Shown here: positions 1-64,000 of the stretch, in pieces
Position numbering within the stretch: the stretch's first letter is position 1
Layout of the letters: each line of letters starts with the position of its first letter
NCBI GenBank assembly: GCA_963805975.1
Contig: CAWDVR010000003.1
Coordinates: 448,001-512,000, forward strand
Direction: 5' to 3'
From: an uncultured Acidobacteriota bacterium
Lineage (GTDB): Bacteria; Acidobacteriota; Thermoanaerobaculia; Multivoradales; SZUA-115
Length of the DNA stretch: 64,000 nucleotides
Made by a program: the position numbers and the translations under genes
Notes under the pieces: model-generated
The model's database searches: none
What the model was told of the DNA's origin: nothing
What the model saw: the letters and a program-made list of their open reading frames with translations, nothing else

Positions 1-884
1 GGGGCGTAGGCCAGCACCTGGCGCTCGCTGCCGAGCTGGCGGCTGTCGAAGCCCAGGCGGTCCACGTCGGCGAAGATCACGTTGACGTTGCAGTGGTCGA
101 GGATGAGCTTCATCAGCGCCTGGGTGGCGTCCGCGTCGTAGGCCTCCGGGTCGCGGCGGATGTCGAGCGGATGGCTCTTGCCGTCGCGCCGCACGTAGCG
201 CAGGTCGACGTCGAGGCCGTTCTGGTGCGAGCGGTGGGGCCGGAACCGGCCGCCGCCGCGCTGCGAGAGGTCGTTCACGTTGAGCTCCCGGCCGGTGGCC
301 TCCCACTCGCGCCCCACGGTCTCGAGGCAGGCGAGGAGGGCCAGCGAGCCCCAGTCGTCGGCGTCCACCGGATCGCCGCCGCGGTTGTGGACATAGCCCG
401 TGCCGCGGTCCTTCAGGTTGACGCTGCCGTCCAGCCGGCCGGCGTAGTAGGAGCCCCCGGGGCGGCTAGGGTCGGTGTCGCAGCCCGGAAGCTGGAACGG
501 CACGTAGCCGGACTCGGAGTTGTTGCGTTCGATCGTGTCGCTGATGCCGTCGCCGTCCTCGTCCCAGCCGGCGGCGGTGCCGCAGAGGATCGGCGGCGTC
601 ACGACTTCCGTTTCGGTCGCGGCGCCAGCCGTCTCGTTCTCGCTACTAGCACTCCCGGCATCGGTCGGCACGCCGGTGTGGCCTGGCCCTGCGGGTTCGC
701 CCGGCTTTCCGGGGTCTCCCGGCTGTCCAGGGTTGCCCGGCTCTCCAGGGTTAGAGGCACCGGCGTCCGGTGTTTCGGTGGCGGTTACGGCACCACCCGG
801 CGCCGGGCGGTCTTCCTTCGAGCAGGCCAGGCCGAGGGTGGCGGCGAGCACGAGCGAGGTGAGGAGGACGGGGCGCAGGTCCAC
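1..884 (-). CDS. Lipoprotein with penicillin-insensitive murein endopeptidase (MepA/M74-like) domain; runs off the window start
   Basis: Not in the ORF track; translated by hand from GTG 884 (GAGGT upstream): MDLRPVLLTSLVLAATLGLAC lipobox, PGxPGx linker, DEDGDGISD, then VNDLSQRGGGRFRPHRSHQNGLDVDLRY (MepA HxSHQxGxDxD motif). Confidence 0.8.
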   Translation of the reverse strand, partial: MDLRPVLLTSLVLAATLGLACSKEDRPAPGGAVTATETPDAGASNPGEPGNPGQPGDPGKPGEPAGPGHTGVPTDAGSASSENETAGAATETEVVTPPILCGTAAGWDEDGDGISDTIERNNSESGYVPFQLPGCDTDPSRPGGSYYAGRLDGSVNLKDRGTGYVHNRGGDPVDADDWGSLALLACLETVGREWEATGRELNVNDLSQRGGGRFRPHRSHQNGLDVDLRYVRRDGKSHPLDIRRDPEAYDADATQALMKLILDHCNVNVIFADVDRLGFDSRQLGSERQVLAYA

Positions 885-888
885 GGCT

Positions 889-1665
889 CTACCTCACGAT
901 CTCGCTCTGCAAGTAGGCGTAGAAGAACGGCGTCGCCGCGGCGCTGAAGACGTGCCACAGGGCGTGCCCCTGCCAGAAGGAGTCGGGAGTGCAGAAGGCG
1001 CCGTCGGTCTTCGACGGCACCCAGACCGCGAACGCAGTGCCGAAGAGGGCGATGCCGGCGAAGAGACCGATCGGGTCGCGCGAGATGCGGTCCGAATAGC
1101 CGACCGCGATCTCGGAGGCGATCACCGCCGTGATCAGGATCACGAAGGTGAGGATGCCCATGTGCTCCCAGGTGATGAACCAGGTGAGAAGACCAAATGT
1201 GAGCGTGATCCCGAGGTAGAGCAGCACGAAGACGAGGGGCTTGAAGCCGGTGAGCCGCATCAGGTCGTAGCAGAAGAAGAAGGTGAGGAACATGTTCATC
1301 GACAGGTTGTCCACCCAGCCACCCCACTCCTTCTGCGAGGCGTGGAGGAACATGCTGCCCGGCCCCAGCCAGATGACCAGGCAGCCGAAGAGGATCGAGA
1401 ACAGGCTGGAGACCGCCATCGGGTTGGCGGGCGAGCCGGTCTTCTTCTGCAGCGAGACGAAGAACAGGATGCCGAGCCCGGCCAGCACGAACGCCATGTC
1501 CGACCAGGTGTTGACCGGCTGGCGGAACATGCTGTCGCGCCGCACCCGCTCGCAGTACTTGTTGGGCTCGTCGGCAGCCCCCACCCCACCCCAGTCGAGC
1601 AGGCCGCCGATCAAGAGAGCCGTCATCATGACGGCGAAGGCAATCGCACCGATCAGAAGCGCCAT
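889..1665 (-). CDS. Alkaline ceramidase-like (CREST superfamily) multi-pass membrane hydrolase
   Basis: YCE..R....RQPVNTWS, GSMFLHAS, WVDNLSM and GHALWH motifs, with about 7 hydrophobic segments. Confidence 0.8.
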   Translation of the reverse strand: MALLIGAIAFAVMMTALLIGGLLDWGGVGAADEPNKYCERVRRDSMFRQPVNTWSDMAFVLAGLGILFFVSLQKKTGSPANPMAVSSLFSILFGCLVIWLGPGSMFLHASQKEWGGWVDNLSMNMFLTFFFCYDLMRLTGFKPLVFVLLYLGITLTFGLLTWFITWEHMGILTFVILITAVIASEIAVGYSDRISRDPIGLFAGIALFGTAFAVWVPSKTDGAFCTPDSFWQGHALWHVFSAAATPFFYAYLQSEIVR

Positions 1666-1855
1666 GGTCCTCCCCGTAAGACTTCCGGCCCCGGCTGGGA
1701 AGCGGGGCCGCGAGATCGGGAAGGAGAGGCGGATCGGAGGGGTGGAGCGTTACAGGGCGGCGAGGAACCTGTAAGAAAACCTGGCCACCGGAGTTATCGG
1801 ATTGACCTTCCGCGGAGCCACCCAGTCGCATCTCGGGCTCACCGGTCGGTCGCGT

Positions 1856-1880
1856 GAACCCGGCGGCGCTGGTTTCCGTC
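1856..1880 (+). promoter_or_regulatory. Putative ECF-sigma-type promoter upstream of the ADOP permease
   Basis: GAAC-N17-CGTC, followed by RBS GGAGGG and ATG 1906. Confidence 0.35.
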
Positions 1881-1905
1881 TCTCTCGGCGAAGGAGGGCC
1901 CGCTC

Positions 1906-4356
1906 ATGCACGACCTGTTCAAGGAAATCCGCCTGGCCTTGCGCCAGCTCGCCCGCCGGCCGGGGATCAACGGCCTGGCGGTCCTCTCGCTCGCCCTGGG
2001 CATCGGGGTCAACACCACGATCTTCACGCTGGTCAACGCGGTGCTGCTGCGCGGCGTGCCGGCGGCCGAGCCCGACGAGCTGGTGGCGGTCTACATGAGC
2101 GAGGGGGAGAAGTTCCGCTACGCCACCGCCTCGTACCTCGACTACGTCGATCTCCGGGACGGCAACACCGTGTTCTCCGAGCTCTCCGCCTACGACGTGG
2201 CGGTGGCGAGCTACGAGACCGGCGATGCCACCGAGCTGCTCTTCGGCCAGCACGTCACCGGCAACTACTTCCCCATGCTGGGGTTGTCGCTCGCCGCCGG
2301 CCGCGGCTTCGAGGCCGAGGACCGCGAGCCGCCCGGCTCGCAGCCGGTGGTGGTGCTCGGTCACCGCTTCTGGCAGCAGCGCTACCGCGGCGACCCCGGG
2401 GTCGTCGGCCAGACGATCCGCTTGAACGGCAAGCCGCTGACCATCCTCGGCGTGGCGCCGGCGAAGCTCTCCGGCAGCTTCCCCGGCATCGTGGCGGACT
2501 ACTGGCTGCCGATGTCGATGCGCGACGTGATGAACGAGGGCCAGGACCTTGCCGAGCGGGGCAACCGCTCGCTGTGGCTCCAGGGCCGCCTGCGCCCCGG
2601 CTCCACCCTGGCCGCGGCGCAGAGCCAGCTCGGGACGATCGCCGCGCGGCTGGCGGCGGCCTACCCGGACTCGAACCAGAACCGCCAGGTCTTCCTGGTG
2701 CCGAGCCAGGACGTGGCGCTCAACCCGGCGATCGACAAGCCGGTGCTCGGGGTCGCGACGCTGCTGCTGGTGGTGGCGGCGCTGGTGCTCCTGATCGCCT
2801 GCTCGAACATCGCCAACCTGCTCCTCGCCCGCGCCTCCGACCGCGCGCGGGAGATCGCCATCCGCCTCGCCATCGGCTCCGGCCGCTGGCAGCTCGTGCG
2901 CCAGCTCCTGGCGGAGAGCCTGCTGCTGGCGCTGGCGGGAGGCGCGCTCGGGCTGCTCTTCGCGCTATGGGCGGCGCAGCTCCTGGTGAGCTTCAAGCCG
3001 CCGCTTCCGATCCCCATCAATCTCGACCTGTCGCCCGACCTCTCGGTCTTCGGCTACGCGCTGGCCCTCGCCCTCGGCACCGGTCTCGCCTGCGGCCTGA
3101 TCCCGGCGCTCAGGGCCTCACGGCCGCGGCTGGTCTCGGCGCTCAAGGGCGAGAGGGCGACCCTGCCCGGTCGCCTGCGCCGGCTCTCACTGCGCAACGC
3201 GCTCGTGGTCTGGCAGGTGGCGCTCTCGACCGTGCTCTTGATCGGCGCCGGTCTCTTCCTGCGCAGCCTGGGGCAGGCGCAGGCGATCGACCCCGGCTTC
3301 ACCCTGCGCCGGGGCGCGGTGGCGAACGTGGCCCTGGGCCTGGGCGGCGCCTACACGCCGGAGGAGGGCCGCGTGTTCTACCGCGAGGTCACGGAGCGGC
3401 TGGCCGCGCTGCCGGGCGTCACCGGGGTGGCGCTCACCGAGCACCTGCCGCTCTCCGGCAACGTCCACCTCACCGGCATCGAGCTCGAGAGCCGGCCGGT
3501 GGCGGACGAGGACGACGAGCTGCCGGTAGACACCGCCTCGGTGGGCCCGGGCTACTTCCAGACCCTGGGCGTCGCGCTCACCGACGGCCGCGATTTTTCG
3601 CTCGCCGACGGCCCCGGCGCCCCCGGCGTGGTGATCGTCAACCAGGCCGCGGCCGCGAGCTTCTGGCCCGGCGAGGCCGCGGTCGGCAAGCGGCTGCGGC
3701 TGGGCAAGGAAGATCCCTGGCTGACGGTGGCCGGTGTGGTGGCCAACGGCAAGTACCGCACCCTGGGCGAGGCGCCGCGGCCCTTCCTCTACAGCAACCT
3801 GCAGCAGGACTACGGCTCGATGTTCTCGATCGTGGTGGCGGCGCAGAGCGACGAGCGGGCGCTCCTGCCCGTGCTGCGCGAGGAGCTGCGGCAGATGGAC
3901 CCGAGCCTGCCGATCTTCGGCCTCAAGACCATGACCGAGCACCTGAGCTTCATGCTCTTTCCGGCGCGCATGGCCGCGGTGCTGCTCTCGGCCTTCGGCG
4001 TCCTGGGGCTGATCCTGGCCTCGGTGGGCCTCTACGGCGTGGTGGCCTACGCGGTGGCGCGCCGCACCCGCGAGGTGGGGATCCGCATGGCGATCGGCGC
4101 CGGCCCGCGGGACGTGCTGCGGCTGGTGGTGGGCGAGGGCATGGGCCTGGTAGGGGTCGGGCTCGCGGCCGGCATCGCGCTGGCGCTCGCCGGCTCGCGG
4201 GTCCTGGGCAGCCTGCTCTACGGCATCAGCCAGGTCGACCCCGTGACCTTCGTCACCGTGCCGCTCCTGCTCCTCACCGTCGCCCTGGTAGCCAACCTCC
4301 TCCCCGCCCGCCGAGCCACCGCGATCGCGCCGGTGGTGGCCCTGCGGCAGGAGTAG
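1906..4356 (+). CDS. ADOP family duplicated ABC permease (MacB/FtsX-like)
   Basis: LALGIGVNTTIFTLVNAVLL, LLIACSNIANLLLARA..R.REIAIRLAIG, RRTREVGIRMAIGA, ALRQE end; no adjacent ATPase gene. Confidence 0.93.
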   Translation: MHDLFKEIRLALRQLARRPGINGLAVLSLALGIGVNTTIFTLVNAVLLRGVPAAEPDELVAVYMSEGEKFRYATASYLDYVDLRDGNTVFSELSAYDVAVASYETGDATELLFGQHVTGNYFPMLGLSLAAGRGFEAEDREPPGSQPVVVLGHRFWQQRYRGDPGVVGQTIRLNGKPLTILGVAPAKLSGSFPGIVADYWLPMSMRDVMNEGQDLAERGNRSLWLQGRLRPGSTLAAAQSQLGTIAARLAAAYPDSNQNRQVFLVPSQDVALNPAIDKPVLGVATLLLVVAALVLLIACSNIANLLLARASDRAREIAIRLAIGSGRWQLVRQLLAESLLLALAGGALGLLFALWAAQLLVSFKPPLPIPINLDLSPDLSVFGYALALALGTGLACGLIPALRASRPRLVSALKGERATLPGRLRRLSLRNALVVWQVALSTVLLIGAGLFLRSLGQAQAIDPGFTLRRGAVANVALGLGGAYTPEEGRVFYREVTERLAALPGVTGVALTEHLPLSGNVHLTGIELESRPVADEDDELPVDTASVGPGYFQTLGVALTDGRDFSLADGPGAPGVVIVNQAAAASFWPGEAAVGKRLRLGKEDPWLTVAGVVANGKYRTLGEAPRPFLYSNLQQDYGSMFSIVVAAQSDERALLPVLREELRQMDPSLPIFGLKTMTEHLSFMLFPARMAAVLLSAFGVLGLILASVGLYGVVAYAVARRTREVGIRMAIGAGPRDVLRLVVGEGMGLVGVGLAAGIALALAGSRVLGSLLYGISQVDPVTFVTVPLLLLTVALVANLLPARRATAIAPVVALRQE

Positions 4357-4419
4357 GGGGAGGCTTCAGGCTGGGGCCAGTGTCCTCAAGAGCTGGCCGC
4401 TCACTGCTGGCGAAGTCTT

Positions 4420-4540
4420 CAAGCTGGGCGGAGGTGTCGACGACGGCCCGCTCACGCGACTCTCCGAGGTCGATGTCCAGCCGGATCTTGCCCTTGAGCT
4501 TCATCGCCTTCTCGTAGGCCGCGGCCCGCCGTACGACACG
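4420..4540 (-). pseudogene. Relic of a vapBC module (VapB C-terminus fused to VapC N-terminus)
   Basis: Reads VVRRAAAYEKAMKLKGKIRLDIDLGESRER, typical of a VapB C-terminus, directly followed by AVVDTSA, the first strand of a PIN domain. No own start or RBS. Confidence 0.5.
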
Positions 4541-4547
4541 ACGCGGG

Positions 4548-5222
4548 TCAGGCGTCGTCGCTCTCATCTCGCACCCAGATCTTGCCGGCGGCGCGCCAGC
4601 CGAGGGTCAGCGTGTCGCCGTTCTCCATGCGGATCTCGACGGCGTCGGCCGCTTCCTCGCGGGAGAGCACCACGAGGCGGGTGCCGAGCGTCAGGCCGCG
4701 CTTCTCGAGCAGGCGCAGGAACTCGGCGCTCTGGTCGGACACGCGCGCCACCTCGACGGGCACGGCGACGGCGGAGGTGAGGAGGGTGGGGAGGTCCGGC
4801 TCCTCGACCACGCCCTCGGCCGAGGGGATGGGATCGCCGTGGGGATCGACCGAGGGGTGGCCGAGCATCTGGTCCATGCGCTCGAGCAGGCGGTCGGAGA
4901 TGGCGTGCTCCAGCAGCTCGGCCTCGTCGTGGACCTCGCTCCAGTCGAGGCCCATGACCTTGACCAGGAAGAGCTCCACCAGCCGGTGCCGGCGCAGGAC
5001 GTGCGCCGCGAGCTGGCGGCCCGAGGCGGTGAGGGTGACGCCGCCGTAGGGCTCGTAACGCACCAGGCCGCTGTCGGCGAGCGCTTTCACCATCGCGGTA
5101 GCGGTACCGGGCGCCACGCGGAGCGCGCCTGCCACGTAGCCGGTCGAGACCAGCGCACCGGGGCTGCGCTGCTCCTCGAGCAGGATCTGCTTCAGGTAGT
5201 CCTCGACGGTGCTGGTGGCCAC
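4548..5222 (-). CDS. mntR: DtxR/MntR family metal-dependent transcriptional regulator with FeoA domain
   Basis: STVEDYLKQI, RRHRLVELFL, EVHDEAELLEH, DPHGDPIP and a C-terminal FeoA/SH3-like domain. Confidence 0.92.
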   Translation of the reverse strand: MATSTVEDYLKQILLEEQRSPGALVSTGYVAGALRVAPGTATAMVKALADSGLVRYEPYGGVTLTASGRQLAAHVLRRHRLVELFLVKVMGLDWSEVHDEAELLEHAISDRLLERMDQMLGHPSVDPHGDPIPSAEGVVEEPDLPTLLTSAVAVPVEVARVSDQSAEFLRLLEKRGLTLGTRLVVLSREEAADAVEIRMENGDTLTLGWRAAGKIWVRDESDDA

Positions 5223-5250
5223 CCGGCAAGCCTATCCCAGGGCCCGAGGA

Positions 5251-5347
5251 CGAGAGGACCCTGCCTGGAGGCTCTGGTCCGGTGCTCGACGCCCCCTCCG
5301 GGTAACGCTGCGCTCCTCCCATAGCCTCCAGGCAGGGTGTCCCCTCG
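5251..5347. repeat. Long intergenic inverted repeat
   Basis: cgagaggACCCTGCCTGGAGGCT ... AGCCTCCAGGCAGGGTgtcccctcg: 16-bp perfect arms, extendable with a bulge. Confidence 0.7.
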
Positions 5348-5359
5348 CAGGCCGTCGCG

Positions 5360-5388
5360 TTGACAGGGCTGAGAGCGCGAGTGACAAT
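5360..5388 (+). promoter_or_regulatory. Sigma-70 promoter of the 58-aa membrane protein gene
   Basis: TTGACA (5360-5365), 17-bp spacer, GACAAT (5383-5388). Confidence 0.65.
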
Positions 5389-5469
5389 GCTCCGCATCGA
5401 GTCGCAACAATACGGATCTGCCGATCGGGGTGAAGCTCGCCGCGACCGGTCCAACGAGGGAGGAATCGT

Positions 5470-5646
5470 ATGAGCACACAGGGCAAGGCTCCGCGCCAGA
5501 TCACCTGGGTCATCTGTCTGGTTCTCTTCCTCGTCGCGGTGCTGGCGCACTTCGGCGTCATCCAGGTGGATGCCCGGTACGCCGACTGGTCCTGGATCAT
5601 CGGCTACGCCCTGCTGCTCCTCGCCGTCCAGGTCCGCGGCCTGTAG
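5470..5646 (+). CDS. Small (58 aa) two-helix membrane protein
   Basis: Not in the ORF track. GGAGGA RBS, then MSTQGKAPRQITWVICLVLFLVAVLAHFGVIQVDARYADWSWIIGYALLLLAVQVRGL*, with GC3-biased codons. Confidence 0.8.
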   Translation: MSTQGKAPRQITWVICLVLFLVAVLAHFGVIQVDARYADWSWIIGYALLLLAVQVRGL

Positions 5647-5726
5647 CGGGCCGCGGAACCGTTCCAACGCGTAGCTCAGCCGCTCTCGCCGACGGGCTAT
5701 AGTGCCCGGCGGGAGGACGTTCCGGC

Positions 5727-6578
5727 TTGGTGTCCGACGAGGTCGCGGCGGTTTTCGAGCACGAGGTGGAGGAGTCGGTCACGGCCTGGCTCCCGGTGCG
5801 CAACGCCTACTTCGAGCGCGTGCGGCGCTTCGCGCTGGACCGCGTGGACGAAGGGGCGAAGCTCCGCGACTTCCTGCTCGCGCGGGTGCCCGGGGACAGG
5901 CTCCGGGTGCTCGACCTCGGAGCCGGCAACGGGGGCGTGTCCTTCGGCGTGGCGAGCTCGCCGCGGCTCCGCGTGACGGCGCTCGACATCGTGCCCAACT
6001 CGGTGCTGCGGCGCGTCTGCGCCCGGACGGCGACCGGCGTCACCCAGGTGGTGGGCCGGGGAGAAGCGCTGCCGTTTCCCGAGCAGAGCTTCGAGGTGGT
6101 GCTCTGCCTCGACAGCTTCGAGCACTTCGACCGGCCGGCGGCGATCGGCCGCGAGATCCTGCGGGTGCTGGCGCCGGGGGGCGTCTGCCTGCTCAAGACC
6201 CCGGCCCGCTTCAAGTACCTCTTCCGGCCCGACCCGCACTGCGGCCTGACCGGCCTGCTGCTGCTGCCGGACACCGTGCAGAGGTTCCTGGTCAACCGGC
6301 TGCTGCGCTGGCCCGTGCCCTACGACGTGGCCCACACCTACTGGCACGTGGGGGAGATCCTGGCGCATTTCCCGGGCCACGGGCCGGTGGAGCTGCTGTG
6401 GGACCGGGTCTTTCCCGGCACCGGCTGGCTCGCCGACCGGCTGTGGTACCGGCACCGCCTGTTCTACTGGGACGGGCTGCTGATCGCCAAGCGTGGGAGC
6501 GGCGAGGCGGCGGGGCGCGATCCCTGGAGGTCGCTGCCGTTTCCGCTGGCGCAGATGGCGGCCTGGGACGCCGGCTAG
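5727..6578 (+). CDS. Class I SAM-dependent methyltransferase
   Basis: RVLDLGAGNG, ALPFPEQSFEVV, EILRVLAPGG. Confidence 0.88.
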   Translation: MVSDEVAAVFEHEVEESVTAWLPVRNAYFERVRRFALDRVDEGAKLRDFLLARVPGDRLRVLDLGAGNGGVSFGVASSPRLRVTALDIVPNSVLRRVCARTATGVTQVVGRGEALPFPEQSFEVVLCLDSFEHFDRPAAIGREILRVLAPGGVCLLKTPARFKYLFRPDPHCGLTGLLLLPDTVQRFLVNRLLRWPVPYDVAHTYWHVGEILAHFPGHGPVELLWDRVFPGTGWLADRLWYRHRLFYWDGLLIAKRGSGEAAGRDPWRSLPFPLAQMAAWDAG

Positions 6579-6603
6579 GCCGCGCCGCTCCCATTCTCCT
6601 AGC

Positions 6604-7314
6604 TCACGCTTCGGCCCCGTCCTTCTCGGGCGGCGCTTCCGGGGGCGCTGCCTCGGGAGGCGCTGCCGCTGCCGGCGCCGGTGGAGGCGCCTCTCGCGGT
6701 GGCGCGGAGGAGGCCTCCCGCGGCGCCGCTTCCCGGTGCACCGGAGCGTCCTTGTGCGCGGCCATGCCGTGCGGGGCCAGGATCATCACCATCTGCCGGC
6801 CTTCCATGCGCGAGCGGTGCTCGACGACGCCGATGTCCGCGAGCTGCGTGGTGACCTTGTCCAGGATGTCGTTGCCCAGCTCCGGGCGGCGGAGCTGGCG
6901 GAAGCGGAAGAAGACCGTGACCTTGACCTTGTTGCCCTTGCCGAGGAAACGGCGGGCCTGGTCGGTCTTGATGCCGAAGTCGTGGCCGTCGATGGTCGGA
7001 CGGTACTTGATCTCCTTGACCTCGATCACCGCCGCCTTCTTCTTCGACTCGCGTTCCTTCTTCTGCTTCTCGTAGCGCACCTTGCCCCAGTCCAGGATGC
7101 GCACCACCGGCGGATCGGCGGTGGCGCCGACCTCGACCAGGTCGAGGCCGCGCTCCTCGGCGAGGCGGCGGGCCTCCTCGAGCGGAACGATGCCGAGCTG
7201 GCCGCCGTCGTTGTCGATCAGGCGGACCGGGCTCTTGCGGATGCGCTCGTTGACGCGGGGTTCGTTGGGATCGCGAACGGGACCTCTGTCGAAGCGTGAC
7301 ATGACCTTACGAAT
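6604..7314 (-). CDS. infC: Translation initiation factor IF-3 with Pro/Ala/Glu-rich C-terminal tail; probable ATT start
   Basis: RVNERIR..VRLID, GLDLVEV, PPVVRILDWGK, VKEIKYRP, GNKVKVT. In-frame ATT at 7314 lies 8 nt after AGGAGG, four codons before the ATG at 7302. Confidence 0.95.
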   Translation of the reverse strand: MRKVMSRFDRGPVRDPNEPRVNERIRKSPVRLIDNDGGQLGIVPLEEARRLAEERGLDLVEVGATADPPVVRILDWGKVRYEKQKKERESKKKAAVIEVKEIKYRPTIDGHDFGIKTDQARRFLGKGNKVKVTVFFRFRQLRRPELGNDILDKVTTQLADIGVVEHRSRMEGRQMVMILAPHGMAAHKDAPVHREAAPREASSAPPREAPPPAPAAAAPPEAAPPEAPPEKDGAEA

Positions 7315-7354
7315 GTGGATCTCCTCCTAGAGCTCGCCCTGGGCGAGGCCGTGG

Positions 7355-7387
7355 AAAAAAGGCGGGCGAGCCGCGAAGCCAGCCGCC
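7355..7387 (-). terminator. Rho-independent terminator-like hairpin between the hydrolase gene and infC
   Basis: Minus strand GGCGGCTGGCTTCGCGGCTCGCCCGCC followed by TTTTTT. Confidence 0.55.
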
Positions 7388-7423
7388 GGGTTCATACGTG
7401 GGAACAGTGCATGCGGGGGTAGA

Positions 7424-8140
7424 TCAAAAGCTCTCTCCGGGCTGGAGCGCCACCACCTCGCAGGCCACACCGAGGTCGGCCAGGGCCGCCACCAGGTCGG
7501 CGGGCTTGCCAGTGAGCGCATCGAAGGTGCCCCAGTGGATGGGGATGACCCGGCGCACCCCGAGGAAGCGGCAGGCGCGGGCCGCCTGCTGCGGGTCCAT
7601 GGTGAAGAGATCGCCGATCGGCAGGAAGGCGAGCTCGGGGCGCCACAGCTCGCCGATCAACTGCAAGTCGGAGAAGAGGGCGGTGTCGCCCGCGTGGTAG
7701 AAGGTGTAGCCGCCCGGCAGGCGCACCACGAAGCCGCTCGCGATGCCGCCTTCGAGCAGCTTCCCCCCGTCCTCGATCGACGAGGAGTGATCGGCCCGCA
7801 CCATGGTGACCTCGAGATCGAGCACCTTCTGCATGCCGCCGAGGTTCATGGCGGAGCAGCCCTCGACACCCTGGGCTGCGAGCCACTGGCAGATCTCGTA
7901 GTTGGCGACCACCCGGCGCGGCCGGTAGCGGCGGGCGATCGCGACCGCGTCCGCCATGTGGTCCGAATGGCCGTGGGTGATGAGCAGGGCGTCGACGCGC
8001 CCGAGATCCTGAGCGGCCGGCGGGCAGGCCGGATTGCCTGTCACCCAGGGGTCGATCAGCACCACCTCGCCGGCCGGCAGCTCGCAGCGCACCGTGGCGT
8101 GCCCCAACCAGGTGAAGGTAGGGCGCGGGTGGCTGCTCAT
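7424..8140 (-). CDS. Metal-dependent hydrolase, metallo-beta-lactamase fold (UPF0173-like)
   Basis: TWLGHA, LIDPW, THGHSDH, YHAGDT, PIHWGTF. Confidence 0.92.
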   Translation of the reverse strand: MSSHPRPTFTWLGHATVRCELPAGEVVLIDPWVTGNPACPPAAQDLGRVDALLITHGHSDHMADAVAIARRYRPRRVVANYEICQWLAAQGVEGCSAMNLGGMQKVLDLEVTMVRADHSSSIEDGGKLLEGGIASGFVVRLPGGYTFYHAGDTALFSDLQLIGELWRPELAFLPIGDLFTMDPQQAARACRFLGVRRVIPIHWGTFDALTGKPADLVAALADLGVACEVVALQPGESF

Positions 8141-8288
8141 CGGGGGCGGGTCGCCGGGGCGATCAAACGGTCTCTCTCCTCAAACAAAAGTCTCCAAGCT
8201 CGCTCGATTGGGGACAAACGGCCGGTATTGTACTCGATTGAGATCGGAGGTGGGTTGCCACCGCGACGGCGACAGTTCGGCGCAGGAG

Positions 8289-8378
8289 TGGATTCCCGCT
8301 TCCGCGGGAATGACAGCCGTAAGCCGGAACTCACCTCGCCAAAGTTGTGTCCGTCATTCCCGCGGAAGCGGGAATCCA
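8289..8378. repeat. REP doublet (REPIN) of the GTCATTCCCGC..GCGGGAATCCA family
   Basis: Perfect 26-bp inverted pair at 8289-8314 and 8353-8378, each copy internally palindromic. Confidence 0.85.
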
Positions 8379-11300
8379 TCCGGCTCTGGCGGTTCCCACG
8401 CCTCTCCCACCTCGCGCGTCAGCCATTCCCGGCGGTAGGCCTCGTGCTCCGGCGTCTGCGGGTAGCTCTCGCCGGGGCCGTAGGGGTAACCGCTCATGGC
8501 GCCGAAGGGCAGGGGCTCGAGCTGCAGCGCCTCGTAGGTGTTGCGGTCGGCGTCCTTGTCCCAGCCCAGGCTCTCGAGGAAGACCGAGCGCCGCATGCCG
8601 GGAGCCGGCGCGGGCAGCGCCGAGGCATCGAAGGACAGCTCCAGCGCATCGCCGGGGGCAAGGATCACGGCGAGGTCGTCGGCGCGCTCGAGGAGCGGCC
8701 GCACGTCGCCGAAGCGGGTGTAGCGGCCGGGGAAGGGGAGCCACGGGCTCTTTCGGGTCACGCGGGCGAAGTCATAGCCGTGCGGGCCGTTGGGGGCCTG
8801 CCGCACCAGGGCCGAGAAGCCGCGGTAGGCGAGCTCGGCGCGGGCCGGCGCCAGGCGCGCCACCACGCGGGGGGCCGCGTCGTCGGCCGCCGTGGTCCAG
8901 GCGATGCGGTCCCAGCCGAGCCAGAGCGAGGTGGTGATGCGGAGCCGGCTCGCGCCCGGAGGAAGCGGCGGCGTGTCCACCACCAGGGTCTTGGTCTTCC
9001 CCGCCGGGTGGCCCATCGAGGGCAGCAGAACCTGCCAACCTGCCGCGGTCTCGACCTCGAGCCGCGGCGGCAGGTAGGGCAGGTCCGGCCGCTGCGCCAC
9101 CGCGAGGTTCAGGCTGGCGTCGGCGGGGAAGATCCAGCCGTCGAGGAGCAGGCGGACGGGAGCGGCGGGTGCTTCCCCGAGGTCGAAGGTGAAGCTCCAC
9201 TCCGGGGCCACGCCCTGGTACGGGCTCTCCTCGTAGCCGTCGGCGTAGACCTCGTCGCGCTCCGCCACCGCGGCCGTGGCGTCCTCCCCGCGGCCATCCC
9301 ACGCCGCGGTCACCGGCTCGAGGTCGCGGGCGCCGAGCACCTTCTCCGGCACCGCCATGCCGGGTACGATCCGGAGGCTCGACGCCACCTCGACCTCGGC
9401 CGGCGCGTCCACCACCCAGAGCCGCACCTCGTCGAAGAAGGCCGCCTCCCAAAGCTCTTCCGTGACCACCAGCTCGTAGCGGCCGGCCCGCGCCTCCGCT
9501 CCCGGCACCGCCACCAGCTCGCGCGGGTCGGAGCTGGCGTAGACCCCGGGCGCCACCGGCAGGCCGAGCGGCGCGCCCCACAGGAGGTCGGTCACGAACT
9601 CGATCTCTTCGCCGTTCCAGGCGTAGAGGAAAGGGCAGCTTCCCTTGAGGATCTGCTCCTCCACCAGGAGCTGGTTGCCCTTGGGTTGCAGGCGGTTCTG
9701 CGGCACGCCGTTGGTCCACAACACGCGCAGGGCGTCCGCCTGCGCGACGCTGCCCAGGCCGAAGTGGGTGACCTCGCCGGCCGCTTCCCGGAACTGGTAG
9801 GCGCGGCCGGCGCGCACCTCGACCACCGAGCCCAGCCCGAAGAGGTTGTTCTTGCTGTTGCCGGTCGCGAGCCCCCGGAGCCGCACCGCGAGCCAGCGGT
9901 TCCGGTTGCCGCCGTCGTTGGTCAGCCGGTGGAGGCCGTGGGGGCCGGCGGCCAGGAGATCGAGGTCTCCGTCGCCGTCGAGGTCCGCGTCGGCGAGCGC
10001 CGTGGCCGCGCCCGGAGCGCCGGGTACCGCGAGCCGCGTGAAACCTCCCTCCTCCTGCTGCATCAGGAGCCAGAGTCCGCCCGGACCGCCGGCCGCCAGG
10101 TCGAGGCGGCCGTCGTTGTCGAGGTCGGCGGCCAGCACTGCGGAGAGCCTGGTGCCCGCCGGCACCGGCGGCGGGGCCTTCCAGCTCGCGAAGCGGCCGC
10201 CGAGGTTGTGGAGCAGGACAAGCCCGTTGCCGGCCACCGCGAGGTCGGGCAGGCCGTCGTTGTCGAGGTCGGCGCTCACCAAATCGCGGGCGCCGAGACC
10301 GGAGCCTGCGAGCCCTGCCCGGAGGGTGCGGTCGCCGAGCTTCCCCTGGCGCATGTTTTCGAGCCAGGTGACGCCCTTCTCCCCGGCCAGCAGCAGGTCC
10401 AGGTCGCCGTCGCGGTCGAGGTCGCTCGCCAGCATCGCCCGCGCACCCGCCCCGGCGCCGGCCGGCAGCACCAGCTTGCCCACGGCTTCGAGCGGGCCCT
10501 TGAGATTGTTGCGGTAGAGCTCGACGCCGGGGCCCGCGACCGCGAGGTCGAGGTCGCCCTCGATGTCGAAGTCGAAGGCCACGGCGGCATTGCCGCGCGC
10601 GGCGGCGAGACCGAGGTCCGGCGCCGCGCTGAAGCCGCCCTTGCCATCACCCCGCAGGGCGAGAGTGTCCTTCTCGCCGGTCCCGATGAGGTCGAGGAAG
10701 CCGTCGTTGTCCAGGTCGACGGCGAGAAGTGAGGCGAGGCCTGCCGGCGCAGAGGCGGCGACCGCGGCCGGCTGGAAGCCGGCGCTCGCCCGCCGCAGCT
10801 CGAGCCCGGCGCCGGCGGCGCGCACCAGGTCCGGCTTGCCGTCGCCGTCGAAGTCGCCTGTCGCGAGCACGCGGCCCGTGGTCGCCGCCGCGTCCAGCCG
10901 TTCGGCGCGAAACGTCACCGTGCCCGGCTTGCCAAAGGCTGTGACTGCCGGCTCACCCGCAAAGCGCAGCACGGGCTGGCCCTGGATGCCGATCGTGAGC
11001 TCGCGCTGGCCGGCCTGGAACATGGGCGTGACCTTGAGCACGTTCTCTACCCGCAGCGCCGGCACCCGCGCGCCTTCCAGGTCGCCCTTGGCGAGGGCGT
11101 CGAGGGCCTTGGCCAGCGTCTCCGCGGCGACCGGCGGCGCCTGCCAGGAAAGCTCCTTGACCCGCAGCAGGGCCTGCGTGGCGCCCGCCCGGTCTTTCTT
11201 CTCGATCGCCCGGCCGGCCTGCCGCAGCAGCACCACCACGTTCTCCGGCCGCAGCTTGGCGAGCCGCGCCAGCGCGGCGTCCGCGCCCGCCTCGGCCGCC

Positions 11301-11746
11301 GGGGACTTCAGGCTCGAGGCGTGCCGATAGAGCTGGTACTGCGTCTCGACGTCGTCGGGCAGCGCGGTGGCCGCCGCCTGGTACACGCCGAGCGCTTCCT
11401 CCACCCGGCCGCTCCATTTGAGGATCTCGGCGTGGATGGCCACGAGCTCACCGCGGCCCGGCGCGAGCTTCAGCGCCTGCTCGATCGAGGCGAGCGCGGC
11501 GTCGTACTTCTGCTGGCGGAGCAAAGCGATCGCGAGATTCGCATGCCCCAGCGCATCGCCCGGCACCGCCTGGATCACCCGGCGAAAGTTGGCCTCGGCG
11601 TCCACCGGCCGCTCGTTCTCGAGCTGCGCGATGCCCGCCGTGCGCAGCGTGAGCGCCGCCTCCGGGATGGAGGCGGCGAAGGTGGCGGTCGAGCTGCCGA
11701 AGAGAAGGCAGAGGAGGAGAGAAGCCGATCGTAGTGGCCGCATCAC
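8354..11746 (-). CDS. Secreted TPR + FG-GAP repeat + ASPIC/UnbV (CRTAC1-like) protein
   Basis: Signal peptide, N-terminal TPRs, many DxDxDGxxDL repeats, NRWLAVRLRG..N..GLG..V and HFGLG (ASPIC/UnbV), KGSCPFLYAWNG C-terminal domain. Confidence 0.88.
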   Translation of the reverse strand: MMRPLRSASLLLCLLFGSSTATFAASIPEAALTLRTAGIAQLENERPVDAEANFRRVIQAVPGDALGHANLAIALLRQQKYDAALASIEQALKLAPGRGELVAIHAEILKWSGRVEEALGVYQAAATALPDDVETQYQLYRHASSLKSPAAEAGADAALARLAKLRPENVVVLLRQAGRAIEKKDRAGATQALLRVKELSWQAPPVAAETLAKALDALAKGDLEGARVPALRVENVLKVTPMFQAGQRELTIGIQGQPVLRFAGEPAVTAFGKPGTVTFRAERLDAAATTGRVLATGDFDGDGKPDLVRAAGAGLELRRASAGFQPAAVAASAPAGLASLLAVDLDNDGFLDLIGTGEKDTLALRGDGKGGFSAAPDLGLAAARGNAAVAFDFDIEGDLDLAVAGPGVELYRNNLKGPLEAVGKLVLPAGAGAGARAMLASDLDRDGDLDLLLAGEKGVTWLENMRQGKLGDRTLRAGLAGSGLGARDLVSADLDNDGLPDLAVAGNGLVLLHNLGGRFASWKAPPPVPAGTRLSAVLAADLDNDGRLDLAAGGPGGLWLLMQQEEGGFTRLAVPGAPGAATALADADLDGDGDLDLLAAGPHGLHRLTNDGGNRNRWLAVRLRGLATGNSKNNLFGLGSVVEVRAGRAYQFREAAGEVTHFGLGSVAQADALRVLWTNGVPQNRLQPKGNQLLVEEQILKGSCPFLYAWNGEEIEFVTDLLWGAPLGLPVAPGVYASSDPRELVAVPGAEARAGRYELVVTEELWEAAFFDEVRLWVVDAPAEVEVASSLRIVPGMAVPEKVLGARDLEPVTAAWDGRGEDATAAVAERDEVYADGYEESPYQGVAPEWSFTFDLGEAPAAPVRLLLDGWIFPADASLNLAVAQRPDLPYLPPRLEVETAAGWQVLLPSMGHPAGKTKTLVVDTPPLPPGASRLRITTSLWLGWDRIAWTTAADDAAPRVVARLAPARAELAYRGFSALVRQAPNGPHGYDFARVTRKSPWLPFPGRYTRFGDVRPLLERADDLAVILAPGDALELSFDASALPAPAPGMRRSVFLESLGWDKDADRNTYEALQLEPLPFGAMSGYPYGPGESYPQTPEHEAYRREWLTREVGEAWEPPEPDGFPLPRE

Positions 11747-11888
11747 CGCAGGATTCTAGATGCCTTTGGGGCCAGCCCCGCTGCCGGTGCGAGCCGGCCC
11801 CGTCTCGTGCGCCTAGAAGCAGCCGCTGGATTGATCACCTCCCCGGCGTGGAACGAGAAGGCGAGGGGCTGGTGATACCGTCGCTCCG

Positions 11889-12404
11889 ATGAGCGTCGCG
11901 ACCGAGCACCAGCGCTACGCACCCCGGGAGCTGGGGTTTGCCGTGGTGACGGTGTCCGACAGCCGCACGGCGGAGACGGACACCGGCGGCGAGCTGGCGC
12001 GGCGGCTGATCACGGAAGCCGGGCAGCGGGTGGTGCGCTTCGCGATCGTGCGCGACGACATCGGCCAGATCCGCGCCGCGGTGGGCGAGGCGCTGGGCGA
12101 TGGCGAAATCGACGTCGTCGTGACCACCGGCGGCACCGGCGTCTCGCCGCGCGACGTGACGATAGCCGCCCTGGCGCCCCTGCTCACCGCCGAGGTGCCG
12201 GGGTTCGGTGAGCTCTTCCGGATGCTCTCCTACCGCGAGGTGGGTGCCGCCGCCATGCTCAGCCGCGCCACGGCCGGGCTCGCCGGCAGGAAGGCGATCT
12301 TCGCGCTGCCCGGCTCACCCAAGGCCGTGGAGCTGGCGCTCCGCGAGCTGGTGCTGAAAGAGGCCGGCCACCTGCTGGGCCAGGCGCGGCGCGAAGATCG
12401 TTGA
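11889..12404 (+). CDS. moaB: Molybdenum cofactor biosynthesis protein MoaB/Mog
   Basis: VVTVSDSR, TTGGTGVSPRDVT, PGFGELFR, SRATAG, LPGSP. Confidence 0.92.
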   Translation: MSVATEHQRYAPRELGFAVVTVSDSRTAETDTGGELARRLITEAGQRVVRFAIVRDDIGQIRAAVGEALGDGEIDVVVTTGGTGVSPRDVTIAALAPLLTAEVPGFGELFRMLSYREVGAAAMLSRATAGLAGRKAIFALPGSPKAVELALRELVLKEAGHLLGQARREDR

Positions 12405-12414
12405 CCGCTTCCGC

Positions 12415-12663
12415 CTACCGCCTCAGCAGCCGCGAGATCAGCAGCACGACCAGTGCGCCGCCGACGGCGAGACCGAAGCTACGCAGGTCGAAGGTCTGGA
12501 CCGTGCCGTAGCCCAGCCGGGTGCCGATGTAGCCCCCCAGCGCGGCGCCGATGACGCCGAGGACGATGGTGAACAGAATGCCGCCGGGGTCTTTGCCCGG
12601 CAGGATGAGCTTGGCGAGCGCACCGGCGATCAGGCCGAAGATGATCCAGGAAAGGCAACCCAT
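12415..12663 (-). CDS. GlsB/YeaQ/YmgE family transglycosylase-associated membrane protein
   Basis: WIIFGLIAGALAKLILPGKDPGG..TIVLGVIGAALGG. Confidence 0.92.
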   Translation of the reverse strand: MGCLSWIIFGLIAGALAKLILPGKDPGGILFTIVLGVIGAALGGYIGTRLGYGTVQTFDLRSFGLAVGGALVVLLISRLLRR

Positions 12664-12765
12664 CTCGACTCCCTCCTTCTCCCGTCCGTGGGCTGAACAA
12701 CGTGTGAACCGGAACCGCGACTAGTCTACAGAGTCACAGCCCCGCGCGCTCCGGCCCGCTCGCGA

Positions 12766-14949
12766 TCACGGCACGGTCAGGGACCATTCCTCGGTCCCGC
12801 CGGACTCGAAGCCGTCGGCGAAGAGCCCGGTCGGCCCAATGCGCACGATCTTGCCGAGCGACGGCACGCCGTCGGAGCTGACCAGGAAGAGCAGGTAGTG
12901 GCCCGGCGGGCAGAGCCTGGGGTCGGCGGGCGCCGTGACGCTCAGGCCGCCCGGTGCCACTTCGAAGGCGAGCCGGTTGATGCGCTGGTTCATGTTCAGA
13001 GCGTGAGTGACCGAGGAGAGGCGGATCAGCGTCACCGCACTGACCGCGGCTCCGTCCGGGGTCTGGACGAAGAAAGTCCCGCCGTGGGGAACGGCCGCCG
13101 GAGCGGCGGAGAGCACGGGCCGCGGGCCTCGGAACAGGTAGGGCGGCGAGAAGATCTCGGCGGTGAAGTGGTCCGTGTCGTCGCCGCCGCCGTTGGGGTG
13201 GCCGCCACCCGGCACCAGCACGCGGGCGTCCGGTAGGAGCAGTGCCTCCGAGTGATAGAGGCGCGCCTCGTGACCGGCGGCGAGCGTCTGCCAGGTTTCG
13301 GACGCGGGTTCCCAGAGCTCTGCCGGGTAGACGGCACCGTCGCTGTTGTTGAAGCCGGGGGCCCCGGTGCCGCCGGTCGCGAGCACGGTGCCGTCCGGCA
13401 GCAGAGTGAGGTTGTGCTGCCGCCGCCGGTAGGCCATGGGTGCAGTGGTGCGCCACTCGGGCCTCGGCGTGGCGAGGTCGATCACCTCCACGGCAGCGAC
13501 CGGGGGGTCGCCTCCCCCGGCGATCATCACCTTGCCGTCGTCGTAGAGCACCGCCGAGCCGTAGTCACGGAAGCCGAAGGCGCTGTCGTCGACCGCGGTG
13601 TAGGAGCCGGTGCCCGCGGGGTCGAAGTAGCCGGTCTCGGCCTGGGGCCCGGCGGTGAACACCCGGCCATTCGGTGCCAGGAAGAGGTAGGGGTAGAGAG
13701 GAAGCCACTGCACGGCGCCGGTCAGGCTCCGCCAGGTGCCGGTCGCGTGCTGCCAGACCTGCGGCAGGGTGTTGACGCCGAGCTGCGGGGTGATCCTGCC
13801 GGAGGCCACGAGCACGTCACCGTTGGCGAGGAGCACCGCCGTCGGGTACCAGCGGGCGGCATTCATCACCGGCTGCGCCTGCCAGAGGCCGCTCACGGGG
13901 TCGAGGATGCTGGTCAGGTCCTGGCCCACGTTGTCGATCACGTGGCCACCCGTCGCCAGCAGGCGGCCGTCGGCGAGCAGCACGTGGGCGGTGCAGAAGA
14001 GGTCGTGGTCTCCGGGCGGCAGCGGCGCCAGGCTGACGATCCCGGTCTCCGGGTCGTAGTAGCGGGGATCGCCGTCGCCGGCGGCGTCGTGACGGTCCCA
14101 GAAGAGCACCTTGCCGTTGGGCAGGAGGTGGGCGTGGATCGACACCACCGGCCAGGCGAAGGGCGCGCTCCACTGCCCGACCGCGCTCGGCGGGCAGGTG
14201 GTGTAGGTGACCTGGACGTTGTCGAGGTCGTGGTCCGCGGTCTGCCCTCCGCCTCGCGCGCCGACCCAGGCACGCCCCTCGTAGGGGAGGAGGCCGGGCA
14301 CGGGAAGGGCGTTGATCACGGTCACCGCGCCGCCGCCGGCCGGGGTCAGCGTGACGGTGACCGAGGGCGTGGCGCCCGTCGCCAGCAGCACCCGGGCGTG
14401 GACCCACTGGCTCGATGCCAGGTTGACGGCGCCGGCCGGGACCTGCGCCAGCCGCACGCCGTTCCAGTGCACGGAGACGTGGTTGCCGTCGGGGTCGCCG
14501 ACCTCCGCGTTCTGAAAGACGTCGAAGCCGATGCCGAGCGAACGAGCGAAGTTGGGCTCCTCGGCGGCGAAGTGCGGGCCTTCGACGCCGGCCGCGCCCC
14601 GCGTGTGGTGGAGCGCGGTGTCGAGCAGCACGAAGCCCAGGCCGTCGGCACGGCCGGTGCCGGGGGTGATGCGGAAGTCGAGCTCCGCCGTCATGCCGCA
14701 GAACGGGCCGGGGTCCGTACGATCGAAGGCGATGGTGTTGTGGATCGGCGTCACGCCCGCGCCCGGCACGAGTCGGAGGAAGTTGCCGGAGGGCCCGGCG
14801 GTCACCGCGGCGCCCGGCGCATTGGCGAGCTGGAGGAGCTGGTAGCCGGAGCCCGGGCCGTCGAAGTCCTGGGTGGTGGCCGCCTGGGCGGGAAGGCCGA
14901 CGAGGCCGAGCAGGAGCAGCCAACCCGAGGCGTGGTGAAGTCGGGGCAT
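12766..14949 (-). CDS. Secreted galactose/glyoxal oxidase-like copper radical oxidase (AA5-like) with N-terminal legume-lectin domain and DUF1929-like C-terminus
   Basis: ADGLGF lectin motif; HDLFCTAH, RWYPT, RLYHS and VTH (Cys-Tyr and Cu ligand motifs); PPGHYLLF; LFADGFESG tail. Confidence 0.87.
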   Translation of the reverse strand: MPRLHHASGWLLLLGLVGLPAQAATTQDFDGPGSGYQLLQLANAPGAAVTAGPSGNFLRLVPGAGVTPIHNTIAFDRTDPGPFCGMTAELDFRITPGTGRADGLGFVLLDTALHHTRGAAGVEGPHFAAEEPNFARSLGIGFDVFQNAEVGDPDGNHVSVHWNGVRLAQVPAGAVNLASSQWVHARVLLATGATPSVTVTLTPAGGGAVTVINALPVPGLLPYEGRAWVGARGGGQTADHDLDNVQVTYTTCPPSAVGQWSAPFAWPVVSIHAHLLPNGKVLFWDRHDAAGDGDPRYYDPETGIVSLAPLPPGDHDLFCTAHVLLADGRLLATGGHVIDNVGQDLTSILDPVSGLWQAQPVMNAARWYPTAVLLANGDVLVASGRITPQLGVNTLPQVWQHATGTWRSLTGAVQWLPLYPYLFLAPNGRVFTAGPQAETGYFDPAGTGSYTAVDDSAFGFRDYGSAVLYDDGKVMIAGGGDPPVAAVEVIDLATPRPEWRTTAPMAYRRRQHNLTLLPDGTVLATGGTGAPGFNNSDGAVYPAELWEPASETWQTLAAGHEARLYHSEALLLPDARVLVPGGGHPNGGGDDTDHFTAEIFSPPYLFRGPRPVLSAAPAAVPHGGTFFVQTPDGAAVSAVTLIRLSSVTHALNMNQRINRLAFEVAPGGLSVTAPADPRLCPPGHYLLFLVSSDGVPSLGKIVRIGPTGLFADGFESGGTEEWSLTVP

Positions 14950-15119
14950 TGGAGAGTCTCCCGAAGATCGGGTTGAGGCCCCCAGTCTACTCTTCCTGCC
15001 ATTGCATCAACTGCTTCGACGATGACGAACGAGCTCGCCCCGCAAGCGAGTGTCACTGTGAAACTCATCTAGCTTCCATGCGTACATAGGGGTCGGACAC
15101 CCGAAGACCGGAGCCCTCG

Positions 15120-15434
15120 ATGCCCTCGAAACCCCTCGGTACCTCGACCCTCGCCGTGCTGGCCGCCGTGGCCCAGGGCTTTCGCTACGGCTTCGATGTG
15201 ATGGACCGCGCGGCTCTCCAGAGCGGTACGGTCTACCGCGCCCTGGCGCGCCTGGAGGAGCTGGAGCTGGTGCGGTCGGACTGGGAAGAGGCGGCCGCGG
15301 CCCTGGCCGAGAAGCGCCCGCGCCGCCGCTACTACGAGATCACCGCCGCCGGCTCGGCCGAGCTGGTCCGAGCCGAGGCAAGCTTGCGTGCCCTCACCCG
15401 CTGGGTGGCCCTCGAGCCCGCGGAGGGAGGCTAG
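15120..15434 (+). CDS. PadR family transcriptional regulator
   Basis: YGFDVM....LQSGTVYRALARLE, RPRRRYYEITAAG; directly upstream of an ADOP permease. Confidence 0.9.
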   Translation: MPSKPLGTSTLAVLAAVAQGFRYGFDVMDRAALQSGTVYRALARLEELELVRSDWEEAAAALAEKRPRRRYYEITAAGSAELVRAEASLRALTRWVALEPAEGG

Positions 15435-15436
15435 CC

Positions 15437-18109
15437 ATGGCGGCGGAAGAGCGCCCACCCAGCCCGGTGCTGCGCCTCTGCCGGCTGCTGCTCCAGGCCC
15501 TCGGCCTGGTGCTGCCCAGGAGCAGCCGCGCCCCGTGGCGCGAGGGCTGGGAGGGCGAGCTCTGGCACCGCTGGCGGCTCCTGGCCGGCGGCGGCCGCCC
15601 TCCGCTCACCGCCCAGCTCGACCTCCTGGCGCGCTCGACCGGCGCCTTCTCCCACGCCCTCTGGCTCGCGAGCCGTGAATGGAGGACCGAACCCATGCTG
15701 CAGGATCTTCGCTACGCCTGGCGCCAGCTCGTTGCCAAGCCCGGCTTCACCGCCGTCGCCCTGCTCTCTCTCGGTCTCGGGATCGGTGCCAACTCGGTGC
15801 TCTTCAGCGTTGTCGACGGCGTGCTGCTCCACCCCTTCCCCTATCCCGAGGTGGACCGCCTGGTGGCGCTCGGCGTCTCCTACCCCAAGCTGGGCGGCGA
15901 GGAGCGCTTCGTGGAAGCGGTATCCGAGCCGGAGCTGGCGGACGCGGAAAACGGGAGCCGCACCCTGGAGCGCTTCTTCGCCTTCGACCTCGGCAACCGG
16001 GACCTGGGCGGCATCGACGTGCCGGAGCGGCTGTTCACCGCCTTCGTCTGGCACGACCCGTTCCCCACGCTCGGCCTCCCGCCGGCCCTCGGCCGCGGCT
16101 TCACGCGCGAGGAGATCGAGCGCCAGGAGCCGGTGACGATCGTCAGCCACCGGGTGTGGAAGGACCGCCTGGGCGGCGACCCGGCGTGGGTCGGGCGCTC
16201 GATCCTGGTCAACGGCATTCCCCGCACGCTGGTCGGCGTCATGCCGGCCCGGCTCTCGCTGCTCAACACCGAGCTGTGGCTGCCGATGTGGGCGTCGCGC
16301 GGCGAGCTGCCGCGGGAGCAGCGCCAGTTCACGGTGCTGGCGCGGCTGGCGGACGGCGTCTCGCTCGCCGAGGCCAACGCCGAGCTTGAGACGCGCGCCG
16401 CGCAGACCGAGCAGGCGTTCGTCGCCGAGCGCCCGGAGTATGCGGGCTGGCGCCTGGCCGCCACCCCGTTCGTCGGCGTCTGGGGAAAGTTCGTGGGCCC
16501 GGCCGGCTACATCCTGCTGGGCGCGGTGGGGCTGGTGCTGCTCCTCGCCTGCACCAACCTGGCGAGCCTTCTCCTGGCGCGGGCCAGCGCCCGCCAAGGG
16601 GAGCTCGCGGTGCGTGCCGCGCTCGGCGCCGCCCGGCCGCGCCTCGTCCGGCAACTGCTGACCGAGTGCCTGCTGCTCGCCGCCGGCGGCGGCGCGCTGG
16701 GCCTGCTCCTGGCTGTCGCGGGGCTGGACGCGGCGGTCGCCGCGCTGCCGCTCGACCAGTTGCCGGGCCACGTGGAGATCGGCGTCAACGGCCGCGTGTT
16801 GGGCTTCACGCTCGGGGTCTCGCTCCTCTCTGGGCTGCTCTTCGGTGTGGTGCCCGCCTTGATCGGCTCGCGGGTGGACGTCCAGGCGCGGCTCAAGGCC
16901 AATGCCGGGCGCTCGCCGCTGGGCCGCCGCGCGGGCTTCGTCCGCCGCGCGCTGGTGGTGGTCGAGGTGGCCCTCGCCCTGATGCTGATGGTGGGCGCGG
17001 GCCTCCTGATGAAGAGCCTCCTCCGGCTGCGCGCGGTGGATCCGGGAGTCGAGGTGGAGAACGTGCTCACCATGCGCCTCACCCTGCCGCAGGAGCGCTA
17101 CCAGGGCGTGGCGGTGGTGCAGTTCTTCACCGAGCTGGCGGAGCGGGTCGCGGCCGTGCCGGGCGTCGAGTCCGCGGCCGTGGCGAGCCAGCTCCCGCCG
17201 CTCGGAGTCTTCGATACACGGTTCGAGATCGAGGGCGAGGCGCCGGCCACGGCCGAGCTGCTGCCGGTGATGGACCTCACAGTCGCAAGCCCCGAGCTCT
17301 TCCGCACGCTCGGCATTCCACTCCACCGGGGACGCCTCTTCGGCGGCGAGGACGGCATCTCCTCGCCGCCCGTGGTAGTGGTCAACGAGATGATGGCCCG
17401 GCGCTACTTTCCGGGCCGCGAGGCGATGGGGCGGCGCATCCGCCTGGGCGGCGGCAGCGGGCCGTGGGCGACGATCGTCGGCGTGGTGGCGGACACCCGC
17501 AACCACGGCCTCGACCAGGCGACCGAGCCCGAAGCCTTCGTGCCCCTCGCCCAGACGCGCGGCGCCGACAACCAGCTCTTCCTGGTGGTGGCGACCCAGG
17601 GAGACGCGCTCGCCGCCCTGGGCTCGGTCCGCGCCGCGGTGCGCTCGCTCGACCCCCACCAGCCGGTCTACGCGGTGAGCACCGTGGCGCAGCGGTTCGC
17701 CGGCCAGCTCATGGCGCGCCAGGTCGCCGGCATCGCGCTCTCGGTCTTCGCGCTGGTGGCGCTGGGGCTTGCCGCCATGGGCATCTACGGCCTGCTCTCC
17801 CACTCGATCGCCGAGCGCACGCACGAGATCGGCATCCGCATGGCGCTCGGCGCCGGGCGCGAGAACGTGCTCGCGCTGGTGGGGAGGCAGGTGGCGGTGC
17901 TCCTCGCCTGCGGCCTGGGCCTCGGCGCCGCGGGTGCGCTCGCCCTCTCGCGCTCGCTCTCGGCCCTGCTCTTCGAGGTCAAGCCCACCGACCTGCGGAC
18001 CCTCGTCGTGGTCGCCGCCGTGCTCGGGGCCACCGGTCTCCTGGCCGGCTACCTCCCGGCGCGGCGCGCCGCGGCGCTCGATCCCTCGCGGGCGTTGCAG
18101 GAGGGGTGA
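15437..18109 (+). CDS. ADOP family duplicated ABC permease with N-terminal prefix domain
   Basis: MLQDLRYAWRQL, LGLGIGANSVLFSVV, LLLACTNLASLLLARA, RTHEIGIRMALGA. Confidence 0.93.
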   Translation: MAAEERPPSPVLRLCRLLLQALGLVLPRSSRAPWREGWEGELWHRWRLLAGGGRPPLTAQLDLLARSTGAFSHALWLASREWRTEPMLQDLRYAWRQLVAKPGFTAVALLSLGLGIGANSVLFSVVDGVLLHPFPYPEVDRLVALGVSYPKLGGEERFVEAVSEPELADAENGSRTLERFFAFDLGNRDLGGIDVPERLFTAFVWHDPFPTLGLPPALGRGFTREEIERQEPVTIVSHRVWKDRLGGDPAWVGRSILVNGIPRTLVGVMPARLSLLNTELWLPMWASRGELPREQRQFTVLARLADGVSLAEANAELETRAAQTEQAFVAERPEYAGWRLAATPFVGVWGKFVGPAGYILLGAVGLVLLLACTNLASLLLARASARQGELAVRAALGAARPRLVRQLLTECLLLAAGGGALGLLLAVAGLDAAVAALPLDQLPGHVEIGVNGRVLGFTLGVSLLSGLLFGVVPALIGSRVDVQARLKANAGRSPLGRRAGFVRRALVVVEVALALMLMVGAGLLMKSLLRLRAVDPGVEVENVLTMRLTLPQERYQGVAVVQFFTELAERVAAVPGVESAAVASQLPPLGVFDTRFEIEGEAPATAELLPVMDLTVASPELFRTLGIPLHRGRLFGGEDGISSPPVVVVNEMMARRYFPGREAMGRRIRLGGGSGPWATIVGVVADTRNHGLDQATEPEAFVPLAQTRGADNQLFLVVATQGDALAALGSVRAAVRSLDPHQPVYAVSTVAQRFAGQLMARQVAGIALSVFALVALGLAAMGIYGLLSHSIAERTHEIGIRMALGAGRENVLALVGRQVAVLLACGLGLGAAGALALSRSLSALLFEVKPTDLRTLVVVAAVLGATGLLAGYLPARRAAALDPSRALQEG

Positions 18110-18114
18110 AGGCG

Positions 18115-18204
18115 TTACCCGAGCTCGCCCGCCTCGACGAGGAGCGCACGATAGATCCTGGCGCGGGGCGCGTCGATGTGACGGCGGGCGTGGGTTGATG
18201 CCAT
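18115..18204 (-). pseudogene. Truncated SRPBCC/AHSA1 family gene (29 codons)
   Basis: GGAGG RBS, then MASTHARRHIDAPRARIYRALLVEAGELG*, resembling the N-terminal strand and helix of SRPBCC proteins. Confidence 0.5.
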
Positions 18205-18230
18205 GCCTCCTCCCGGGCAACGGTACGGCC

Positions 18231-19139
18231 TCAGCACTCTTTGTAGTGGCGCTCCATGGCATGCATCTTCTTGGTCGGTGTATTCAAGCTGTCACCGTAC
18301 CAGTCGGCGAGGTAGGTGGAGCACATCACTTTCTTCGGTGCCAGGTTGCCGACCCATTCGGCACAGCCGTAGGGGCACGGAGGGAGCTCGGCATAGAGCC
18401 AGTCGAGGCTGGCACCGGCCTGGAGAAGGCTCTTTTGGGTCTCAGCACCGTCCGTCTGGTAGAACGTGACTCCTAGCTGCTCGCAAACCTTCTGGAGTGC
18501 GCCGCGCTCGGCGTGGCTGGGTGCGGTTCCGCCGGTATTGCTGCGCGCAGTACCGGTGACCACCTTGCCCTTTTGGCTGGTCGCCTGCGCCATGGCGAAG
18601 CAGCAGAGTGTGCTTCCCTCCTTCTTGCGCAGCGTTCGCACCGGCTGGAGGATCTCGAGATCGGAGGAATCGACCTCCTCGAGCTTGTAACCCTTCCGTA
18701 GCTCGGCTCGTGGCTGCTGGAGGGGCGGCGCGGAGAGCCGGCGGAGGGCGTAGTCCATACAGAAGCTGTGATGTTGCCAGGGGACCTGCTGCTCCTTGAT
18801 CCACTGGAAGACCGCCGGCAGCGAGCCGAGCTGGTCGATCTGCGAGCGGTACCAGCCTTCCAGCTCGTCGTAGTCCGGGATCTGGGGATCCGTGGTGTAG
18901 GTGATCTCCTCCATGCGCTGGATCGTGCGCGAGGGCCACGGCGGCGGCGAGATCACGGGGCGCCAGCCTGCCGGATGCGCGATGCGCGCCCTCATCGGCT
19001 GCGCCGCGGGAGCCAGGGCCCGCGCCAAATGCGGCGCCAGCGGTATGGGAGCGGGAGCCACGGCGGGTTGCCCGACGCTGGCGATCATCCGCGCCACGTG
19101 CGGCGCGAGCGGCCGCGCTGGAGCGGCGTTGGGTTGCAC
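18231..19139 (-). CDS. Zn-dependent nucleic-acid deaminase domain protein (polymorphic-toxin type) with low-complexity N-terminus
   Basis: HAE ... WLYAELPPCPYGCAEW (HxE/PCxxC-type). The frame is open upstream to a CTG at 19217 behind GGAGG, so the start is uncertain. Confidence 0.72.
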   Translation of the reverse strand: MQPNAAPARPLAPHVARMIASVGQPAVAPAPIPLAPHLARALAPAAQPMRARIAHPAGWRPVISPPPWPSRTIQRMEEITYTTDPQIPDYDELEGWYRSQIDQLGSLPAVFQWIKEQQVPWQHHSFCMDYALRRLSAPPLQQPRAELRKGYKLEEVDSSDLEILQPVRTLRKKEGSTLCCFAMAQATSQKGKVVTGTARSNTGGTAPSHAERGALQKVCEQLGVTFYQTDGAETQKSLLQAGASLDWLYAELPPCPYGCAEWVGNLAPKKVMCSTYLADWYGDSLNTPTKKMHAMERHYKEC

Positions 19140-19299
19140 CGTGCGGTGCTGGGTCGGTAGCTGCGGCAGCTTCCGCGGGTGGCGGCCGAGAGCGAGGGTG
19201 GGGAGTCGGGGCGGCAGTTGAGCCTCCAGTTCAAGCTCGGGGGCAGCTTACAGCCTATCCTTTTCGAGTCGTCCAGGGACCTTGCCGGAGATCAACCCG

Positions 19300-20538
19300 T
19301 CAAGGACGCTCTGCCAAGAAATCGAGCATCGTCGCGAGCGTCTCGCGCTCGAGGATCATCTCGAAGTGCGGGCCGTGGAGGTCGAAGGGCGGGTGGGAGA
19401 GGGCAGCGCTCTCCTGGGGCGAGAGAGAGTGCTGGCTGGCCTGGGCGGCGTGGCCGTCGCCGCGGGCCCTGGCGAGGGCCGCGAGCCTCGGCCGCGCCTC
19501 CAGCCAGGGGTCGCCGGTGAAGTGCGTCCGCCAGCGCCCGCCGCTTTCCACGAGCACGGCACGCCAGGGTGTGGGCTCGTCGAGGCTCTGGAGCGAGGCG
19601 TAGCGAGTGGCGCCGAAGGTGGGCGAGTCCGCTGCGAGGAGCTTGCGCAGGCGCCGGGCGCGGTCCAGGGAACGGGTGAGGAGGGCCAGGCGGTCCTCCT
19701 CCGGGCCCAGGAGGTCGAACGGCTTCACCGCCAGGCGTCGCGCCGCCCTCGCGCCCCAGATCGACCAGCCGTAGCGCCGCCAGCTCTCGGCCGCGAAGAG
19801 GTCGATGGCGAGTGGCTGGCCCTCCTCGTCCAGGAAGAGGTCCGCAGGCTCGGTCGGCAGATCCTGGTAGAGCGACGGGAACGTGAACAGGGTCTCCGGC
19901 GCCCAGGTCCGACCGACGAACCCGGCGTAGGAGCGCCCGCGGTTCATCTCGCGGAGGATGCGGAGACTGCCGGCGTTGGAGGTGCCGACCAACAGGAGCT
20001 GCTCGATCACGACGCCGGGGACCGGGGCCGCCCGCCCGGCCTCCGCCTCTTCGAGCGAGGCCGCGCCGTACTTGGCGAGGTACCGGCAGATGCGCTCCCC
20101 GGCCGACTGGCAGATGAGCGCCACCCGCAGCTCGGGGCCGCCGCGCAGCTCGTGGAGTGCCTCGAGCCGCGCGGCGAGCGAGGCCACGGCCTCAAGATTG
20201 TCCTGCCGCCAGTCATAGGGGAAGACGAAGAAGCTCTCACCGGGCTCGGGGTCGAGGAGGTTGCCGGCCGTGAAGCCGTTGGCCTCCAGCAGGCGGACGA
20301 TGGGGCCGTAGACGTCCTTTTTCCACATGCCAAGCGGCAGCGGGATCTCCTCGATGACGTCGAAGGCCGTGACGCTTCGCGGCTTCAGACCGGGCTTCAC
20401 CGGCAGGGCCAGCGCCCTCCCGCCGTCCCGCGGCGAGAACAACCGCGCCGCCGTGCCCCACTCGACGCGGCAGGTCTCCTCGTCGCGAAGCTGCGAGCCC
20501 GTGATCCCCGGTACCAGCACTACCACCCGCTCGCCCAC
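19300..20538 (-). CDS. Alpha/beta hydrolase, LCAT/lipase-acyltransferase-like
   Basis: VVLVPGITGSQL, FPYDWRQD, CQSAG nucleophile elbow, GTSNAGS, GDG near the C-terminus, late His. Confidence 0.78.
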   Translation of the reverse strand: MGERVVVLVPGITGSQLRDEETCRVEWGTAARLFSPRDGGRALALPVKPGLKPRSVTAFDVIEEIPLPLGMWKKDVYGPIVRLLEANGFTAGNLLDPEPGESFFVFPYDWRQDNLEAVASLAARLEALHELRGGPELRVALICQSAGERICRYLAKYGAASLEEAEAGRAAPVPGVVIEQLLLVGTSNAGSLRILREMNRGRSYAGFVGRTWAPETLFTFPSLYQDLPTEPADLFLDEEGQPLAIDLFAAESWRRYGWSIWGARAARRLAVKPFDLLGPEEDRLALLTRSLDRARRLRKLLAADSPTFGATRYASLQSLDEPTPWRAVLVESGGRWRTHFTGDPWLEARPRLAALARARGDGHAAQASQHSLSPQESAALSHPPFDLHGPHFEMILERETLATMLDFLAERP

Positions 20539-20601
20539 CGCCTGCCTGAGGCCGGGCAGGGTGGGCGGTGGGGCGGTGGAGCAGGAGAGGAAGTCGTCAC
20601 G

Positions 20602-21237
20602 CTAGAGGCTCACCTCTCCGGCCGGTCTGCTCCGGTTGCGGTAGAGGCTCTCGTCCACGGCACCGATCATCCTTTCGAGGTCCAGGCGGTGGTCGAGGAA
20701 GGCGTTCATGCGCTCGGCCTCGGCGCGGGGGTTGGCGACCACGGCCTTGTAGTCCACGTACAGCACCTCGAACTGCGGCGCGGTGCGCAAGAGGTACTGC
20801 GCCTTCCAGAGGTGGTCCTCGAAGACCTCGGTCATGCGCCCGTCGCCGGCCGCCGGCTCTTCGCCGCGGTGTGCGAGCATCTTCTGCTGCGAGGCCAGCA
20901 CCTCGCCCAGGTCGCGCCGCAGGAAGATCACGCGGTAGTTGTTGGCGGCCGGGAGCTCCTTGAGCAGATAGGAGATGACCTTGATCGCCTTGCCGCGGGC
21001 GGCCCGGAGCCAGCTCTTGTCGGTCTCGTTCGCCAGGTCCTTGACCCGCTCGTGCTCGAAGTAGCCCTTGGGGTTGTCCTCGTCGGCGGTGCGCAGGCCG
21101 TCGGTGTGAGTGACGAGGCCGCCGGCTTCGAGCATCTTCATCGCCATCGAAGTGCCGGAGCGCGGCAGCCCCGAGACCACGACGACCGGCTCGCCGTGGC
21201 GCAGCCGCCGCCAGGTCCGTTGCAGTGGAGAAGCCAT
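20602..21237 (-). CDS. Sulfotransferase family protein
   Basis: VVVSGLPRSGTSM (PAPS-binding loop), DNPKGYFE, RRDLGEVLASQ. Confidence 0.85.
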   Translation of the reverse strand: MASPLQRTWRRLRHGEPVVVVSGLPRSGTSMAMKMLEAGGLVTHTDGLRTADEDNPKGYFEHERVKDLANETDKSWLRAARGKAIKVISYLLKELPAANNYRVIFLRRDLGEVLASQQKMLAHRGEEPAAGDGRMTEVFEDHLWKAQYLLRTAPQFEVLYVDYKAVVANPRAEAERMNAFLDHRLDLERMIGAVDESLYRNRSRPAGEVSL

Positions 21238-21359
21238 CGTCTGGGCCGCTTGATCTGTCGAGGGGCTTGTCGCTACACTCCGAAGGCCGCCCGGCCCGCG
21301 GGCGGACTTTTATAGCACACGCTTCCACGATCCCCTACGCCGCCGCCCCGAGCCCCCGG

Positions 21360-23543
21360 TTGATCGCTCCACCTCGCTCCGTACGACCTCGCCTGCGCGC
21401 CGGATGGCTGCTCGCGGCCGGCTGCGCGCTGGTGGCGGCCTGGGCCCTGCCCGCCCAGGGCTACATCGGCCCCGGCGCCGGTTTCGCGCTGCTGTCGTCG
21501 TTCATGGTGGTCCTCACCACCATCATCCTCGCCTTCCTCTCGCTCCTCATCTGGCCATTCCGCGCTGTCTACCGGCGGCTCTCCCGCGGCAAGGCTCCCA
21601 GGCCGGTGATCAAGCGGATGATCGTGGTCGGTTTCGACGGCCAGGAGCCCAAGCTCACCGACCGCTGGATGGCCGAGGGCAAGCTCCCCAACTTCAAGCG
21701 GCTGGCCGAGATGGGCTGCTACCGGCGGCTGCGCTCCACCTACCCGTCGATCTCGCCGGTGGCTTGGTCCTCGTTCTCGACCGGCACGCACCCGGCCAAG
21801 CACAACATCTTCGACTTCCTGGACCGCGACCGCCGCACCTACCTGCCGATGCTGTCCTCGACCCACATCGGCGGCGTCGACAAGTTCTTGAAGATCGGCA
21901 AGTGGAAGATCCCGCTCGGCAAGCCGGACATCCGCCTGCTGCGGCGCTCGACGCCGTTCTGGACGCTCTTGGGCGAGCGCGGCATCTGGAGCACGGTGCT
22001 CCGCGTGCCCATCACCTTCCCGCCGGACAAGTTCTACGGCGCCGAGCTCTCGGCCATGGCGGTACCGGACCTCCTGGGCACGCAGGGCACGTTCCTGCTC
22101 TACACCACGCGACCGGCGCGCAAGTTCAAGGAGGGCGGCATCCGGGTGGGCCTCGAGCCGGCCGCAGGATCGAACGGCGCGCGGTTCGAGACCCGGATCG
22201 ACGGCCCGGAGAACTCCTTCCTCGAAGGCAGCCCGCCGCCGCCGCTCTCGGTGCCGATGGCGATCGAGCTCGATCGCGCCGCGGGAACCGCGAAGGTGAA
22301 GATCGGCGACGAGGACGAGCTGACCTTGAAGCCGAGCCAGCTCAGCGGCTGGGTGACCCTCCCCTTCAAGGCCGCGCCCGCCGTCAAGGTGAAAGGCATC
22401 TGCCGCTTCCAGGTGCTGGAGATGGGCGAGCACTTCTCGCTCTACCTGTCACCGATCAACATCGATCCCGACTCGCCGGCCATGCCCATCGCCCACCCGT
22501 CCTACTACGCCACCTACCTGGCGAAGAAGCTCGGCCCCTTCGCCACGCTGGGGCTGGCGGAGGACACGTGGTCGCTCAACGAAGGCGTGGTGGACGACGG
22601 CACCTTCCTGCAGCAGGCCCTGGACATCGACGACGAGCGCCGGGGGATGTTCTTCGCGGCGCTCGACCGCCTGCGCAAGGGCTCGCTGGTCTGCGTGTTC
22701 GACGCCACGGACCGCGTGCAGCACATGTTCTGGCGCTATCTCGAGAAGGGCCACCCGGCGACCCAGGGCAAAGAGGCGGGGCCGCACGCCAACGCCATCG
22801 AGGAGCTGTACCAGCGAAACGACGCGCTGGTCGGCCAGGTGATGAAGAAGCTCAGGAAGGGCGACCTCCTGATCGTCTGCTCGGACCACGGCTTCACCTC
22901 CTTCCGCCGCGGCGTCAACCTGAACGGCTGGCTGCTCGCGAACGGATACCTGGCGCTCAAGGAAGGCGCGGACGGCTCGGGCGAGTGGCTGGCCGACGTG
23001 GACTGGTCGAAGACCCGCGCCTATGCGCTGGGCCTCACCGGCATGTTCCTCAACCTGAAGGGCCGCGAGGCGCAGGGCATCGTCGAGCCGGGCGCGGAGG
23101 CCGAGGCGCTCAAGGCCGAGATCCTCCGCAAGATGTCCGGTCTGAAGGACACGGAGAAGAGCGAGATCGGCATCAACGAGGTGTTCGACACCGCCAAGCT
23201 CTATAGCGGCCCGTACCTCGAGAACGCGCCGGACTTCATCGTCGGCTACAACCACGGCTACCGCGTGTCGTGGGACTGCGCGAGCGGCATGGTGGCGGGG
23301 CCCGTCTTCGAGGACAACGTGAAGGCGTGGAGCGGCGACCACTGCGTGGACCCGCGGATCGTGCCCGGCGTGCTGTTCTCGAGCCACGCGATCGACGACG
23401 ACGACCCGGCGCTGATGGATCTCGCGCCCACGGCGCTCCGCCTGTTCGGCCTGGAGCCGCCCAAGCACATGGACGGCAAGCCGCTGTTCAAGCCCGGGCC
23501 GCTCGAGACGGACCCGTTCGCGAAGCCGGTGGTGGCGGGATGA
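21360..23543 (+). CDS. AlkP-superfamily (type I phosphodiesterase/NPP-like) membrane-anchored enzyme with N-terminal YIGPG segment
   Basis: GFDG, LRSTYPSISPVAWSSFSTG, TDRVQH, SDHGF, WSGDH. Start placed at TTG 21360 before the signal-like segment; the ORF is open from 21225. Confidence 0.85.
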   Translation: MIAPPRSVRPRLRAGWLLAAGCALVAAWALPAQGYIGPGAGFALLSSFMVVLTTIILAFLSLLIWPFRAVYRRLSRGKAPRPVIKRMIVVGFDGQEPKLTDRWMAEGKLPNFKRLAEMGCYRRLRSTYPSISPVAWSSFSTGTHPAKHNIFDFLDRDRRTYLPMLSSTHIGGVDKFLKIGKWKIPLGKPDIRLLRRSTPFWTLLGERGIWSTVLRVPITFPPDKFYGAELSAMAVPDLLGTQGTFLLYTTRPARKFKEGGIRVGLEPAAGSNGARFETRIDGPENSFLEGSPPPPLSVPMAIELDRAAGTAKVKIGDEDELTLKPSQLSGWVTLPFKAAPAVKVKGICRFQVLEMGEHFSLYLSPINIDPDSPAMPIAHPSYYATYLAKKLGPFATLGLAEDTWSLNEGVVDDGTFLQQALDIDDERRGMFFAALDRLRKGSLVCVFDATDRVQHMFWRYLEKGHPATQGKEAGPHANAIEELYQRNDALVGQVMKKLRKGDLLIVCSDHGFTSFRRGVNLNGWLLANGYLALKEGADGSGEWLADVDWSKTRAYALGLTGMFLNLKGREAQGIVEPGAEAEALKAEILRKMSGLKDTEKSEIGINEVFDTAKLYSGPYLENAPDFIVGYNHGYRVSWDCASGMVAGPVFEDNVKAWSGDHCVDPRIVPGVLFSSHAIDDDDPALMDLAPTALRLFGLEPPKHMDGKPLFKPGPLETDPFAKPVVAG

Positions 23544-25501
23544 GGGGCAGGGTAAGGGTCTCTGCCCTTGCGGCGCTCGGTCTCGCGCTTCTCACTCTCG
23601 CCGCCTGCGGCAGGAAGCACGACGCCAACGGCCCGCGCATGATCGTGCTCGGCTTCGACGGCATGGACTATGCGCTGACGCAGAAGCTCATGGCCGAGGG
23701 GCGGCTCCCGAACCTCGCCAAGCTGGCGGCGGAGGGCGGCTTCCAGTCGCTCGCCACCGCCGTGCCGCCGCAGAGCCCGGTCGCCTGGTCGAACTTCATC
23801 ACCGGCCTCGACGCCGGCGGTCACGGCATCTTCGACTTCATCCACCGCGACCCCAACACCATGACCCCCTACCTCTCGACCAGCCACACCGAGGCGGCGG
23901 GGAACGTGGTCAAGATCGGCAAGTACCAGTTCCCGCTCTCCGGCGGCAGGGTGGAGCTGCTGCGCCACGGCCAGCCGTTCTGGGACGTGCTCGAAGCGCA
24001 CGGCGTCGAGACCACCGTGGTGCGCATGCCGGCGAACTTTCCGCCCTCGGAGAAAGCGACGCGCGAGCTCTCCGGCATGGGCACGCCGGACATCCTCGGA
24101 ACGCCCGGCACCTTCACCTTCTACACCTCGGAGCTCTTCGCCTACTACGGCAAGCAGGTTTCGGGCGGCGAGGTGCACGAGGTCTTCGTCGAGGACGGCA
24201 TGGTCAAGGCCCAGCTCTACGGGCCGAACAACCCCTTCCTCTTGAAGTCCGAGAAGGTGGCGGCCGACTTCACGGCGGTGATCGACCCGGTGGAGCCGGT
24301 GGTCAAGCTCAGCGTGGGCGACGAGCAGCGGGTGCTGAAAGTAGGGGAGTGGAGCGACTGGGTGCCGGTCGACTTCAAGCTCATCCCCACCCAGAACCTG
24401 CGCGGCATCTGCCGCTTCTATTTGAAGTCTTTGCAGCCGGAGTTCCAGCTCTTCGTCTCGCCGATCAACTTCGACCCGCTCGCCCCGGCGCTGCCGCTCT
24501 CGCACCCGGAGGACTACGCGGCCGAGCTGGCGGAGGCCACGGGCCGCTTCTATACCCAGGAGATGCCGGAGGACACCAAGGCCTACAAGGAAGGCATCTT
24601 CTCGACCGACGAGTTCCTGACCCAGGCGCGCTACGTGGTCGACCACATGATCGAGCAGTACGACTACGTGCTCTCCCAGTACAGCTCGGGCCTGCTGTTC
24701 TACTACTTCGGCAACACCGACCAGGTGGCACACATGATGTGGCGCACCCTGGACCCCGGCCACCCGGCCTACAGCGCCGAGAAGGACGGGCCGTACGAGG
24801 ACGTGATCCCGGCGCTCTACGAGAAGTTCGACGGCATCGTCGGCCGGACCCGCGAGCGGATGCCCGCCGGCACCATGCTGGTGGTGATGTCCGACCACGG
24901 CTTTTCTTCCTGGCGCCGGGCGGTACACCTCAACTCCTGGCTGCGCGACAACGGCTACCTCGTGCCGCTCGATCCCGGCCGCAAGACCGACGCCGGCTAC
25001 TTCTCGAACGTCGACTGGACGAAGACGCGCGCCTACGCCCTGGGCCTGAACGGCCTCTACGTCAACCTCAGAGGGCGCGAGAAGAACGGCATCGTCGAGT
25101 CGACCGATCGCCTGCCGCTGATGAAGGAGATCGCCGGCAAGCTCCTCGCGCTCACCGATCCCAAGACCGGCGAGCGGGCCGTCACCAAGGCCTACCTCCG
25201 CGAAGAGGTCTACCAGGACCGGGAGTACATCGAGATCGGCGCCGACATCCAGGTCGGCTACGCCAAGACCTACCGCGGCTCGAACGAGTCGGCCCTGGGC
25301 GGCATGACCGAGGAGCAGTTCACGGACAACCTGAGCGCCTGGAGCGGCGACCACTGCATGGACCACGAGGCCGTGCCCGGCGTGCTGTTCACGAGCCGCA
25401 AGCTCCGGAAGCCGGCCACCAGCCTGAAAGACCTGGCGGCCTCGATCCTCACCGAGTTCGGAGTGGAAGGGTTTCCGCTGCGGGAGCGCCGCTCGCCCTA
25501 G
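23540..25501 (+). CDS. Second AlkP-superfamily enzyme, predicted lipoprotein; paralog of the upstream gene
   Basis: ATGA overlap; LTLAAC lipobox; GFDG, PPQSPVAWSNFITG, TDQVAH, SDHGF, WSGDH. Confidence 0.87.
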   Translation: MRGRVRVSALAALGLALLTLAACGRKHDANGPRMIVLGFDGMDYALTQKLMAEGRLPNLAKLAAEGGFQSLATAVPPQSPVAWSNFITGLDAGGHGIFDFIHRDPNTMTPYLSTSHTEAAGNVVKIGKYQFPLSGGRVELLRHGQPFWDVLEAHGVETTVVRMPANFPPSEKATRELSGMGTPDILGTPGTFTFYTSELFAYYGKQVSGGEVHEVFVEDGMVKAQLYGPNNPFLLKSEKVAADFTAVIDPVEPVVKLSVGDEQRVLKVGEWSDWVPVDFKLIPTQNLRGICRFYLKSLQPEFQLFVSPINFDPLAPALPLSHPEDYAAELAEATGRFYTQEMPEDTKAYKEGIFSTDEFLTQARYVVDHMIEQYDYVLSQYSSGLLFYYFGNTDQVAHMMWRTLDPGHPAYSAEKDGPYEDVIPALYEKFDGIVGRTRERMPAGTMLVVMSDHGFSSWRRAVHLNSWLRDNGYLVPLDPGRKTDAGYFSNVDWTKTRAYALGLNGLYVNLRGREKNGIVESTDRLPLMKEIAGKLLALTDPKTGERAVTKAYLREEVYQDREYIEIGADIQVGYAKTYRGSNESALGGMTEEQFTDNLSAWSGDHCMDHEAVPGVLFTSRKLRKPATSLKDLAASILTEFGVEGFPLRERRSP

Positions 25502-25520
25502 CGGCACCAAGGAGTAAGCG

Positions 25521-25715
25521 ATGTTTGGAACCGTCAAGATAAAGCTCGACAAGGAACTGGTCGAGCGGGTGAAGAAAGTGAGCGACGTGGCCGGGTACTC
25601 CTCGCCCGAGGAGTTCATCACCCATGCGCTCGAAAAGGAGCTGGCGAAGCTCGAGGACGCCGGCTCCGAAGAAGAGATGAAGAAGCGCCTGCGCGGTCTC
25701 GGCTACATCTCCTGA
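25521..25715 (+). CDS. 64-aa ribbon-helix-helix-like protein ending in KKRLRGLGYIS
   Basis: AAGGAG RBS; VKIKLDKELVERVKKV...GYSSPEEFITHALEKEL (RHH pattern). Confidence 0.82.
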   Translation: MFGTVKIKLDKELVERVKKVSDVAGYSSPEEFITHALEKELAKLEDAGSEEEMKKRLRGLGYIS

Positions 25716-25719
25716 GGCG

Positions 25720-26568
25720 ATGTCCACCGTCAACGCCCTGCTGCGCCCGCTGTTCGACGCGTTGCTCTCCCCCTTCGCGGGCCTGCCCGCCTGGGCGGGG
25801 CTGGCGGTGGTGTCCCTCGTCGTCTCGGTGCTGATGCTCCTGGTCTACAAGCGGTTCTCGAACCAGGCCAAGCTCGAGGAGGTCAAGCGCCAGATCTACG
25901 CCGGCATCTTCGAGATCCGCCTGTTCAACGACGACTTCCGCGCCATCTTCCGGGCCCAGGGCGAGATCCTGCGCCACAACCTGCGCTATCTGGGCTACTC
26001 GCTGGTGCCCATGGCGTGGATGCTGGTGCCGCTGCTGCTGATCGTGGCGCAGCTCCAGTTCCACTACGGCTACGAGGGTCTGAAGCCGGGCGAGCCGACG
26101 CTGCTCACGGTCAAGCTCAAAGAGGACTGGAGCAGCCGTTCGCTGGCGGCCGACGCCACGGGCAAGCCGCGGGTGACCCTGGAGGCGCCGGCGGGCTTCA
26201 CGGTGGAGACCCCGGCGGTGTGGTCGCCGTCCGAGAAGGAGCTCGCCTGGCGGGTGGTGGCGGAGCGTCCGGGAAGCTACGAGCTGAAGCTCCAGGCCGG
26301 CGGCGAGCCGCTCGCCAAGTCCGCCGTCAGCGCGGACGAGATCATCCGCCGCTCGCCGATCCGGGTCGGTACGAGCTTCTTCGATCAGCTCCTCTACCCG
26401 GCGGAGGACCCGGTGCCCGCCGCGAGCGCCGTCGAGTCCATCACTCTCGGCTACCCCGAGGCCGAGGTCAGCCTCTTCGGCTGGAACACGCACTGGATCA
26501 TCGCGTTCCTCATCCTCACGATCGTCTTCGCCTTTGCCCTGAAGGGGTTGTTCGGGGTGACGATCTAG
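25720..26568 (+). CDS. Membrane protein, DUF106/EMC3-TMCO1 (Oxa1 superfamily)-like, with a beta-rich extracytoplasmic insert
   Basis: Amphipathic N-helix, TM1, SNQAKLEEVK helical hairpin, SLVPMAWMLVPLLLI TM2, soluble domain, C-terminal TM. Confidence 0.65.
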   Translation: MSTVNALLRPLFDALLSPFAGLPAWAGLAVVSLVVSVLMLLVYKRFSNQAKLEEVKRQIYAGIFEIRLFNDDFRAIFRAQGEILRHNLRYLGYSLVPMAWMLVPLLLIVAQLQFHYGYEGLKPGEPTLLTVKLKEDWSSRSLAADATGKPRVTLEAPAGFTVETPAVWSPSEKELAWRVVAERPGSYELKLQAGGEPLAKSAVSADEIIRRSPIRVGTSFFDQLLYPAEDPVPAASAVESITLGYPEAEVSLFGWNTHWIIAFLILTIVFAFALKGLFGVTI

Positions 26569-26576
26569 CGCTCTGA

Positions 26577-26605
26577 TTGACGCCTCGCTCGTGGCGGAGT
26601 ATGTT
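26577..26605 (+). promoter_or_regulatory. Sigma-70 promoter of the mazEF-like operon (probably leaderless)
   Basis: TTGACG-N17-TATGTT; ATG at 26612 with no RBS. Confidence 0.6.
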
Positions 26606-26611
26606 CACGGT

Positions 26612-26842
26612 ATGAAGTTGAAGACATCCGTCACACTTTCAGAAGAGACAGTCCGAGCGCTCGACGAGATCGCGGGCCCGGGCGGGAACCGCTCGCGGGT
26701 CATCGAGGAAGCGATGGGCGAGTTCGTGCGGCGCCGGAGCCGAGAGCTGCGCGATACGCGTGACCTCGAGATCATCAACCGCAACGCCGAGCAGCTCAAC
26801 CGCGAGGTCGAGGACATCCTGGCCTACCAGACGGAGCCGTGA
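26612..26842 (+). CDS. RHH antitoxin of a MazF/PemK-type TA module
   Basis: [32 protein letters not shown]; GTGA overlap with the toxin gene. Confidence 0.85.
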
Positions 26843-27165
26843 GGCGCGGAGACCTCTATCGCGTCCGCCGGCCGGGTGGAGGTGATCCCAAGAAGAGCCG
26901 GGTCTTCGTCATCGTCAGCCGCGAGGCGCTCGTCGAGTCCCGGTTCTCCACCGTGATCTGTGCTCCGGTGCTCAGCCAGCGCGATGGGCTCGCCACTCAG
27001 GTGGACGTCGGCCCGGACGATGGGTTGAAGCATGCCTCGAGCATCCACTGCGACGCGCTCGTCAGCCTCCCGAAATCGGTACTCACGGACTACGTGAGCT
27101 CCCTCGGTCCAGGGAGCATCCGCGCCCTGGACCGAGCGCTTCGCATTGCCCTTGCTGTGGAGTGA
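26839..27165 (+). CDS. mazF: MazF/PemK family endoribonuclease toxin
   Basis: [39 protein letters not shown]. Confidence 0.9.
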
Positions 27166-27234
27166 GCCGGTAGTCGCCCGCGAGGCAGAAAGTACGAGCT
27201 TTTCCTGGCCTACGTCTTGCTCCTCCCGCCGTGG

Positions 27235-28365
<1,131 letters not shown>

Positions 28366-28478
28366 CCCCGCCCCGCTCTGTCGGCTTCTCGCGCCGGCTT
28401 GTCGCCTTGGCGCGGGGTCTGGCGCACTCTCTCAAGAGTGCAGCCCATCACACACGCTCTCGAACCGGAGGTCTCGTC

Positions 28479-28787
28479 ATGAAAAGCGCCAAGATCGCGC
28501 TCGTGCTCCTCGCCCTTCTCGTCCCCGCGCTCGCCTCGGCCGAAGGCTCGTGCCCTGCCCCGGCGGCGACTTCAGCCGATGCGCTTCTGGCCCTCCTCCA
28601 GGAGGCCCCGGCGCCAGCGCTGGACCTTTCCGGCGACGCCGCACCGACGTTCCTGTTTCCCCCACAGTGCGACAAGGCCTGGTGCTCGGAGAACCGCTGG
28701 GGCTGCCGGCAGGACTGCCTCCCCTGCGGCTACTCCTTCACCTGCTATGTGCTCGACTGCGCCTACGACTGCCACTGTCTCTGCTAG
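28479..28787 (+). CDS. Secreted pre-pro-peptide with a 10-Cys C-terminal core
   Basis: GGAGG RBS; MKSAKIALVLLALLVPALASA signal; Ala/Pro linker; CDKAWCSENRWGCRQDCLPCGYSFTCYVLDCAYDCHCLC*. Confidence 0.8.
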   Translation: MKSAKIALVLLALLVPALASAEGSCPAPAATSADALLALLQEAPAPALDLSGDAAPTFLFPPQCDKAWCSENRWGCRQDCLPCGYSFTCYVLDCAYDCHCLC

Positions 28788-28836
28788 GGCTGCGCCCCGA
28801 CACGGCCTGCTGAGTCCAGAGCCCAGCAGGAGGAGG

Positions 28837-29826
28837 TCAAGGAACCCGGCCGCCGAGGATCGCGGCCAGCTTGCTGGAGTCGATGTTGCCGCCGGAGACG
28901 ATGGCGACCACGGGACCCTCGAGGTCCCGGGCGGCAAGCGCGGCGGCAAGGGACAGCGCACCGGCGCCTTCGGCCACCACGCGATGGCGCTCCACGAGGA
29001 GGCGCACGGCCGCCGCGGCGCCGGCGAGCGAGACCACGCACGAGCCCGCGACGAGCCGTTCGGCGAGCGGCCACATCTCCGCGATCAGACCCTTGCTGCC
29101 GGCGCCGTCGACGAAGCTCGGGCGGTAGTCGATGGCGACCGGCCTGCCCTCCGCCAGCGAAGCGGCGAGCGGCGCGCCGGTCTCCACCTCGCAGGCGAAG
29201 ACCCGGACCTCGGGCCGCAGCGCCGCGAGCACCGATGCGATGCCGCAGGCGAGGCCACCGCCACCCCAGGGGACGAGCACGGTCCGCGCCTCGGGCAGGT
29301 CCTCGAGGATCTCGAGCGCGATGGTGCCGTTGCCGGCCATCACCGCACGGTCGGCGCAAGGGTGAACGAAGAGGCCTTCGAGACCGGGGTAGCGGCGCTC
29401 GAGGAGCACCTGCCACCAGAGGTCGAAGGGCACCTTCTCGACGCTCGCTCCCAGGCGCTCGATGGCCGCGAGCTTGGTCGCGGGCGCCGTTTCCGGCACC
29501 ACCGCGGTGGCGGGCACGCCGAGCTCGCGCGCGGCCCACGCCACGCCCTGCGCCATGTTGCCCGCGCTCGCGGTGTAGACGCCGCGGGCGAGCTCCTCGC
29601 GCGGCGCCGCGAGCAGTGCGTTCGCCGCCGCTCGCAGCTTGAAAGAGCCGATGGGCTGCAGGTTCTCGAGCTTCAGGTAGACGGGAAAGGGCGGAGCGCC
29701 GGCCAGGCCGGCGCTGTCGAGGCGCACCAGCGGCGTGCGCACCGCCATGCCGGCGATGCGCTCGCGGGCGGCATGCACCTCATCCAGGCTCGGGGCGTCG
29801 AGGCTCGGCGCCTCAAGCGGGGGCGT
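28837..29826 (-). CDS. PLP-dependent threonine/serine dehydratase (or racemase)
   Basis: VRTPL, LKLENLQPIGSFKLR, SAGNMAQG, GGGGL, AEGAGA, VSGGNID. Start uncertain (ACG 29826 after GGAGGA). Confidence 0.88.
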   Translation of the reverse strand, partial: TPPLEAPSLDAPSLDEVHAARERIAGMAVRTPLVRLDSAGLAGAPPFPVYLKLENLQPIGSFKLRAAANALLAAPREELARGVYTASAGNMAQGVAWAARELGVPATAVVPETAPATKLAAIERLGASVEKVPFDLWWQVLLERRYPGLEGLFVHPCADRAVMAGNGTIALEILEDLPEARTVLVPWGGGGLACGIASVLAALRPEVRVFACEVETGAPLAASLAEGRPVAIDYRPSFVDGAGSKGLIAEMWPLAERLVAGSCVVSLAGAAAAVRLLVERHRVVAEGAGALSLAAALAARDLEGPVVAIVSGGNIDSSKLAAILGGRVP

Positions 29827-30844
29827 GGCTTCCTCCGGTTGCGAGCGGCGTGCCGCGCCCGGCCGCCAGCGCCGCGAGATACACGTGCCGGGCCGCCGCC
29901 GCGTCCTCGGCCCCCAGGCCCAGCGACTTGAAGAGGGTGACCTGGGCGCCGTCCTGGCGGCCTGCGATCGTGCCGGCGAGCGCCTCGCCCAGCTCGCCGG
30001 CAACACAGCTCTCCTCCAGCTCTCCCTGCCGGAGCGGGATCAGGAGGTCCCCGGCTTCGTTCCACGCCGACTCCCGCCGGTCGACGAACACCCGCGCGCG
30101 GCGGATGGCCTCGGTGTCGAGCTCGCGCGTCGCCGGGGTGCAGGCGCCCACGGCGTTGACGTGGCAGCCGGGGGCGAGCCAGCGCCCGAAGACGATCGGC
30201 TCCCGGGCGGCGGAGACCGTGCAGACGATCCCGGCGCCGGTGATCGATTCCTCGGGCGTTGCGGCCACCTCGATCGGGAGGCCCCAGCGCCGAGACTCCT
30301 CGGCGGCGAAGCGCTCCGCGCTCGCCGGCGTCCGGCTCCAGACCCGCACCCGCGAGAGCGGGCGGACCGCCTGCACGGCTTCCAGATGGCTCCTGGCCTG
30401 CGTGCCGGTTCCCAGCAGGGCGAGGTCGGAAGCCTCGGGCCGGGCGAGGAGGCGGGTCGCGACCGCGCTCACCGCGGCGGTGCGGATGGCGGTGATCGAG
30501 GCGGCGTCGAGCACGGCCAAGGGCCGGCCGGCGCCGGCTTCGAAGAGCAGCACGAAGCCGAGATGGGTCTCCTCCGATTTCTCCCAGTTCGCGGGGAACA
30601 CGGTGAGAGCCTTGAGCGCCATCACCGCGGGTTCCGTGCCGCGGGCCGGAAGGGCGGACGGCATGGTGCCCAGGAGGCCACGCCGGTCGGGAAGCCACAG
30701 GGCCGAGCGCAGCGGCTGCAACGCCTCGCCGCGGGAGAGCTCCGCCAGCGTCGAGGCCATCACCTCGATGCACTCCGCCATCGGGAGCAGTGCCTCGACG
30801 TCGCGTCGGCCGAGGAAGAGAGGGTCTTCTCGTGCTCGCTCCAT
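29813..30844 (-). CDS. Ornithine cyclodeaminase/mu-crystallin family protein
   Basis: ITAIRTAAVS, GTGTQA, HVNAVGA, FKSLGLGAED; AAGGAG RBS before ATG 30844. Confidence 0.92.
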   Translation of the reverse strand: MERAREDPLFLGRRDVEALLPMAECIEVMASTLAELSRGEALQPLRSALWLPDRRGLLGTMPSALPARGTEPAVMALKALTVFPANWEKSEETHLGFVLLFEAGAGRPLAVLDAASITAIRTAAVSAVATRLLARPEASDLALLGTGTQARSHLEAVQAVRPLSRVRVWSRTPASAERFAAEESRRWGLPIEVAATPEESITGAGIVCTVSAAREPIVFGRWLAPGCHVNAVGACTPATRELDTEAIRRARVFVDRRESAWNEAGDLLIPLRQGELEESCVAGELGEALAGTIAGRQDGAQVTLFKSLGLGAEDAAAARHVYLAALAAGRGTPLATGGSHAPA

Positions 30845-30909
30845 CAACAAATCTCCTTCTCGGTCCTGCAACGCTGGCACCAGGATACCCGGAACGTTGC
30901 AGAAACCTC

Positions 30910-30940
30910 TTGCACCTCACGCAGCGTGAGGTTCTAGCAT
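30910..30940 (+). promoter_or_regulatory. MerR-type promoter with 19-bp spacer and dyad operator
   Basis: TTGCAC-N19-TAGCAT containing the perfect inverted repeat ACCTCACGC-A-GCGTGAGGT. Confidence 0.85.
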
Positions 30941-30979
30941 GCTCCGCGTGGCCACGAAGCACCTCGTGCCGCGAGGAGG

Positions 30980-31729
30980 ATGGACATGAAACCGTTGCCT
31001 TGGAAGGTCGGAGAGCTGGCTCGCCGGACCGGGTTGTCGGTGCGTGCCCTCCACCACTACGACGAGATCGGCCTGCTGCGGCCGTCGCTGCGCAGTGCCG
31101 CCGGCCATCGCCTGTACGACCTGCGCGACGTCTCCCGGCTGCAGCAGATCCAGTCGTTGCGCAGCATGGGGTTTCCCCTGGAGGAGATCCGGCGGTTTCT
31201 CGAGAGCCCCGGCGTCTCTCCGCAGCGCGTCATCCACCTTCATGTCGCCCGGCTGCGCGAGCAGATCTCGCTCGCGACGCGGCTGGCCGAGCGCCTGCAG
31301 GCGGTGGCGCACCCCTTGGGCTCCGCGGAGATGGTCTCCGTGGACGAGCTCTGCAAAACCATTGAGGACATGAGCATGTTCGACCAATACTTTACGACCG
31401 AGCAACTCGAAGAGCTGCGCGTGCGGGGCGAGCAGACCGGCCCCGCGCGCATGGAAGAGGTGGGCCGCGAATGGGCCGAGCTCATCCCCGCGATGCGCGC
31501 GGAGATGGAGAAGGGCTCCGACCCCGCGAGCCCGCGGGTGCAGGAGCTGGCGCGCCGCTGGAGAGGGCTCGTCCAGGAGTTCACCGGCGGCAACCCGGGG
31601 ATCGAGCAGTCGCTGCGCAACATGTATTCTCACGAAGGCCCGGCCTTGCAGCAAAGGCTCGGCAACGTGCCGGACCCGGAGCTGTTCGCCTACGTCTCGA
31701 AGGCCAACGCGGCGGCGAAAACTGGTTGA
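30980..31729 (+). CDS. MerR family regulator with TipAS-like antibiotic-recognition domain
   Basis: WKVGELARRTGLSVRALHHYDEIGLLRPS; C-terminal DPASPRVQELARRW..LV..FTGG. Confidence 0.9.
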   Translation: MDMKPLPWKVGELARRTGLSVRALHHYDEIGLLRPSLRSAAGHRLYDLRDVSRLQQIQSLRSMGFPLEEIRRFLESPGVSPQRVIHLHVARLREQISLATRLAERLQAVAHPLGSAEMVSVDELCKTIEDMSMFDQYFTTEQLEELRVRGEQTGPARMEEVGREWAELIPAMRAEMEKGSDPASPRVQELARRWRGLVQEFTGGNPGIEQSLRNMYSHEGPALQQRLGNVPDPELFAYVSKANAAAKTG

Positions 31730-31742
31730 AGCAGGCTTGACG

Positions 31743-31770
31743 CCCCGCCCCAGCCCCTCTCGGGGCGGGG
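31743..31770 (+). terminator. GC-rich hairpin after the MerR gene
   Basis: CCCCGCCCC-loop-GGGGCGGGG; weak U tract. Confidence 0.4.
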
Positions 31771-31852
31771 TGTTCATGCTCTTACTGCATCGGCGGAATG
31801 CAATCGCTCCGCGGTGGGTTCTTGGTGGCCGAGGTCGAAAGAGGAGGCCATT

Positions 31853-32800
31853 ATGAGGACCGTTCACGGACTGCACCACGTCACCGCCATCTCCGGGCCC
31901 GCGCAGGAGAACGTCGATTTCTACGCCGGTGTGCTCGGCATGCGGCTGGTCAAGAAGAGCGTCAACCAGGACGACCCCGGCACCTACCACCTGTTCTACG
32001 CCGATGCCGCGGGCACTCCCGGCACGGACCTGACCTTCTTCCCTTGGGCACACATGGCTCCGCCGCGGCCCGGCCACGGTCTCGCCACCGAAGTGGCGCT
32101 CGCCGTGCCGCCGGGCACGCTCGAACACTGGGGCGCCCGCCTCGAGCGCTACGGCACGCCGTTGAGTGCCCTCGAGACCCGCTTCGGCGAGCGCGCTCTG
32201 CCGCTGGTCGACCCGCACGGCATGCGGGTGGCGCTGGTCGAGGCCGCGGACGCGCTCTCGCGGCCGTTCGTGCCCTTCGAGGACAGCCCGGTCGAGGTCG
32301 CGAGCCAGATCCGTGGTCTCCACGGCGCGCGGCTCTCCGAGCGGAGCCTTTCACTGACCGCGGGCTTCCTCACCGGCAACATGGGCTTCGAGGCGGCGGG
32401 CTCCGAGGACGGCTGGCACCGCTTCACGGTGGCCGGGGGCGGCTCCGGCCGCTTCGTGGACGTGGCCGAGGCACCGGGCGCTCCGCGCGGCTCCTGGGGC
32501 GTGGGTTCCATCCACCACCTCGCCTGGCGGGTGGAGGACCAGGCCCACCAGCTCGAGGTGCGGGAGCGGGTGGCCGAGGCCGCACGGCCGACGCCGGTGA
32601 TCGACCGCTTCTGGTTCCAGTCGGTGTACTTCAAGGAGCCGGGCGGGGTGCTCTTCGAGCTGGCCACGGACGGCCCCGGCTTCGCCGTGGACGAGGCCCC
32701 CGAGCACCTCGGCGAGTCTCTGGTGCTGCCGCCCTGGCTCGAGGGCCAGCGGCGGGAGATCGAGGGAGTGCTGCCGGTGCTCAGCTTGCCGAGCGAGTAG
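31853..32800 (+). CDS. Ring-cleaving dioxygenase (MhqO/VOC family)
   Basis: GLHHVTAI, VKKSVNQDDPGTYHLFY, IHHLAW, IDRFWFQSVYFKEPGGVLFELATDGPGF. Confidence 0.92.
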   Translation: MRTVHGLHHVTAISGPAQENVDFYAGVLGMRLVKKSVNQDDPGTYHLFYADAAGTPGTDLTFFPWAHMAPPRPGHGLATEVALAVPPGTLEHWGARLERYGTPLSALETRFGERALPLVDPHGMRVALVEAADALSRPFVPFEDSPVEVASQIRGLHGARLSERSLSLTAGFLTGNMGFEAAGSEDGWHRFTVAGGGSGRFVDVAEAPGAPRGSWGVGSIHHLAWRVEDQAHQLEVRERVAEAARPTPVIDRFWFQSVYFKEPGGVLFELATDGPGFAVDEAPEHLGESLVLPPWLEGQRREIEGVLPVLSLPSE

Positions 32801-32855
32801 ATCGAGGCGGCCGGCGCGGATGACGACGGTCATCCGCGCCGGCTGTCGGTCCTGT

Positions 32856-33179
32856 TTACCAGGAAGCTTCGATGGTCACGTCGATGTCGTTGAGGAAGAC
32901 GAATCCGCCCCGCTGACCCTGGGTCTGGACCACCTCGTAGCTGACGCGCTGGTCGCAACAGCCGGCGCAGGTCTCGGCGTTGGAGATGGCGTCTTCGAGC
33001 GCGGCCTGGAAGTCGCCGGTACTGTCGGTGCCGGTGTAGAAGCCGGGGTTGTTGCAGGCACCGCGTGCGGCCTTCTCCTCGGCCTGGGCGCCGGCGGGCA
33101 CGGTCGGTCCGGCGAGAAGCAGGGCGATTGCCGAGGCCGCGACGGTCAGGGTGACGAGGGCGAGCAGTTTCTTGGCCAT
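32856..33179 (-). CDS. Small secreted protein with dodecin-like domain and four Cys
   Basis: AAGGAG RBS; signal peptide; GTDSTGDFQAALEDAISNA ... YEVVQTQG ... VTIEASW. Confidence 0.75.
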   Translation of the reverse strand: MAKKLLALVTLTVAASAIALLLAGPTVPAGAQAEEKAARGACNNPGFYTGTDSTGDFQAALEDAISNAETCAGCCDQRVSYEVVQTQGQRGGFVFLNDIDVTIEASW

Positions 33180-33447
33180 GGTTTCTCCTTGTGGGTAGAC
33201 GCATTGCGCTTAGCGCACATGCGCAGTTTCCATGCATAACAGTGCCGTGGTTTGCTCGGGGCGGGACACCGCGGCACGGCTGACCGTCCCATCAGGAAAG
33301 ACGCAAGGCGCTCGGCTTTCGGGCCAACGGCCCTAGAATCTTCGGCATGCCCACACCAGGGTTCCGGCGAGGCACCGCAGTCCTTTGTGGCCTCCTGCTG
33401 CTCGACGTGTTGACCGCGAAGATGAACACCTGGATGGCGAGGTGACG

Positions 33448-34752
33448 ATGAAACGTCCGGCCGCGCTCTCGTTGCTCTTCGTCGCTGCAGTCTTGGGGGT
33501 CGCTGCAGTCTCGGGTGCGCCCGCGCCCACGGTCGAGATGGTGCCGGCGCCCGGCGCGGGCGAGCACTGGCCGCGCTGGCGGGGCCCTTCGGGTCAGGGG
33601 CTGGTGGAGGACGCCGGCTACGTGGACCGCTGGTCCGCGAGCGAGAACGTGCGCTGGAAGGTGCCGGTCCCCGGCCGCGGCAACTCCTCGCCCGTGGTAT
33701 GGGGCGAGAGGATCTTCCTCACCACCGCCTACGAGGAGGGCGCCCGCCGCTCGCTCCTCGCCTTCGACCGCACCACCGGCCGCAAGCTCTGGGAGACCTT
33801 CGCGCCGCAGGCGGCGCCGGAGAGCGCCCACCCCAAGAACGGCCTCGCCTCCTCGACTCCGACGACAGACGGGGAGCGCGTGTACGCCTATCTGGGCAAC
33901 CACGGCCTGCTGGCGGTGACGGTCGAGGGCCGGCAGGTCTGGCACCGGGCCCTGGGGAGCTTCGAGGCCTACCACGGCACCGCGTCCTCGCCGCTCCTCC
34001 TGGGCGAGCGGCTGATCGTGGCGCAGGACCACCGCGGCGAGATGGGCTCGTTCCTCGCCGCCTTCGATCGCCAGACCGGCAAGCCGCTCTGGCGCACGCC
34101 GCGCGAGGCCGAGGTGGGCTGGAACTCGCCGGTGGCGGTCAAGGTCGGCGAGCGCGAAGAGGTGGTGGTCAGCGGCCAGCAGGCCGTGATGGCCTACGAC
34201 CCCGCGACAGGCCGTGAGCTCTGGCGGGCGCGCGGCAACACCTTCGAGGCGATCCCCACGCCGGTGGTGGGCGAGGGGCTCGTGTTCTGCTCCTCGGGGC
34301 GCGCCGGTCCAACGCTCGCCATCCGGCCCGGCGGCAGCGGCGACGTCACCGGCACCCACATCGCGTGGCAGGCCGCCAAGGGCTCGCCCTTCGTGCCTTC
34401 GCCGGTGGTCTACGGGGGGCGGCTCTACATGGTGAACGACATGGCCGCCATCGCCACCGCGTACGAGGCGGCGAGCGGCAAGCTGCTGTGGCAGGGCCGC
34501 CTCGGCACCGCCGAGAAGGAAGGCTTCTCGGCCTCGCCCGTGGCCTTCGGCGGCAAGGTCTTCTTCATCAACGACGAGGGCGAGACCTTCGTACTCAAGG
34601 CCGGGGACGAGTTCGAGATCCTCGCCGTCAACCGCCTGGGCGAGCGCGTGCTGTCCTCGCCGGCCCTGGTCGGCGGCACCTGGTATTTCCGAACCGAAGG
34701 CCATCTCCTGGCAGTGGCCCCGGCCCCTGCCGCGCAAGGAAGGAAAAGCTGA
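33448..34752 (+). CDS. Secreted PQQ-like beta-propeller (BamB-like) protein
   Basis: WPRWRGPSGQG, NVRWKVPVPGRGNSSP, repeated AxDxxTGxxxW. Confidence 0.9.
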   Translation: MKRPAALSLLFVAAVLGVAAVSGAPAPTVEMVPAPGAGEHWPRWRGPSGQGLVEDAGYVDRWSASENVRWKVPVPGRGNSSPVVWGERIFLTTAYEEGARRSLLAFDRTTGRKLWETFAPQAAPESAHPKNGLASSTPTTDGERVYAYLGNHGLLAVTVEGRQVWHRALGSFEAYHGTASSPLLLGERLIVAQDHRGEMGSFLAAFDRQTGKPLWRTPREAEVGWNSPVAVKVGEREEVVVSGQQAVMAYDPATGRELWRARGNTFEAIPTPVVGEGLVFCSSGRAGPTLAIRPGGSGDVTGTHIAWQAAKGSPFVPSPVVYGGRLYMVNDMAAIATAYEAASGKLLWQGRLGTAEKEGFSASPVAFGGKVFFINDEGETFVLKAGDEFEILAVNRLGERVLSSPALVGGTWYFRTEGHLLAVAPAPAAQGRKS

Positions 34753-36179
34753 TGCTGCACCGTTTCGTGGCCTTGGCCCTGCTGCTCGCCTCGCTCACCT
34801 CCCCGGCCTCCGCCGAGGCGCCGCGGCGATTGCAGCTCGTGTTCGACGCCTCGGGCTCGATGTGGGCCCAGATCGGCGGCGAACCGCGGATCACCATCGC
34901 CCGCCGGGTACTGGCAGACATCGTGGGCAAGCAGCCGCCCGGCACCGAGGTCGGCCTGGTGGCCTACGGCCACCGTCGCGAGGCGGACTGCCAGGACATC
35001 GAGGTCCTGGTGCCCATGGGGCCGGTGACGCCGGCCGCCGTGAAGGGCCGCCTCGAAGCGATACAGCCCAAGGGCAAGACGCCGATCGGCGCCTCGGTGC
35101 GCGAGGCGTTCCGCCTGGTGCGCGAGGGTGGCAAGCCGGCGACGGTGATCCTGTTGAGCGATGGCCTCGAGACCTGCGGCACCGACCCCTGCGCCATCGT
35201 CCGGGAAGCGAAGGCGGGCGGCCTCGACTTCCTGCTGCACGTGGTGGGCTTCGGCATCGAGGAGGCCGACCTCTCCTCCCTCGAGTGCATGGCCCAGGCC
35301 GGCGGCGGCCTGTTCTTCGACGCTCGCGACGCCAGCGGCCTGGCCTCCGCGCTGGCGGGTGCGGTGGCGCCGCCGCCCGCCGCCGGCGGCGAAGAGCTGC
35401 GCGTGGGGGCCAAGGCCGACGGCAAGCTGGTGGATGCCACGGTGCAGGTCTTCCCGCGCGGCGGCAAGCAGGAGATCGCGACGGGCCGCACCTATGCCGT
35501 GCCCGGCACCAACCCGCGGACCCTGCTGCTGCCGGCCGGGAGCTACGACGTGGCGGTTACGGCGGTCACCATCTCCGGTGCCAGCCAACGCTTCGACGCG
35601 GTGAGGGTCGAGGAAGGCAAGCCGGCAGCGGTGACCGCGGACTTCTCGACCGGCGAGATCGTGGTCCGGGTGCAGCGCAACGGAGGCCTTTCCGACGCCA
35701 CGCTCGAGGTGATCTCCACGACTGAGAAGAAAGCGGTGGCGCAGGGCCGGAGCTACACCCAGGCCGCCTCCAACCCCAAGCGGTTCCGCGTGCCGGCCGG
35801 GGCCTACGAAGTGGTAGTGAGATCGGTCGAGATCGCGGGCAAGCCGGAGCAGCGCCTCCCGGCCACGGTGGCGCCCGGCAAGCCGGTGGAGCTCACCGCG
35901 GCGTTCGAGAGCGGCACGCTCCGGGTGGGCGCCACGGCAGGCGGGACGCTGGTGGACGCCACCGTGACGGTGGTGGGGGCCGGCGGCAAGGAGGCAGACC
36001 GCTGCCGCACCTATGACAAGCCGACCTCCAACCCGTGCAGCTTCGTCCTCCCTCCCGGCGCCTACAAAGTGGAGGTCGCGGCCGTCAAGCTAGCAGGCCA
36101 GCCCCGGCGCCAGCTCTCGGCGACGGTAGCGGCGGGTGGGGAGGCTACGTTGACGGCGGATCTGAGTACCAAGCCTTGA
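34752..36179 (+). CDS. Secreted VWA-domain protein with three repeated beta-sandwich domains
   Basis: FDASGSM MIDAS, GKTPI, LSDGLETC; threefold repeat DAT(V/L).V...GR(T/S)Y....NP...(L/V)P.G.Y.V.V. Confidence 0.87.
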   Translation: MLHRFVALALLLASLTSPASAEAPRRLQLVFDASGSMWAQIGGEPRITIARRVLADIVGKQPPGTEVGLVAYGHRREADCQDIEVLVPMGPVTPAAVKGRLEAIQPKGKTPIGASVREAFRLVREGGKPATVILLSDGLETCGTDPCAIVREAKAGGLDFLLHVVGFGIEEADLSSLECMAQAGGGLFFDARDASGLASALAGAVAPPPAAGGEELRVGAKADGKLVDATVQVFPRGGKQEIATGRTYAVPGTNPRTLLLPAGSYDVAVTAVTISGASQRFDAVRVEEGKPAAVTADFSTGEIVVRVQRNGGLSDATLEVISTTEKKAVAQGRSYTQAASNPKRFRVPAGAYEVVVRSVEIAGKPEQRLPATVAPGKPVELTAAFESGTLRVGATAGGTLVDATVTVVGAGGKEADRCRTYDKPTSNPCSFVLPPGAYKVEVAAVKLAGQPRRQLSATVAAGGEATLTADLSTKP

Positions 36180-36206
36180 CCGAACGGCACAGCAGGTACT
36201 CCACGC

Positions 36207-36623
36207 TCAGGGGTAGGAATCCGGCAGGAGCTGGAAGGCCCCGAGCCGGGCCGGCCGGTAGATCGAGAAGTCTCTCTGATCCAGCGTGAAAATCTTGTTG
36301 AGCCGCTCGCGCTCGGCGACTGTCACTAGGGCTGCGTCGGCCAAGTCCATCGGCAGATCCTGATACTTCCGCATCAGCTCGCGCATCCGGGGAGCGTCGG
36401 TCTCGCCGAGCGGCAGGAGGGCCAGAGCCTGACGTTCGACGAGCTCCCAGAGCGCGTCCTGCGCCTGCCACGAGAAGCCGAGCAGGTACATCGCTTCGAC
36501 GAAGGCGGGCCATACTGTACCCAAGGGCTCGCCGAACGATTGGAACGCCTTCGAGCAACGGAGGTGGTGCCGGTCGTCCTTGTGGATCAGGGCAACGAGC
36601 GGACCGGCATCGACGAGGATCAC
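36207..36623 (-). CDS. vapC: VapC PIN-domain toxin
   Basis: MILVDAGPLVAL, E42-like acidic residue, PMDLADAALV, IFTLDQRDF. Confidence 0.92.
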   Translation of the reverse strand: MILVDAGPLVALIHKDDRHHLRCSKAFQSFGEPLGTVWPAFVEAMYLLGFSWQAQDALWELVERQALALLPLGETDAPRMRELMRKYQDLPMDLADAALVTVAERERLNKIFTLDQRDFSIYRPARLGAFQLLPDSYP

Positions 36624-36886
36624 GGCCTTTGAGCTCTCCGCTGGGCGAGCACCTCACCGAATTTCTTTCCGGTCTCGATGGAGAGGTCGGGAGAGCCACC
36701 GGAGACGCAGCCGATGAGGTCGGCGACCCGTTGGAAGGGGGTCGCGAAGGTCATCTGCTCGGTGGTGTCGCGGGCGAGGCCGCGAATCGCTTCCCGCAGG
36801 ACCTCGGACTTGGTCAGAGATCTCCGCCTGGCCAGGCTCTCCAGGAGGCGTTCGGTCTCAGGATCCAGGCGCACGCTCGTCGGCAT
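36620..36886 (-). CDS. vapB: CopG/RHH antitoxin (VapB)
   Basis: MPTSVRLDPETERLLESLARRRSLTKSEVLREAI; DLS motif; overlaps the vapC start. Confidence 0.87.
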   Translation of the reverse strand: MPTSVRLDPETERLLESLARRRSLTKSEVLREAIRGLARDTTEQMTFATPFQRVADLIGCVSGGSPDLSIETGKKFGEVLAQRRAQRP

Positions 36887-36896
36887 GGGCCACCTC

Positions 36897-36916
36897 GTAG
36901 TACAAAACTGTACTAC
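36897..36916. promoter_or_regulatory. Palindromic operator overlapping the vapBC -10 box
   Basis: GTAGTACA-AAAC-TGTACTAC; minus strand TTGCGG-N17-TACAGT. Confidence 0.75.
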
Positions 36917-36965
36917 AGGGGCTCCATGGCCGCAACGAGGGGGCAAGCCCTCGAAGCTCGTCTCC

Positions 36966-39227
36966 CTACAGCACCCACGCGTACCCCACCTTGAAGAAGA
37001 AGGTCTGGTCCTGGCGGGTGAGGTCGATGCGCTCGTCGCCCAGCGAGTTGTCCGAGTAGCCGAGGAAGAGCACGGTCTGGGGATTGAGCTTGTAGGAGAA
37101 GAGGAGCTGGGAGAAGAGGCGCTCGGTCTTCGGCTCGACCACGGTCGCGGTGTAGAGGTCGGGCTGGCGAGTGATGTCCGTGTACTGGAACACGGTGCGC
37201 AGGAAGGTGCGCAGGTTGAACTGGTAGACCAGCCGGAGCTGCGTCAGGTCGGCGGTGAACAGGCGCCCGCCGGGCACGTCCAGTTGCTGGCGGGCGTGCG
37301 AGAGCTGGAAGCGGGTGTGGGTCCCCGGCGTCCAGCGCACCATGGGCTCGAGGGTGACCATCTCGCCGAGCTGGTTGTTGGTGAAGTCGATCTGGTCGCC
37401 GGCCCTCGCGAAGAGCTGGAAGAAGAGGTCGCCGGTGGCCTGCATCTCGGCGTAGGTCCAGACGAAGTTCTCTCCGAACACCGTGCCGCGCGAGGCTCGG
37501 TCGCGCGTGCCGCCGCCCACCTCGACGTACGTCTGGTGCGGCAGGGAAAGCTCTACCCGCCCTTCCACCTCGCGCTCCAGTAGGTTCCCCGCCTGGTCCT
37601 CGGTCAGGTCCCAGTCGCCGCCCGCCTTGATGCTGTTGTACCAGTCGCCCTCTTCGCCGTACCAGTTGCGGAACAGGCCGCCGAGCCAGAAGGTGTAGTC
37701 CACCTTGGGCATGAAGCCCATGTCGGCGCGGAAGCCGCTGCCGATGTCGTTGTACTCGGCGTACCAGTGCCAGTCGCGGCCCGAGTGGTCGTAGGCCACC
37801 ACGCTGGCGAGGTCGTCGAAGGTGCCGTCGGGCTGGCCGAAGCGGGAGACGACCTCCCCCGGGTACTCGGTCTGCGAGCCCAGGATCTGGAGCTTGAGAG
37901 TGTCTGCCTCGCTCGCCCGGTAGAGGCCGTCGAAGCCGGCCACGGTGTTGGTATAGCCGTCACCCGCGCGGTTGGTGAAGAGCACTCCCACCGCCGAGTT
38001 GCCCTTGAGGTCGCGCCGGTAGCGCAGCACCGTGTCCGTGGTGTCGAGGTCGAGCGACGTGGTCCTCGAGGACTCGTTGCCCGGCAGGAGGAGGTTGGTC
38101 ACCGTGTCCTCGGCGGCGAAGAGGCCCAGGCCGTGCGGGCCGGTCTTGCCGGTGAGCTTCGCCCCCCAGCGCGGATCGGCCACGTTGCGCGTGAAGACGG
38201 CGTTCAGACGGGTGGAGAAGAAGTCCGCGCCTTCGAGGAAGAACGGCCGCTTCTCGGGGAAGAAGAGCGCGAACTGCTCGTTGACCCCGAGCTGGGCGGC
38301 GTCGGCCTCGACCTGCGAGAAGTCCGGGTTCAGGGCGGCGTTGAGCGACAGGTTGGGCGTGATGCCCCAGCGCGCGGTGAGGCCGGGCTCGGTCTCCAGG
38401 TCGCCGGCCTCGAAGTCGCCCTCGGGGAACCCGCTCCGCACGTCGGTGCGGGTGGCGGTGACGGTGGGGGCGACCTCCAGGTTGCGGCCCGGCGTGATGC
38501 CCGAGAAGCCGGTGATCTTCGTCGTCTGGCAGAGGTAGCAGGAGATGTTGCGGTCCATCTTCTGGCTCGACAGGCGGTAGCGGTCCGCACGCGGGTAGTA
38601 GCGGATGGCGTCGATGCCCCAGGTCAGCTCGTGGTCGCTCGCCGGGAAGCGCAGCGACGACCAAGGGATGCGGATCTCCACCTCGTAGCCGCTCTCGGTG
38701 ATGCGGCCCGCCGACTCCCAGATCGCGTCCCAGGTGTCGTCCTCGTTGCCGGAGACGTCGTCGTTGAACATGTCCATCTGCACGCCGAGCGGGTTGACGA
38801 AGAACTCGAAGGCGCGGCGCTCGTCGTTGAAGGTGTCGAGCGCCAGGCCCACGAAGTCGTCGGAGAACGCGGTGTCGCGGTCGGTCAGGTGGGCGACGAT
38901 CGCCTCGGGATCAGGGTCGTGGGCGCGGAACGCGGCGTAGAAGGCGGTCTCGTCGTAGGTGATGAGGCACTCGGTCTCGACCCTGGCGGCGATGTTCTCT
39001 CCCGGCTTGGTCTCGAAGCGCAGCGGGATCACCGTCGCCTGCTCCCAGGCGCCCTCGTTCAACTGGCCGTCGATCGAGATCGCGGAGCCGGCCCGGCCGA
39101 TGCGATACGGAGGGCGCTCGAGCGGGTCCGTGACCTGACCCTCCGCCGCCATCACGGCTGATAAACCCAGACCTGCAAAAAGTCGCACCGCTCGCCTCTG
39201 CCGTCCGCCGATCCCGCGAATTGCCAT
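36966..39227 (-). CDS. CBM9-like + DUF5916 outer-membrane beta-barrel protein
   Basis: IDGQLNEGAW, FEFFVNPLGVQ, NPDFSQVEAD, FFPEKRPFFLEG, terminal FFFKVGYAW; start at ATG 39227 chosen. Confidence 0.88.
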   Translation of the reverse strand: MAIRGIGGRQRRAVRLFAGLGLSAVMAAEGQVTDPLERPPYRIGRAGSAISIDGQLNEGAWEQATVIPLRFETKPGENIAARVETECLITYDETAFYAAFRAHDPDPEAIVAHLTDRDTAFSDDFVGLALDTFNDERRAFEFFVNPLGVQMDMFNDDVSGNEDDTWDAIWESAGRITESGYEVEIRIPWSSLRFPASDHELTWGIDAIRYYPRADRYRLSSQKMDRNISCYLCQTTKITGFSGITPGRNLEVAPTVTATRTDVRSGFPEGDFEAGDLETEPGLTARWGITPNLSLNAALNPDFSQVEADAAQLGVNEQFALFFPEKRPFFLEGADFFSTRLNAVFTRNVADPRWGAKLTGKTGPHGLGLFAAEDTVTNLLLPGNESSRTTSLDLDTTDTVLRYRRDLKGNSAVGVLFTNRAGDGYTNTVAGFDGLYRASEADTLKLQILGSQTEYPGEVVSRFGQPDGTFDDLASVVAYDHSGRDWHWYAEYNDIGSGFRADMGFMPKVDYTFWLGGLFRNWYGEEGDWYNSIKAGGDWDLTEDQAGNLLEREVEGRVELSLPHQTYVEVGGGTRDRASRGTVFGENFVWTYAEMQATGDLFFQLFARAGDQIDFTNNQLGEMVTLEPMVRWTPGTHTRFQLSHARQQLDVPGGRLFTADLTQLRLVYQFNLRTFLRTVFQYTDITRQPDLYTATVVEPKTERLFSQLLFSYKLNPQTVLFLGYSDNSLGDERIDLTRQDQTFFFKVGYAWVL

Positions 39228-39360
39228 GATTTTCCCCCCGAGCTCCAAAGCAGCGCTACTACATACGTGGTAGATGGGAAAACGTTTGACCATCCCGCAA
39301 GTTCCTGAGGCTAGGACGGACGGCGGTCCGTTTTTCGGGGCTGGGGTGAGGGGGCCTGCT

Positions 39361-39383
39361 AACCGCGGTAGCCTCGGCCCGTC
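39361..39383 (+). promoter_or_regulatory. Putative autoregulatory ECF promoter
   Basis: AAC-N16-CGTC ending 5 nt before the ATG of the ECF sigma gene. Confidence 0.5.
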
Positions 39384-39388
39384 CAAGC

Positions 39389-39976
39389 ATGCGTATGGAA
39401 GCCGAGGAAGCAGCCGTCGTGGAGCGGGCCCGTCAGGGAGACCGGGAGGCCTTCCGGCAGCTCGTCCTCGACCACAGCCGCAACGTGTTCCGTCTCGCCT
39501 TCCGCATCACCGGCGAGGAAGCGAGCGCCGAGGACGTGGTGCAGGAGACCTTCCTCTCGGCCTACCGCGGCCTGGCGCGGTTCGACGGCCGCTCGCGCTT
39601 CGGCACCTGGATCCATCGCATCGCCGTCAACCACTCCGTCGAGGTGCTCCGCCGCCGGCAGCAGATCACCCGGCCGCTGTCGCTCCCGGCGGGCTTCGAC
39701 GAGGGCGAAGGCGAGCTGGCCGCGCTCGAGCCCAGGAGCGGCGAGCCCGGCCCGGACCGCCACGCCGCCTCGGGCCAGATCGCGGCGGTGGCGCGCCGCG
39801 CGCTCGCCGCCCTGACGCCGATGGAGAAGACCGCCTTCGCTCTCCGCCACTTCGAGGGCCGCTCGATCGCCGAGATCGGGAGCGCCCTCGGGGTGCGGGA
39901 GAGCGCCAGCAAACAAGCCGTGTTCCGCGCCGTGCGCAAGCTGCGCGAGGCGTTGCAGCCGTTCGTCACCTGCTAG
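39389..39976 (+). CDS. ECF RNA polymerase sigma factor
   Basis: GDREAFRQLV, AEDVVQETFL, FGTWIHRIAVN, region 4 HTH. Confidence 0.93.
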   Translation: MRMEAEEAAVVERARQGDREAFRQLVLDHSRNVFRLAFRITGEEASAEDVVQETFLSAYRGLARFDGRSRFGTWIHRIAVNHSVEVLRRRQQITRPLSLPAGFDEGEGELAALEPRSGEPGPDRHAASGQIAAVARRALAALTPMEKTAFALRHFEGRSIAEIGSALGVRESASKQAVFRAVRKLREALQPFVTC

Positions 39977-39987
39977 GGAGAGCGCCG

Positions 39988-40782
39988 ATGAAGAAGCCCA
40001 GCGAGGAGGACCTGATCATGCACTTCTACGGCGAGAAACCGGAAACCCTCGAAGCGCTCCGCGATCCCGAGGTTCGCGCGCGCTACGACGAGATCGCCCG
40101 CCTGCTCGACAGCGTGCCGCACCCTGCCGTGCCCGAGCGCCCGGTGACCTATGGGGCCGAGGTGTGGGCGAAGCTGGCGCCCCGTCTCGACGCACCGGGC
40201 TCCGGCTCCCTCGCCCCGCGACATCAGGGAGAGGGCCGGCGTGAGGGGCTCCTCCTCGGCCGCCTGTGGGCCTTCCTCACCGGCGGTGCACCGCGCTGGG
40301 CCCTGGCGGGCGCCGCCGCCGCTCTGCTGGTCACGGTGGGCTTCCTCGCCGGCCGCTTCGGGGCGCCGCCTTCGCCCGCGCCGGCGGAGGGGACGCAGGG
40401 GCTCTCGGCCGAGGCGCGGCAGCGCATCCTCACCGGCACGGTGGCGGCCCATCTCGAGGGCTCGGAGCGGCTGCTCCTCGAGAGGGTCAACCGGCCGGCC
40501 GCGGCCGAGATCGACCTCGAGGGCGAGCGCGAGTGGGCCGAGGCCCTGCTCACCACCAACCGCCTCTATCGCCGGGCCGCTCGCGAGGCGGGGCAGCGCC
40601 GCGTCGCCGCCCTGCTCGACGAGCTCGAGCCCATCCTTCTCGATCTGGCGCACGAGGGCGGCGAGCCCACGCCCGCCACCCTCGAAGAGACCCTGTTCAA
40701 GCTGCGGGTCGTCTCCGGCCGCCTCGAAGGCGCCGGCAAGGCGGTCCCGCCGCGCTCGACCCATCCACGCACTTCGACATGA
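39988..40782 (+). CDS. Putative transmembrane anti-sigma factor
   Basis: Directly follows the ECF gene; EEDLIMHFYGE N-domain (degenerate zinc-finger type), single TM, helical periplasmic domain. Confidence 0.75.
   Translation: MKKPSEEDLIMHFYGEKPETLEALRDPEVRARYDEIARLLDSVPHPAVPERPVTYGAEVWAKLAPRLDAPGSGSLAPRHQGEGRREGLLLGRLWAFLTGGAPRWALAGAAAALLVTVGFLAGRFGAPPSPAPAEGTQGLSAEARQRILTGTVAAHLEGSERLLLERVNRPAAAEIDLEGEREWAEALLTTNRLYRRAAREAGQRRVAALLDELEPILLDLAHEGGEPTPATLEETLFKLRVVSGRLEGAGKAVPPRSTHPRTST
40208..40248. repeat. REP-like element inside the anti-sigma CDS
   Basis: CCCTCGCCCCGCGacatcaGGGAGAGGGCCGGcGTGAGGGG nearly matches the reverse complement of the intergenic repeat at 54206-54245. Confidence 0.75.
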
Positions 40783-40829
40783 GACGCCCGCGGACGACGA
40801 CTCCCCGGGCGTTCGACGGAGGACTGAAA

Positions 40830-42089
40830 ATGTTGACAACACCTTGGATCGTGACGTTGAGTCTCGGGCTCTTCTCCGGACCCGGTTTGGGAATCGATCC
40901 CCTGCAGGCGGCGGTGCCTTCCCTCGCCCGGATCGACGCCGAGCGCTCCGGCTACGCGCTGGCGGCGCAGGGCTCCACCCGCGAGCAGACGGCCTACGAC
41001 GTCGGCCGTGCCGCGATCGACGCCGGCCGCTTCTCCGAGGCCGTCGAGACCTTTCGCAAGCTCGCCGCCGAGGGCGGGCCGGAGGTGGACCGCGCTCTCT
41101 TCTGGCAGGCCTACAGCGAGGCCAAGGCGACCCGCACCACCGCGGCGCTCGCCACCCTGAAGCGGCTCAAGGCCGAGCACCCGGAGAGCCCCTGGCTCGA
41201 CGATGCGCGGGCCCTGGAGGTCGAGGTGCGGGGCGCCGGGGCGGGCCCGGCGGTGGCGGGCGACGACGAGGAGCTGAAGCTCTACGTGCTCGACGGCCTG
41301 CTCTCCTCGGACTCCGAGCGCGCCGTGCCCCTGCTGCTCAAGTTCCTGGCCGGCAACCACTCCGACGCGCTCAAGGCGAAGGCGCTCTTCGTGCTCTCGC
41401 AGAGCGAATCACCCGAGGCTTTCCAGGCGCTGCTCAAGATCGCGCGCGGTGCCGAGCAGCCGCGGCTCCAGCTCGAGGCCGTCCGCGTGCTGGGGGTCTC
41501 GGGCGAGGACGCGGCGGTCAAGGCCTTGGAGGAGCTGTACCGCACCTCGTCCAGCCGTGAGATCAAGGCGGAGGTGATCCAGGGCTTCCTGGTCGCGGAC
41601 GCCACGGCGCCGCTCGTGCGCCTGGCGAAGGAGGAGAAGGACCCGCAGCTCAGGGCCGAGGCCATCCGCACCCTGGGAGCGACCGACGGCGGCGCCGAGC
41701 TCGCGGGGCTGTACGCGGCGGAGACCTCGCGTGAGATCAAGGCCGAGATCCTGCGCGCCATGGGCGTGGCAGGTGAGGAGAAGGCGCTCGCACGCCTGGC
41801 CAGGGAGGAGAAGGACCCCGAGCTCAAGGCCGAGGCCATCCGCGGCCTGGGCATCACCGACGACGAGGAGGCCGGAACGGCGCTCGCCGAGATCTATCGC
41901 CAGACGAGCGACCGGAAGGTGAAGTCGGAGGTGCTCAACTCCCTGTTCGTCCAGGACAACGCCAAGGCCCTCCTCGCCATCTTCAAGAGCGAGACCGACC
42001 GCGAGCTCAAGCGCGAGGCCCTGCGCTTCCTGTCGATGATCGACGACGAGGCCTCCTCCGAGCTGCTCGATTCGATCCTCAATGACTGA
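40830..42089 (+). CDS. Exported TPR/HEAT repeat protein
   Basis: GGAGG RBS before ATG 40830 (alternative ATG 40779); TPR ending HPESPW; repeated EEKDPxLxAEAIRxLG HEAT units. Confidence 0.82.
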   Translation: MLTTPWIVTLSLGLFSGPGLGIDPLQAAVPSLARIDAERSGYALAAQGSTREQTAYDVGRAAIDAGRFSEAVETFRKLAAEGGPEVDRALFWQAYSEAKATRTTAALATLKRLKAEHPESPWLDDARALEVEVRGAGAGPAVAGDDEELKLYVLDGLLSSDSERAVPLLLKFLAGNHSDALKAKALFVLSQSESPEAFQALLKIARGAEQPRLQLEAVRVLGVSGEDAAVKALEELYRTSSSREIKAEVIQGFLVADATAPLVRLAKEEKDPQLRAEAIRTLGATDGGAELAGLYAAETSREIKAEILRAMGVAGEEKALARLAREEKDPELKAEAIRGLGITDDEEAGTALAEIYRQTSDRKVKSEVLNSLFVQDNAKALLAIFKSETDRELKREALRFLSMIDDEASSELLDSILND

Positions 42090-43047
42090 CCTTCACGGGC
42101 GAGGGAGACCAGCCATGACGAGAAGAGTCCTGATCTCGACCGCCGCCTGCGCGCTCGCCGCCGCCGGGCTGATGGCGGCGGCGTCGAGCAGCAAAGGGTT
42201 CGGCGACGGCGAGCGGCCGGGGACGAGAATGCCCGTCGAGCTGGCCGCCGCGGATACGGCGCCGGTGAGTGGGGCGCCGGCGAGCGGGGCGCCCGCGGTC
42301 CCGGTGGGCTCAGGCGGCCTCGCCGCCGCGGTGCGCAAGGCCGGGCAGGGCGGAGCGGAGTGGATCGCCTACCAGGTGCCCATGGTGGCCGGCCAGAGCT
42401 TCACCTGTTGCTGGGACCGCTCCTGGAAGCAGAGCGCCTGTTTCCTCGAAAAGAGCAACCAGAGCTGGGGAGGGCGCGGCGACGACAAACCCGAACGGCA
42501 GGATCTCGCCGTGCTCCTGCGCGTCGAGAACGGGCGGGTGGGGAAGCTCCGCGGCGTGTCCGCCGGTTGTCCGATCGACCCCGGCGGCAAGCGGCTGACC
42601 TGGCTCTCCGGCGTCGGCGAGGAGGAGAGCCTGGCGCTCCTGGGCGGCCTGCTGGCCGGCAAGGAAGACGTGCGCTCGCAGGGTGACGAGGCTTTCGCCG
42701 TCATCGCCTTCCACGCCGCGCCGCGGGCCGACGCGCTGCTCGACGAGCTCGCGCGGACCGGCGCTCCCAAGCGGCGCAGCGAGGCCCTGTTCTGGATCGC
42801 GCAGCGGGGCGCGCCCGGTGCGGCGGAGACCATCCTCGCCGCCATCGACCGCGAGACCTCCTCCGAGGTGCGCGAGCAGGGCGTGTTCGCGCTCTCCCAG
42901 CTCCCCGACGACGCCGGCACCCGGGGCCTCCTCGGCCTGCTCCAGGGAAACCGCTCGGCCGACGTCCGCCGCCAGGCCCTCTTCTGGCTCGCCCAGTCCG
43001 ACGACCCCAGGGCCTTCGACGCGCTGGAGGAGATCCTGGAGCGGTGA
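42082..43047 (+). CDS. Exported HEAT repeat protein
   Basis: Signal-like N-terminus, Cys-containing N-domain, ALFWIAQ / GVFALSQL / ALFWLAQSDDPRA repeats. Confidence 0.82.
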   Translation: MTDLHGRGRPAMTRRVLISTAACALAAAGLMAAASSSKGFGDGERPGTRMPVELAAADTAPVSGAPASGAPAVPVGSGGLAAAVRKAGQGGAEWIAYQVPMVAGQSFTCCWDRSWKQSACFLEKSNQSWGGRGDDKPERQDLAVLLRVENGRVGKLRGVSAGCPIDPGGKRLTWLSGVGEEESLALLGGLLAGKEDVRSQGDEAFAVIAFHAAPRADALLDELARTGAPKRRSEALFWIAQRGAPGAAETILAAIDRETSSEVREQGVFALSQLPDDAGTRGLLGLLQGNRSADVRRQALFWLAQSDDPRAFDALEEILER

Positions 43048-43059
43048 GTACGGCCGGCC

Positions 43060-44517
43060 TCACGCCTGGAGCGCGGCGAGCAGCTCGTCGAGCGGCACGC
43101 TCGCGATGGCGGAGGCCTTGTCGCTCATGGCGTAGGGCAGGATCAGCTCGCGGCCGTGGATCAGGGAGCCGCAGCTATAGACGACGTTGGGCACGTAGCC
43201 CTCGCGTTCGTTGCCCGCGGGCGAGAGCAGGGGCTCGCGGAGGCGGCCGATCACTCGGGTGGGGTCCTGCAAGTCGAGCAGCGCGGCGCCGATGCAGTAC
43301 TTGCGCATCGGGCCGACGCCATGGGTGATGACCAGCCAGCCGGCCTCGGTCTCGATCGGCGAGCCGCAGTTGCCGACCTTCACCGACTCCCACAGCTCCG
43401 CGGGGCGCATGAGCACCTGCGGGTCGCTCCAGTAGTGGGGGTTGTCCGAGAACATGATGAAGAGGTTCTCGTCGTCCTGCCGCGAGAGCATGGCGTAGCG
43501 GCCGTCGATGCGGCGCGGGAAGAGCGCCATGCCCTTGTTCTGCACGGCGCTGCCGTTCAGGGTGAGCACGCGGAAGCTGAGAAAGTCCTGCGTCTCGATG
43601 AGCTGGGGGAGGATGGCGCGTCCGTTGTAGGCGGTGTAGGTGGCGTAGTAGAGGACGGATCCGTCGTCCTCGGTGAGACGGACGAAGCGCGCGTCCTCGA
43701 TGCCGTTGCTCTCGTTCGGCGAGACGGGAAAGATGATGCGCTCGCTCATGGCGATGGTCGGTGAGAAGAGCAGCTCGTAGTTGGATTCGGCGAGCCACTG
43801 GATGCACTCGAGGGTGCGGTCGAGGTCGCGGGTGACGGGCAGCGCCTCGCGCCGGACGCGGGCCACGCTCTTGTCCAGATCGCTGAGGGTGAAGCTATCC
43901 GACAGCGCCGTCATCACCGCGGCGGCGTGGTCGTTCTCGAAATCCATCTCGTGCAGCTTGATGGCGAAGCGTTTCTTTCTGTAGGAGGGGTTGGGGACGA
44001 TCTGCGGCAGGGTGACGAAGCGGGAGACCGGGTCCAGCTCGATGCCGCCGTCCGGTGCGATGAGACCGGTGCGGAACTCGATCGAAGAGATGTGCCCTTC
44101 GCCGGTGGCGCGCAGGCTCAAGATGAAGCGCAAGCCGCCCTCGGGCACGCCGCTCTGGTCGGGATGGGGCACGATCGAGGGGTTGAACAGCGCGGCGGAC
44201 TCCAGCGCGTACTCCATGGAAAAAAGCGCGCCGACGAGGAGTTGCCGCACGCGCGAGAGCGGACGCTGCGTGAAGATGTGGGGCCGCACCGTCTCGTAAT
44301 TCGCGAGCAGGCGCGGCTCGACGTCGAGGTGCCGGGAATCGAACTCCAGAAGCACGGCTTCGAGGTCGCGAGTGGCTTCCTCCTCACTCACGGCGAGCGC
44401 GCGGCCGATGATGGTGGTGATGCGCTTGGCGTCCGCGGGAATGAAGGGGCGCAGGAGGACCCGCGCGCTCTCGGGCACGAGCCTGACGTCGTGGCGGTGG
44501 AGCTGGATGGGCTTCAT
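43060..44517 (-). CDS. Glycoside hydrolase family 130 (mannoside phosphorylase-like) protein
   Basis: EYALESAALFNPS, GIEDARF, YTAYNG, NKGMALFP, GYVPNVVYSCG. Confidence 0.9.
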   Translation of the reverse strand: MKPIQLHRHDVRLVPESARVLLRPFIPADAKRITTIIGRALAVSEEEATRDLEAVLLEFDSRHLDVEPRLLANYETVRPHIFTQRPLSRVRQLLVGALFSMEYALESAALFNPSIVPHPDQSGVPEGGLRFILSLRATGEGHISSIEFRTGLIAPDGGIELDPVSRFVTLPQIVPNPSYRKKRFAIKLHEMDFENDHAAAVMTALSDSFTLSDLDKSVARVRREALPVTRDLDRTLECIQWLAESNYELLFSPTIAMSERIIFPVSPNESNGIEDARFVRLTEDDGSVLYYATYTAYNGRAILPQLIETQDFLSFRVLTLNGSAVQNKGMALFPRRIDGRYAMLSRQDDENLFIMFSDNPHYWSDPQVLMRPAELWESVKVGNCGSPIETEAGWLVITHGVGPMRKYCIGAALLDLQDPTRVIGRLREPLLSPAGNEREGYVPNVVYSCGSLIHGRELILPYAMSDKASAIASVPLDELLAALQA

Positions 44518-46796
44518 TCGGCGGGCCGCGGTGAGCCGGAGAGCAAGTGTTCGGCGCAGCTCATCTCGGCCAGGGAAAGCTGGAAGGCCAGCGACGACTC
44601 GGCACCCTGGTTCTCGTTGATGCGATCCTGGTGCAGCCCGTCGGCGCAGCCCCCGGTGCTGGAGTCGTAGAGCGGCAGGCCGAGATCATTGCGCCCCAGG
44701 AACCACTCGAAGGCGCGTTTCGCCTCGCGGGACCACACCGCATCCTGGGTGGCGCGGAAAGCATCGAGACAGGCGGAGACCATGGCCTGCGCTTCCACCG
44801 GCTGTTGGTCGAAGTCGGCGCGTGCGCCGTCCCGCTTGTAAAAACCGTTGCTGCCGATGGGACGGAAGTGGCCGGCCTGCGTCTTTTGCAGCGAAGCCAG
44901 CCAGCGGAGGGACTCGAGACCGATCTCCAGCGCCTCGGCGTTCGGCGTCGAGAGGCCGCTCAGGATGAGAGCCTGGCAGAGGCGCGCGTTGTCGTAGGTG
45001 GCGATCGGCTCGAACCACGGCCAGTCCTCGGTGGCGCAACCCTTCCACAGGTTGACGAGCTTTCCGGTCAGCAGGTCGCGCGCGGCGCTCGCCTCGATAT
45101 GGCCGGCGAAGCGTTGCAGGTACTCGTGGATGCCCAGCAGCGTGAAGGCCCAGGCGCGCGGCGAGGAGAACGACTCGACGCCGGCCAGGCCGCGCTCGAA
45201 GAGCTGGGCGGCCAATCTCCGGTGGCCCTTCTTGCGGGAGCGCCCGGCCCCGAGCCCCAGGGCCCAGAGCGCCCGCGCGTGACTGTCCTCGCTGCCCGCA
45301 TCTTCCAGCCACTGGCGTCCGTGGCTCATGAAATTGCGGAAGCGGCCGGTGTCGTGATTCAGGGCCGCGGCCAGAAACGCCAGATAGCTGGTGGTCAGCT
45401 TGTCGAGGTTCTCCGCCGGCGGCTGGTCACCGAGCTCGTCCAGGAGGTTGCAGAGGATGAAGGCGCGTGCGTTGTCGTCGGTGCAGTAGCCCTCGTGGAA
45501 GTTCGGCACGTCGAAGATCGCGTGCTGCAGGATGCCGGTCCCGTCGCTCATGCGCAGGAAATGGTCGAGCCGCAGCGGCGGCAGGTCGTAGGGCCGGCTG
45601 GCAAGCGTCCAACCGGCAAACGCCGCGCGCGGCGTCGCTCTGCGGTCGGCGCGGGCCCGTTGAAAGGACTCGAGGTAGCGTAGCCCGACCGCGGGCCAGA
45701 TCATCTCCCGCCCGAGCTGGTAGGCGGCTTCGCGCGTCTGCCGGAGAAGGGCCGGATCGTCGAGGAACCGGCACACGCCCTCGACGATGGCCCGTGGGTC
45801 GCGGAAGGGCACCAGGATGCCACGGCCGTCGGCGAGCAGCTCCCGCGCGTGCCAGTAGGGTGTGGAGACCACCGCCTTTCCGGCGCCGAAGACGTAGGCG
45901 AGCGTCCCCGAGGTGATCTGCTCCTCGTTGAGGTACGGGGTGAGGTAGATGTCCGTCGCACCGATGAACTCTTTGAGGTCGTCGAGCGACACGAAGCGGT
46001 TGTAGAAGATGACGTGCTCTTTGACCCCGCGGTCCTCGGCCAGCCGCTCCAGGCTCAGGCGGTAGCTCTCGCCTTCGCGGGCGAGGAGATGGGGATGGGT
46101 GGCCCCCAGCACGAGATAGACCACGTTCGGATGCAGCCGGACGATCTCCGGCAGCGCCTCGATGGCGTGCTCGATGCCTTTGCCCGGCCCGAGCAGGCCG
46201 AAGGTGAGCAGCACGATGCGGCCCTCCACACCGAACTGCGCCTTGTAGACGCTCGAGTCGAGGAAGGGGATGTCCGGGATGCCGTGCTGGATGAGGTCCA
46301 CCTTGGCGTCCGGCACGCCGTACGTGTCGCGCAGGATCTCCGCACCCTTGCGCGCCATCACCACCACCCGGTCGCTGCGCCGCATCAGCTCGTCCATCAC
46401 CTTGCGCTGCGCGGTGCTCGGCTCGCGCAGCACCGTGTGCAGTGTCGTCACCACCGGCATGCGCACTTCTTTGAGCAGGGCGAGGAGATGGCTCCCCGCC
46501 GGCCCGCCGTAGATGCCGAACTCGTGCTGCACGCAAAGCACGTCGGCGTTGTTGAAGTTCAGGAAGTCCGCGGCACGCCGGTAGGAATCCAGATCTTTTT
46601 CCAGCAGCTCGAAGCGCACGCGCGGCGGGTAGTGGTAGCCCTCCACGCGGTCGTTCACCGCTCCCACGTAACAGTGCGCAGCGGGAGCTTCCGCCGCCAC
46701 CGCCTCGCAGAGATCGTGCGTGAACGTGGCGATGCCGCACAGCCGGGGCAGGTAGTCGCCCAGGAAGGCGATCCGCTGCGGCAGGGTGGATTCCAT
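44514..46796 (-). CDS. GT4 glycosyltransferase fused to a C-terminal (alpha/alpha)-barrel domain
   Basis: YLPRLCGIATFT, QHEFGIYGG, KGIEHAI, QITSGTL, GYCTDDNARA, FDQQPVEA, NQGAES. Confidence 0.9.
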   Translation of the reverse strand: MESTLPQRIAFLGDYLPRLCGIATFTHDLCEAVAAEAPAAHCYVGAVNDRVEGYHYPPRVRFELLEKDLDSYRRAADFLNFNNADVLCVQHEFGIYGGPAGSHLLALLKEVRMPVVTTLHTVLREPSTAQRKVMDELMRRSDRVVVMARKGAEILRDTYGVPDAKVDLIQHGIPDIPFLDSSVYKAQFGVEGRIVLLTFGLLGPGKGIEHAIEALPEIVRLHPNVVYLVLGATHPHLLAREGESYRLSLERLAEDRGVKEHVIFYNRFVSLDDLKEFIGATDIYLTPYLNEEQITSGTLAYVFGAGKAVVSTPYWHARELLADGRGILVPFRDPRAIVEGVCRFLDDPALLRQTREAAYQLGREMIWPAVGLRYLESFQRARADRRATPRAAFAGWTLASRPYDLPPLRLDHFLRMSDGTGILQHAIFDVPNFHEGYCTDDNARAFILCNLLDELGDQPPAENLDKLTTSYLAFLAAALNHDTGRFRNFMSHGRQWLEDAGSEDSHARALWALGLGAGRSRKKGHRRLAAQLFERGLAGVESFSSPRAWAFTLLGIHEYLQRFAGHIEASAARDLLTGKLVNLWKGCATEDWPWFEPIATYDNARLCQALILSGLSTPNAEALEIGLESLRWLASLQKTQAGHFRPIGSNGFYKRDGARADFDQQPVEAQAMVSACLDAFRATQDAVWSREAKRAFEWFLGRNDLGLPLYDSSTGGCADGLHQDRINENQGAESSLAFQLSLAEMSCAEHLLSGSPRPAE

Positions 46797-46918
46797 CAAG
46801 GGGGTCCTCGCACGGTTCGGGGCTGGTCGGCGCCGTCCGGTAGGCGCGCCGAGGGGCGAGGCCCGAGACTAGCACCACCTCTCTCTGCTCCCTGTGAGTA
46901 GACTCCTTCCGAGATCCC

Positions 46919-47872
46919 ATGCTGGCCCTCCACCTCGGCCCCGACGGCCCCGTCCTGCGCTTCGACTACCCCGCGCCTCGCCGGGCGCCGGGGGAAGCGC
47001 TGGTGCGGGTGGCCCTCGCCGGGATCTGCGCCACGGACCTCGAGCTGATCCGGGGCTACGCCGGCTTCGAGGGCGTGCTGGGCCACGAGCTGGTGGGGGT
47101 GGTCGAGGAGGCGGAGGACCGGCGCTGGCTCGGCAAGCGTGTGGTCGCGAGCATCAACGTGGGCTGCGGGCGCTGCGCGGTCTGCGTGGGCGAGGGGCCT
47201 GAGCACTGCCCGGAGCGGACGGTGGTCGGCATCCGTGGCCGCGACGGCGCCTTCGCCGAGTGGGTGGTGCTGCCCGAGACCAACCTGCTGGAGGTGCCGG
47301 CCACGTTGCCGGACGAGCGGGCGGTGTTCACCGAGCCGCTGGCGGCGGCGCTCGCCGTCCTCGAACGGACGGCCGCGGAGCCCGGTACGCGGGCGGCGGT
47401 GGTGGGCCCCGGCCGGCTCGGCCTGCTCATCGCCCAGGTGCTCTCGCTCTCGGGCGCGGGGGTCACGGTGCTCGGCCGCCGGCCCGAGTCGCTCGCGCTG
47501 CCGGCCCGGCTCGGCCTCGCGACCGGCCAGGTCTCCGAGGCCCCCTCCGACGGCTTTGACCTGGTGGTCGAGGCGACCGGCAACGAGGCGGGGCTCCAGC
47601 AATCCCTGCGCCTGGTCCGGCCGCGCGGCACACTGGTCCTGAAGAGCACCTTCCACGGCGAGGCTGTGGTGGATCTCACCAAGCTGGTGGTGGGCGAGGT
47701 CCGGGTGCTGGGCTCGCGCTGCGGGCCCTTCGCGCCGGCCCTCCAACTGCTCGCCGCGGGCGCGGTGGCAGTGGACCCCCTGGTCGAGGCCGAGTACCCG
47801 CTCGCTCACGCCCTGCGCGCGCTGGAGCACGCGGCGGAGCCCGGCGTGCGCAAGGTCCTGCTCCGTCCCTGA
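46919..47872 (+). CDS. Zn-dependent alcohol dehydrogenase (MDR family)
   Basis: GICATD, GHELVG, CGRCAVC..HC, EPLAA, GPGRLG. Confidence 0.92.
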   Translation: MLALHLGPDGPVLRFDYPAPRRAPGEALVRVALAGICATDLELIRGYAGFEGVLGHELVGVVEEAEDRRWLGKRVVASINVGCGRCAVCVGEGPEHCPERTVVGIRGRDGAFAEWVVLPETNLLEVPATLPDERAVFTEPLAAALAVLERTAAEPGTRAAVVGPGRLGLLIAQVLSLSGAGVTVLGRRPESLALPARLGLATGQVSEAPSDGFDLVVEATGNEAGLQQSLRLVRPRGTLVLKSTFHGEAVVDLTKLVVGEVRVLGSRCGPFAPALQLLAAGAVAVDPLVEAEYPLAHALRALEHAAEPGVRKVLLRP

Positions 47873-48029
47873 AGTCAGGCGCCGGGCTGATCTGTCCTCC
47901 CCAGCACCCACCACCTGTAAGATCCTTCGCACAGGCTGGCTCGACAGGATCGGCTTCGGCCTTTCGGCGAGATGTCGTAAGCCTCTGAAAACAGACATCT
48001 TGGAGATCTGAGGCGGGGCGATGTGGAAG

Positions 48030-48045
48030 TGGCGCCACGCTTGCT
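48030..48045 (+). promoter_or_regulatory. Sigma-54 (-24/-12) promoter
   Basis: TGGCGC-CACGC-TTGCT with exact GG-N10-GC spacing. Candidate enhancer dyads: TGT-N12-ACA at 47916-47933 and AGATGTC..GACATCT at 47970-48000. Confidence 0.75.
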
Positions 48046-48107
48046 ATCTCGGCCCTCGCACGCAGTGCGAGCCGCTTCCGGGAGCCGGGAGCAGAAGGGG
48101 CAGGCCG

Positions 48108-49463
48108 ATGAGGAGAGCCGCGATCGGGAACCACTTGCGAGGAGGGCGCGCCTGGGCGCTGGCGATCGCCTGCGCCTGGGCTTTCGCCGCGGCGCCTCCG
48201 GCCTCCGGCCAGGAGGTACCAGGAGGCGATCCGCCCGATGCGCCGGCGGCCTTCCTCCTCGAGACGATCACGGTCGAGGGCACCCGCCATGCCTCACCGG
48301 AGCTGATCCTCGCCGAGTCCCTGCTCAGGGCCGGGCAGAGCTACACCGAGACCGCGCTCCGCCAGGGCGTGTACCGGGTCCGGCGCCTGCCCTTCGTGCG
48401 TGCGGCGCGCTTCGCGCTACGCAAGGGGAGCGCGCGCGGCAGCTACGAGCTGGTGATCACGGTGGAAGAGACGCACCGCGTGTTCTTCGGCGCCGAGACC
48501 TCGCTCGCCAAGGGTGCCGAATGGCAGCTCGGGGGTGTGGGCACGGTGGGTGGCCGGGTCTTCGTGGGCGCGCACGGCGTGGCGTTCGCAGCGGTGCGAG
48601 GCGCGCAGGCAAGAGTCGGTTACACCCACTACAACCTGTTCAACCGGCGGGCCTTCGCCAGCCTGGAGATCGGCCGCACGGACGACTGCTGCGGCGGCCT
48701 CACCTACGACCACGTGTTCGGCGGCCCAAACTTCGACAGCGTGCCGACGGACACGGACAGCGCGGAGCTGACGCTCGGCTTCCCGGTGGCCCGCAACCAG
48801 ACGGTGCAGCTCTCGCTCCTCGCCGACCAGACCGACGGTTTCGGCCGCGCCCTCTCCATCTCGGGCCAGGGCGAGGTTCTCGAAGTGCGGTTTCCGGTCG
48901 ACGCGCGGCAGCGCCGCGCGGAGCTGCGGTGGGTGCTCGATACCAGCGACGACCCGGTGGTGCCGAGCCGGGGCACCGTGGTCACGGCGCTGGTGGGCGC
49001 GGCCGAGAGCAAGCGGGACGCACGGTTCTTCCGTCCCGGGTCCCAGCCACCCGCGGAGCAGAGCGTGCGCTTCGAGGACGAGTTCGTGAACGCGTCGATC
49101 TCGGCCCGCCACTTCTGGCCGCTGTCCGTCCGCCAGTCGCTGTCGCTCGCGGCCACCCTCTCGACCACCCGGTCCAGCAACGAGAACGAGATCTGCTGCT
49201 TCCCGGCCGAGAGCCGCTTCTCGGGAGATGTCACCTCCGAGGGCAGCGTGCTCGACCTCGGCTACGCGGCGAGCTTGTGGAGCGAGGAGCAGACCCGGCG
49301 CCGGGGCGACTTCCGTTTCGAGGCCAGGGTCAGCCCAGCCGTGGTGGCCCGCGACGGCTTCGAGGACGCCATTTTCTTCGCCCATCTGGACGCCGGCCTG
49401 ATCTTCCGCAACGCCTGGGGCATCTTCCGCTTCCGGGTCTTCTACCAGCTGGTGGAGGGCTGA
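48108..49463 (+). CDS. Outer-membrane protein with a single POTRA domain (Omp85-like)
   Basis: Signal peptide; LETITVEG...L..G..Y.......RVRRLPF...ELVITVEE POTRA; alternating beta-strands; PSRGT motif. Confidence 0.72.
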   Translation: MRRAAIGNHLRGGRAWALAIACAWAFAAAPPASGQEVPGGDPPDAPAAFLLETITVEGTRHASPELILAESLLRAGQSYTETALRQGVYRVRRLPFVRAARFALRKGSARGSYELVITVEETHRVFFGAETSLAKGAEWQLGGVGTVGGRVFVGAHGVAFAAVRGAQARVGYTHYNLFNRRAFASLEIGRTDDCCGGLTYDHVFGGPNFDSVPTDTDSAELTLGFPVARNQTVQLSLLADQTDGFGRALSISGQGEVLEVRFPVDARQRRAELRWVLDTSDDPVVPSRGTVVTALVGAAESKRDARFFRPGSQPPAEQSVRFEDEFVNASISARHFWPLSVRQSLSLAATLSTTRSSNENEICCFPAESRFSGDVTSEGSVLDLGYAASLWSEEQTRRRGDFRFEARVSPAVVARDGFEDAIFFAHLDAGLIFRNAWGIFRFRVFYQLVEG

Positions 49464-49465
49464 CG

Positions 49466-50143
49466 GTGAGACCGGCGAGAGCCTTGCTGCCGTGGGTCCT
49501 GCGGGGGGTCCTGCGGACTGCGGCCCTGTCCTCGATGGCCCTGCCCCTGGCTTCGGGTGCCGCCGAGGAGCCGCCGCAGTTGCGCCTGGCGGAAGGCCGC
49601 CTGCACCTCGTCTCTTTGCCGCAGATCCTCGATCTGACCGAGGTGCGGGAGCCGCTCGCGAGCGGGCTCACCACCAGCTTCGTCTTCGAGGTGACGGCGC
49701 GGGACGGCGCCGGCGGCAAGAGCACCGGCGGCGCCGTGGTCGAGATCCGCTACGAGCTGTGGGACGAGGTCTACCTGGTGATGGCGCTGGGCGCCCGGGG
49801 GGTGCGACAGCGGACCACGCTCGCCTCCCGCGAGCAGCTCCTCGACTGGTGGCGGACGCTCGACCTGACGGTGGCCGACGCCGGCGGGCTGGCGCCCTCC
49901 GCGGCCTGGCAGGCCCGGGTGCGCCTCGCGGTGCTGCCGTTCTCGAGCGCCGAGCAGCGCGACGCGCAGCGCTGGTTCTCGCGCTCGCTCGACAGCACCG
50001 AGCCCGGCGCCGGCGACGCTTCCGTGGGCGAGGCTTCCGACGTGCTGAACCTGCTGATCGCCACCTCGATCGCCCGGGACTCCGCGCTGAGCTTCGACTG
50101 GCGGCTCGCGGTGCCGGCCAGCGCGAGGGGGCCGGGGGGTTGA
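49466..50143 (+). CDS. Exported hypothetical protein (DUF4390-like)
   Basis: LASGLTTSFVFEV, EIRYELWDEVY; lies directly before the sensor kinase. Confidence 0.6.
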   Translation: MRPARALLPWVLRGVLRTAALSSMALPLASGAAEEPPQLRLAEGRLHLVSLPQILDLTEVREPLASGLTTSFVFEVTARDGAGGKSTGGAVVEIRYELWDEVYLVMALGARGVRQRTTLASREQLLDWWRTLDLTVADAGGLAPSAAWQARVRLAVLPFSSAEQRDAQRWFSRSLDSTEPGAGDASVGEASDVLNLLIATSIARDSALSFDWRLAVPASARGPGG

Positions 50144-51359
50144 GCCTGCGCGCGGGTCTCGCAGCGCTCGCGGCGCTCCTGGCGGTGGCCGCGGCGGCGT
50201 TCCTGCTTTTCGAGCGGCAGCTCGCCGGCGCCTGGTTCGCCTTCGGCGTCCATCCGGACGTGGTCGCCGCGCTCGAGAAGAGCGTCGAGGACCAGAAGAA
50301 GCTCAGCCGCCTCGACCCCGGCCACGAGGCGGCCTACCGCGAGAGCTTCGTCGAGATCGACACGCTCCGGAAGCGCCTGCGCGTGGTGGAGCACAACCGG
50401 CGCGCCATCGTGCGCCGCTTCGCGCTGGTGCTCTTCGCCGCCTTCGGCGCGGTGGTGGCCGCGGCGGCGGTGGCCTATGCGGCGCAGAAGAACCGCGAGC
50501 GCCGGCGGCTCGAGCGCCTGCGGACCGCGCTCGAAGAGCTCTGCGCCGGCCGCCCGGACATCCGCCTGGGCGAGGCGCGGCGCGACGCCATCGGCCGGGT
50601 GGCGGCGATGATCGAGAGCACCTCGCGGCTGATGGCCGCGCACCGCCGGCGGCTCTCGGCGTTAGAGAACCTCTCGGCCTGGCAGGAGGCGGCCCGCCGC
50701 CACGCCCACGAGATGCGCACGCCGCTTACCGCGGCGCGGCTGGAGGTGGAGCGCCTATCGCAGGTGGCGGGCGAGCTCGGGGTGCGCGGCGAGCCGGTCG
50801 GGGAAGTGGCCGGCAGCCTGGCGCACGAGCTGGACCGGCTGGCGGTCTTCACCCGCCGTTTCACCAGCTTCGCCCGTCTGCCGCAGCCCCGCCCCGTGCG
50901 CCAGGACCTGGGCGCTCTCGCCCGCGAGCTGGTCACCACCTTTGGCGAGGCCTGGCCCAACCTCAAGCTCGAGCTGGTGCCGAGCGCCGCCGGCGAGACC
51001 TTCCCGGTGGAGGTCGATCGCGAGATGCTCCGCCAGGTGCTGGTCAACCTCTGCGACAACAGCGCTCTCGCCGTGGGCGAGCGCGGCGGTACGGTGCGGC
51101 TGGCGCTCGGTGACACGGCGGAGGGCGTCTCTCTCACCGTGGCCGACGACGGCCCCGGCGTAGTACCCGAGATCCGCCGCCGGCTGTTCGAGCCCTACGC
51201 CACCACACGCAAGGTGGGCGAGGGCATGGGGCTGGGGCTCGCCATCGCCAAGAAGGTCCTGCTCGACCACGGCGGCGACCTCGAGCTGGTCGAGACCTCC
51301 GAGCGCGGCACCATCTTCCGCCTGCTCTTCCCGCGTCCCGACGTTTCGAGAGGAGAGCC

Positions 51360-51363
<4 letters not shown>
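50140..51363 (+). CDS. Sensor histidine kinase (NtrY-like)
   Basis: Two TMs, AWQEAARRHAHEMRTPL H-box, VNLCDNS, DDGPG, GMGLGL. Confidence 0.9.
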
Positions 51364-52723
<1,360 letters not shown>

Positions 52724-52727
<4 letters not shown>

Positions 52728-52824
52728 GGGGCGTCGTAGCCCCTCCGCCGAAGGGGCGACCGTCGGTCGCCCCTACAAGTCCGGTTCCCTCTCCCGCTCG
52801 CGGGGAGAGGGTTAGGGTGAGGGG
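52724..52824. repeat. REP cluster: GTAG-type palindrome plus a CCCTCTCCC..GGGAGAGGGTTAGGGTGAGGGG element
   Basis: AGGGGCGACC-GTC-GGTCGCCCCT(AC) at 52752-52776; second family at 52787-52824, repeated at 54271-54310. Confidence 0.75.
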
Positions 52825-52845
52825 CGCTGCTATCGTCCGCTCCCT

Positions 52846-54198
52846 ATGAACACGACAGCTCACGTCGAAGACCTCGGCACCCTCCTGCCCCTGGGGTCGG
52901 CGCTGCCCTTCCTTGCTCTCCTCGCCGCCATCGCCATCCTGCCGCTCGCCGCGCCGCACTGGTGGGAGAGCAACCGCAACCGCGCCCGGGTCGCCTTCGG
53001 CCTGGCCCTGCCGTTCGCCGCCTGGATGCTCTTCACCTACGGCCGGGCGGCGCTCCCTCATCTCGAGCACTCGCTCCTGGACTACCTGTCGTTCATCGCT
53101 CTCCTGGGCGCGCTGTTCGTCATCTCGGGCGGCATCCATGTGCGCGGCTCGCTCGCCGGCACGCCGCTCTCGAACACCGCGCTCTTGGCGATCGGCGCCG
53201 TCGCCGCCAACCTGATCGGCACCACGGGCGCCTCGATGGTGCTGATCCGGCCGCTCCTGGCCGCCAACGAGGAGCGCCGGCGCAAGACCCACCTGGTGGT
53301 GTTCTTCATCTTCGTGGTCTCGAACTGCGGCGGGCTGCTGACGCCGCTCGGCGACCCGCCGCTCTACCTTGGCTTCCTCAAGGGCGTGCCTTTCGGCTGG
53401 ACGCTCTCGCTGTGGAAGGAGTGGCTGCTGGTCAACGTGCTCCTCCTCCTGGTTTTCAACCTAGTCGATCAGTACGTGCTGGACCAGGAGGAGAAAGAGG
53501 AGCCGGGCTCGCTCCTCGAAGAGGTGATCGAGCACCGGCCCTTCGTCATCGAGGGCTGGCACAACCTCTTCTTCCTGGCGGGCGTGGTGCTCGCGATCCT
53601 CGGCCGAGGCTATGGCTGGGGCACGGCCGGCGAGCCCTGGCCGTTCGGTGTGCAGGAAGCGCTGATGGCCGTGCTCGCGGGCCTCGCCTACGCGACCACC
53701 CGCCAGGCGATTCGCCAGGCGAACCGCTTCTCCTGGGGGCCGATCGTCGAGGTGGCGGTGCTCTTCGCCGGCATCTTCGTCACCATGACGGCGCCGCTCC
53801 TGATGCTCAACGCGCGCGGCGCGGGCCTGGGGCTGACCCAGGCCTGGCAGTACTTCTGGGCCACGGGACTGCTCTCGAGCTTCCTGGACAATGCGCCGAC
53901 GTACCTCTCGCTCGCCGCGGTGGCGGCCGGCCAGTACGGGATCGGCGCGGAAGGGCCGCGCTATCTCGCGGAGCTTCTGGGCAAGGGTGGGGAGAGCGAG
54001 GCGATCCTCGCCGCCATCTCCTGCGGCGCGGTGATGATGGGCGCCAACACCTACATCGGCAATGGGCCGAACTTCATGGTCAAGGCGATCGCCGAGCAGG
54101 ACGGCGTCAAGATGCCGTCTTTCTTCGGCTACATGGCGTGGTCAGTTGTGGTGCTGATCCCGATCTTCGGGGTGGTGACGTGGGTGTTTTTCGTGTAG
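52846..54198 (+). CDS. Ion-transporter superfamily Na+/H+ antiporter or carboxylate transporter
   Basis: IGTTGASM, SNCGGLLTPLGDPPL, LSSFLDNAPTY, TYIGNGPNFMVK. Confidence 0.88.
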   Translation: MNTTAHVEDLGTLLPLGSALPFLALLAAIAILPLAAPHWWESNRNRARVAFGLALPFAAWMLFTYGRAALPHLEHSLLDYLSFIALLGALFVISGGIHVRGSLAGTPLSNTALLAIGAVAANLIGTTGASMVLIRPLLAANEERRRKTHLVVFFIFVVSNCGGLLTPLGDPPLYLGFLKGVPFGWTLSLWKEWLLVNVLLLLVFNLVDQYVLDQEEKEEPGSLLEEVIEHRPFVIEGWHNLFFLAGVVLAILGRGYGWGTAGEPWPFGVQEALMAVLAGLAYATTRQAIRQANRFSWGPIVEVAVLFAGIFVTMTAPLLMLNARGAGLGLTQAWQYFWATGLLSSFLDNAPTYLSLAAVAAGQYGIGAEGPRYLAELLGKGGESEAILAAISCGAVMMGANTYIGNGPNFMVKAIAEQDGVKMPSFFGYMAWSVVVLIPIFGVVTWVFFV

Positions 54199-54205
54199 CG
54201 AGCGC

Positions 54206-54310
54206 CCCCTCACCCCGGCCCTCTCCCCGCTCCGCGGGGCGAGGGAGTCAGAAGGAACCTTGGCTCCGGTCCCCTCTCCCCGCTTGCGGGGAGAGGGTTA
54301 GGGTGAGGGG
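54206..54310. repeat. Inverted REP doublet between convergent genes
   Basis: CCCCTCACCCCGGCCCTCTCCCC..GGGGCGAGGG (54206-54245) and an inverted copy (54271-54310). Confidence 0.85.
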
Positions 54311-54328
54311 TCTCGAGCGGAGCGGACC

Positions 54329-54934
54329 CTACTTCGCGGCGGGGGCCGGCTCCTGCTTGCCGGTCTCCAGGCTGATCGAGATCTTGACATCGTCGCCCAG
54401 GATCACACCGCCCTGGTCCACGGCGCGGTTCCACGAGATGCCGTAGTCCTTGCGGTTGAGGGTGGCCGAGGTCTCGAACCCGGCCACCGTGTTGCCGCGC
54501 ATGCCCTTGCCTTCGCCGAGGAAGGTCACCGGCAGGGTGATCTCCTTGGTGACGCCGTGCATCGTGAAATCGCCCGTGACGTCGTAGGTGCTCTCGCCCG
54601 TCTTCTTGATCTTCTTGGACTTGAAGGTGATCTTGGGGAACTTCGCGACGTCGAAGAAGTCCTCGCCGCGCAGGTGGTTGTCGCGGTCGGCGACGCCGGT
54701 GTTGATCGAGGTGGCCACGATCTCGAAGTTCACCGACGAGGCCTCCAGGTTCGCCTTGTCGAGGTCGATCGTGCCGGAGAAGTCGTCGAAGCGGCCGGCC
54801 GTGTTGCTCACCAGGTGGCGGATCCGGAAGCTCACTTCCGAGTGGCCCTTGTCGATCACGAAGGTGTCGGCGGCGGCGGGCAGGGCCACCAGCAGAGCGA
54901 GAGCCAGAACCGTAAGAAATTTGCGCATCATCAT
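54329..54934 (-). CDS. YceI family periplasmic polyisoprenoid-binding protein
   Basis: IDKGHSEVSFRIRH, RDNHLRGEDFFD, GDFTMHGVTK, NRKDYGI; AAGGAG RBS. Confidence 0.93.
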   Translation of the reverse strand: MMMRKFLTVLALALLVALPAAADTFVIDKGHSEVSFRIRHLVSNTAGRFDDFSGTIDLDKANLEASSVNFEIVATSINTGVADRDNHLRGEDFFDVAKFPKITFKSKKIKKTGESTYDVTGDFTMHGVTKEITLPVTFLGEGKGMRGNTVAGFETSATLNRKDYGISWNRAVDQGGVILGDDVKISISLETGKQEPAPAAK

Positions 54935-54975
54935 GTTCTCCTTGGGTGCTTTGGGTTGGAGGGTCGGGTGTGGGG

Positions 54976-55476
54976 TCAGGAAGCGGCGCGCGCCGTACGT
55001 TCCGGCGCGGCGCGGATGGAGTCGAGGATCTCGATCAGGCGCTTCTTCTCCTCGCGCGAGAGCACGGCGAGAGAAGCTTCGACGACCGCCAGGAGAGGCT
55101 CGTCGAGGCTGGCCAGCAGCCGCATGCCGGCAGCGCTGATCCGGCACGTGACCTGGCGCCGGTCGCGCGGGCAGCGCTCGCGCGCCACCAGCTCCTTGGC
55201 CTCGAGCCGGTCGAGGAGGCGCGTGATGCCTGGCGTCTGCTCGACCATGCGGTGGGCGATCTCGAGCGTGGGAAGGCCGGCGTCGCCCGCACCGCGCAGG
55301 ATGCGCAGCACGTTGTACTGCTGCAGGGTGACGCTCTCCTCGCCGACCACCTCGCTCATCGAGCGCCGCAGCAGATCGGCGGTACGCATCAGGCCGATCA
55401 GCGCCTCCTCGCTCGGCGAGCGGAAGGGGCGGTTCTGCTTGAGCTCACGCTGGAGCGGGGTCGGAGCGCCGGGCAC
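54976..55476 (-). CDS. MarR family transcriptional regulator
   Basis: TLQQYNVLRILRGA, GITRLLDRLEAK, DRR. Start placed at GTG 55476; the ORF-track TTG at 55512 is the -35 box. Confidence 0.9.
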   Translation of the reverse strand: MPGAPTPLQRELKQNRPFRSPSEEALIGLMRTADLLRRSMSEVVGEESVTLQQYNVLRILRGAGDAGLPTLEIAHRMVEQTPGITRLLDRLEAKELVARERCPRDRRQVTCRISAAGMRLLASLDEPLLAVVEASLAVLSREEKKRLIEILDSIRAAPERTARAAS

Positions 55477-55483
55477 GGGAGAT

Positions 55484-55515
55484 CTTCTATCAGACAATAG
55501 TTGACTCGTCAACTA
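55484..55515 (-). promoter_or_regulatory. marR-yceI promoter with palindromic operator
   Basis: TAGTTGAC-TC-GTCAACTA (55498-55515) overlapping minus-strand TTGACG-N17-TAGAAG. Confidence 0.72.
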
Positions 55516-55635
55516 ATTTCGGGCCAGACGGCAGGAGAGACGCGGCGCAGGGCGCGAGTGGGAGAAAGAAAGAGGGGCCGGAAGGCTGCCGGCCCCGCGT
55601 CGGGAATGCAGGTGCAGGCTAGAGGCGCGGGGCGC

Positions 55636-55974
55636 TCAGTCGGCCATCGTCTTGAGCGACTTCAGGGCCCGCACCTTGACGACGCGGCGCGCGGGCTTGG
55701 CGGCAAACATCATCTCTTTGCCGGTGAACGGGTTGGTGCCCTTGCGGGCCTTGGTGGCGGCCTTCTTGGTGACCGTGATCTTGGCGAGGCCGGGAAGCGT
55801 GCACACGCCGGCGCCGCGGCTCTTCAGATGGCGCCCGATGAGGTCGTTGAGCGAGGCGAAGACAGCGGCCACGTCCTTCTTGGAAAGGCCGGTGTCCTCG
55901 GAGATGGCGGCCATCATCTGCCCCTTGGTGTAGGGCTCGGCGATCGCGGTCTGCTTCTTGGTCTTGTCAGCCAT
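55636..55974 (-). CDS. HU family DNA-binding protein
   Basis: TKGQMMAAISEDTGLSKK, LPGLAKI, ARKGTNPFTG, AKPA. Confidence 0.92.
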   Translation of the reverse strand: MADKTKKQTAIAEPYTKGQMMAAISEDTGLSKKDVAAVFASLNDLIGRHLKSRGAGVCTLPGLAKITVTKKAATKARKGTNPFTGKEMMFAAKPARRVVKVRALKSLKTMAD

Positions 55975-56151
55975 GGTCTCCTCCGTGGAACGTTTGCCGG
56001 CAGTCGGGCGCGACTGCCCAGAAAAAAGGGTTTACAGTTCCTAGGCTTCGGCAGTTCTGTGGAGCTGGGTTTCGGTTTGCACGGTAGTGCACGGGGCGAT
56101 CGATAGCGGCGGAGGATAGTAGAGAACAACGCGAAAGTCCAGGAAAAAACC

Positions 56152-57735
56152 TCAGCGCCAGGAGACGTCGCGCACGCTGGTCAGCTCACCGCCCAGGTAG
56201 TTGCGGTAGCCGGTGAGCGGCGCCGCCGCCACCGCTACGGTCTGGCGCAGGAAGAGGCTCACGTACGGCAGGTCGCGGGCCACGATCTCCTGCGCTTCGA
56301 GATAGAGCGGCCGGCGCGCCTCGCGGTCGGTGAGGCCGGCCGCGAGGTCGATCAGGCGGTCGAGCTCGGGGTTTTTGTAGCGGCCGCGGTTCTGCCCCGC
56401 GGGCGGCACGCTCGCCGAGTGCAGCACGAAGCGGTAGATGTTGGGGTCCGTGACCCCGGTGCGCACCAGGCTGAAGAGCTGGAAGTTGCCGCGCCGCACG
56501 TCGTCGTAGAAGGTCGCGAACTCGTAGGAGCGGATGTCGAGGCGGATGCCCGCCTCGGCCGCCATCGCCTGCAGAACCTGCGCCTGGAGCACCGCCATCT
56601 CGCTGTTCGAGGTCTTGTAGGAGAGCTCCAGGCGCGGCGCCGGCCCGTCCCCGTCCGGGTCGTGGTAGCCGGCCTCTTCGAGGAGCGCCGCGGCCAGTGC
56701 CGGGTCGTGGGGGATCGCCGGCAGCGCCTCGTGGCGCGCCCAGAGGCCGGGGGGCAGCATGGTCTCGGTGGTGACGCCCAGGCCGCGCCACAGGGTGTCC
56801 ACCAGGAGCTGGCGGTCGAGAGACAGGGCGAGGGCCCGGCGCACCCGCGGGTCGGAAGTGACCGGGTCCTCGAGGTTGAAGCCGAGATAGGCGTAGTTGG
56901 CGCCCGGGCTCTCGACGACCTGGAACGCCGGGCTGGCGCGGAAGCGCGGCACGAGGTCCGGCGGCAGGTCGTTGATCACCAGTTGCACCGAGCCCTTCAT
57001 CAGCTCGAGCGCGCGCACCGTGGCGTCGGGCACCACCTTGAGCTCCACCCGGTCGAGAGCCGGCCGGCCGCGGAAATAGCCGTCGAAGGCCGCCAGCGCC
57101 AGCGACTCGGGCCCGCGCCCGACGAGGCGGAACGGCCCGGCGCCGACCGGGGCGCGGTTCATCTGCGCCGGCGTGGTGCCCGCGGGCACGATGCCGAGCG
57201 CCTGGGTGAGCTCGGCGAGGAGCGAGCCGAACGGCCGCGCGAGCACCAGGTCCACGGTCGCGGCGTCGACCGCCTGCACGCGCTCGACGACCTGGAGGGC
57301 GCTCGCCTTGGGCGAGGCCACGCTGCCGTCGAGCACGCTCCCCAGAGTCCAGGCCACGTCGGCGGCGGTGAGTGGCCGGCCGTCGTGGAAGACGACGCCC
57401 GGGCGCAGGTGGAAGCGATAGCGCAGCCCTTCGTCGAGCACCTCCCAGGACTCGGCGAGGCTGGGGACGAGGTCGCCCTGCTCGTCGCGCTCGACGAGGC
57501 CGGCATGGAGCAGATCGAAAGCGCGGTCCGAGGACTGGTCCGTGCCCAGGCGCGGGTCGAGGTTGGCCGGCGCGCTCTCGAGCGCGATCACCAGGCGGTT
57601 GTCGACCGGCCACTCCGGCTGGCGGTGCGGCCCGCAGGCGGAGAGAAGCAGGGCTGTGGCGAAGAAGAGGACGACAGGAAGCGAGCGCAGACGGCCGGTA
57701 CGAGCCAGGCCCCTACGGCCGGAAGTCTTCTTCAT
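56152..57735 (-). CDS. Peptide ABC transporter substrate-binding lipoprotein (family 5)
   Basis: LLSAC lipobox, NLDP, PSLAESW, FHDGRPLTAADV, PVGAGPF; no permease adjacent. Confidence 0.9.
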   Translation of the reverse strand: MKKTSGRRGLARTGRLRSLPVVLFFATALLLSACGPHRQPEWPVDNRLVIALESAPANLDPRLGTDQSSDRAFDLLHAGLVERDEQGDLVPSLAESWEVLDEGLRYRFHLRPGVVFHDGRPLTAADVAWTLGSVLDGSVASPKASALQVVERVQAVDAATVDLVLARPFGSLLAELTQALGIVPAGTTPAQMNRAPVGAGPFRLVGRGPESLALAAFDGYFRGRPALDRVELKVVPDATVRALELMKGSVQLVINDLPPDLVPRFRASPAFQVVESPGANYAYLGFNLEDPVTSDPRVRRALALSLDRQLLVDTLWRGLGVTTETMLPPGLWARHEALPAIPHDPALAAALLEEAGYHDPDGDGPAPRLELSYKTSNSEMAVLQAQVLQAMAAEAGIRLDIRSYEFATFYDDVRRGNFQLFSLVRTGVTDPNIYRFVLHSASVPPAGQNRGRYKNPELDRLIDLAAGLTDREARRPLYLEAQEIVARDLPYVSLFLRQTVAVAAAPLTGYRNYLGGELTSVRDVSWR

Positions 57736-57857
57736 GGGTCCGTGCAGTCTACCTCCGGCCGTAGCGGCCGGACCTGTGCCGGCCGTTCGGTGCCGGCCGT
57801 CTTCGCTCGCGGTCGACGCAGACGGCCGGTACGAGCCCGGCCGCTACGTCCGGAGGT
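57686..57857. repeat. Three alternating GTAG-type REP copies
   Basis: Direct repeats CGCAGACGGCCGGTACGAGCC..CTACG.CCGGA.GT at 57686 and 57817; inverted copy ACCTCCGGCCGTAGCGGCCGG..CCGGCCGT at 57751. Confidence 0.75.
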
Positions 57858-57868
57858 ACACTTTCGTC

Positions 57869-59035
57869 ATGCGGCGCGCCGTCCTCGCTGCCTGTGTCCT
57901 CCTGGCGGCCTCCACCTCTCTCACTCTTTCGCTCCAGGGCCAACCTGCCTCGCCCGCGCCGCAAGCCTCCGAGCTCGCCGCCCTCCGCGCCGAGATCTCC
58001 GCTCTCGAAGCACGTCTCAAGACCCTGTCCGCACGGCAGAGCGACCTGCGCGGCGAGCTGGCGCGGCTCGACCTCGAGCTGGCGTTGCAGCAGAAGCGCA
58101 GCGCCGAGGCGGCGGTGGCGCGGCGCCTCGCGATCGCCAGAGTGGAGACCGCGGAACTGGCCGTGAACCGCCTCGCGGGCGACCTCGGCCAGGCGCGCGC
58201 CGACCTCTCTCGCCGCCTCGCCGGGCTCTACCGGCTGGGGCGACAAGGGTACGTGCGCCTGCTGCTGGCGGCCGAGCCCGGCTCCGACGTGCTCTCCGCG
58301 GTGCGCTGGATCCGCTACCTGGCACGTCGCGACCGTGCCGCCATCGGCCGCTACGAGCAGGTCCACACCGAGCTCGCGCGGCAGCGCGACGAGCTGGTGG
58401 CGCACCGCGCCGAGGCCGACTCGTGGGCGGAGCAGGAGCGCCGCCGCGGCCGCGAGCTGGCGGAGGGGCGGCGCCGGCATGGCGATCTCCTGGCGGCGGC
58501 CGAGCGCGAGCGGCTGTCGGTGGCCTCGCGCGCCGTCGAGCTGGCGGGCCGGGAGCAGCGGCTGGCGGAGCTCGCCGACGAGCTCTACGACGCCTCCGCG
58601 GCGCCGCTCACCGGCGCGCCCCTCTCCGGAGGCCCCCTCTCGGGCGCCCGTATCCAGGACTTCCGCGGTGCGCTCGCCTGGCCGGCCTCCGGCCGCGTGA
58701 GCGCCGGCTTCGGGCCGCGCATCGACCCGCGCTACAACACCCGCGTGCCCCACCATGGCATCGACCTCGAGACCGAGCCCGGTGCCATTGTCCAGGCCGT
58801 CTATCCCGGCAAGGTGGTGTTCGCCGCCGAGTTCAAGGGCTATGGGCCGACCGCGATCGTCCATCACGCCGGGCGCGTGTTCACGCTCTACGCGGGTCTC
58901 GGAAGCCTGCGGGTGAAGCGGGGCGATGTGCTATCTTTGGGCCAGTCCATCGGGGCGGCGTCAGAGCGCCTCTACTTCGAGATCCGGATCGAAAACCAGC
59001 CCGAAGATCCCACTCCATGGCTCGCCCCGCGATGA
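57869..59035 (+). CDS. envC: Murein hydrolase activator EnvC (coiled coil + degenerate M23)
   Basis: Signal peptide, long coiled coil, LAWPASG, HHGIDL, TLYAGL (second His lost). Confidence 0.85.
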   Translation: MRRAVLAACVLLAASTSLTLSLQGQPASPAPQASELAALRAEISALEARLKTLSARQSDLRGELARLDLELALQQKRSAEAAVARRLAIARVETAELAVNRLAGDLGQARADLSRRLAGLYRLGRQGYVRLLLAAEPGSDVLSAVRWIRYLARRDRAAIGRYEQVHTELARQRDELVAHRAEADSWAEQERRRGRELAEGRRRHGDLLAAAERERLSVASRAVELAGREQRLAELADELYDASAAPLTGAPLSGGPLSGARIQDFRGALAWPASGRVSAGFGPRIDPRYNTRVPHHGIDLETEPGAIVQAVYPGKVVFAAEFKGYGPTAIVHHAGRVFTLYAGLGSLRVKRGDVLSLGQSIGAASERLYFEIRIENQPEDPTPWLAPR

Positions 59036-60204
59036 CTCGAAACCGCCTGTTCTTCCTCTTCCTCTCCGTCCTCGTCGTCCTGCCGCTGATCGCCGGCACG
59101 CTGCTCGCCGCGAACGGCAAGGAGATCGACGACGGCGACTCCTTCTTCAAGTACCTCACCGTCTTCACCGAAGTCCTCACCCGGGTCCGCGAGAACTACG
59201 TGGACCCGCCGGACGCCGAGATGCTGCTCGCCGGCGCGCTCGACGGCACTACGGACGCGCTCGATCCCTTCTCGGTCTACGTGCCGGCCGAGGCCGTGGG
59301 CTCGTTCCTCGCGACGCGCCAGGTGGGGACCTCGCACAGCGGCCTCTTCCTGCTCAAGGAGCACGGCGTGCTCTACGTGGCGGGCGTGGCGCCTGGGAGC
59401 CCGGCTGACACCGCGGGCTTCGAGCTGGGGGACCTGGTGGCGGAGATCGGCACCGAGCTCACCCGCGTCATGCCCCTGTGGCGGGCGCAGCAGATCCTCG
59501 CCGGGCCCGCCGGCACCAAGGCCGACGTGAAGGTGATCCGCCTCGGCGAAGTGATGCACCTGACGCTGACGCTGGCGCCGTTCACGCCGGCGCCGCCGGC
59601 GGCCTCCGAGGCTCGCGGCATCTCCGTGATCAAGCTCGGTGGCTTCGACGCCGCGACGGTCCCCGGCATGGAGACCGCGCTCGCCGCCGCGGCCCGCGCC
59701 GGGCGCGACAAGCTGGTGCTCGACCTGCGGGGCATGGCCGGCGGCGACGCCGAGGTGGCGGTCGGCGTGGCGGGGCTCTTCGCCGGCGGCGAGATCGGCT
59801 CGCTGCAACGCCGTGGCTCGGCGATCGAGACCTTCCGCGGCCGAGACAAGAGCGCCTGGCAGGGCAAGGTGGCGGTGCTCACCGACCGCGGCACGCTGGG
59901 CGCTGCCGAGCTTCTCGCCACCGTCCTGCGCCAACGGATCGGCGCGCAGCTCGTGGGCGAGCGCACCTTCGGCTACAGCGGGCGGCAGGAGCTGGCCGAG
60001 CTTTCCTCCGGCGGGCGCCTGCTCTACACGGACGCCTTCTACGCCGGGCCGGACGGCAAGCCGCTCTCCGAGAGCCTGGTTCCCGACGTGCGCGTCGACG
60101 ACTTCCCGTTCGGGGAGAAGGGTGAGGGCGAGGGCCAGGACCTGACGCTCGAGCGCGCCTTCGGCCTGCTGACGGGCGAGGCGCCGGTGAAGAAGGCGGC
60201 GTAG
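59032..60204 (+). CDS. S41/CtpA-like PDZ protease homologue with catalytic Ser/Lys replaced
   Basis: ENYVD, LDPFSVY, PDZ (GSPA), LVLDLRG; TLGAAE replaces SASASE and GERTFGYSG replaces GERTFGKG. Confidence 0.85.
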   Translation: MTRNRLFFLFLSVLVVLPLIAGTLLAANGKEIDDGDSFFKYLTVFTEVLTRVRENYVDPPDAEMLLAGALDGTTDALDPFSVYVPAEAVGSFLATRQVGTSHSGLFLLKEHGVLYVAGVAPGSPADTAGFELGDLVAEIGTELTRVMPLWRAQQILAGPAGTKADVKVIRLGEVMHLTLTLAPFTPAPPAASEARGISVIKLGGFDAATVPGMETALAAAARAGRDKLVLDLRGMAGGDAEVAVGVAGLFAGGEIGSLQRRGSAIETFRGRDKSAWQGKVAVLTDRGTLGAAELLATVLRQRIGAQLVGERTFGYSGRQELAELSSGGRLLYTDAFYAGPDGKPLSESLVPDVRVDDFPFGEKGEGEGQDLTLERAFGLLTGEAPVKKAA

Positions 60205-60234
60205 CACTCCCGCCTCTTCGCTCTCTCTGCACAC

Positions 60235-61221
60235 ATGCCCGCCCGCTCACGCGCCCGGAGGACCGGCTCCGGATCGACCGCGCGCGGCTCCGGCGGGCGC
60301 GGCCCCCTGTGGTTGCTGGTGCTCGCGGCGCTCGCCGCCGTCGGCTTCGCCTTCTACCTGAGCCGGCGCCCGGCGCCGAGTTCCGAGGCGCCGCCGAAGC
60401 CGTCGCCCGCGCAGCGCGAAGCCCCCGCGCCTACCACCTCGCGCACCGCCCCGCCGGCTGCCCGGCCCGTCGAGACCGCGGCGAGCGAGCCGGCGAGCCC
60501 GGAGGTCCCAACCTCAGAGGATGCCGCACCCGCGGCCGTCGAGGGCGTGCGCATCGCGCTGGTGATCGACGACCTCGGCCGCAGTCTCGAGGATCTCGAG
60601 GTTCTGAAGCGCCTGGGGACCCCCTTGAGCTACGCCGTCCTGCCGTTCGAGACCCGCACCGCGGAAGTGGTGGCGGCGCTCGCCGCAGAGAAGCGGGAGG
60701 TCCTCTGCCACCTGCCGATGGAGCCCGAGACGGGGGCCAACCCCGGCCAGGGTGCGCTCACCTCGGACCTGCGGCCGGAGGAGCTGACCGCCGCCACCGT
60801 CCGCGCTCTCGACGCCGTGCCGGGCGCCGCCGGCGTCAACAACCACATGGGCTCGCGCCTGACGGCCGACCCGGACGCGATGCGCGCCATCCTGGGCGTG
60901 GTGGCGGCGCGCAAGCTCTTCTTCCTCGACTCCAGGACCAGCGCCGAGAGCGTGGGCTACAGGACCGCGCGGGCGTTGGGCATCGCCGCGGCCGAGCGCC
61001 AGGTGTTCCTCGATCGCGATCCCTCGCCGTCGGCGATCGCGGCGCAGTTCGCGCGCTGGCTGGAGGTGGCGCGGGAGAAGGGCGCGGCGATCGCCATCGG
61101 CCATCCCTACCCGGCGACCTTCGCCGTGCTCGAGCGCGAGGTGCCGCTCGCCAAGGCGGCCGGCTACGAGTTCGTGCCGGTGAGCTTTTTGATGGACTCG
61201 ACCGGCGAGCCGCCGCTGTGA
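60235..61221 (+). CDS. Divergent polysaccharide deacetylase (YibQ family)
   Basis: IALVIDDLG, HLPMEP, GVNNHMGS, FLDSRT, AIGHP. Confidence 0.92.
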   Translation: MPARSRARRTGSGSTARGSGGRGPLWLLVLAALAAVGFAFYLSRRPAPSSEAPPKPSPAQREAPAPTTSRTAPPAARPVETAASEPASPEVPTSEDAAPAAVEGVRIALVIDDLGRSLEDLEVLKRLGTPLSYAVLPFETRTAEVVAALAAEKREVLCHLPMEPETGANPGQGALTSDLRPEELTAATVRALDAVPGAAGVNNHMGSRLTADPDAMRAILGVVAARKLFFLDSRTSAESVGYRTARALGIAAAERQVFLDRDPSPSAIAAQFARWLEVAREKGAAIAIGHPYPATFAVLEREVPLAKAAGYEFVPVSFLMDSTGEPPL

Positions 61222-61282
61222 GCTGACACCCAATCCCGAAGGCTCGAACCGCGCTCCCAGAGCGACGACCGTCGCCCTCCTC

Positions 61283-63880
61283 TCATTCGCTCCTCAGGGC
61301 CTCGACCGGTCGTTGCCGGAGCGCGCGGATCGAGGCCGCGAGGCCCGCCACCACGGCGAGCACCACGCTCGCGACGAGCGCCACGGCGAAGGCGCGCGGC
61401 TGGAAGTGCCAGGGGATCTCCATGCCCTCCCGCAGCACCACCCAGGCGAGCACTCCGCCGCCCACCGCGCCGATGGCACCCGCCACCAGGCCGAGGAGCG
61501 AGTACTCCACCGCGAACACCCGCGCCACGCCGCCGCGCGTCAGGCCCAGGGTCTTGAGCAGCGCCACCTCCCGGCCGCGGCGCGCCGCGGAGGCAGCCAC
61601 GGCCCCGGCGAGGATGGCGATGCCGGCGAGCACGGTGAAGCCCCCGAGCAGGCGAATGCCGAGCCCGATGCGCTCGAAGACGGCCGAGACCTTGTCGAGC
61701 AGGCTGCGGATGTTGAGCACGGTGACGTTGGGGAAGCGGTCGACCAGGAGGTCCTGCACCCGCTGCTCCTGGCCGGCAGGGAGGCGCACGGCGGCGACCC
61801 GCTGCTGCGGCGCCTCTTCCAGCACCCCGGGCTCCACCACCCAGAAGAAGTTGATGCCGAAGGTCTGCCATTCGACGGTGCGGAGGCTCCCCACCGTCAG
61901 GGTGATGGGCACGCCTTGCACGTCGAAGTCGAGGCGCGAGCCGACCTTCAGCCGCAGGTCGGCGGCGAACTCCTGCTCGACGCTCACCTCGGGCACCTCG
62001 GGCAGGCCCCAGAGCGTGCCCTCCACCACCCGGTTGTCGGGCGCCAGCTTTTCGAGATAGGTGAGGCGCTGCTCGCGGGTCAGGGCCCAGCGCCGCTCGC
62101 CGTCCTGCTGCTCGCGCTCGCGCGCGGCGAGATCCTGGGTGGACTCGCCGTCGATCGCCGTCAGGCGCGCCGTCACCAGCGGCACGGAGTCGATCCGCTC
62201 GGCGCCCGCCGAGGAGAGCAGGGCCTCCACCCCCGGCCACTGCTCGGGCTGGATGTCGATCAGGAACACGCTGGGCGCGTCCTTGGGCAGATCGGCTCGC
62301 AGGCGATTCACCAGGTGCTCCTCGACCAACCACATGGCGAGCACCACCAGCACGCCCAGGCCCAGGGCGACGATCGCCGCCAGCGTGCCGGCCCCGGGCC
62401 GCGCCAGGGCCGCCAGGCCGTAGGAGAAGGTGAAGCGCCCGCCGCGACTTCCGTCGGCCTGGCGGGAACGCTCGCGGAAGCGGGCGGCGAGGCGGGTGAG
62501 CCCCAGGGCCGCGGCGGCCAGGAGCCCCGTGACCATCGCGATGCCGATGGTGAAGCCGGCCGCGAGCCTCGCCGAGCCGGACTGCACGGCGGCGAGGGCG
62601 AAAATGCCGCCCGAGAGCGCCGCGAGCGTGGCCACGGAAGCGACGCGGCTGGGCGGCAGGGGCTCGGCGTCGCGGCGCAGCACCCGTGCCGGCGGCACGC
62701 GGAAGAGGGCGGCCAGGGGCGGCAGGCTGAAGAGCAGGGCGACCCCGGTGCCGAGGGCCAGGCCGCGAAAGATCGCCGCCGGCTGCCAGAGGTGGATGGC
62801 CTCGGCCGGCACCAGGTCCGGGAGGATCCGCGGCACGGCGATCATCACCGCCAGGCCCGCCCCCACCCCTAGCATGCTTCCGGCCAGGCCCAGGAGCGCC
62901 GTCTGGCCGAAGTAGAGGGCGAAGATCTCGCGCGGCCTGAGCCCCAGGCACTTCAGCACGGCGATCGAGTCCATGCGGCTCGCCAGCCAGGCGCGCACCG
63001 TCTGCGCCACGCCGATGCCGCCGGCGAGGAGGGACACCAGGGCCACCAGCCCGAGGAAGCGGTCGGTGCGCGCCAGCCCCTGGCGCAGGGCCGGCTGGCC
63101 GTCGGCATAGGTCTCGATGCGGAAGTTGGTGCCGGCCAGCTCCTTGAGCGAGGCCGCGAGGGCCTTGAGCTCCTCCTTGGTCATGGTCGCCGGGAGCTTC
63201 AGCAGCAGCCGGTGGTCGGCGCGGCTGCCCCGCTGCTCGAGGTCCGCCCGCGCCAGACCATCGATCGAGATCATCACCCGCGGCCCGGCCACGAAGGCCC
63301 CACCCAGGCGGTCGGGCTCGGCGCTGATGGTGCCGGCGACGCGGAAGCTCTGGCTGCCCACCCGCAGGGCCTCTCCCACCTCGAGGCCGAGCGCGGCCAG
63401 CAGCTCGGGCGCCGCCAGCACGCTCTCCGCATCGAGCAGCTCGGCGAGGGGCCGTTGCGGCTCGGTGGTCACCGCGCCGTAGAAGGGGTAGCCGGGGGCC
63501 ACGGCCTTCAGCTCGACCAGCCGCGAGGGCGCGGGGCGGGAGGGCGGGGGAGAGCCGGGCCGGGGTGCTCCGGACTGGGGCGTCGCGGCGACGACCGTCA
63601 CCAGCTCCTTCACCTCGGCGCGCTCGGCGCCGGTCAGGGAGGCCAGCCGCTCCTCGAGCGCCGGCGGCATGGGCAGCGAGCTGCGGCTCACCACCACCAG
63701 ATCGGCCGCCAGGAGCTGGCGCGCGTCGCTGCGGATCGCCTGGTCCAGGCTCGCGGTCAGGCCCGCCACGGCGACCACGGCGGCGACGCCGACCGCCAGG
63801 CAGGCGAGAAAGAACCCCAGCCTCCGTCCCTGGCCGCGCGACTCGCGCGCCATCTGGCGCAGGTAGAGCGCGGCGGTCAT
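61283..63880 (-). CDS. ABC transporter permease, YbbP-like
   Basis: RQLLAADL, LKAVAPGYPFYG, IAVLKCLG, PSVFLIDIQ, VEWQTFGINFF. Confidence 0.9.
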   Translation of the reverse strand: MTAALYLRQMARESRGQGRRLGFFLACLAVGVAAVVAVAGLTASLDQAIRSDARQLLAADLVVVSRSSLPMPPALEERLASLTGAERAEVKELVTVVAATPQSGAPRPGSPPPSRPAPSRLVELKAVAPGYPFYGAVTTEPQRPLAELLDAESVLAAPELLAALGLEVGEALRVGSQSFRVAGTISAEPDRLGGAFVAGPRVMISIDGLARADLEQRGSRADHRLLLKLPATMTKEELKALAASLKELAGTNFRIETYADGQPALRQGLARTDRFLGLVALVSLLAGGIGVAQTVRAWLASRMDSIAVLKCLGLRPREIFALYFGQTALLGLAGSMLGVGAGLAVMIAVPRILPDLVPAEAIHLWQPAAIFRGLALGTGVALLFSLPPLAALFRVPPARVLRRDAEPLPPSRVASVATLAALSGGIFALAAVQSGSARLAAGFTIGIAMVTGLLAAAALGLTRLAARFRERSRQADGSRGGRFTFSYGLAALARPGAGTLAAIVALGLGVLVVLAMWLVEEHLVNRLRADLPKDAPSVFLIDIQPEQWPGVEALLSSAGAERIDSVPLVTARLTAIDGESTQDLAAREREQQDGERRWALTREQRLTYLEKLAPDNRVVEGTLWGLPEVPEVSVEQEFAADLRLKVGSRLDFDVQGVPITLTVGSLRTVEWQTFGINFFWVVEPGVLEEAPQQRVAAVRLPAGQEQRVQDLLVDRFPNVTVLNIRSLLDKVSAVFERIGLGIRLLGGFTVLAGIAILAGAVAASAARRGREVALLKTLGLTRGGVARVFAVEYSLLGLVAGAIGAVGGGVLAWVVLREGMEIPWHFQPRAFAVALVASVVLAVVAGLAASIRALRQRPVEALRSE

Positions 63881-64000
63881 CGCGCCGGCTCGGGGCCGGA
63901 ACCGAGCCTGGACCCGGCCTCGCTCCGCGTCTCGATGCGCTCGATGCGACCGTCCCGCAGGTGGACCAGCCGGTCGGCGCGCTGGGCGATCTCGAGGTCG
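63877..64000 (-). CDS. C-terminus of an ABC ATP-binding protein (YbbA/LolD-like), partial
   Basis: DLEIAQRADRLVHLRDGRI, the segment that follows the H-loop; ATGA overlap with the permease. Confidence 0.85.
   Translation of the reverse strand, partial: DLEIAQRADRLVHLRDGRIERIETRSEAGSRLGSGPEPAR

What the first reader, a model, noticed from the sequence alone, without database searches (positions are those of the whole stretch)
18231..19217. Orphan toxin-type nucleic-acid deaminase with a repetitive N-terminal leader and no immunity gene
Seen: HAE...WLYAELPPCPYGC Zn motif; leader with repeated PLAPH(V/L)AR....(G/A)QP units ending TIQR; the catalytic part is visibly less GC-rich; downstream there is only a 29-codon SRPBCC fragment. 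Known: HxE/PCxxC deaminases of polymorphic toxins act on DNA or RNA and have been developed into base editors, and xQR junctions precede toxin domains in eCIS (DUF4157)-associated effectors. Inference: an effector with a swappable tip loaded by a secretion or injection system encoded elsewhere.
Basis: partly seen in the sequence, partly recalled or inferred. Interest (0 to 1): 0.7.

Follow-up and report, generated by a model that had tools for sequence, protein, structure and literature searches.

The report
Repeat-tagged type VI secretion deaminase effector
This gene encodes a predicted DNA/RNA-editing toxin whose front end carries a short repeated tag shared by about 15 other putative toxins with unrelated business ends in the same genome, and the tag tracks a type VI injection system, so it is likely an undescribed address label for loading cargo into that machine.

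Summary
The ORF is real: a CTG start behind GGAGG, two PLAPH(V/L)AR units, a TIQR junction, and a zinc-deaminase tip (HAE...ELPPCPYGC). The tip has a predicted deaminase fold and lies closest to the XOO_2897 clade. No immunity-like gene follows. The leader is not unique: 16 ORFs of this genome carry the repeat R-x-A-[AP]-H-V-x-A-A-[VLI] (0 decoys), each on its own tip. Elsewhere it sits on HNH/WHH, EndoU, XOO_2897, OTT_1508 and papain-like tips.

The evidence points to type VI secretion rather than eCIS. All 9 leader-positive genomes found by profile have a T6SS, and 0 of 47 eCIS-tube-positive, T6SS-negative genomes have the leader. Leader genes form tandem arrays directly after clpV and sit beside vgrG. 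A DUF4157 subtype fused to this leader, and to two homologues of this tip, shows the same T6SS link.

Caveats: few independent lineages; leader-positive genomes also carry eCIS loci; this assembly's tssC and tssF are frameshifted; secretion and activity are untested. Verdict: a new lineage-specific effector marker of the RIX/MIX kind.

The parts
18231..19217 (-). Effector gene, 328 aa, probable CTG start
19223..19227 (-). GGAGG ribosome-binding site 5 nt before the CTG
   Evidence: sequence
18915..19217 (-). Pro/Ala/Arg-rich leader, residues 1-101, likely disordered (inferred from composition)
19065..19115 (-). Leader repeat 1 (R-P-L-A-P-H-V-A-R...Q-P)
   Evidence: leader profile E 2.4e-8 for this ORF
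18996..19046 (-). Leader repeat 2 (P-L-A-P-H-L-A-R...Q-P)
18915..18926 (-). TIQR junction between leader and tip; similar xQR/xQP/xQA/xQL junctions in paralogs
18735..18872 (-). Predicted three-helix segment (residues 116-161), function unassigned
   Evidence: only generic helical matches
18234..18683 (-). Zinc-dependent deaminase domain, XOO_2897-like
18507..18515 (-). H-A-E zinc/catalytic motif (H235, E237)
   Evidence: sequence
18363..18389 (-). E-L-P-P-C-P-Y-G-C motif (E277, C281, C285)
   Evidence: sequence
18115..18204 (-). 29-codon downstream ORF; too short for a typical immunity protein, family unproven
14913..19308 (.). Variable block (PadR, MacB/FtsX permease, stub, effector) missing at the syntenic site of same-genus genome G001

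Best explanation
This is a likely type VI secretion cargo effector: an N-terminal His-Val repeat leader that would address it to the genome's T6SS, joined at TIQR to a predicted zinc-dependent cytosine deaminase of the XOO_2897 kind that would mutate or damage nucleic acid in a target cell, probably a eukaryote such as an amoeba or fungus. Shown: the leader recurs on unrelated toxin-like tips; it occurs only in T6SS-bearing genomes among those searched; its genes sit inside T6SS clusters; no immunity-like gene follows. Inferred: the short repeats form amphipathic helices in a disordered arm and dock on a T6SS part (spike, Hcp tube, the stand-alone DUF4157 protein of the cluster, or ClpV). Also inferred: the tip stays harmless in the producer because it is held unfolded or needs a target-side substrate or processing at the xQR junction, and the substrate is cytosine in single-stranded nucleic acid.
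For: Leader family: 16 ORFs at E<=0.01 in this genome against 0 reversed decoys (a profile seeded on four own ORFs gave 19 above the best decoy), with unrelated tips. Among 37 database hits the leader is fused to XOO_2897-deam (3), WHH, EndoU, PF05708 and eCIS_core (3); in relatives also to GH-E, OTT_1508 and EndoU. Co-occurrence: leader in 8 of 151 order genomes, all among the 20 of 151 with VipB, plus G134, also VipB-positive (1 of 5). It is in 0 of the 47 gp19-positive, VipB-negative genomes, including three of the same family. Class sample: 3 of 301, all among 39 VipB-positive. Position: five consecutive leader genes directly after clpV in G002, four in G006, one in G003; one directly before vgrG in G000 and G002; inside the cluster in G001, G057, G074 and G134. 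A gene with repeated motif units follows vgrG in G278, another order (motif match only). 10 of 11 eCIS stretches have no leader gene. The DUF4157 subtype with an RVRNPFG extension scores strongly in 10 of 151 genomes, all VipB-positive, and in two VipB-positive genomes of another order, inside their T6SS clusters. Two homologues of this tip carry that subtype. All 13 core T6SS genes are present in this genome. Immunity: 8 of 15 intact paralogs have no coding-like co-directional ORF within 60 nt, and the G002 and G006 arrays are back to back. Literature passages: RIX effectors without immunity neighbours are the anti-eukaryotic ones (PMC10435454); XOO_2897 itself lacks immunity and is linked to T6SS (PMC3239186); some XOO_2897 members deaminate cytosine in ssDNA (10.1101/2023.05.21.541555).
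Against: Only two lineages carry the leader by profile (a third by motif), so kinship inflates the co-occurrence counts. 11 of the 19 TssC rows in the same clade come from genomes where no leader was found. The genome searches miss true cases: G134 was missed and G278. Every leader-positive genome checked also has an eCIS-like locus; G003 and G006 lacked gp19, sheath and Pvc16 hits but hold divergent loci. One G057 leader gene lies about 4 kb from an eCIS sheath gene. A disordered leader plus optional DUF4157 is the published eCIS cargo layout (10.64898/2026.05.27.728243). One tip homologue is from Brevibacillus, so the tip is not tied to T6SS. tssC and tssF are frameshifted in this assembly. 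This protein itself has no XOO_2897 Pfam hit, and its structural scores are middling (Z<=6.8). Three paralogs are followed by 237-255 aa co-directional genes that I did not test as immunity proteins.
Confidence: 0.7

Rival explanations
1. eCIS cargo: the disordered leader is a system-specific loading sequence read by the eCIS AAA+ ATPase, and the tip is injected by a released particle.
For: The genome has two eCIS loci and six DUF4157 genes. The leader is fused to eCIS_core. Published eCIS cargo is a disordered NTD, optional DUF4157 and a variable CTD, and often lacks immunity (10.64898/2026.05.27.728243; PMC3482391). Leader-positive genomes also hold eCIS-like loci.
Against: 0 of 47 gp19-positive, VipB-negative genomes have the leader. 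Leader genes cluster at clpV and vgrG of the T6SS and are missing from 10 of 11 eCIS stretches. The two DUF4157 genes inside this genome's main eCIS locus lack both the leader and the RVRNPFG extension.
Confidence: 0.14
2. T6SS-linked but not an export address: the repeat is a self-protection or modification arm (for example it keeps the tip inactive, or is methylated at its invariant His), and export uses another feature.
For: No immunity genes, so some in-cis protection is needed. These T6SS clusters carry a methyltransferase whose best hits are histidine N-methyltransferases and a PKMT-like one.
Against: The His-type methyltransferase occurs in 16 of 151 genomes, including leader-negative and VipB-negative ones, and was not found in leader-positive G001 and G002. 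One short motif would hardly inhibit so many unrelated folds.
Confidence: 0.1
3. A decaying or inactive cargo gene: a former effector now without a working machine or without catalytic activity.
For: Non-ATG start; tssC and tssF frameshifted; several leader paralogs in pieces; no homologue in 40 relatives.
Against: The ORF is intact with all zinc ligands and a good ribosome-binding site. The T6SS frameshifts cluster in about 4 kb of otherwise well-conserved genes, as long-read errors would (inference), and TssC is intact in the four leader-positive family relatives.
Confidence: 0.06

Closest known systems
RIX-class polymorphic T6SS cargo effectors (PMC10435454, passages read); MIX, FIX, PIX and WHIX markers (search listings or abstract starts only)
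   Same: Lineage-restricted N-terminal marker on scattered orphan genes with diverse toxic tips; members without immunity genes.
   Different: Here the marker is a roughly 12-residue His-Val repeat in 1-5 or more copies within a Pro/Ala-rich arm, not a single two-helix domain. It occurs in Thermoanaerobaculia (inferred from the source label of P0057), forms arrays after clpV, is paired with DUF4157, and no immunity-like gene was seen even after nuclease-type tips in the arrays. Export is untested.
XOO_2897-like deaminases (PF14440; PMC3239186 Table 1)
   Same: [quoted passage not shown]
   Different: No PF14440 hit for this protein; an extra helix between helix 2 and strand 3; C-x3-C spacing; a preceding three-helix segment; no PAAR or RHS trunk and no SUKH-4 gene.
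eCIS cargo with disordered loading sequence and DUF4157/eCIS_core (AlgoCIS Cgo1/2; PF13699)
   Same: Low-complexity N-terminal arm, optional DUF4157, variable tip, no immunity.
   Different: Published eCIS loading sequences have no conserved motif (PMC11297309; 10.64898/2026.05.27.728243), whereas this one does. The leader and its DUF4157 subtype track T6SS clusters rather than eCIS loci.
DddA / SCP1.201 deaminases (PF14428)
   Same: Toxin-type zinc deaminase; DddA is a T6SS effector (recalled).
   Different: No PF14428 hit in any of 14 family members; a different structural division of the fold according to PMC3239186.

Membership tests
Zinc-dependent deaminase fold | HxE and PCxxC-type zinc ligands | tested here: met
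   H235, E237, C281, C285; conserved in the family alignment
Zinc-dependent deaminase fold | Helix-hairpin-helix-strand-helix-strand core | tested here: met
   AF2 secondary structure; the eight best VIA rows are deaminases, best Z 6.8, rmsd 3.8, 105 aligned; Foldseek had no hit at E<=0.001
Zinc-dependent deaminase fold | Catalytic activity and substrate | not testable with these tools
   needs an assay
XOO_2897-like clade | PF14440 above its curated cut-off | tested here: not met
   no hit for this protein at E<=1; 8 of 14 family members hit weakly, best E 0.0032
XOO_2897-like clade | E between strand 3 and helix 3, aromatic after strand 4, truncation after helix 4, strand 5 absent (PMC3239186 Table 1) | tested here: met
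   E277 in YAELPPC; TYLADWY after the last strand; the model ends in one helix
XOO_2897-like clade | Groups with PF14440-labelled tips | tested here: inconclusive
   hhalign 93% to P0056 and 73% to P0040, against 51% to an OTT_1508-like tip; the tree joins it with 2 of 3 labelled tips at 95/93, with unsettled bootstrap and long branches
DddA/SCP1.201 | PF14428 match | tested here: not met
   0 of 14 members at E<=1
T6SS cargo effector with delivery marker | Shared N-terminal marker on polymorphic toxic tips | tested here: met
T6SS cargo effector with delivery marker | Marker confined to T6SS genomes and found in T6SS clusters | tested here: met
   9 of 9 profile-positive genomes are VipB-positive; 8 of 9 have a copy in the fetched cluster stretch; few independent lineages
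T6SS cargo effector with delivery marker | Marker necessary and sufficient for T6SS export | not testable with these tools
   needs a secretion assay
RIX/MIX/FIX/PIX/WHIX (named markers) | Match to a named marker model | tested here: inconclusive
   no Pfam or NCBIfam family covers the leader, but I did not check that these libraries hold all five models
eCIS cargo | Disordered N-terminal arm with or without DUF4157 | tested here: met
   composition and fusions; disorder inferred, leader not modelled
eCIS cargo | Genetic link to eCIS loci or eCIS-only genomes | tested here: not met
   0 of 47 gp19-positive, VipB-negative genomes; 1 of 11 eCIS stretches
Classical polymorphic toxin | Cognate immunity gene directly downstream | tested here: not met
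   only a 29-codon ORF, then a convergent gene

The most novel reading that the evidence does not exclude
This T6SS type loads cargo the way an eCIS does: the His-Val repeat arm, helped by a T6SS-specific DUF4157 protein, is gripped by an AAA+ unfoldase (ClpV is the only one seen in the fetched clusters) and threads many different unfolded toxins into the Hcp tube, which would explain 15 or more effectors, one VgrG cluster and no immunity genes. That would be a hybrid delivery logic and the first sequence-defined tube-loading tag for a T6SS.
Probability: 0.2. Interest if true: 0.85.

Novelty: new variant of a known kind. Interest (0 to 1): 0.64.

Why it matters
T6SS effectors lack a general secretion signal, and each new delivery marker opens a catalogue of effectors. 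This one is a short, testable motif in an uncultured Acidobacteriota lineage, and it flags dozens of tips, most with no Pfam match. It also shows that DUF4157, used as the eCIS marker in effector predictors, has a subtype living in T6SS clusters, so DUF4157-based assignments can name the wrong machine. The tip defines a small unnamed deaminase subfamily beside XOO_2897, a clade with reported ssDNA cytosine deaminase activity, and so is a candidate editing enzyme.

Tried and rejected
eCIS as the delivery route: my starting reading (70%), lowered. 'G003 and G006 lack eCIS': suggested, withdrawn after searches showed divergent CIS loci. GC step as proof of a tip swap: rejected (the reference gene set was biased towards codon-adapted genes). 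SRPBCC label for the stub: not supported. Histidine methyltransferase acting on the leader: weak, because its distribution does not follow the leader. Close homologues of the tip: only itself in the word-index search, none in 40 relatives, and the search for related loci returned two unrelated DUF4157 loci. NCBIfam and PDB sequence searches with the protein gave nothing significant. ESM Atlas: XOO_2897 clusters at 0.81-0.85 for the tip and unnamed clusters at up to 0.89 for the leader, leads only. Reads: no RNA holder listed; the single DNA run did not cover the gene, so the CTG start and T6SS frameshifts are unchecked. No sigma-70 promoter match. Complex prediction of leader with the ClpV N-domain was not available. 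The conserved tip beside vgrG folded at pLDDT 69 with no clear match (best Z 3.3). Earlier scan notes: three unrelated notes, nothing on the leader. Rows left out: C2:679141 (single unit, judged chance) from the paralog list; P0012 and P0014 (long, multi-stretch hits) from the tip alignments; G000 TssC (frameshifted) from the tree; P0007 (fragment) and one OTT_1508 tip from the deaminase tree.

Full report
Observation. The ORF at 18231-19217 (-) is open for 328 codons. It starts most plausibly at a CTG with GGAGG 5 nt upstream, while most paralogs use ATG; no reads were available to check this. It has a Pro/Ala/Arg-rich leader with two PLAPH(V/L)AR units ending in TIQR, then a three-helix segment and a zinc-deaminase domain (AF2 pLDDT 83.6). 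Pfam PF00383 hits below cut-off. Structure searches return deaminases first but weakly (Foldseek none at E<=0.001; VIA best Z 6.8). The GC drop from leader to tip (0.78 to 0.63) is mostly amino-acid composition, as GC3 is 0.86 versus 0.82. Downstream lie a 29-codon ORF of unproven family and a convergent permease gene. The whole block 14913-19308 is missing at the syntenic site in the same-genus genome G001, and no homologue was found in 40 relatives.

The tip. A search of 1.84 billion representatives gave 16 hits including itself. In 14 aligned members P-C and the second C are invariant and H-x-E-R nearly so. 11 of 14 hit PF00383, 8 of 14 hit XOO_2897-deam weakly, 2 of 14 carry eCIS_core, and none hits SCP1.201. 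The features listed for XOO_2897 in Table 1 of PMC3239186 (passages read) fit the model. Profile comparison gives 93% and 73% to two PF14440-labelled tips against 51% to an OTT_1508-like tip, and a rough tree joins the family with two of three labelled tips. I call it a divergent sister subfamily of XOO_2897, not a Pfam member. Cytosine deamination of ssDNA is reported for some XOO_2897 proteins (10.1101/2023.05.21.541555, passages), which is the basis for my substrate guess. One homologue is from Brevibacillus, so the tip travels with other machines too.

The leader. An iterated profile seeded on four own ORFs found 19 ORFs above the best reversed decoy. I dropped one as chance, and several are pieces of frameshifted genes. 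A later profile found 16 at E<=0.01 with 0 decoys (partly circular, as it was built from such sequences). The consensus unit is R-x-A-[AP]-H-V-[QA]-A-A-[VLI]-x-x-A-Q, with His invariant. Tips are unrelated, and at least three others look like deaminases (one weak OTT_1508 hit; the rest by motif). Among 37 database hits the leader is joined to XOO_2897, WHH, EndoU, PF05708 and eCIS_core domains, and one hit is labelled Thermoanaerobaculia. That protein matches by eye an ORF of same-order genome G119, which is my basis for the taxon. For 15 intact paralogs, 8 have no coding-like co-directional ORF within 60 nt; the others are followed by another leader gene, vgrG, two stubs under 35 aa, or three 237-255 aa genes I did not test.

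Which machine. The genome has two eCIS loci, six DUF4157 genes and a T6SS with all 13 core genes, of which tssC and tssF are frameshifted in this assembly. In 151 genomes of the order the leader was found in 8, VipB in 20 and the eCIS tube gp19 in 59. All 8 are VipB-positive and 6 are gp19-positive, and none of the 47 gp19-positive, VipB-negative genomes has it. A more sensitive profile added G134 (1 of 5). In 301 class genomes 3 had it, all among 39 VipB-positive. These searches score a limited candidate list and missed G134 and G278, and kin are not independent: leader-positive TssC proteins form two supported clades inside a 19-row group that also holds 11 rows from genomes without a detected leader. 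Position is the stronger evidence. Five leader genes follow clpV back to back in G002, four in G006 and one in G003; a conserved one precedes vgrG in G000 and G002; others lie in the clusters of G001, G057, G074 and G134. A gene with repeated motif units follows vgrG in G278, of another order. Ten of 11 fetched eCIS stretches have none, and the exception is about 4 kb from a sheath gene with unrelated genes between. Against my reading, G003 and G006, which first looked eCIS-free, hold divergent CIS loci, so no leader-positive genome is shown to lack an eCIS.

A second marker. Four of the six DUF4157 proteins here carry an RVRNPFG extension, and the two in the main eCIS locus do not. A profile of it hit 13 of 151 order genomes: 10 strongly, all VipB-positive, and 3 weakly, VipB-negative. 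It hit 6 of 301 class genomes, 5 strongly, all VipB-positive, two of them in another order with the gene inside the T6SS cluster, in G278 directly beside vgrG. The leader is fused before or after this DUF4157, and both DUF4157-bearing homologues of the deaminase tip have the extension. That links the tip family to the same T6SS type independently of the leader.

Mechanism. Best reading (0.7): the repeat is an export address for this T6SS, and the protein is an orphan cargo effector that would deaminate cytosine in a target cell, probably a eukaryote, since neither it nor its arrayed relatives have immunity-like neighbours. The docking partner, any cleavage at xQR, the role of the three-helix segment and the target are all inferred; the complex predictor was not available. 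Rivals: eCIS cargo (0.14), a protective or modified arm rather than an address (0.10), and a decaying gene (0.06).

Known and new. It works like RIX-class effectors (PMC10435454, passages) and is built like eCIS cargo (10.64898/2026.05.27.728243 and PMC11297309, passages; both say no conserved loading sequence is known). No Pfam or NCBIfam model covers the leader. Nine full-text searches listed no paper that, by title and abstract start, describes this motif or a DUF4157-linked T6SS in Acidobacteriota. Passages from PMC3482391, PMC6653060 and 10.64898/2026.09.28.754971 did not either. DUF4157 near T6SS genes has passing mentions (PMC11297309; one Lysobacter row in PMC6653060). The library lacks most subscription papers, a motif cannot be searched by meaning, and I read no supplements; effector tables there could list members. 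Verdict: new variant of a known kind, interest 0.64.

Noticed in passing
G000:C6:161883-162758 (L002) and orthologues in L026, L030, L038, L044, L049, L093: A conserved leader-bearing gene (52-77% identical tip...AAGE.G...GHNDKTGH...) found in at least seven genomes, in or near the T6SS cluster in most and directly before vgrG in two; no Pfam hit, model pLDDT 69, no clear fold match. Possibly a core effector or adaptor.
   Followed up: partly
G000:C6:164862-165923; L050:717-1772; L117:12103-13062: A Trm112-like plus methyltransferase gene beside a His/Pro-rich PAAR gene; best hits are histidine N-methyltransferases OvsM/OvoM (E 2e-21). Present in 16 of 151 genomes, 12 of them VipB-positive.
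   Followed up: partly
L044:8873-10477, L038:7232-8791, L049, L117:6680-8272: A PKMT-like protein methyltransferase (PF10119, PF21782) inside several of these T6SS clusters; not found in G000 with this query.
   Followed up: partly
L002, L040, L041, L050, L117: These T6SS clusters also share FadL-type outer-membrane, SPOR, MORN-repeat and IPT/TIG-repeat genes.
   Followed up: no
G000:C6:145015-146432 and 147426-149233: tssC and tssF each carry several frameshifts within about 4 kb while staying well conserved; assembly error or decay cannot be told apart.
   Followed up: partly
G000:C1:439030-446581 (L001): A second array of leader genes away from the T6SS, partly frameshifted, preceded by a PF02636 methyltransferase-like frame and ending in a leader-DUF4157 fusion.
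   Followed up: partly
G000:C2:204102-204962 and C2:473976-475340: Two tips that look related by eye (HxE...SPCS...GCTERL), one on the repeat leader and one on a DUF4157 trunk: a possible direct case of trunk exchange.
   Followed up: no
P0004, P0008, P0011, P0015, P0016: Homologues of the deaminase tip carry other low-complexity repeat leaders that do not match this profile: possibly further lineage-specific address tags.
   Followed up: no
L066-L072 (G002, G003, G006): Divergent contractile-injection-like loci that score for Baseplate_J, in genomes (G003, G006) where the gp19, sheath and Pvc16 profiles found nothing.
   Followed up: partly
L042:1273-10376 (G003); L039, L049, L051: A peptidase-type ABC transporter, in G003 with a small precursor-like ORF and lanthipeptide-like modifying genes (by eye), lies next to several of these T6SS clusters.
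   Followed up: no
window 15120-18109: PadR regulator plus duplicated MacB/FtsX permease, a multi-copy pair in this lineage, travels in the same variable block as the effector.
   Followed up: partly

Follow-up and report, generated by a model that had tools for sequence, protein, structure and literature searches.

These bacteria encode many exported proteins with the sulfatase fold but without the formylglycine motif, and these lie beyond PAPS, which is cytoplasmic. Where does their sulfate come from, if they transfer it? A related puzzle concerns the aryl sulfotransferases, which, according to the parts of PMC13426309 drawn on here, accept aryl sulfates only, not PAPS, and whose natural substrate has not been known for over 40 years. 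We analyzed a five-gene cassette lying in a 64,000-nucleotide stretch of genomic DNA (the window; Table 1). Our preferred answer, to which we give slightly less than an even chance, is that the cassette may be a tyrosine-carried sulfate relay, leading from PAPS across the inner membrane to exported transferases bearing an LxxLGY tag. The proposal rests on gene set, motifs, fusions and distributions, from which we infer the chemistry and the binding steps.

Table 1 Features of the cassette (positions in the window)
Feature	Position	Strand	Description
Sulfotransferase (ST)	20602..21237	-	PAPS-type, 211 aa
Divergent intergenic region	21238..21359		122 nt if the TTG start is used
AlkP1	21360..23543	+	NPP/PhnA-like bimetal enzyme, Ser nucleophile; PF01663
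AlkP1 YIGPGAG segment	21462..21482	+	After the predicted signal-peptidase site
AlkP2	23540..25501	+	Exported paralogue of AlkP1; lipobox; PF01663
Small protein	25521..25715	+	64 aa, RHH-like, C-terminal LxxLGY tag
Membrane protein	25720..26568	+	3-TM Oxa1-superfamily (MJ0480/DUF106/EMC3-like)

The five genes form a conserved unit that is undescribed in the literature found. Rechecking on the window returned the open reading frames, junctions and motifs of the initial annotation: coupled plus-strand genes (an ATGA overlap between AlkP1 and AlkP2, then gaps of 19 nt and 4 nt) and a divergent ST gene, whose distance, given as about 120 bp, is 122 nt. AlkP1 has no ATG start, and the in-frame TTG at 21360 is its probable start. 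None of the cassette proteins matched NCBIfam above the cut-off, and no conserved operator was found in the divergent gap by a 7-mer test over 21 loci, a weak test in which the result did not exceed that of shuffles. All five genes occur together in the same 17 of 41 order-level relatives, the other 24 being without the cassette, and the membrane-protein gene is present in 86 of the 301 genomes of the phylum; the expected co-occurrence in other genomes was thus borne out by these neighborhood counts. Likewise, a literature search turned up neither a described pathway with this gene set nor a paper matching the cassette, in agreement with the earlier statement that no such pathway is characterized. 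The composition of the cassette varies to some extent. The small protein is present at 40 of 40 phylum loci, ST at 20 and a soluble AlkP at 7, the latter two never together, as is also the case at 78 metagenome loci (ST 31, soluble AlkP 2). The soluble AlkP often occupies the place of ST where ST is missing, and neither is nearby at 13 of the 40 phylum loci. AlkP2 is absent from the cassette at a few loci (L022, L030 and L266). An LCAT-like gene and a MazEF pair were rejected as cassette parts, as they adjoin it in this genome only, among 60 loci.

AlkP1 and AlkP2 are 40% identical over 618 aa, and PF01663 was found in both above the cut-off (E 1e-29 for AlkP1). As initially annotated, both contain a Ser nucleophile in SPVAW (codons 21753-21755 in AlkP1 and 23774-23776 in AlkP2) and the metal-ligand motifs GFDG, D-x3-H (DRVQH and DQVAH in the two proteins), SDHG and GDH. 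These residues are invariant in 20 aligned AlkP1 rows, including the ligands of the NPP/PhnA-type two-metal site (D59, D417, H421, D475, H476 and H627), whose equivalents are invariant in 69 rows. NPP proper has a Thr nucleophile followed by Asn, so that the SPVAW of both proteins differs from it; the formylglycine motif C/S-x-P-x-R is also absent from both. A PDB sequence search with AlkP2 found nothing. The AlkP1 model is mediocre (pLDDT 69), which accounts for the low scores of its fold matches to PhnA, NPP, SPAP and PafA (TM <= 0.39). A complex prediction of AlkP1 with two Zn and the last 30 residues of the small protein gave a score of 0.06 (mark, 0.32).

The order of elements in AlkP1 is a signal-like helix, a TM segment, a basic stretch and a catalytic domain that is predicted to be cytoplasmic. 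AlkP2 has the lipobox LAAC (Cys codon 23606-23608), and its orthologues at 40 phylum loci comprise 20 Tat-like and 10 lipoprotein signals, as sorted by a rough regex that made some errors. From these signals and from ST-AlkP1 fusions, the two catalytic domains are predicted to face opposite sides of the inner membrane, which had been suggested as one possibility; the other, a heterodimer, is unsupported for the catalytic domains, since they would sit on opposite faces. Directly after its predicted signal-peptidase site, AlkP1 has a Tyr at 109 of 109 motif sites, found with that position left free, and Ala precedes it at -1 in 104 of the 109. The ST-AlkP1 fusions, which make up 41 of 120 longer homologues, run in the order ST, helix, AxA|YIGPG, helix, AlkP1; they keep the Tyr, with A-x-A before it in 40 of the 41. 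The YIGPGAG segment is therefore a candidate source of an N-terminal tyrosine on the outer face. This invariant Tyr and the LxxLGY tag had both been missed in the initial annotation.

The moved group, previously left as sulfo or phospho, is most likely sulfate, judging from the distribution of APS kinase and the proximity of CysC. Of the 301 phylum genomes, where kin are not independent, 86 have the cassette, and 84 of these encode APS kinase; of the 215 others, 98 do. CysC lies within about 10 kb at 24 of 59 loci, where its placement takes at least four forms. ST matches PF13469 (E 4.5e-11) and PF00685 above the Pfam cut-off, and its 5'-PSB loop PRSGTS and its 3'-PB residues R108 and S116 are all invariant in the alignment, as expected of a PAPS sulfotransferase. 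With neither a TM segment nor a signal, it is predicted to be cytoplasmic. A PDB sequence search with ST alone found nothing; with a profile, the top PDB matches were the tyrosylprotein sulfotransferases TPST2 and TPST1, which were weak (E of at least 0.0015) and covered only profile positions 10-37, the P-loop. Further fusions have the orders AlkP-tag-TPR-ST and CysC-ST-tag. The AlkP proteins might instead both be hydrolases, each recycling PAP, APS or those products of envelope turnover that carry sulfate or phosphate on its own side of the membrane, as the nearest AlkP folds are hydrolases and the JGI name of the fused homologues is 'phosphohydrolase/phosphomutase'. We regard this as very improbable: CysQ-like genes already adjoin the cassette at 16 of 59 loci, and the dedicated Oxa1-like partner, the ST fusion and the invariant tyrosines would all be superfluous.

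The core of the small protein resembles RHH_1 below the Pfam cut-off (E 0.005), and its Atlas neighbors carry the automatic name CopG. Its tag is an amphipathic acidic helix ending in LxxLGY, in which L57, L60, G61 and Y62 (codon 25704-25706) are invariant in 22 rows. The tag is found on many folds, including CysC, a second RHH protein and 18 of the 20 non-CxPxR sulfatase-like genes of this genome (16 exact, one LSY variant and one past a frameshift), versus none of the 7 CxPxR (formylglycine) genes. The tagged sulfatase-like proteins mostly have T-x-P-S-H, not C/S-x-P-x-R. Near the N terminus of aryl sulfotransferase homologues, L-x-x-L-[PGA]-Y occurs in 88 of 120, versus 63 of 2903 background proteins; here the Tyr is fixed and the Gly position variable. 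Profiles of the small protein and the tagged sulfatases aligned over the 15-residue tag only (probability 18.5), so the evidence for a link between them comes from counting motifs and not from homology statistics.

We compared the distribution of the tagged enzymes with that of this AlkP family in 301 phylum genomes: 181 have both, 108 have neither and 12 are discordant, giving a match in 289. Within the order, the tagged enzymes are present in all 41 relatives, including the 24 without the cassette, and no association with the cassette is therefore obtainable; they are tracked only by the wider AlkP family, not by the cassette at this level. If the tag were a docking or oligomerization helix, the cassette could be a self-contained membrane machine for sulfating or remodeling a single envelope molecule, with the RHH protein as a scaffold or regulator. 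The amphipathic, acidic character of the tag, its many host folds and the RHH-like core are in line with this, as are the P-loop sulfotransferases in a polysaccharide locus of the same genome, which need no relay. It is nevertheless decidedly unlikely, since it leaves unexplained both the genome-wide match and the clean split of the tag by nucleophile type, and the weak operator test gave a regulator no conserved site. This reading is near that of the initial annotation, which had a pathway adding or relaying sulfate or phospho groups onto a surface glycan or lipid. The group moved is most likely sulfate, but decoration of one glycan by the cassette itself is disfavored, because no glycosyltransferase is a constant neighbor in the compared loci and the cassette instead tracks dispersed tagged exported enzymes.

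In 98 phylum genomes, a solo AlkP is the only member of this family; APS kinase is present in 54 of them and absent in 44, so a tie between the tag system and PAPS is not universal. A phospho group, such as a phospholipid head group, might instead be what the AlkP family uses to load or mature the tagged enzymes, the sulfate genes being an add-on of the cassette form. The bimetal NPP-like site and the 44 genomes without APS kinase speak for such loading, and so do the Thr nucleophiles of the tagged enzymes, which we take to resemble those of LtaS/EptA-type phosphotransferases. However, the near-constant APS kinase of the cassette form, the ST fusions and the tags on CysC and aryl sulfotransferases leave it only a slim chance.

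The membrane protein alone has no Pfam match, and Foldseek with it returned Ig-like domains only. Its family profile matched MJ0480 (5C8J; E 1.6e-10), and PF01956 was weakly detected in 11 of 37 family members, bearing out the initial Oxa1/DUF106-like assignment. By these matches it is an MJ0480/DUF106-type Oxa1 relative, with a putative insertase or scramblase role. Its model (pLDDT 91) has a three-TM core with a coiled coil on the cytoplasmic side and, on the outer side, an inserted Ig-like domain; the VIA rows spanning both ends included 7tut_8 (Z 8.8), YidC 3wo7 and 6ww7_C, although Z is not decisive for helical proteins. A canonical YidC is encoded elsewhere in the genome. Lipid scrambling by Oxa1-family proteins, described in the part of PMC11047089 used here, fits a lipid carrier: AlkP1 would load an inner-leaflet lipid, the Oxa1-like protein would scramble it outward, AlkP2 would unload it and the tag would dock partners. 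All of the evidence for sulfate applies equally to this scheme. In addition, an active site facing the membrane is suggested in the solo AlkP relatives by an inserted two-TM hairpin that directly follows the nucleophile region, and a polyprenyl synthase adjoins a doubly tagged partner at 5 of 20 alternative loci. We consider it rather unlikely, as it provides no role for the outer-face Tyr of AlkP1 or for a fixed tag Tyr beside a varying Gly, and no lipid enzyme is constantly near the cassette in the neighborhoods compared.

In the tyrosine-carried relay that we prefer, ST would sulfate Tyr62 in the tail of the small protein, and the cytoplasm-facing AlkP1 would accept the sulfate on its active-site Ser. 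The next acceptor would be the invariant Tyr that begins mature AlkP1, reaching across the bilayer via the hydrophilic groove of the Oxa1-like protein; this is the weakest step. Periplasmic AlkP2 would accept the sulfate and charge Thr-type sulfatase-fold proteins and aryl sulfotransferases on their tag tyrosines; these enzymes would finally sulfate envelope glycans or lipids. A two-metal NPP/PhnA-type site favors phosphoryl over sulfuryl transfer, which counts against the relay. So do the weak likeness of ST to tyrosylprotein sulfotransferases, the tagged enzymes of the 24 order-level relatives without the cassette, the solo-AlkP genomes without APS kinase, and the loci where AlkP2, or both ST and a soluble AlkP, are missing. 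The tag helix might also serve for docking alone. A wider claim, possible but doubtful, is that LxxLGY is a portable sulfotyrosine arm of a widespread, undescribed 'sulfo-carrier' system, and that the cassette is its trans-membrane sulfuryl relay, using a repurposed archaeal-type insertase and an N-terminal Tyr made by signal peptidase to charge misannotated periplasmic 'sulfatases' and aryl sulfotransferases. If true, the relay would name the sulfate donor of both client groups, re-annotate as transferases a large family now labeled as hydrolases, provide the sulfate counterpart of tyrosine acyl shuttles and give a bacterial DUF106-type insertase a role other than general protein insertion.

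The same logic is known from the MBOAT-SGNH shuttles (PatA/PatB), in which, as the cited part of PMC12148441 describes, acetyl groups from a cytoplasmic donor cross the membrane on an invariant peptide Tyr and are collected by an outer enzyme. These shuttles move acetyl, not sulfate, and the likeness is one of logic only; no MBOAT or SGNH Pfam matches were found among the five cassette genes. Agl30 and Agl31 of Halobacterium salinarum, AlkP/sulfatase-fold proteins that function as glycan sulfotransferases, are a precedent for transfer by this fold; the part of PMC11980604 used here names no donor, and 'PAPS' has 0 occurrences in its main text. The aryl sulfotransferases are periplasmic and need an aryl sulfate donor (PMC13426309, in part), and their homologues here, with a tag-like Tyr helix, would be clients rather than parts of the cassette. 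The NPP/PhnA/PafA branch shares PF01663, the two-metal ligand set and the nearest folds with AlkP1 and AlkP2, which differ in their Ser-PVAW nucleophile, large insertions, lack of a PDB sequence match and pairing across the membrane. Finally, archaeal YidC-like MJ0480 (DUF106), EMC3 and TMCO1, a branch treated as archaeal and eukaryotic in the part of PMC8675477 used here, share three TMs and a cytoplasmic coiled coil with the membrane protein, whereas the cassette protein is bacterial, extra to the canonical YidC, equipped with an Ig-like outer insert and fixed in an enzyme operon.

The five-ORF layout proposed in the initial annotation, with an ATGA overlap followed by gaps of 19 nt and 4 nt, was found in the window sequence, and AlkP1 probably starts at TTG 21360. 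Pfam identified the divergent gene as a PAPS sulfotransferase (ST), assigned both AlkP-superfamily paralogues (AlkP1 and AlkP2, 40% identical) to PF01663 and detected a weak RHH likeness in the small protein. The small protein ends in EEEMKKRLRGLGYIS, in which L, L, G and Y are invariant (hereafter, the LxxLGY tag). The family profile of the membrane protein (37 sequences) matched MJ0480 (5C8J; E 1.6e-10) across TM1, the coiled coil and TM2, and its model (pLDDT 91) shows three TMs with an inserted beta-sandwich. Since the genome also encodes a canonical YidC, this protein is an extra copy. In the proteins P0184 and P0220, a sulfotransferase is fused to a segment resembling its outer Ig-like part. 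Each cassette gene occurs once in the own genome.

Using the membrane gene, we gathered 59 cassette loci, about 20 of which are close kin. The small gene was present in 56, AlkP1 in 55, AlkP2 in 54 and ST in 47, and most absences fell at contig ends. The closest named loci were mostly from Acidobacteriota, Thermoanaerobaculia among them. Among 41 order-level relatives, strong matches to all five genes occurred in the same 17 genomes. Across the phylum, the membrane gene was found in 86 of 301 genomes (85 with a single match, one with three partial matches), and its family comprises 1178 clusters at E <= 1e-30. In 40 of these 86 phylum loci, chosen for diversity, inspection of gene content revealed the small tagged gene in all 40, an exported-type AlkP in 39 and AlkP1 in 35, with ST placed upstream, downstream, divergently or co-directionally. 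Neighboring genes in the window are listed in the table.

Of 4127 called proteins, only 13 carry LxxLGY within their final 25 residues; these are the small protein, ten that are sulfatase-like and two more. Of the 27 PF00884 genes in the own genome, the seven with CxPxR are all untagged, while the 20 without it comprise 16 with the exact tag, one LSY variant, one with the tag beyond a frameshift and two untagged (Fisher 4e-5, with paralogues not independent). Most of the non-CxPxR proteins combine a signal or TM segment with Thr in the nucleophile position, and several of their genes are surrounded by glycosyltransferases. None of the 60 solved sulfatases listed aligned through the tag. CysC proteins and CysC-ST fusions likewise terminate in the tag, which is internal in AlkP-TPR-ST fusions. 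A related motif, L-x-x-L-[PGA]-Y, lies close to the N terminus in 88 of 120 homologues of aryl sulfotransferases versus 63 of 2903 background proteins.

Features located in the window and in the genomes compared
Feature	Location	Strand	Description
MazEF-like pair	window 26591-27165		RHH antitoxin and PemK toxin; directly after cassette, not conserved alongside
LCAT-like alpha/beta hydrolase	window 19300-20538	-	downstream of ST; adjoins cassette in own genome only
Deaminase-like gene	window 18231-19139	-	low-complexity N terminus; C-terminal domain PF00383, below cut-off
Candidate client locus L072	G000:C6:244001-262000		polysaccharide locus; Sat-CysC, CysQ, two P-loop sulfotransferases, flippase, O-antigen ligase-like gene, aryl sulfotransferase
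Sulfatase-family gene	L087:4434-6432		own genome; split by apparent frameshift
Sulfatase-family gene	G000:C3:728207-729608		own genome; split by apparent frameshift
Doubly tagged ~five-TM protein	L104:1058-2881
Doubly tagged ~five-TM protein	L107:10374-12221
Doubly tagged ~five-TM protein	L109:3724-5532
Doubly tagged ~five-TM protein	L110:11736-13553
Doubly tagged ~five-TM protein	L113:2116-3927

Within about 10 kb, the 59 loci hold CysC (24), Sat (23) and CysQ (16) in several arrangements. Of the 86 genomes with the cassette, 84 encode APS kinase, some genomes of 1.9 Mb among them, versus 98 of 215 others. Five loci devoid of ST hold Sat and CysC together with a third AlkP and another tagged RHH protein, and ST and the soluble AlkP co-occur in none of 118 further loci. 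A polysaccharide locus of the own genome houses Sat-CysC and CysQ alongside an aryl sulfotransferase; the aryl sulfotransferase of the candidate client locus carries an N-terminal LQALPY tag variant. At eight loci (L164, L167, L177, L181, L186, L201, L203 and L205), a short soluble sulfatase-fold protein with W-T-x-P-S-H occupies the usual ST place, often between Sat and CysC; it is possibly a third kind of loading enzyme.

Tagged enzymes occur in all 41 relatives, and thus do not track the cassette itself. A substitute system was present in 23 of the 24 cassette-negative relatives; the two systems coexist in one genome, and another lacks both. The substitute consists of a solo exported member of the AlkP1/AlkP2 family (genes in loci L103-L122), with a Thr nucleophile and a two-TM hairpin, and a ~five-TM protein tagged at both ends, a degenerate AlkP that adjoins a polyprenyl synthase at 5 of 20 alternative loci. 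The two share the same 24 of 41 genomes, where APS kinase is often absent, and the solo AlkP usually adjoins putative envC/ctpA-like genes. Of the 301 genomes, 181 encode the AlkP family together with tagged enzymes, 108 encode neither and 12 are discordant, tagged enzymes being called by a profile threshold (E <= 1e-85) instead of by looking for the tag in each gene, with kin not independent. APS kinase occurs in 54 of 98 solo-enzyme genomes, which counts against a pure sulfate reading; without the unpublished genome G062, these counts become 180 for both and 54 of 97.

ST-AlkP1 fusions, 41 of the best 120 longer ST homologues, bear on topology. Their order (ST, hydrophobic helix, A-x-A|Y-I-G-P-G, second helix, AlkP1) puts the Tyr at the outer face and the AlkP1 active site on the ST side of the membrane, presumably the cytoplasmic one. 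When the pattern left its position free, this Tyr was found in 109 of 109 motif sites, with Ala at -1 in 104, and signal peptidase is predicted to cut AlkP1 before it. AlkP2 in the window carries a lipobox, and several orthologues have twin-arginine leaders, by crude automatic labels. AlkP2, the small gene and the membrane gene are also present at five fused loci; the remaining fused loci end early.

The most economical reading makes this AlkP family the loader of the tag, with the cassette form bringing the load in from PAPS. The load would pass from PAPS through ST and Tyr62, the tag tyrosine of the small protein, to the AlkP1 Ser, cross the membrane to the AlkP2 Ser, and reach the client tags and finally envelope acceptors. 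In the crossing, the least certain step, the N-terminal Tyr of AlkP1 may move within the groove of the Oxa1-like protein; alternatively, a lipid might be scrambled by that protein (PMC11047089). A trans-membrane sulfate relay of any kind appears fairly probable, and its tyrosine version is a tentative reading, a little short of an even chance. The two-metal site of AlkP1 and AlkP2 would generally favour phosphoryl chemistry, which keeps phospho-transfer and hydrolase readings alive beside the sulfate relay.

A literature search on the gene set, the tag and sulfate relay, with most subscription journals outside its coverage, returned nothing relevant. The parts of the cassette are known folds, and their composition matches no described system. 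Taken together, we conclude that the cassette is a real, conserved and undescribed system tied to sulfate.

Follow-up and report, generated by a model that had tools for sequence, protein, structure and literature searches.

A conserved LxGLGY tail on a 64-residue RHH-like protein, probably supplied in trans to a neighboring tail-less AlkP enzyme in an uncultured Acidobacteriota bacterium

A small protein encoded in the 64,000-nucleotide stretch of DNA analyzed here (the window) ends in a tyrosine-containing tail, and the two AlkP enzymes and the sulfotransferase encoded beside it lack such a tail. The question raised by this locus is whether the tail is supplied to those enzymes in trans, as the initial annotation had proposed, and what it would do there. 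The features concerned, numbered from the first position of the window, were as follows.

20602 to 21237, minus strand: ST, a P-loop sulfotransferase (Sulfotransfer_3) that is encoded divergently to the operon and ends LYRNR
21238 to 21359, no strand: divergent intergenic region, in which a -10-like hexamer is the only element enriched in relatives
21360 to 23543, plus strand: AP1, a tail-less NPP-type AlkP enzyme of the Ser type, with a likely TTG start at 21360 in a frame open from 21225
23540 to 25501, plus strand: AP2, a tail-less paralogue of AP1 (40% identical) with the lipobox LAAC
25521 to 25715, plus strand: MINI, the 64-residue protein with an RHH-like fold and a C-terminal tail, with an ATG start preceded by AAGGAG
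25530 to 25658, plus strand: RHH-like body of MINI, consisting of the strand TVKIKLD, a helix, a GYSS turn, and a helix with conserved E31, H35, E38, and E40
25668 to 25712, plus strand: tail of MINI (residues 50 to 64), an acidic helix followed by L57-x-G59-L60-G61-Y62
25704 to 25706, plus strand: codon of Tyr62, inside the tail
25720 to 26568, plus strand: MEM, a membrane protein with an inserted Ig-like domain, predicted to belong to the Oxa1 superfamily (EMC3/TMCO1/DUF106-like)

ORF translation gave SEEEMKKRLRGLGYIS as the C terminus of MINI. A sequence search returned 2115 relatives of comparable length, and R-L-x-G-L-G-Y was invariant among the best 120 of them. A search with a MINI profile, which had two type II RHH-tail sequences (described below) in it, returned 1605 cluster representatives at 50% identity (E up to 0.001). 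Across 105 normal-length, diverged representatives of 50% clusters, L57, G59, L60, G61, and Y62 were conserved at 94 to 99%, and the body was mostly variable. Because of the number of relatives and the retention of the motif in both close and diverged sequences, neither the ORF nor its tail can be ascribed to chance. The tail was terminal in 139 of 149 newly listed representatives; the tail Tyr was kept at 99 to 100% in the MINI alignment, with no Phe replacement noted among the 149 representatives listed. MINI and its tail are thus real, conserved, and undescribed in the open-access literature searched, in which no mention of LxxLGY or RLxxLGY and no description of an AP1-AP2-MINI-MEM module were found. 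Fourteen longer proteins matched MINI, and four of these carried an AlkP domain. Those four were treated as frameshift artifacts and rejected as genuine fusions because they came from single-contig records with scrambled stretches in the sequences read.

The RHH-like nature of MINI, also part of the initial annotation, was supported by sequence and by a structural model. An N-terminal strand precedes two helices joined at a Gly turn, as in RHH proteins, and G25 was 97% conserved. The match to Pfam RHH_1 (E = 0.005) fell under the cutoff. The AlphaFold model of the monomer contained three helices (pLDDT 80), and its best Foldseek match was the RHH domain of NikR (probability 0.92, E = 0.56, rmsd of 1.7 Å over 45 columns); almost all of the other rows were RHH proteins as well. 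No useful match was obtained when the PDB was searched by sequence with MINI or AP2 as the query. From its sequence, MINI is predicted to dimerize in the RHH manner, and single-chain double-RHH variants (P0180, P0201, P0230, and others) retained one tail. MINI shares the strand-helix-helix fold with the repressors CopG, Arc, and MetJ and the N-terminal domain of NikR but differs from them in its conserved tail, in the acidic/His face of helix 2, and in scoring below Pfam and NCBIfam cutoffs. Unlike NikR, it comprises only 64 residues and lacks the C-terminal nickel-binding domain (NF002815, 15 bits versus a cutoff of 83).

ORF translations and C termini confirmed that the tail is borne by MINI and is missing from the neighboring enzymes: AP1 ends in DPFAKPVVAG, AP2 in FPLRERRSP, and ST in LYRNRSRPAGEVSL, the ST family ending in LYRNR and not in LGY. 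Both AP1 and AP2 matched PF01663. The bimetal ligands of AP1 (D9, D367, H371, D425, H426, and H577) were invariant in 74 sequences and are those of NPP-type enzymes, and its Ser nucleophile (codon at 21753) aligned with the Thr nucleophile of ENPP1. The formylglycine sulfatase signature C/S-x-P-x-R was found in neither AP1 (PSISPVAW) nor AP2 (PPQSPVAW). The pair resembles NPP/ENPP enzymes and the phosphonoacetate hydrolase PhnA in family, metal ligands, and nucleophile position but differs from them in having Ser for Thr, a large insertion, only weak PDB matches (best E = 3e-5), and a predicted paired arrangement on both membrane faces. With signals and topology read by eye and by pattern, the catalytic domain of AP1 is predicted to be cytoplasmic because the protein begins with a signal-peptide-like segment and a YIGPG motif (Tyr at 21462; YxGPG in 97/100 AP1 sequences), together with a single TM helix and a basic stretch. 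AP2 is predicted to be exported, and its relatives carried lipoprotein, Sec, or twin-arginine (Tat)-like signals.

Across 80 related loci, gene order around MINI was constant. AP1 or AP2 lay directly 5′ of MINI in 77/77 assessable loci (three lacked upstream sequence), MEM lay directly 3′ in 79/79 (one lacked downstream sequence), and ST was present in 66/80. In a tally of 301 genomes of the phylum, which includes the unpublished G024 as one row on which no claim depends by itself, 90 had an orthologue of AP2 at E up to 1e-140 and 89 had MINI, all 89 overlapping; in the sole genome with AP2 and without MINI, AP2 was at a contig end. ST orthologues occurred in 59 of the 89 module genomes versus 13 of the 212 others. 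No ST match was found in the remaining 30 module genomes, 7 of which also lacked AP5. ST and AP3 were never found together in the 89 module genomes (59 with ST only and 10 with AP3 only), a contrast inflated by kinship. Mutual exclusion of ST and AP5 was considered and rejected, both being present in 14 module genomes. At distant loci, genes for APS kinase, Sat-like proteins, and CysD adjoined the module. These counts overstate independence because the genomes are kin; independent events are few, with about three carrier types, the counts being of relatives.

MEM is predicted to be Oxa1-like. The family has a three-TM core and a cytoplasmic coiled coil after TM1, as in the Oxa1 superfamily, with moderate scores, and PF01956 matched 19/74 members (best E = 3e-6). 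The best fold match was the 177-residue multipass-translocon chain 7tut_8 (Z = 9.1, rmsd of 3.8, 136 residues aligned), with a Z score in the range reachable by chance for helical bundles. Matches to YidC and EMC chains likewise covered both ends of MEM, and the Ig-like domain was the sole Foldseek match. MEM resembles EMC3/TMCO1/DUF106/YidC insertases in its PF01956 and 7tut_8 matches but differs in being bacterial, in its Ig-like insertion, and in being tied to an enzyme operon.

Other genes of the window near the module were also noted. An LCAT-like alpha/beta hydrolase (19300 to 20538, minus strand) lies downstream of ST and was placed outside the module because it was kept there in only 1/80 loci. 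A 302-residue ORF (18231 to 19139, minus strand), Pro/Ala-rich at its N terminus, carries a zinc deaminase-like domain at the C terminus (PF00383, E = 7e-5) and looks like a polymorphic-toxin-type deaminase. Directly after MEM, a MazEF/PemIK-like toxin-antitoxin pair (26591 to 27165, plus strand) has its own promoter-like site and was not detected in any of the 80 related loci.

The tail itself was not confined to MINI. LxxLGY ended 11 likely genes in the same genome, including 9 sulfatase-like genes and MINI. When tails just ahead of a C-terminal extension were counted with terminal ones, 16 of 21 sulfatase-like proteins without a formylglycine motif were tailed, compared to 0 of 7 with CxPxR (28 proteins matching a sulfatase-like profile), and the C/S-x-P-x-R signature was found in none of the 16. 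One of the five untailed non-formylglycine proteins was frameshifted, with the tail in the next frame, and another had a degenerate terminal copy. A tailed sulfatase-like/TPR gene of this genome (C4:424230-426435) is spread over two frames, possibly through a sequencing frameshift. The view that RLxxLGY is common to bacterial sulfatases, AlkP proteins, and sulfotransferases accordingly held in this genome for non-formylglycine sulfatase-like proteins and failed for CxPxR sulfatases and for the ST family.

Elsewhere, the tail was found on APS kinases, as an extension past the normal last helix, on CysD, and on other COG3379-like enzymes, and one APS kinase was fused to an RHH-like segment and tail (L157:5762-6499). 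Two further RHH-tail types were distinguished, with type II heading AP3-cysC operons and type III heading sat-AP3-cysC operons. In many proteins the tail was internal, with TPR domains after it. A common fusion family of about 900 residues joins an NPP-type AlkP domain, an internal LGY tail, TPRs, and an ST-family sulfotransferase (for example, L281:3579-6365 and P0285-P0404); an ST domain, 47% identical to the sulfotransferase of the window, was present in each of the 120 best matches to this family, and G-Y was invariant in them. The LxxLGY pattern is at the same time a generic end of a helix, seen inside many unrelated proteins, and the best PDB match to the tail profile was the last helix of APS kinase (7yq0, E = 0.09).

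That the module is needed wherever tailed proteins occur was rejected. By a narrow DNA pattern, tails were present in 66/89 module genomes, 61/102 genomes with other AP relatives, and 14/110 with none, and G007, G026, and G042 had 18 to 24 tailed genes in the absence of the module. Outside the operon, additional AP2-like genes (L086, L092, and L097) were each found tail-to-tail with a tailed sulfatase-like gene.

The distribution of tails in sister clades bears on supply in trans. None of 202 enzymes of the AP1/AP2 clade was tailed. Loci of the closest clade, APL, were drawn from metagenomes and genomes irrespective of tails, and a tree of 72 AlkP proteins, built by a quick method with tails removed, served solely for naming clades. 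Contig ends cut 30 of the 68 APL loci, leaving 38 that were informative. MINI was found in none of the 38, and the next gene was a tailed AP3 in 35, with another gene next in 2; in the remaining locus (L218), APL itself was tailed in cis, behind a decayed AP3 remnant. AP3 proteins not following APL were untailed in 26/26 cases, 23 of which had a tailed neighbor. Two AP1-like genes were followed by non-RHH peptides of 58 and 62 residues (L221 and L224) that bore an LxGLGY tail and had no Pfam match. With carrier classes set by profile and pattern, Gly three residues ahead of the Tyr was present in 98/100 MINI proteins, 36/38 tailed AP3 proteins, and both of these peptides, compared to 1/18 sulfatase-like proteins, 0/16 sulfatase-like proteins of the same genome, 0/25 extended CysC proteins, and 2/25 members of another class. 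Because of these swaps and the Gly pattern, the Gly-type tail can be said to track the AP1-type enzyme while its carrier varies, and because related gene sets carry the tail on other proteins, it is likely the tail, and not the RHH part, that is the working part.

Not every relative conformed. Single exported relatives of AP1/AP2 of about 700 residues (AP0; L121 to L130 and L132 to L135) occurred in many genomes without MINI; no tailed gene was found within 5 kb in the 14 AP0 loci, whose neighborhoods were varied and in which no sulfation genes were seen. No tailed neighbor was present in the locus sequence examined for L176, L188, and L220, and at some loci MINI also adjoined tailed sulfatase-like genes. 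The expectation that tail-less AlkP enzymes co-occur with MINI and tailed ones do not was therefore borne out for AP1/AP2 and, with another carrier in the place of MINI, for most informative APL loci, and not for AP0 or for the loci in which MINI sits beside tailed sulfatase-like genes. Taken with the absence of tails from AP1/AP2, the presence of MINI in 89 of the 90 AP2 genomes, and the carrier swap, and set against the AP0 loci, these results make supply of the tail in trans to the AP1-type enzyme probable.

Separate peptides of 59 to 77 residues that combine a TM helix with the motif Y-x-G-P-[DE] precede APL genes (L167:5011-5244, L185:138-320, L188:2912-3109, L191:5703-5882, and L214:5767-6000). 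They correspond to the module that is fused at the N terminus of AP1 (YIGPG), whose Tyr is a second conserved one and is predicted to lie on the outer face.

A possible function of the supplied tail is a sulfate relay. The RHH part of MINI would act as a dimeric holder and present the LxGLGY tail to AP1 at the cytoplasmic face. The tail would dock on AP1, ST would transfer sulfate from PAPS to Tyr62, the catalytic Ser of AP1 would accept sulfate from the Tyr62 aryl sulfate, and MEM and AP2 would carry the relay on to an envelope acceptor. We infer this relay, in all of its chemical steps, because a single chain elsewhere unites ST, the tail, and an AlkP domain, because tails occur on enzymes without the sulfatase hydrolytic motif, and because the Tyr is almost never replaced. 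All evidence for this explanation is genomic, comprising gene order, tail conservation, the carrier swap, the AlkP-tail-TPR-ST fusion, and the association with genes for PAPS synthesis. Supply in trans combined with a covalent tyrosine sulfate-carrier step is plausible, falling somewhat short of probable. The transferred group could be phosphate-based instead of sulfate because AP1 and AP2 are NPP-like. More tentatively, and with some doubt, LxxLGY may be a portable tyrosine sulfate-carrier arm in an undescribed bacterial sulfation network, in which a PAPS-dependent sulfotransferase would load the arm, non-formylglycine AlkP-fold enzymes, whose present annotation is sulfatase or phosphodiesterase, would take the sulfate off it and so work as sulfotransferases, and AP1-AP2-MINI-MEM would relay sulfate across the inner membrane via an Oxa1-like groove, doing for sulfate what the DltX/PatA shuttle does for acyl groups.

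DltX and PatA have C-terminal Tyr peptides (FXYXXF motif) that shuttle acyl groups, either as part of an enzyme or as a microprotein of their own (PMC12148441). The tail of MINI is like them in being a short C-terminal motif with an invariant Tyr that occurs both in enzymes and on a microprotein, and their two-sided membrane arrangement with a Ser acceptor enzyme can be likened to the MINI module. MINI differs in having LxGLGY and not FXYXXF, in its partners (AlkP-fold, P-loop sulfotransferase, and Oxa1-like proteins, not MBOAT/SGNH), and in being soluble and predicted to be cytoplasmic, with covalent loading of its Tyr conjectural. A second parallel is offered by Agl30 and Agl31 of Halobacterium salinarum, AlkP-superfamily sulfatase-like proteins that, according to the main text of the report, are required for glycan sulfation and not desulfation (PMC11980604). 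The pathway described there is archaeal N-glycan sulfation, unlike the bacterial MINI module, and no mention of PAPS, a donor, or phosphosulfate was found in that main text (PMC11980604).

The same genomic data would be accommodated nearly as well if the tail were an unmodified, noncovalent docking helix that in trans completes the nucleotide pocket of the AP1-type enzyme or its oligomer surface; the Tyr might, for instance, stack against the adenine in PAPS or PAP. Co-occurrence and carrier swaps are equally compatible with such a helix, the tail looks like the final, structural helix of APS kinase, and the covariation of the Gly suits shape recognition. However, tails are carried by many unrelated folds (APS kinase, CysD, RHH, two AlkP branches, and membrane-type peptides), often behind a low-complexity linker, which better suits a mobile arm, and the near-complete retention of the Tyr described above, with no Phe noted among the representatives listed, also argues against it. 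We regard the docking helix as rather unlikely.

A regulatory role for MINI was weighed against the upstream sequences. MINI might be an RHH transcription regulator of sulfation genes, with the tail as a sensor whose state tunes DNA binding. Such a role is favored by the fold, by conserved K6 (72%) and K8 (83%) in the RHH strand, in which position 4 was variable, and by the operons that types II and III head. Moreover, the palindrome CACTC-N5-7-GAGTG was found in 8 of 20 upstream regions of type II genes (L112, L142, L148, L149, L153, L154, L268, and L270; shuffle mean of 0.28, maximum of 2). In these sulfate-activation operons it occupied either the promoter or the operon start, one half overlapping the ribosome-binding site in most of the eight, and is a candidate operator of an undescribed regulator of PAPS-synthesis genes. 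Because of this enrichment, type II RHH-tail proteins probably bind DNA. However, the palindrome was found in 0 of 85 MINI-type (type I) regions, and in 85 nonredundant regions upstream of AP1 no conserved repeat or operator was found other than the -10-like hexamer, by a scan that did detect the type II site. In addition, MINI is internal to its operon, has no net positive charge, and, unlike the RHH repressors, is replaced in sister loci by carriers that are not RHH or DNA-binding proteins. Regulation by MINI is therefore unlikely, in line with the view of the initial annotation that it may not be a simple repressor, with the palindrome of its type II relatives counting in favor of a regulatory role. 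It is very unlikely that the tail instead serves as an address or assembly tag (for membrane targeting, complex assembly, or degradation) that is recognized by MEM or some other common machinery and not by active sites, since, despite the invariable adjacency of MINI to the Oxa1-like MEM, the APL-AP3 loci and the type II and III operons are tailed with no MEM in the locus sequence examined, and tails placed internally ahead of TPR domains are unlike a C-terminal degradation tag.

The tail bears on two questions: how bacterial envelope molecules are sulfated at a distance from the PAPS of the cytoplasm, and how sulfatase-like proteins such as Agl30 and Agl31 add sulfate. Were it merely a docking helix, it would still be an unannotated interaction motif common to thousands of proteins. 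If the tyrosine sulfate-carrier reading is true, a protein of the Oxa1 family would gain a role in group transfer, and many annotated sulfatases, among them 16 from this one genome, would turn out to be transferases that can be recognized by their tail.
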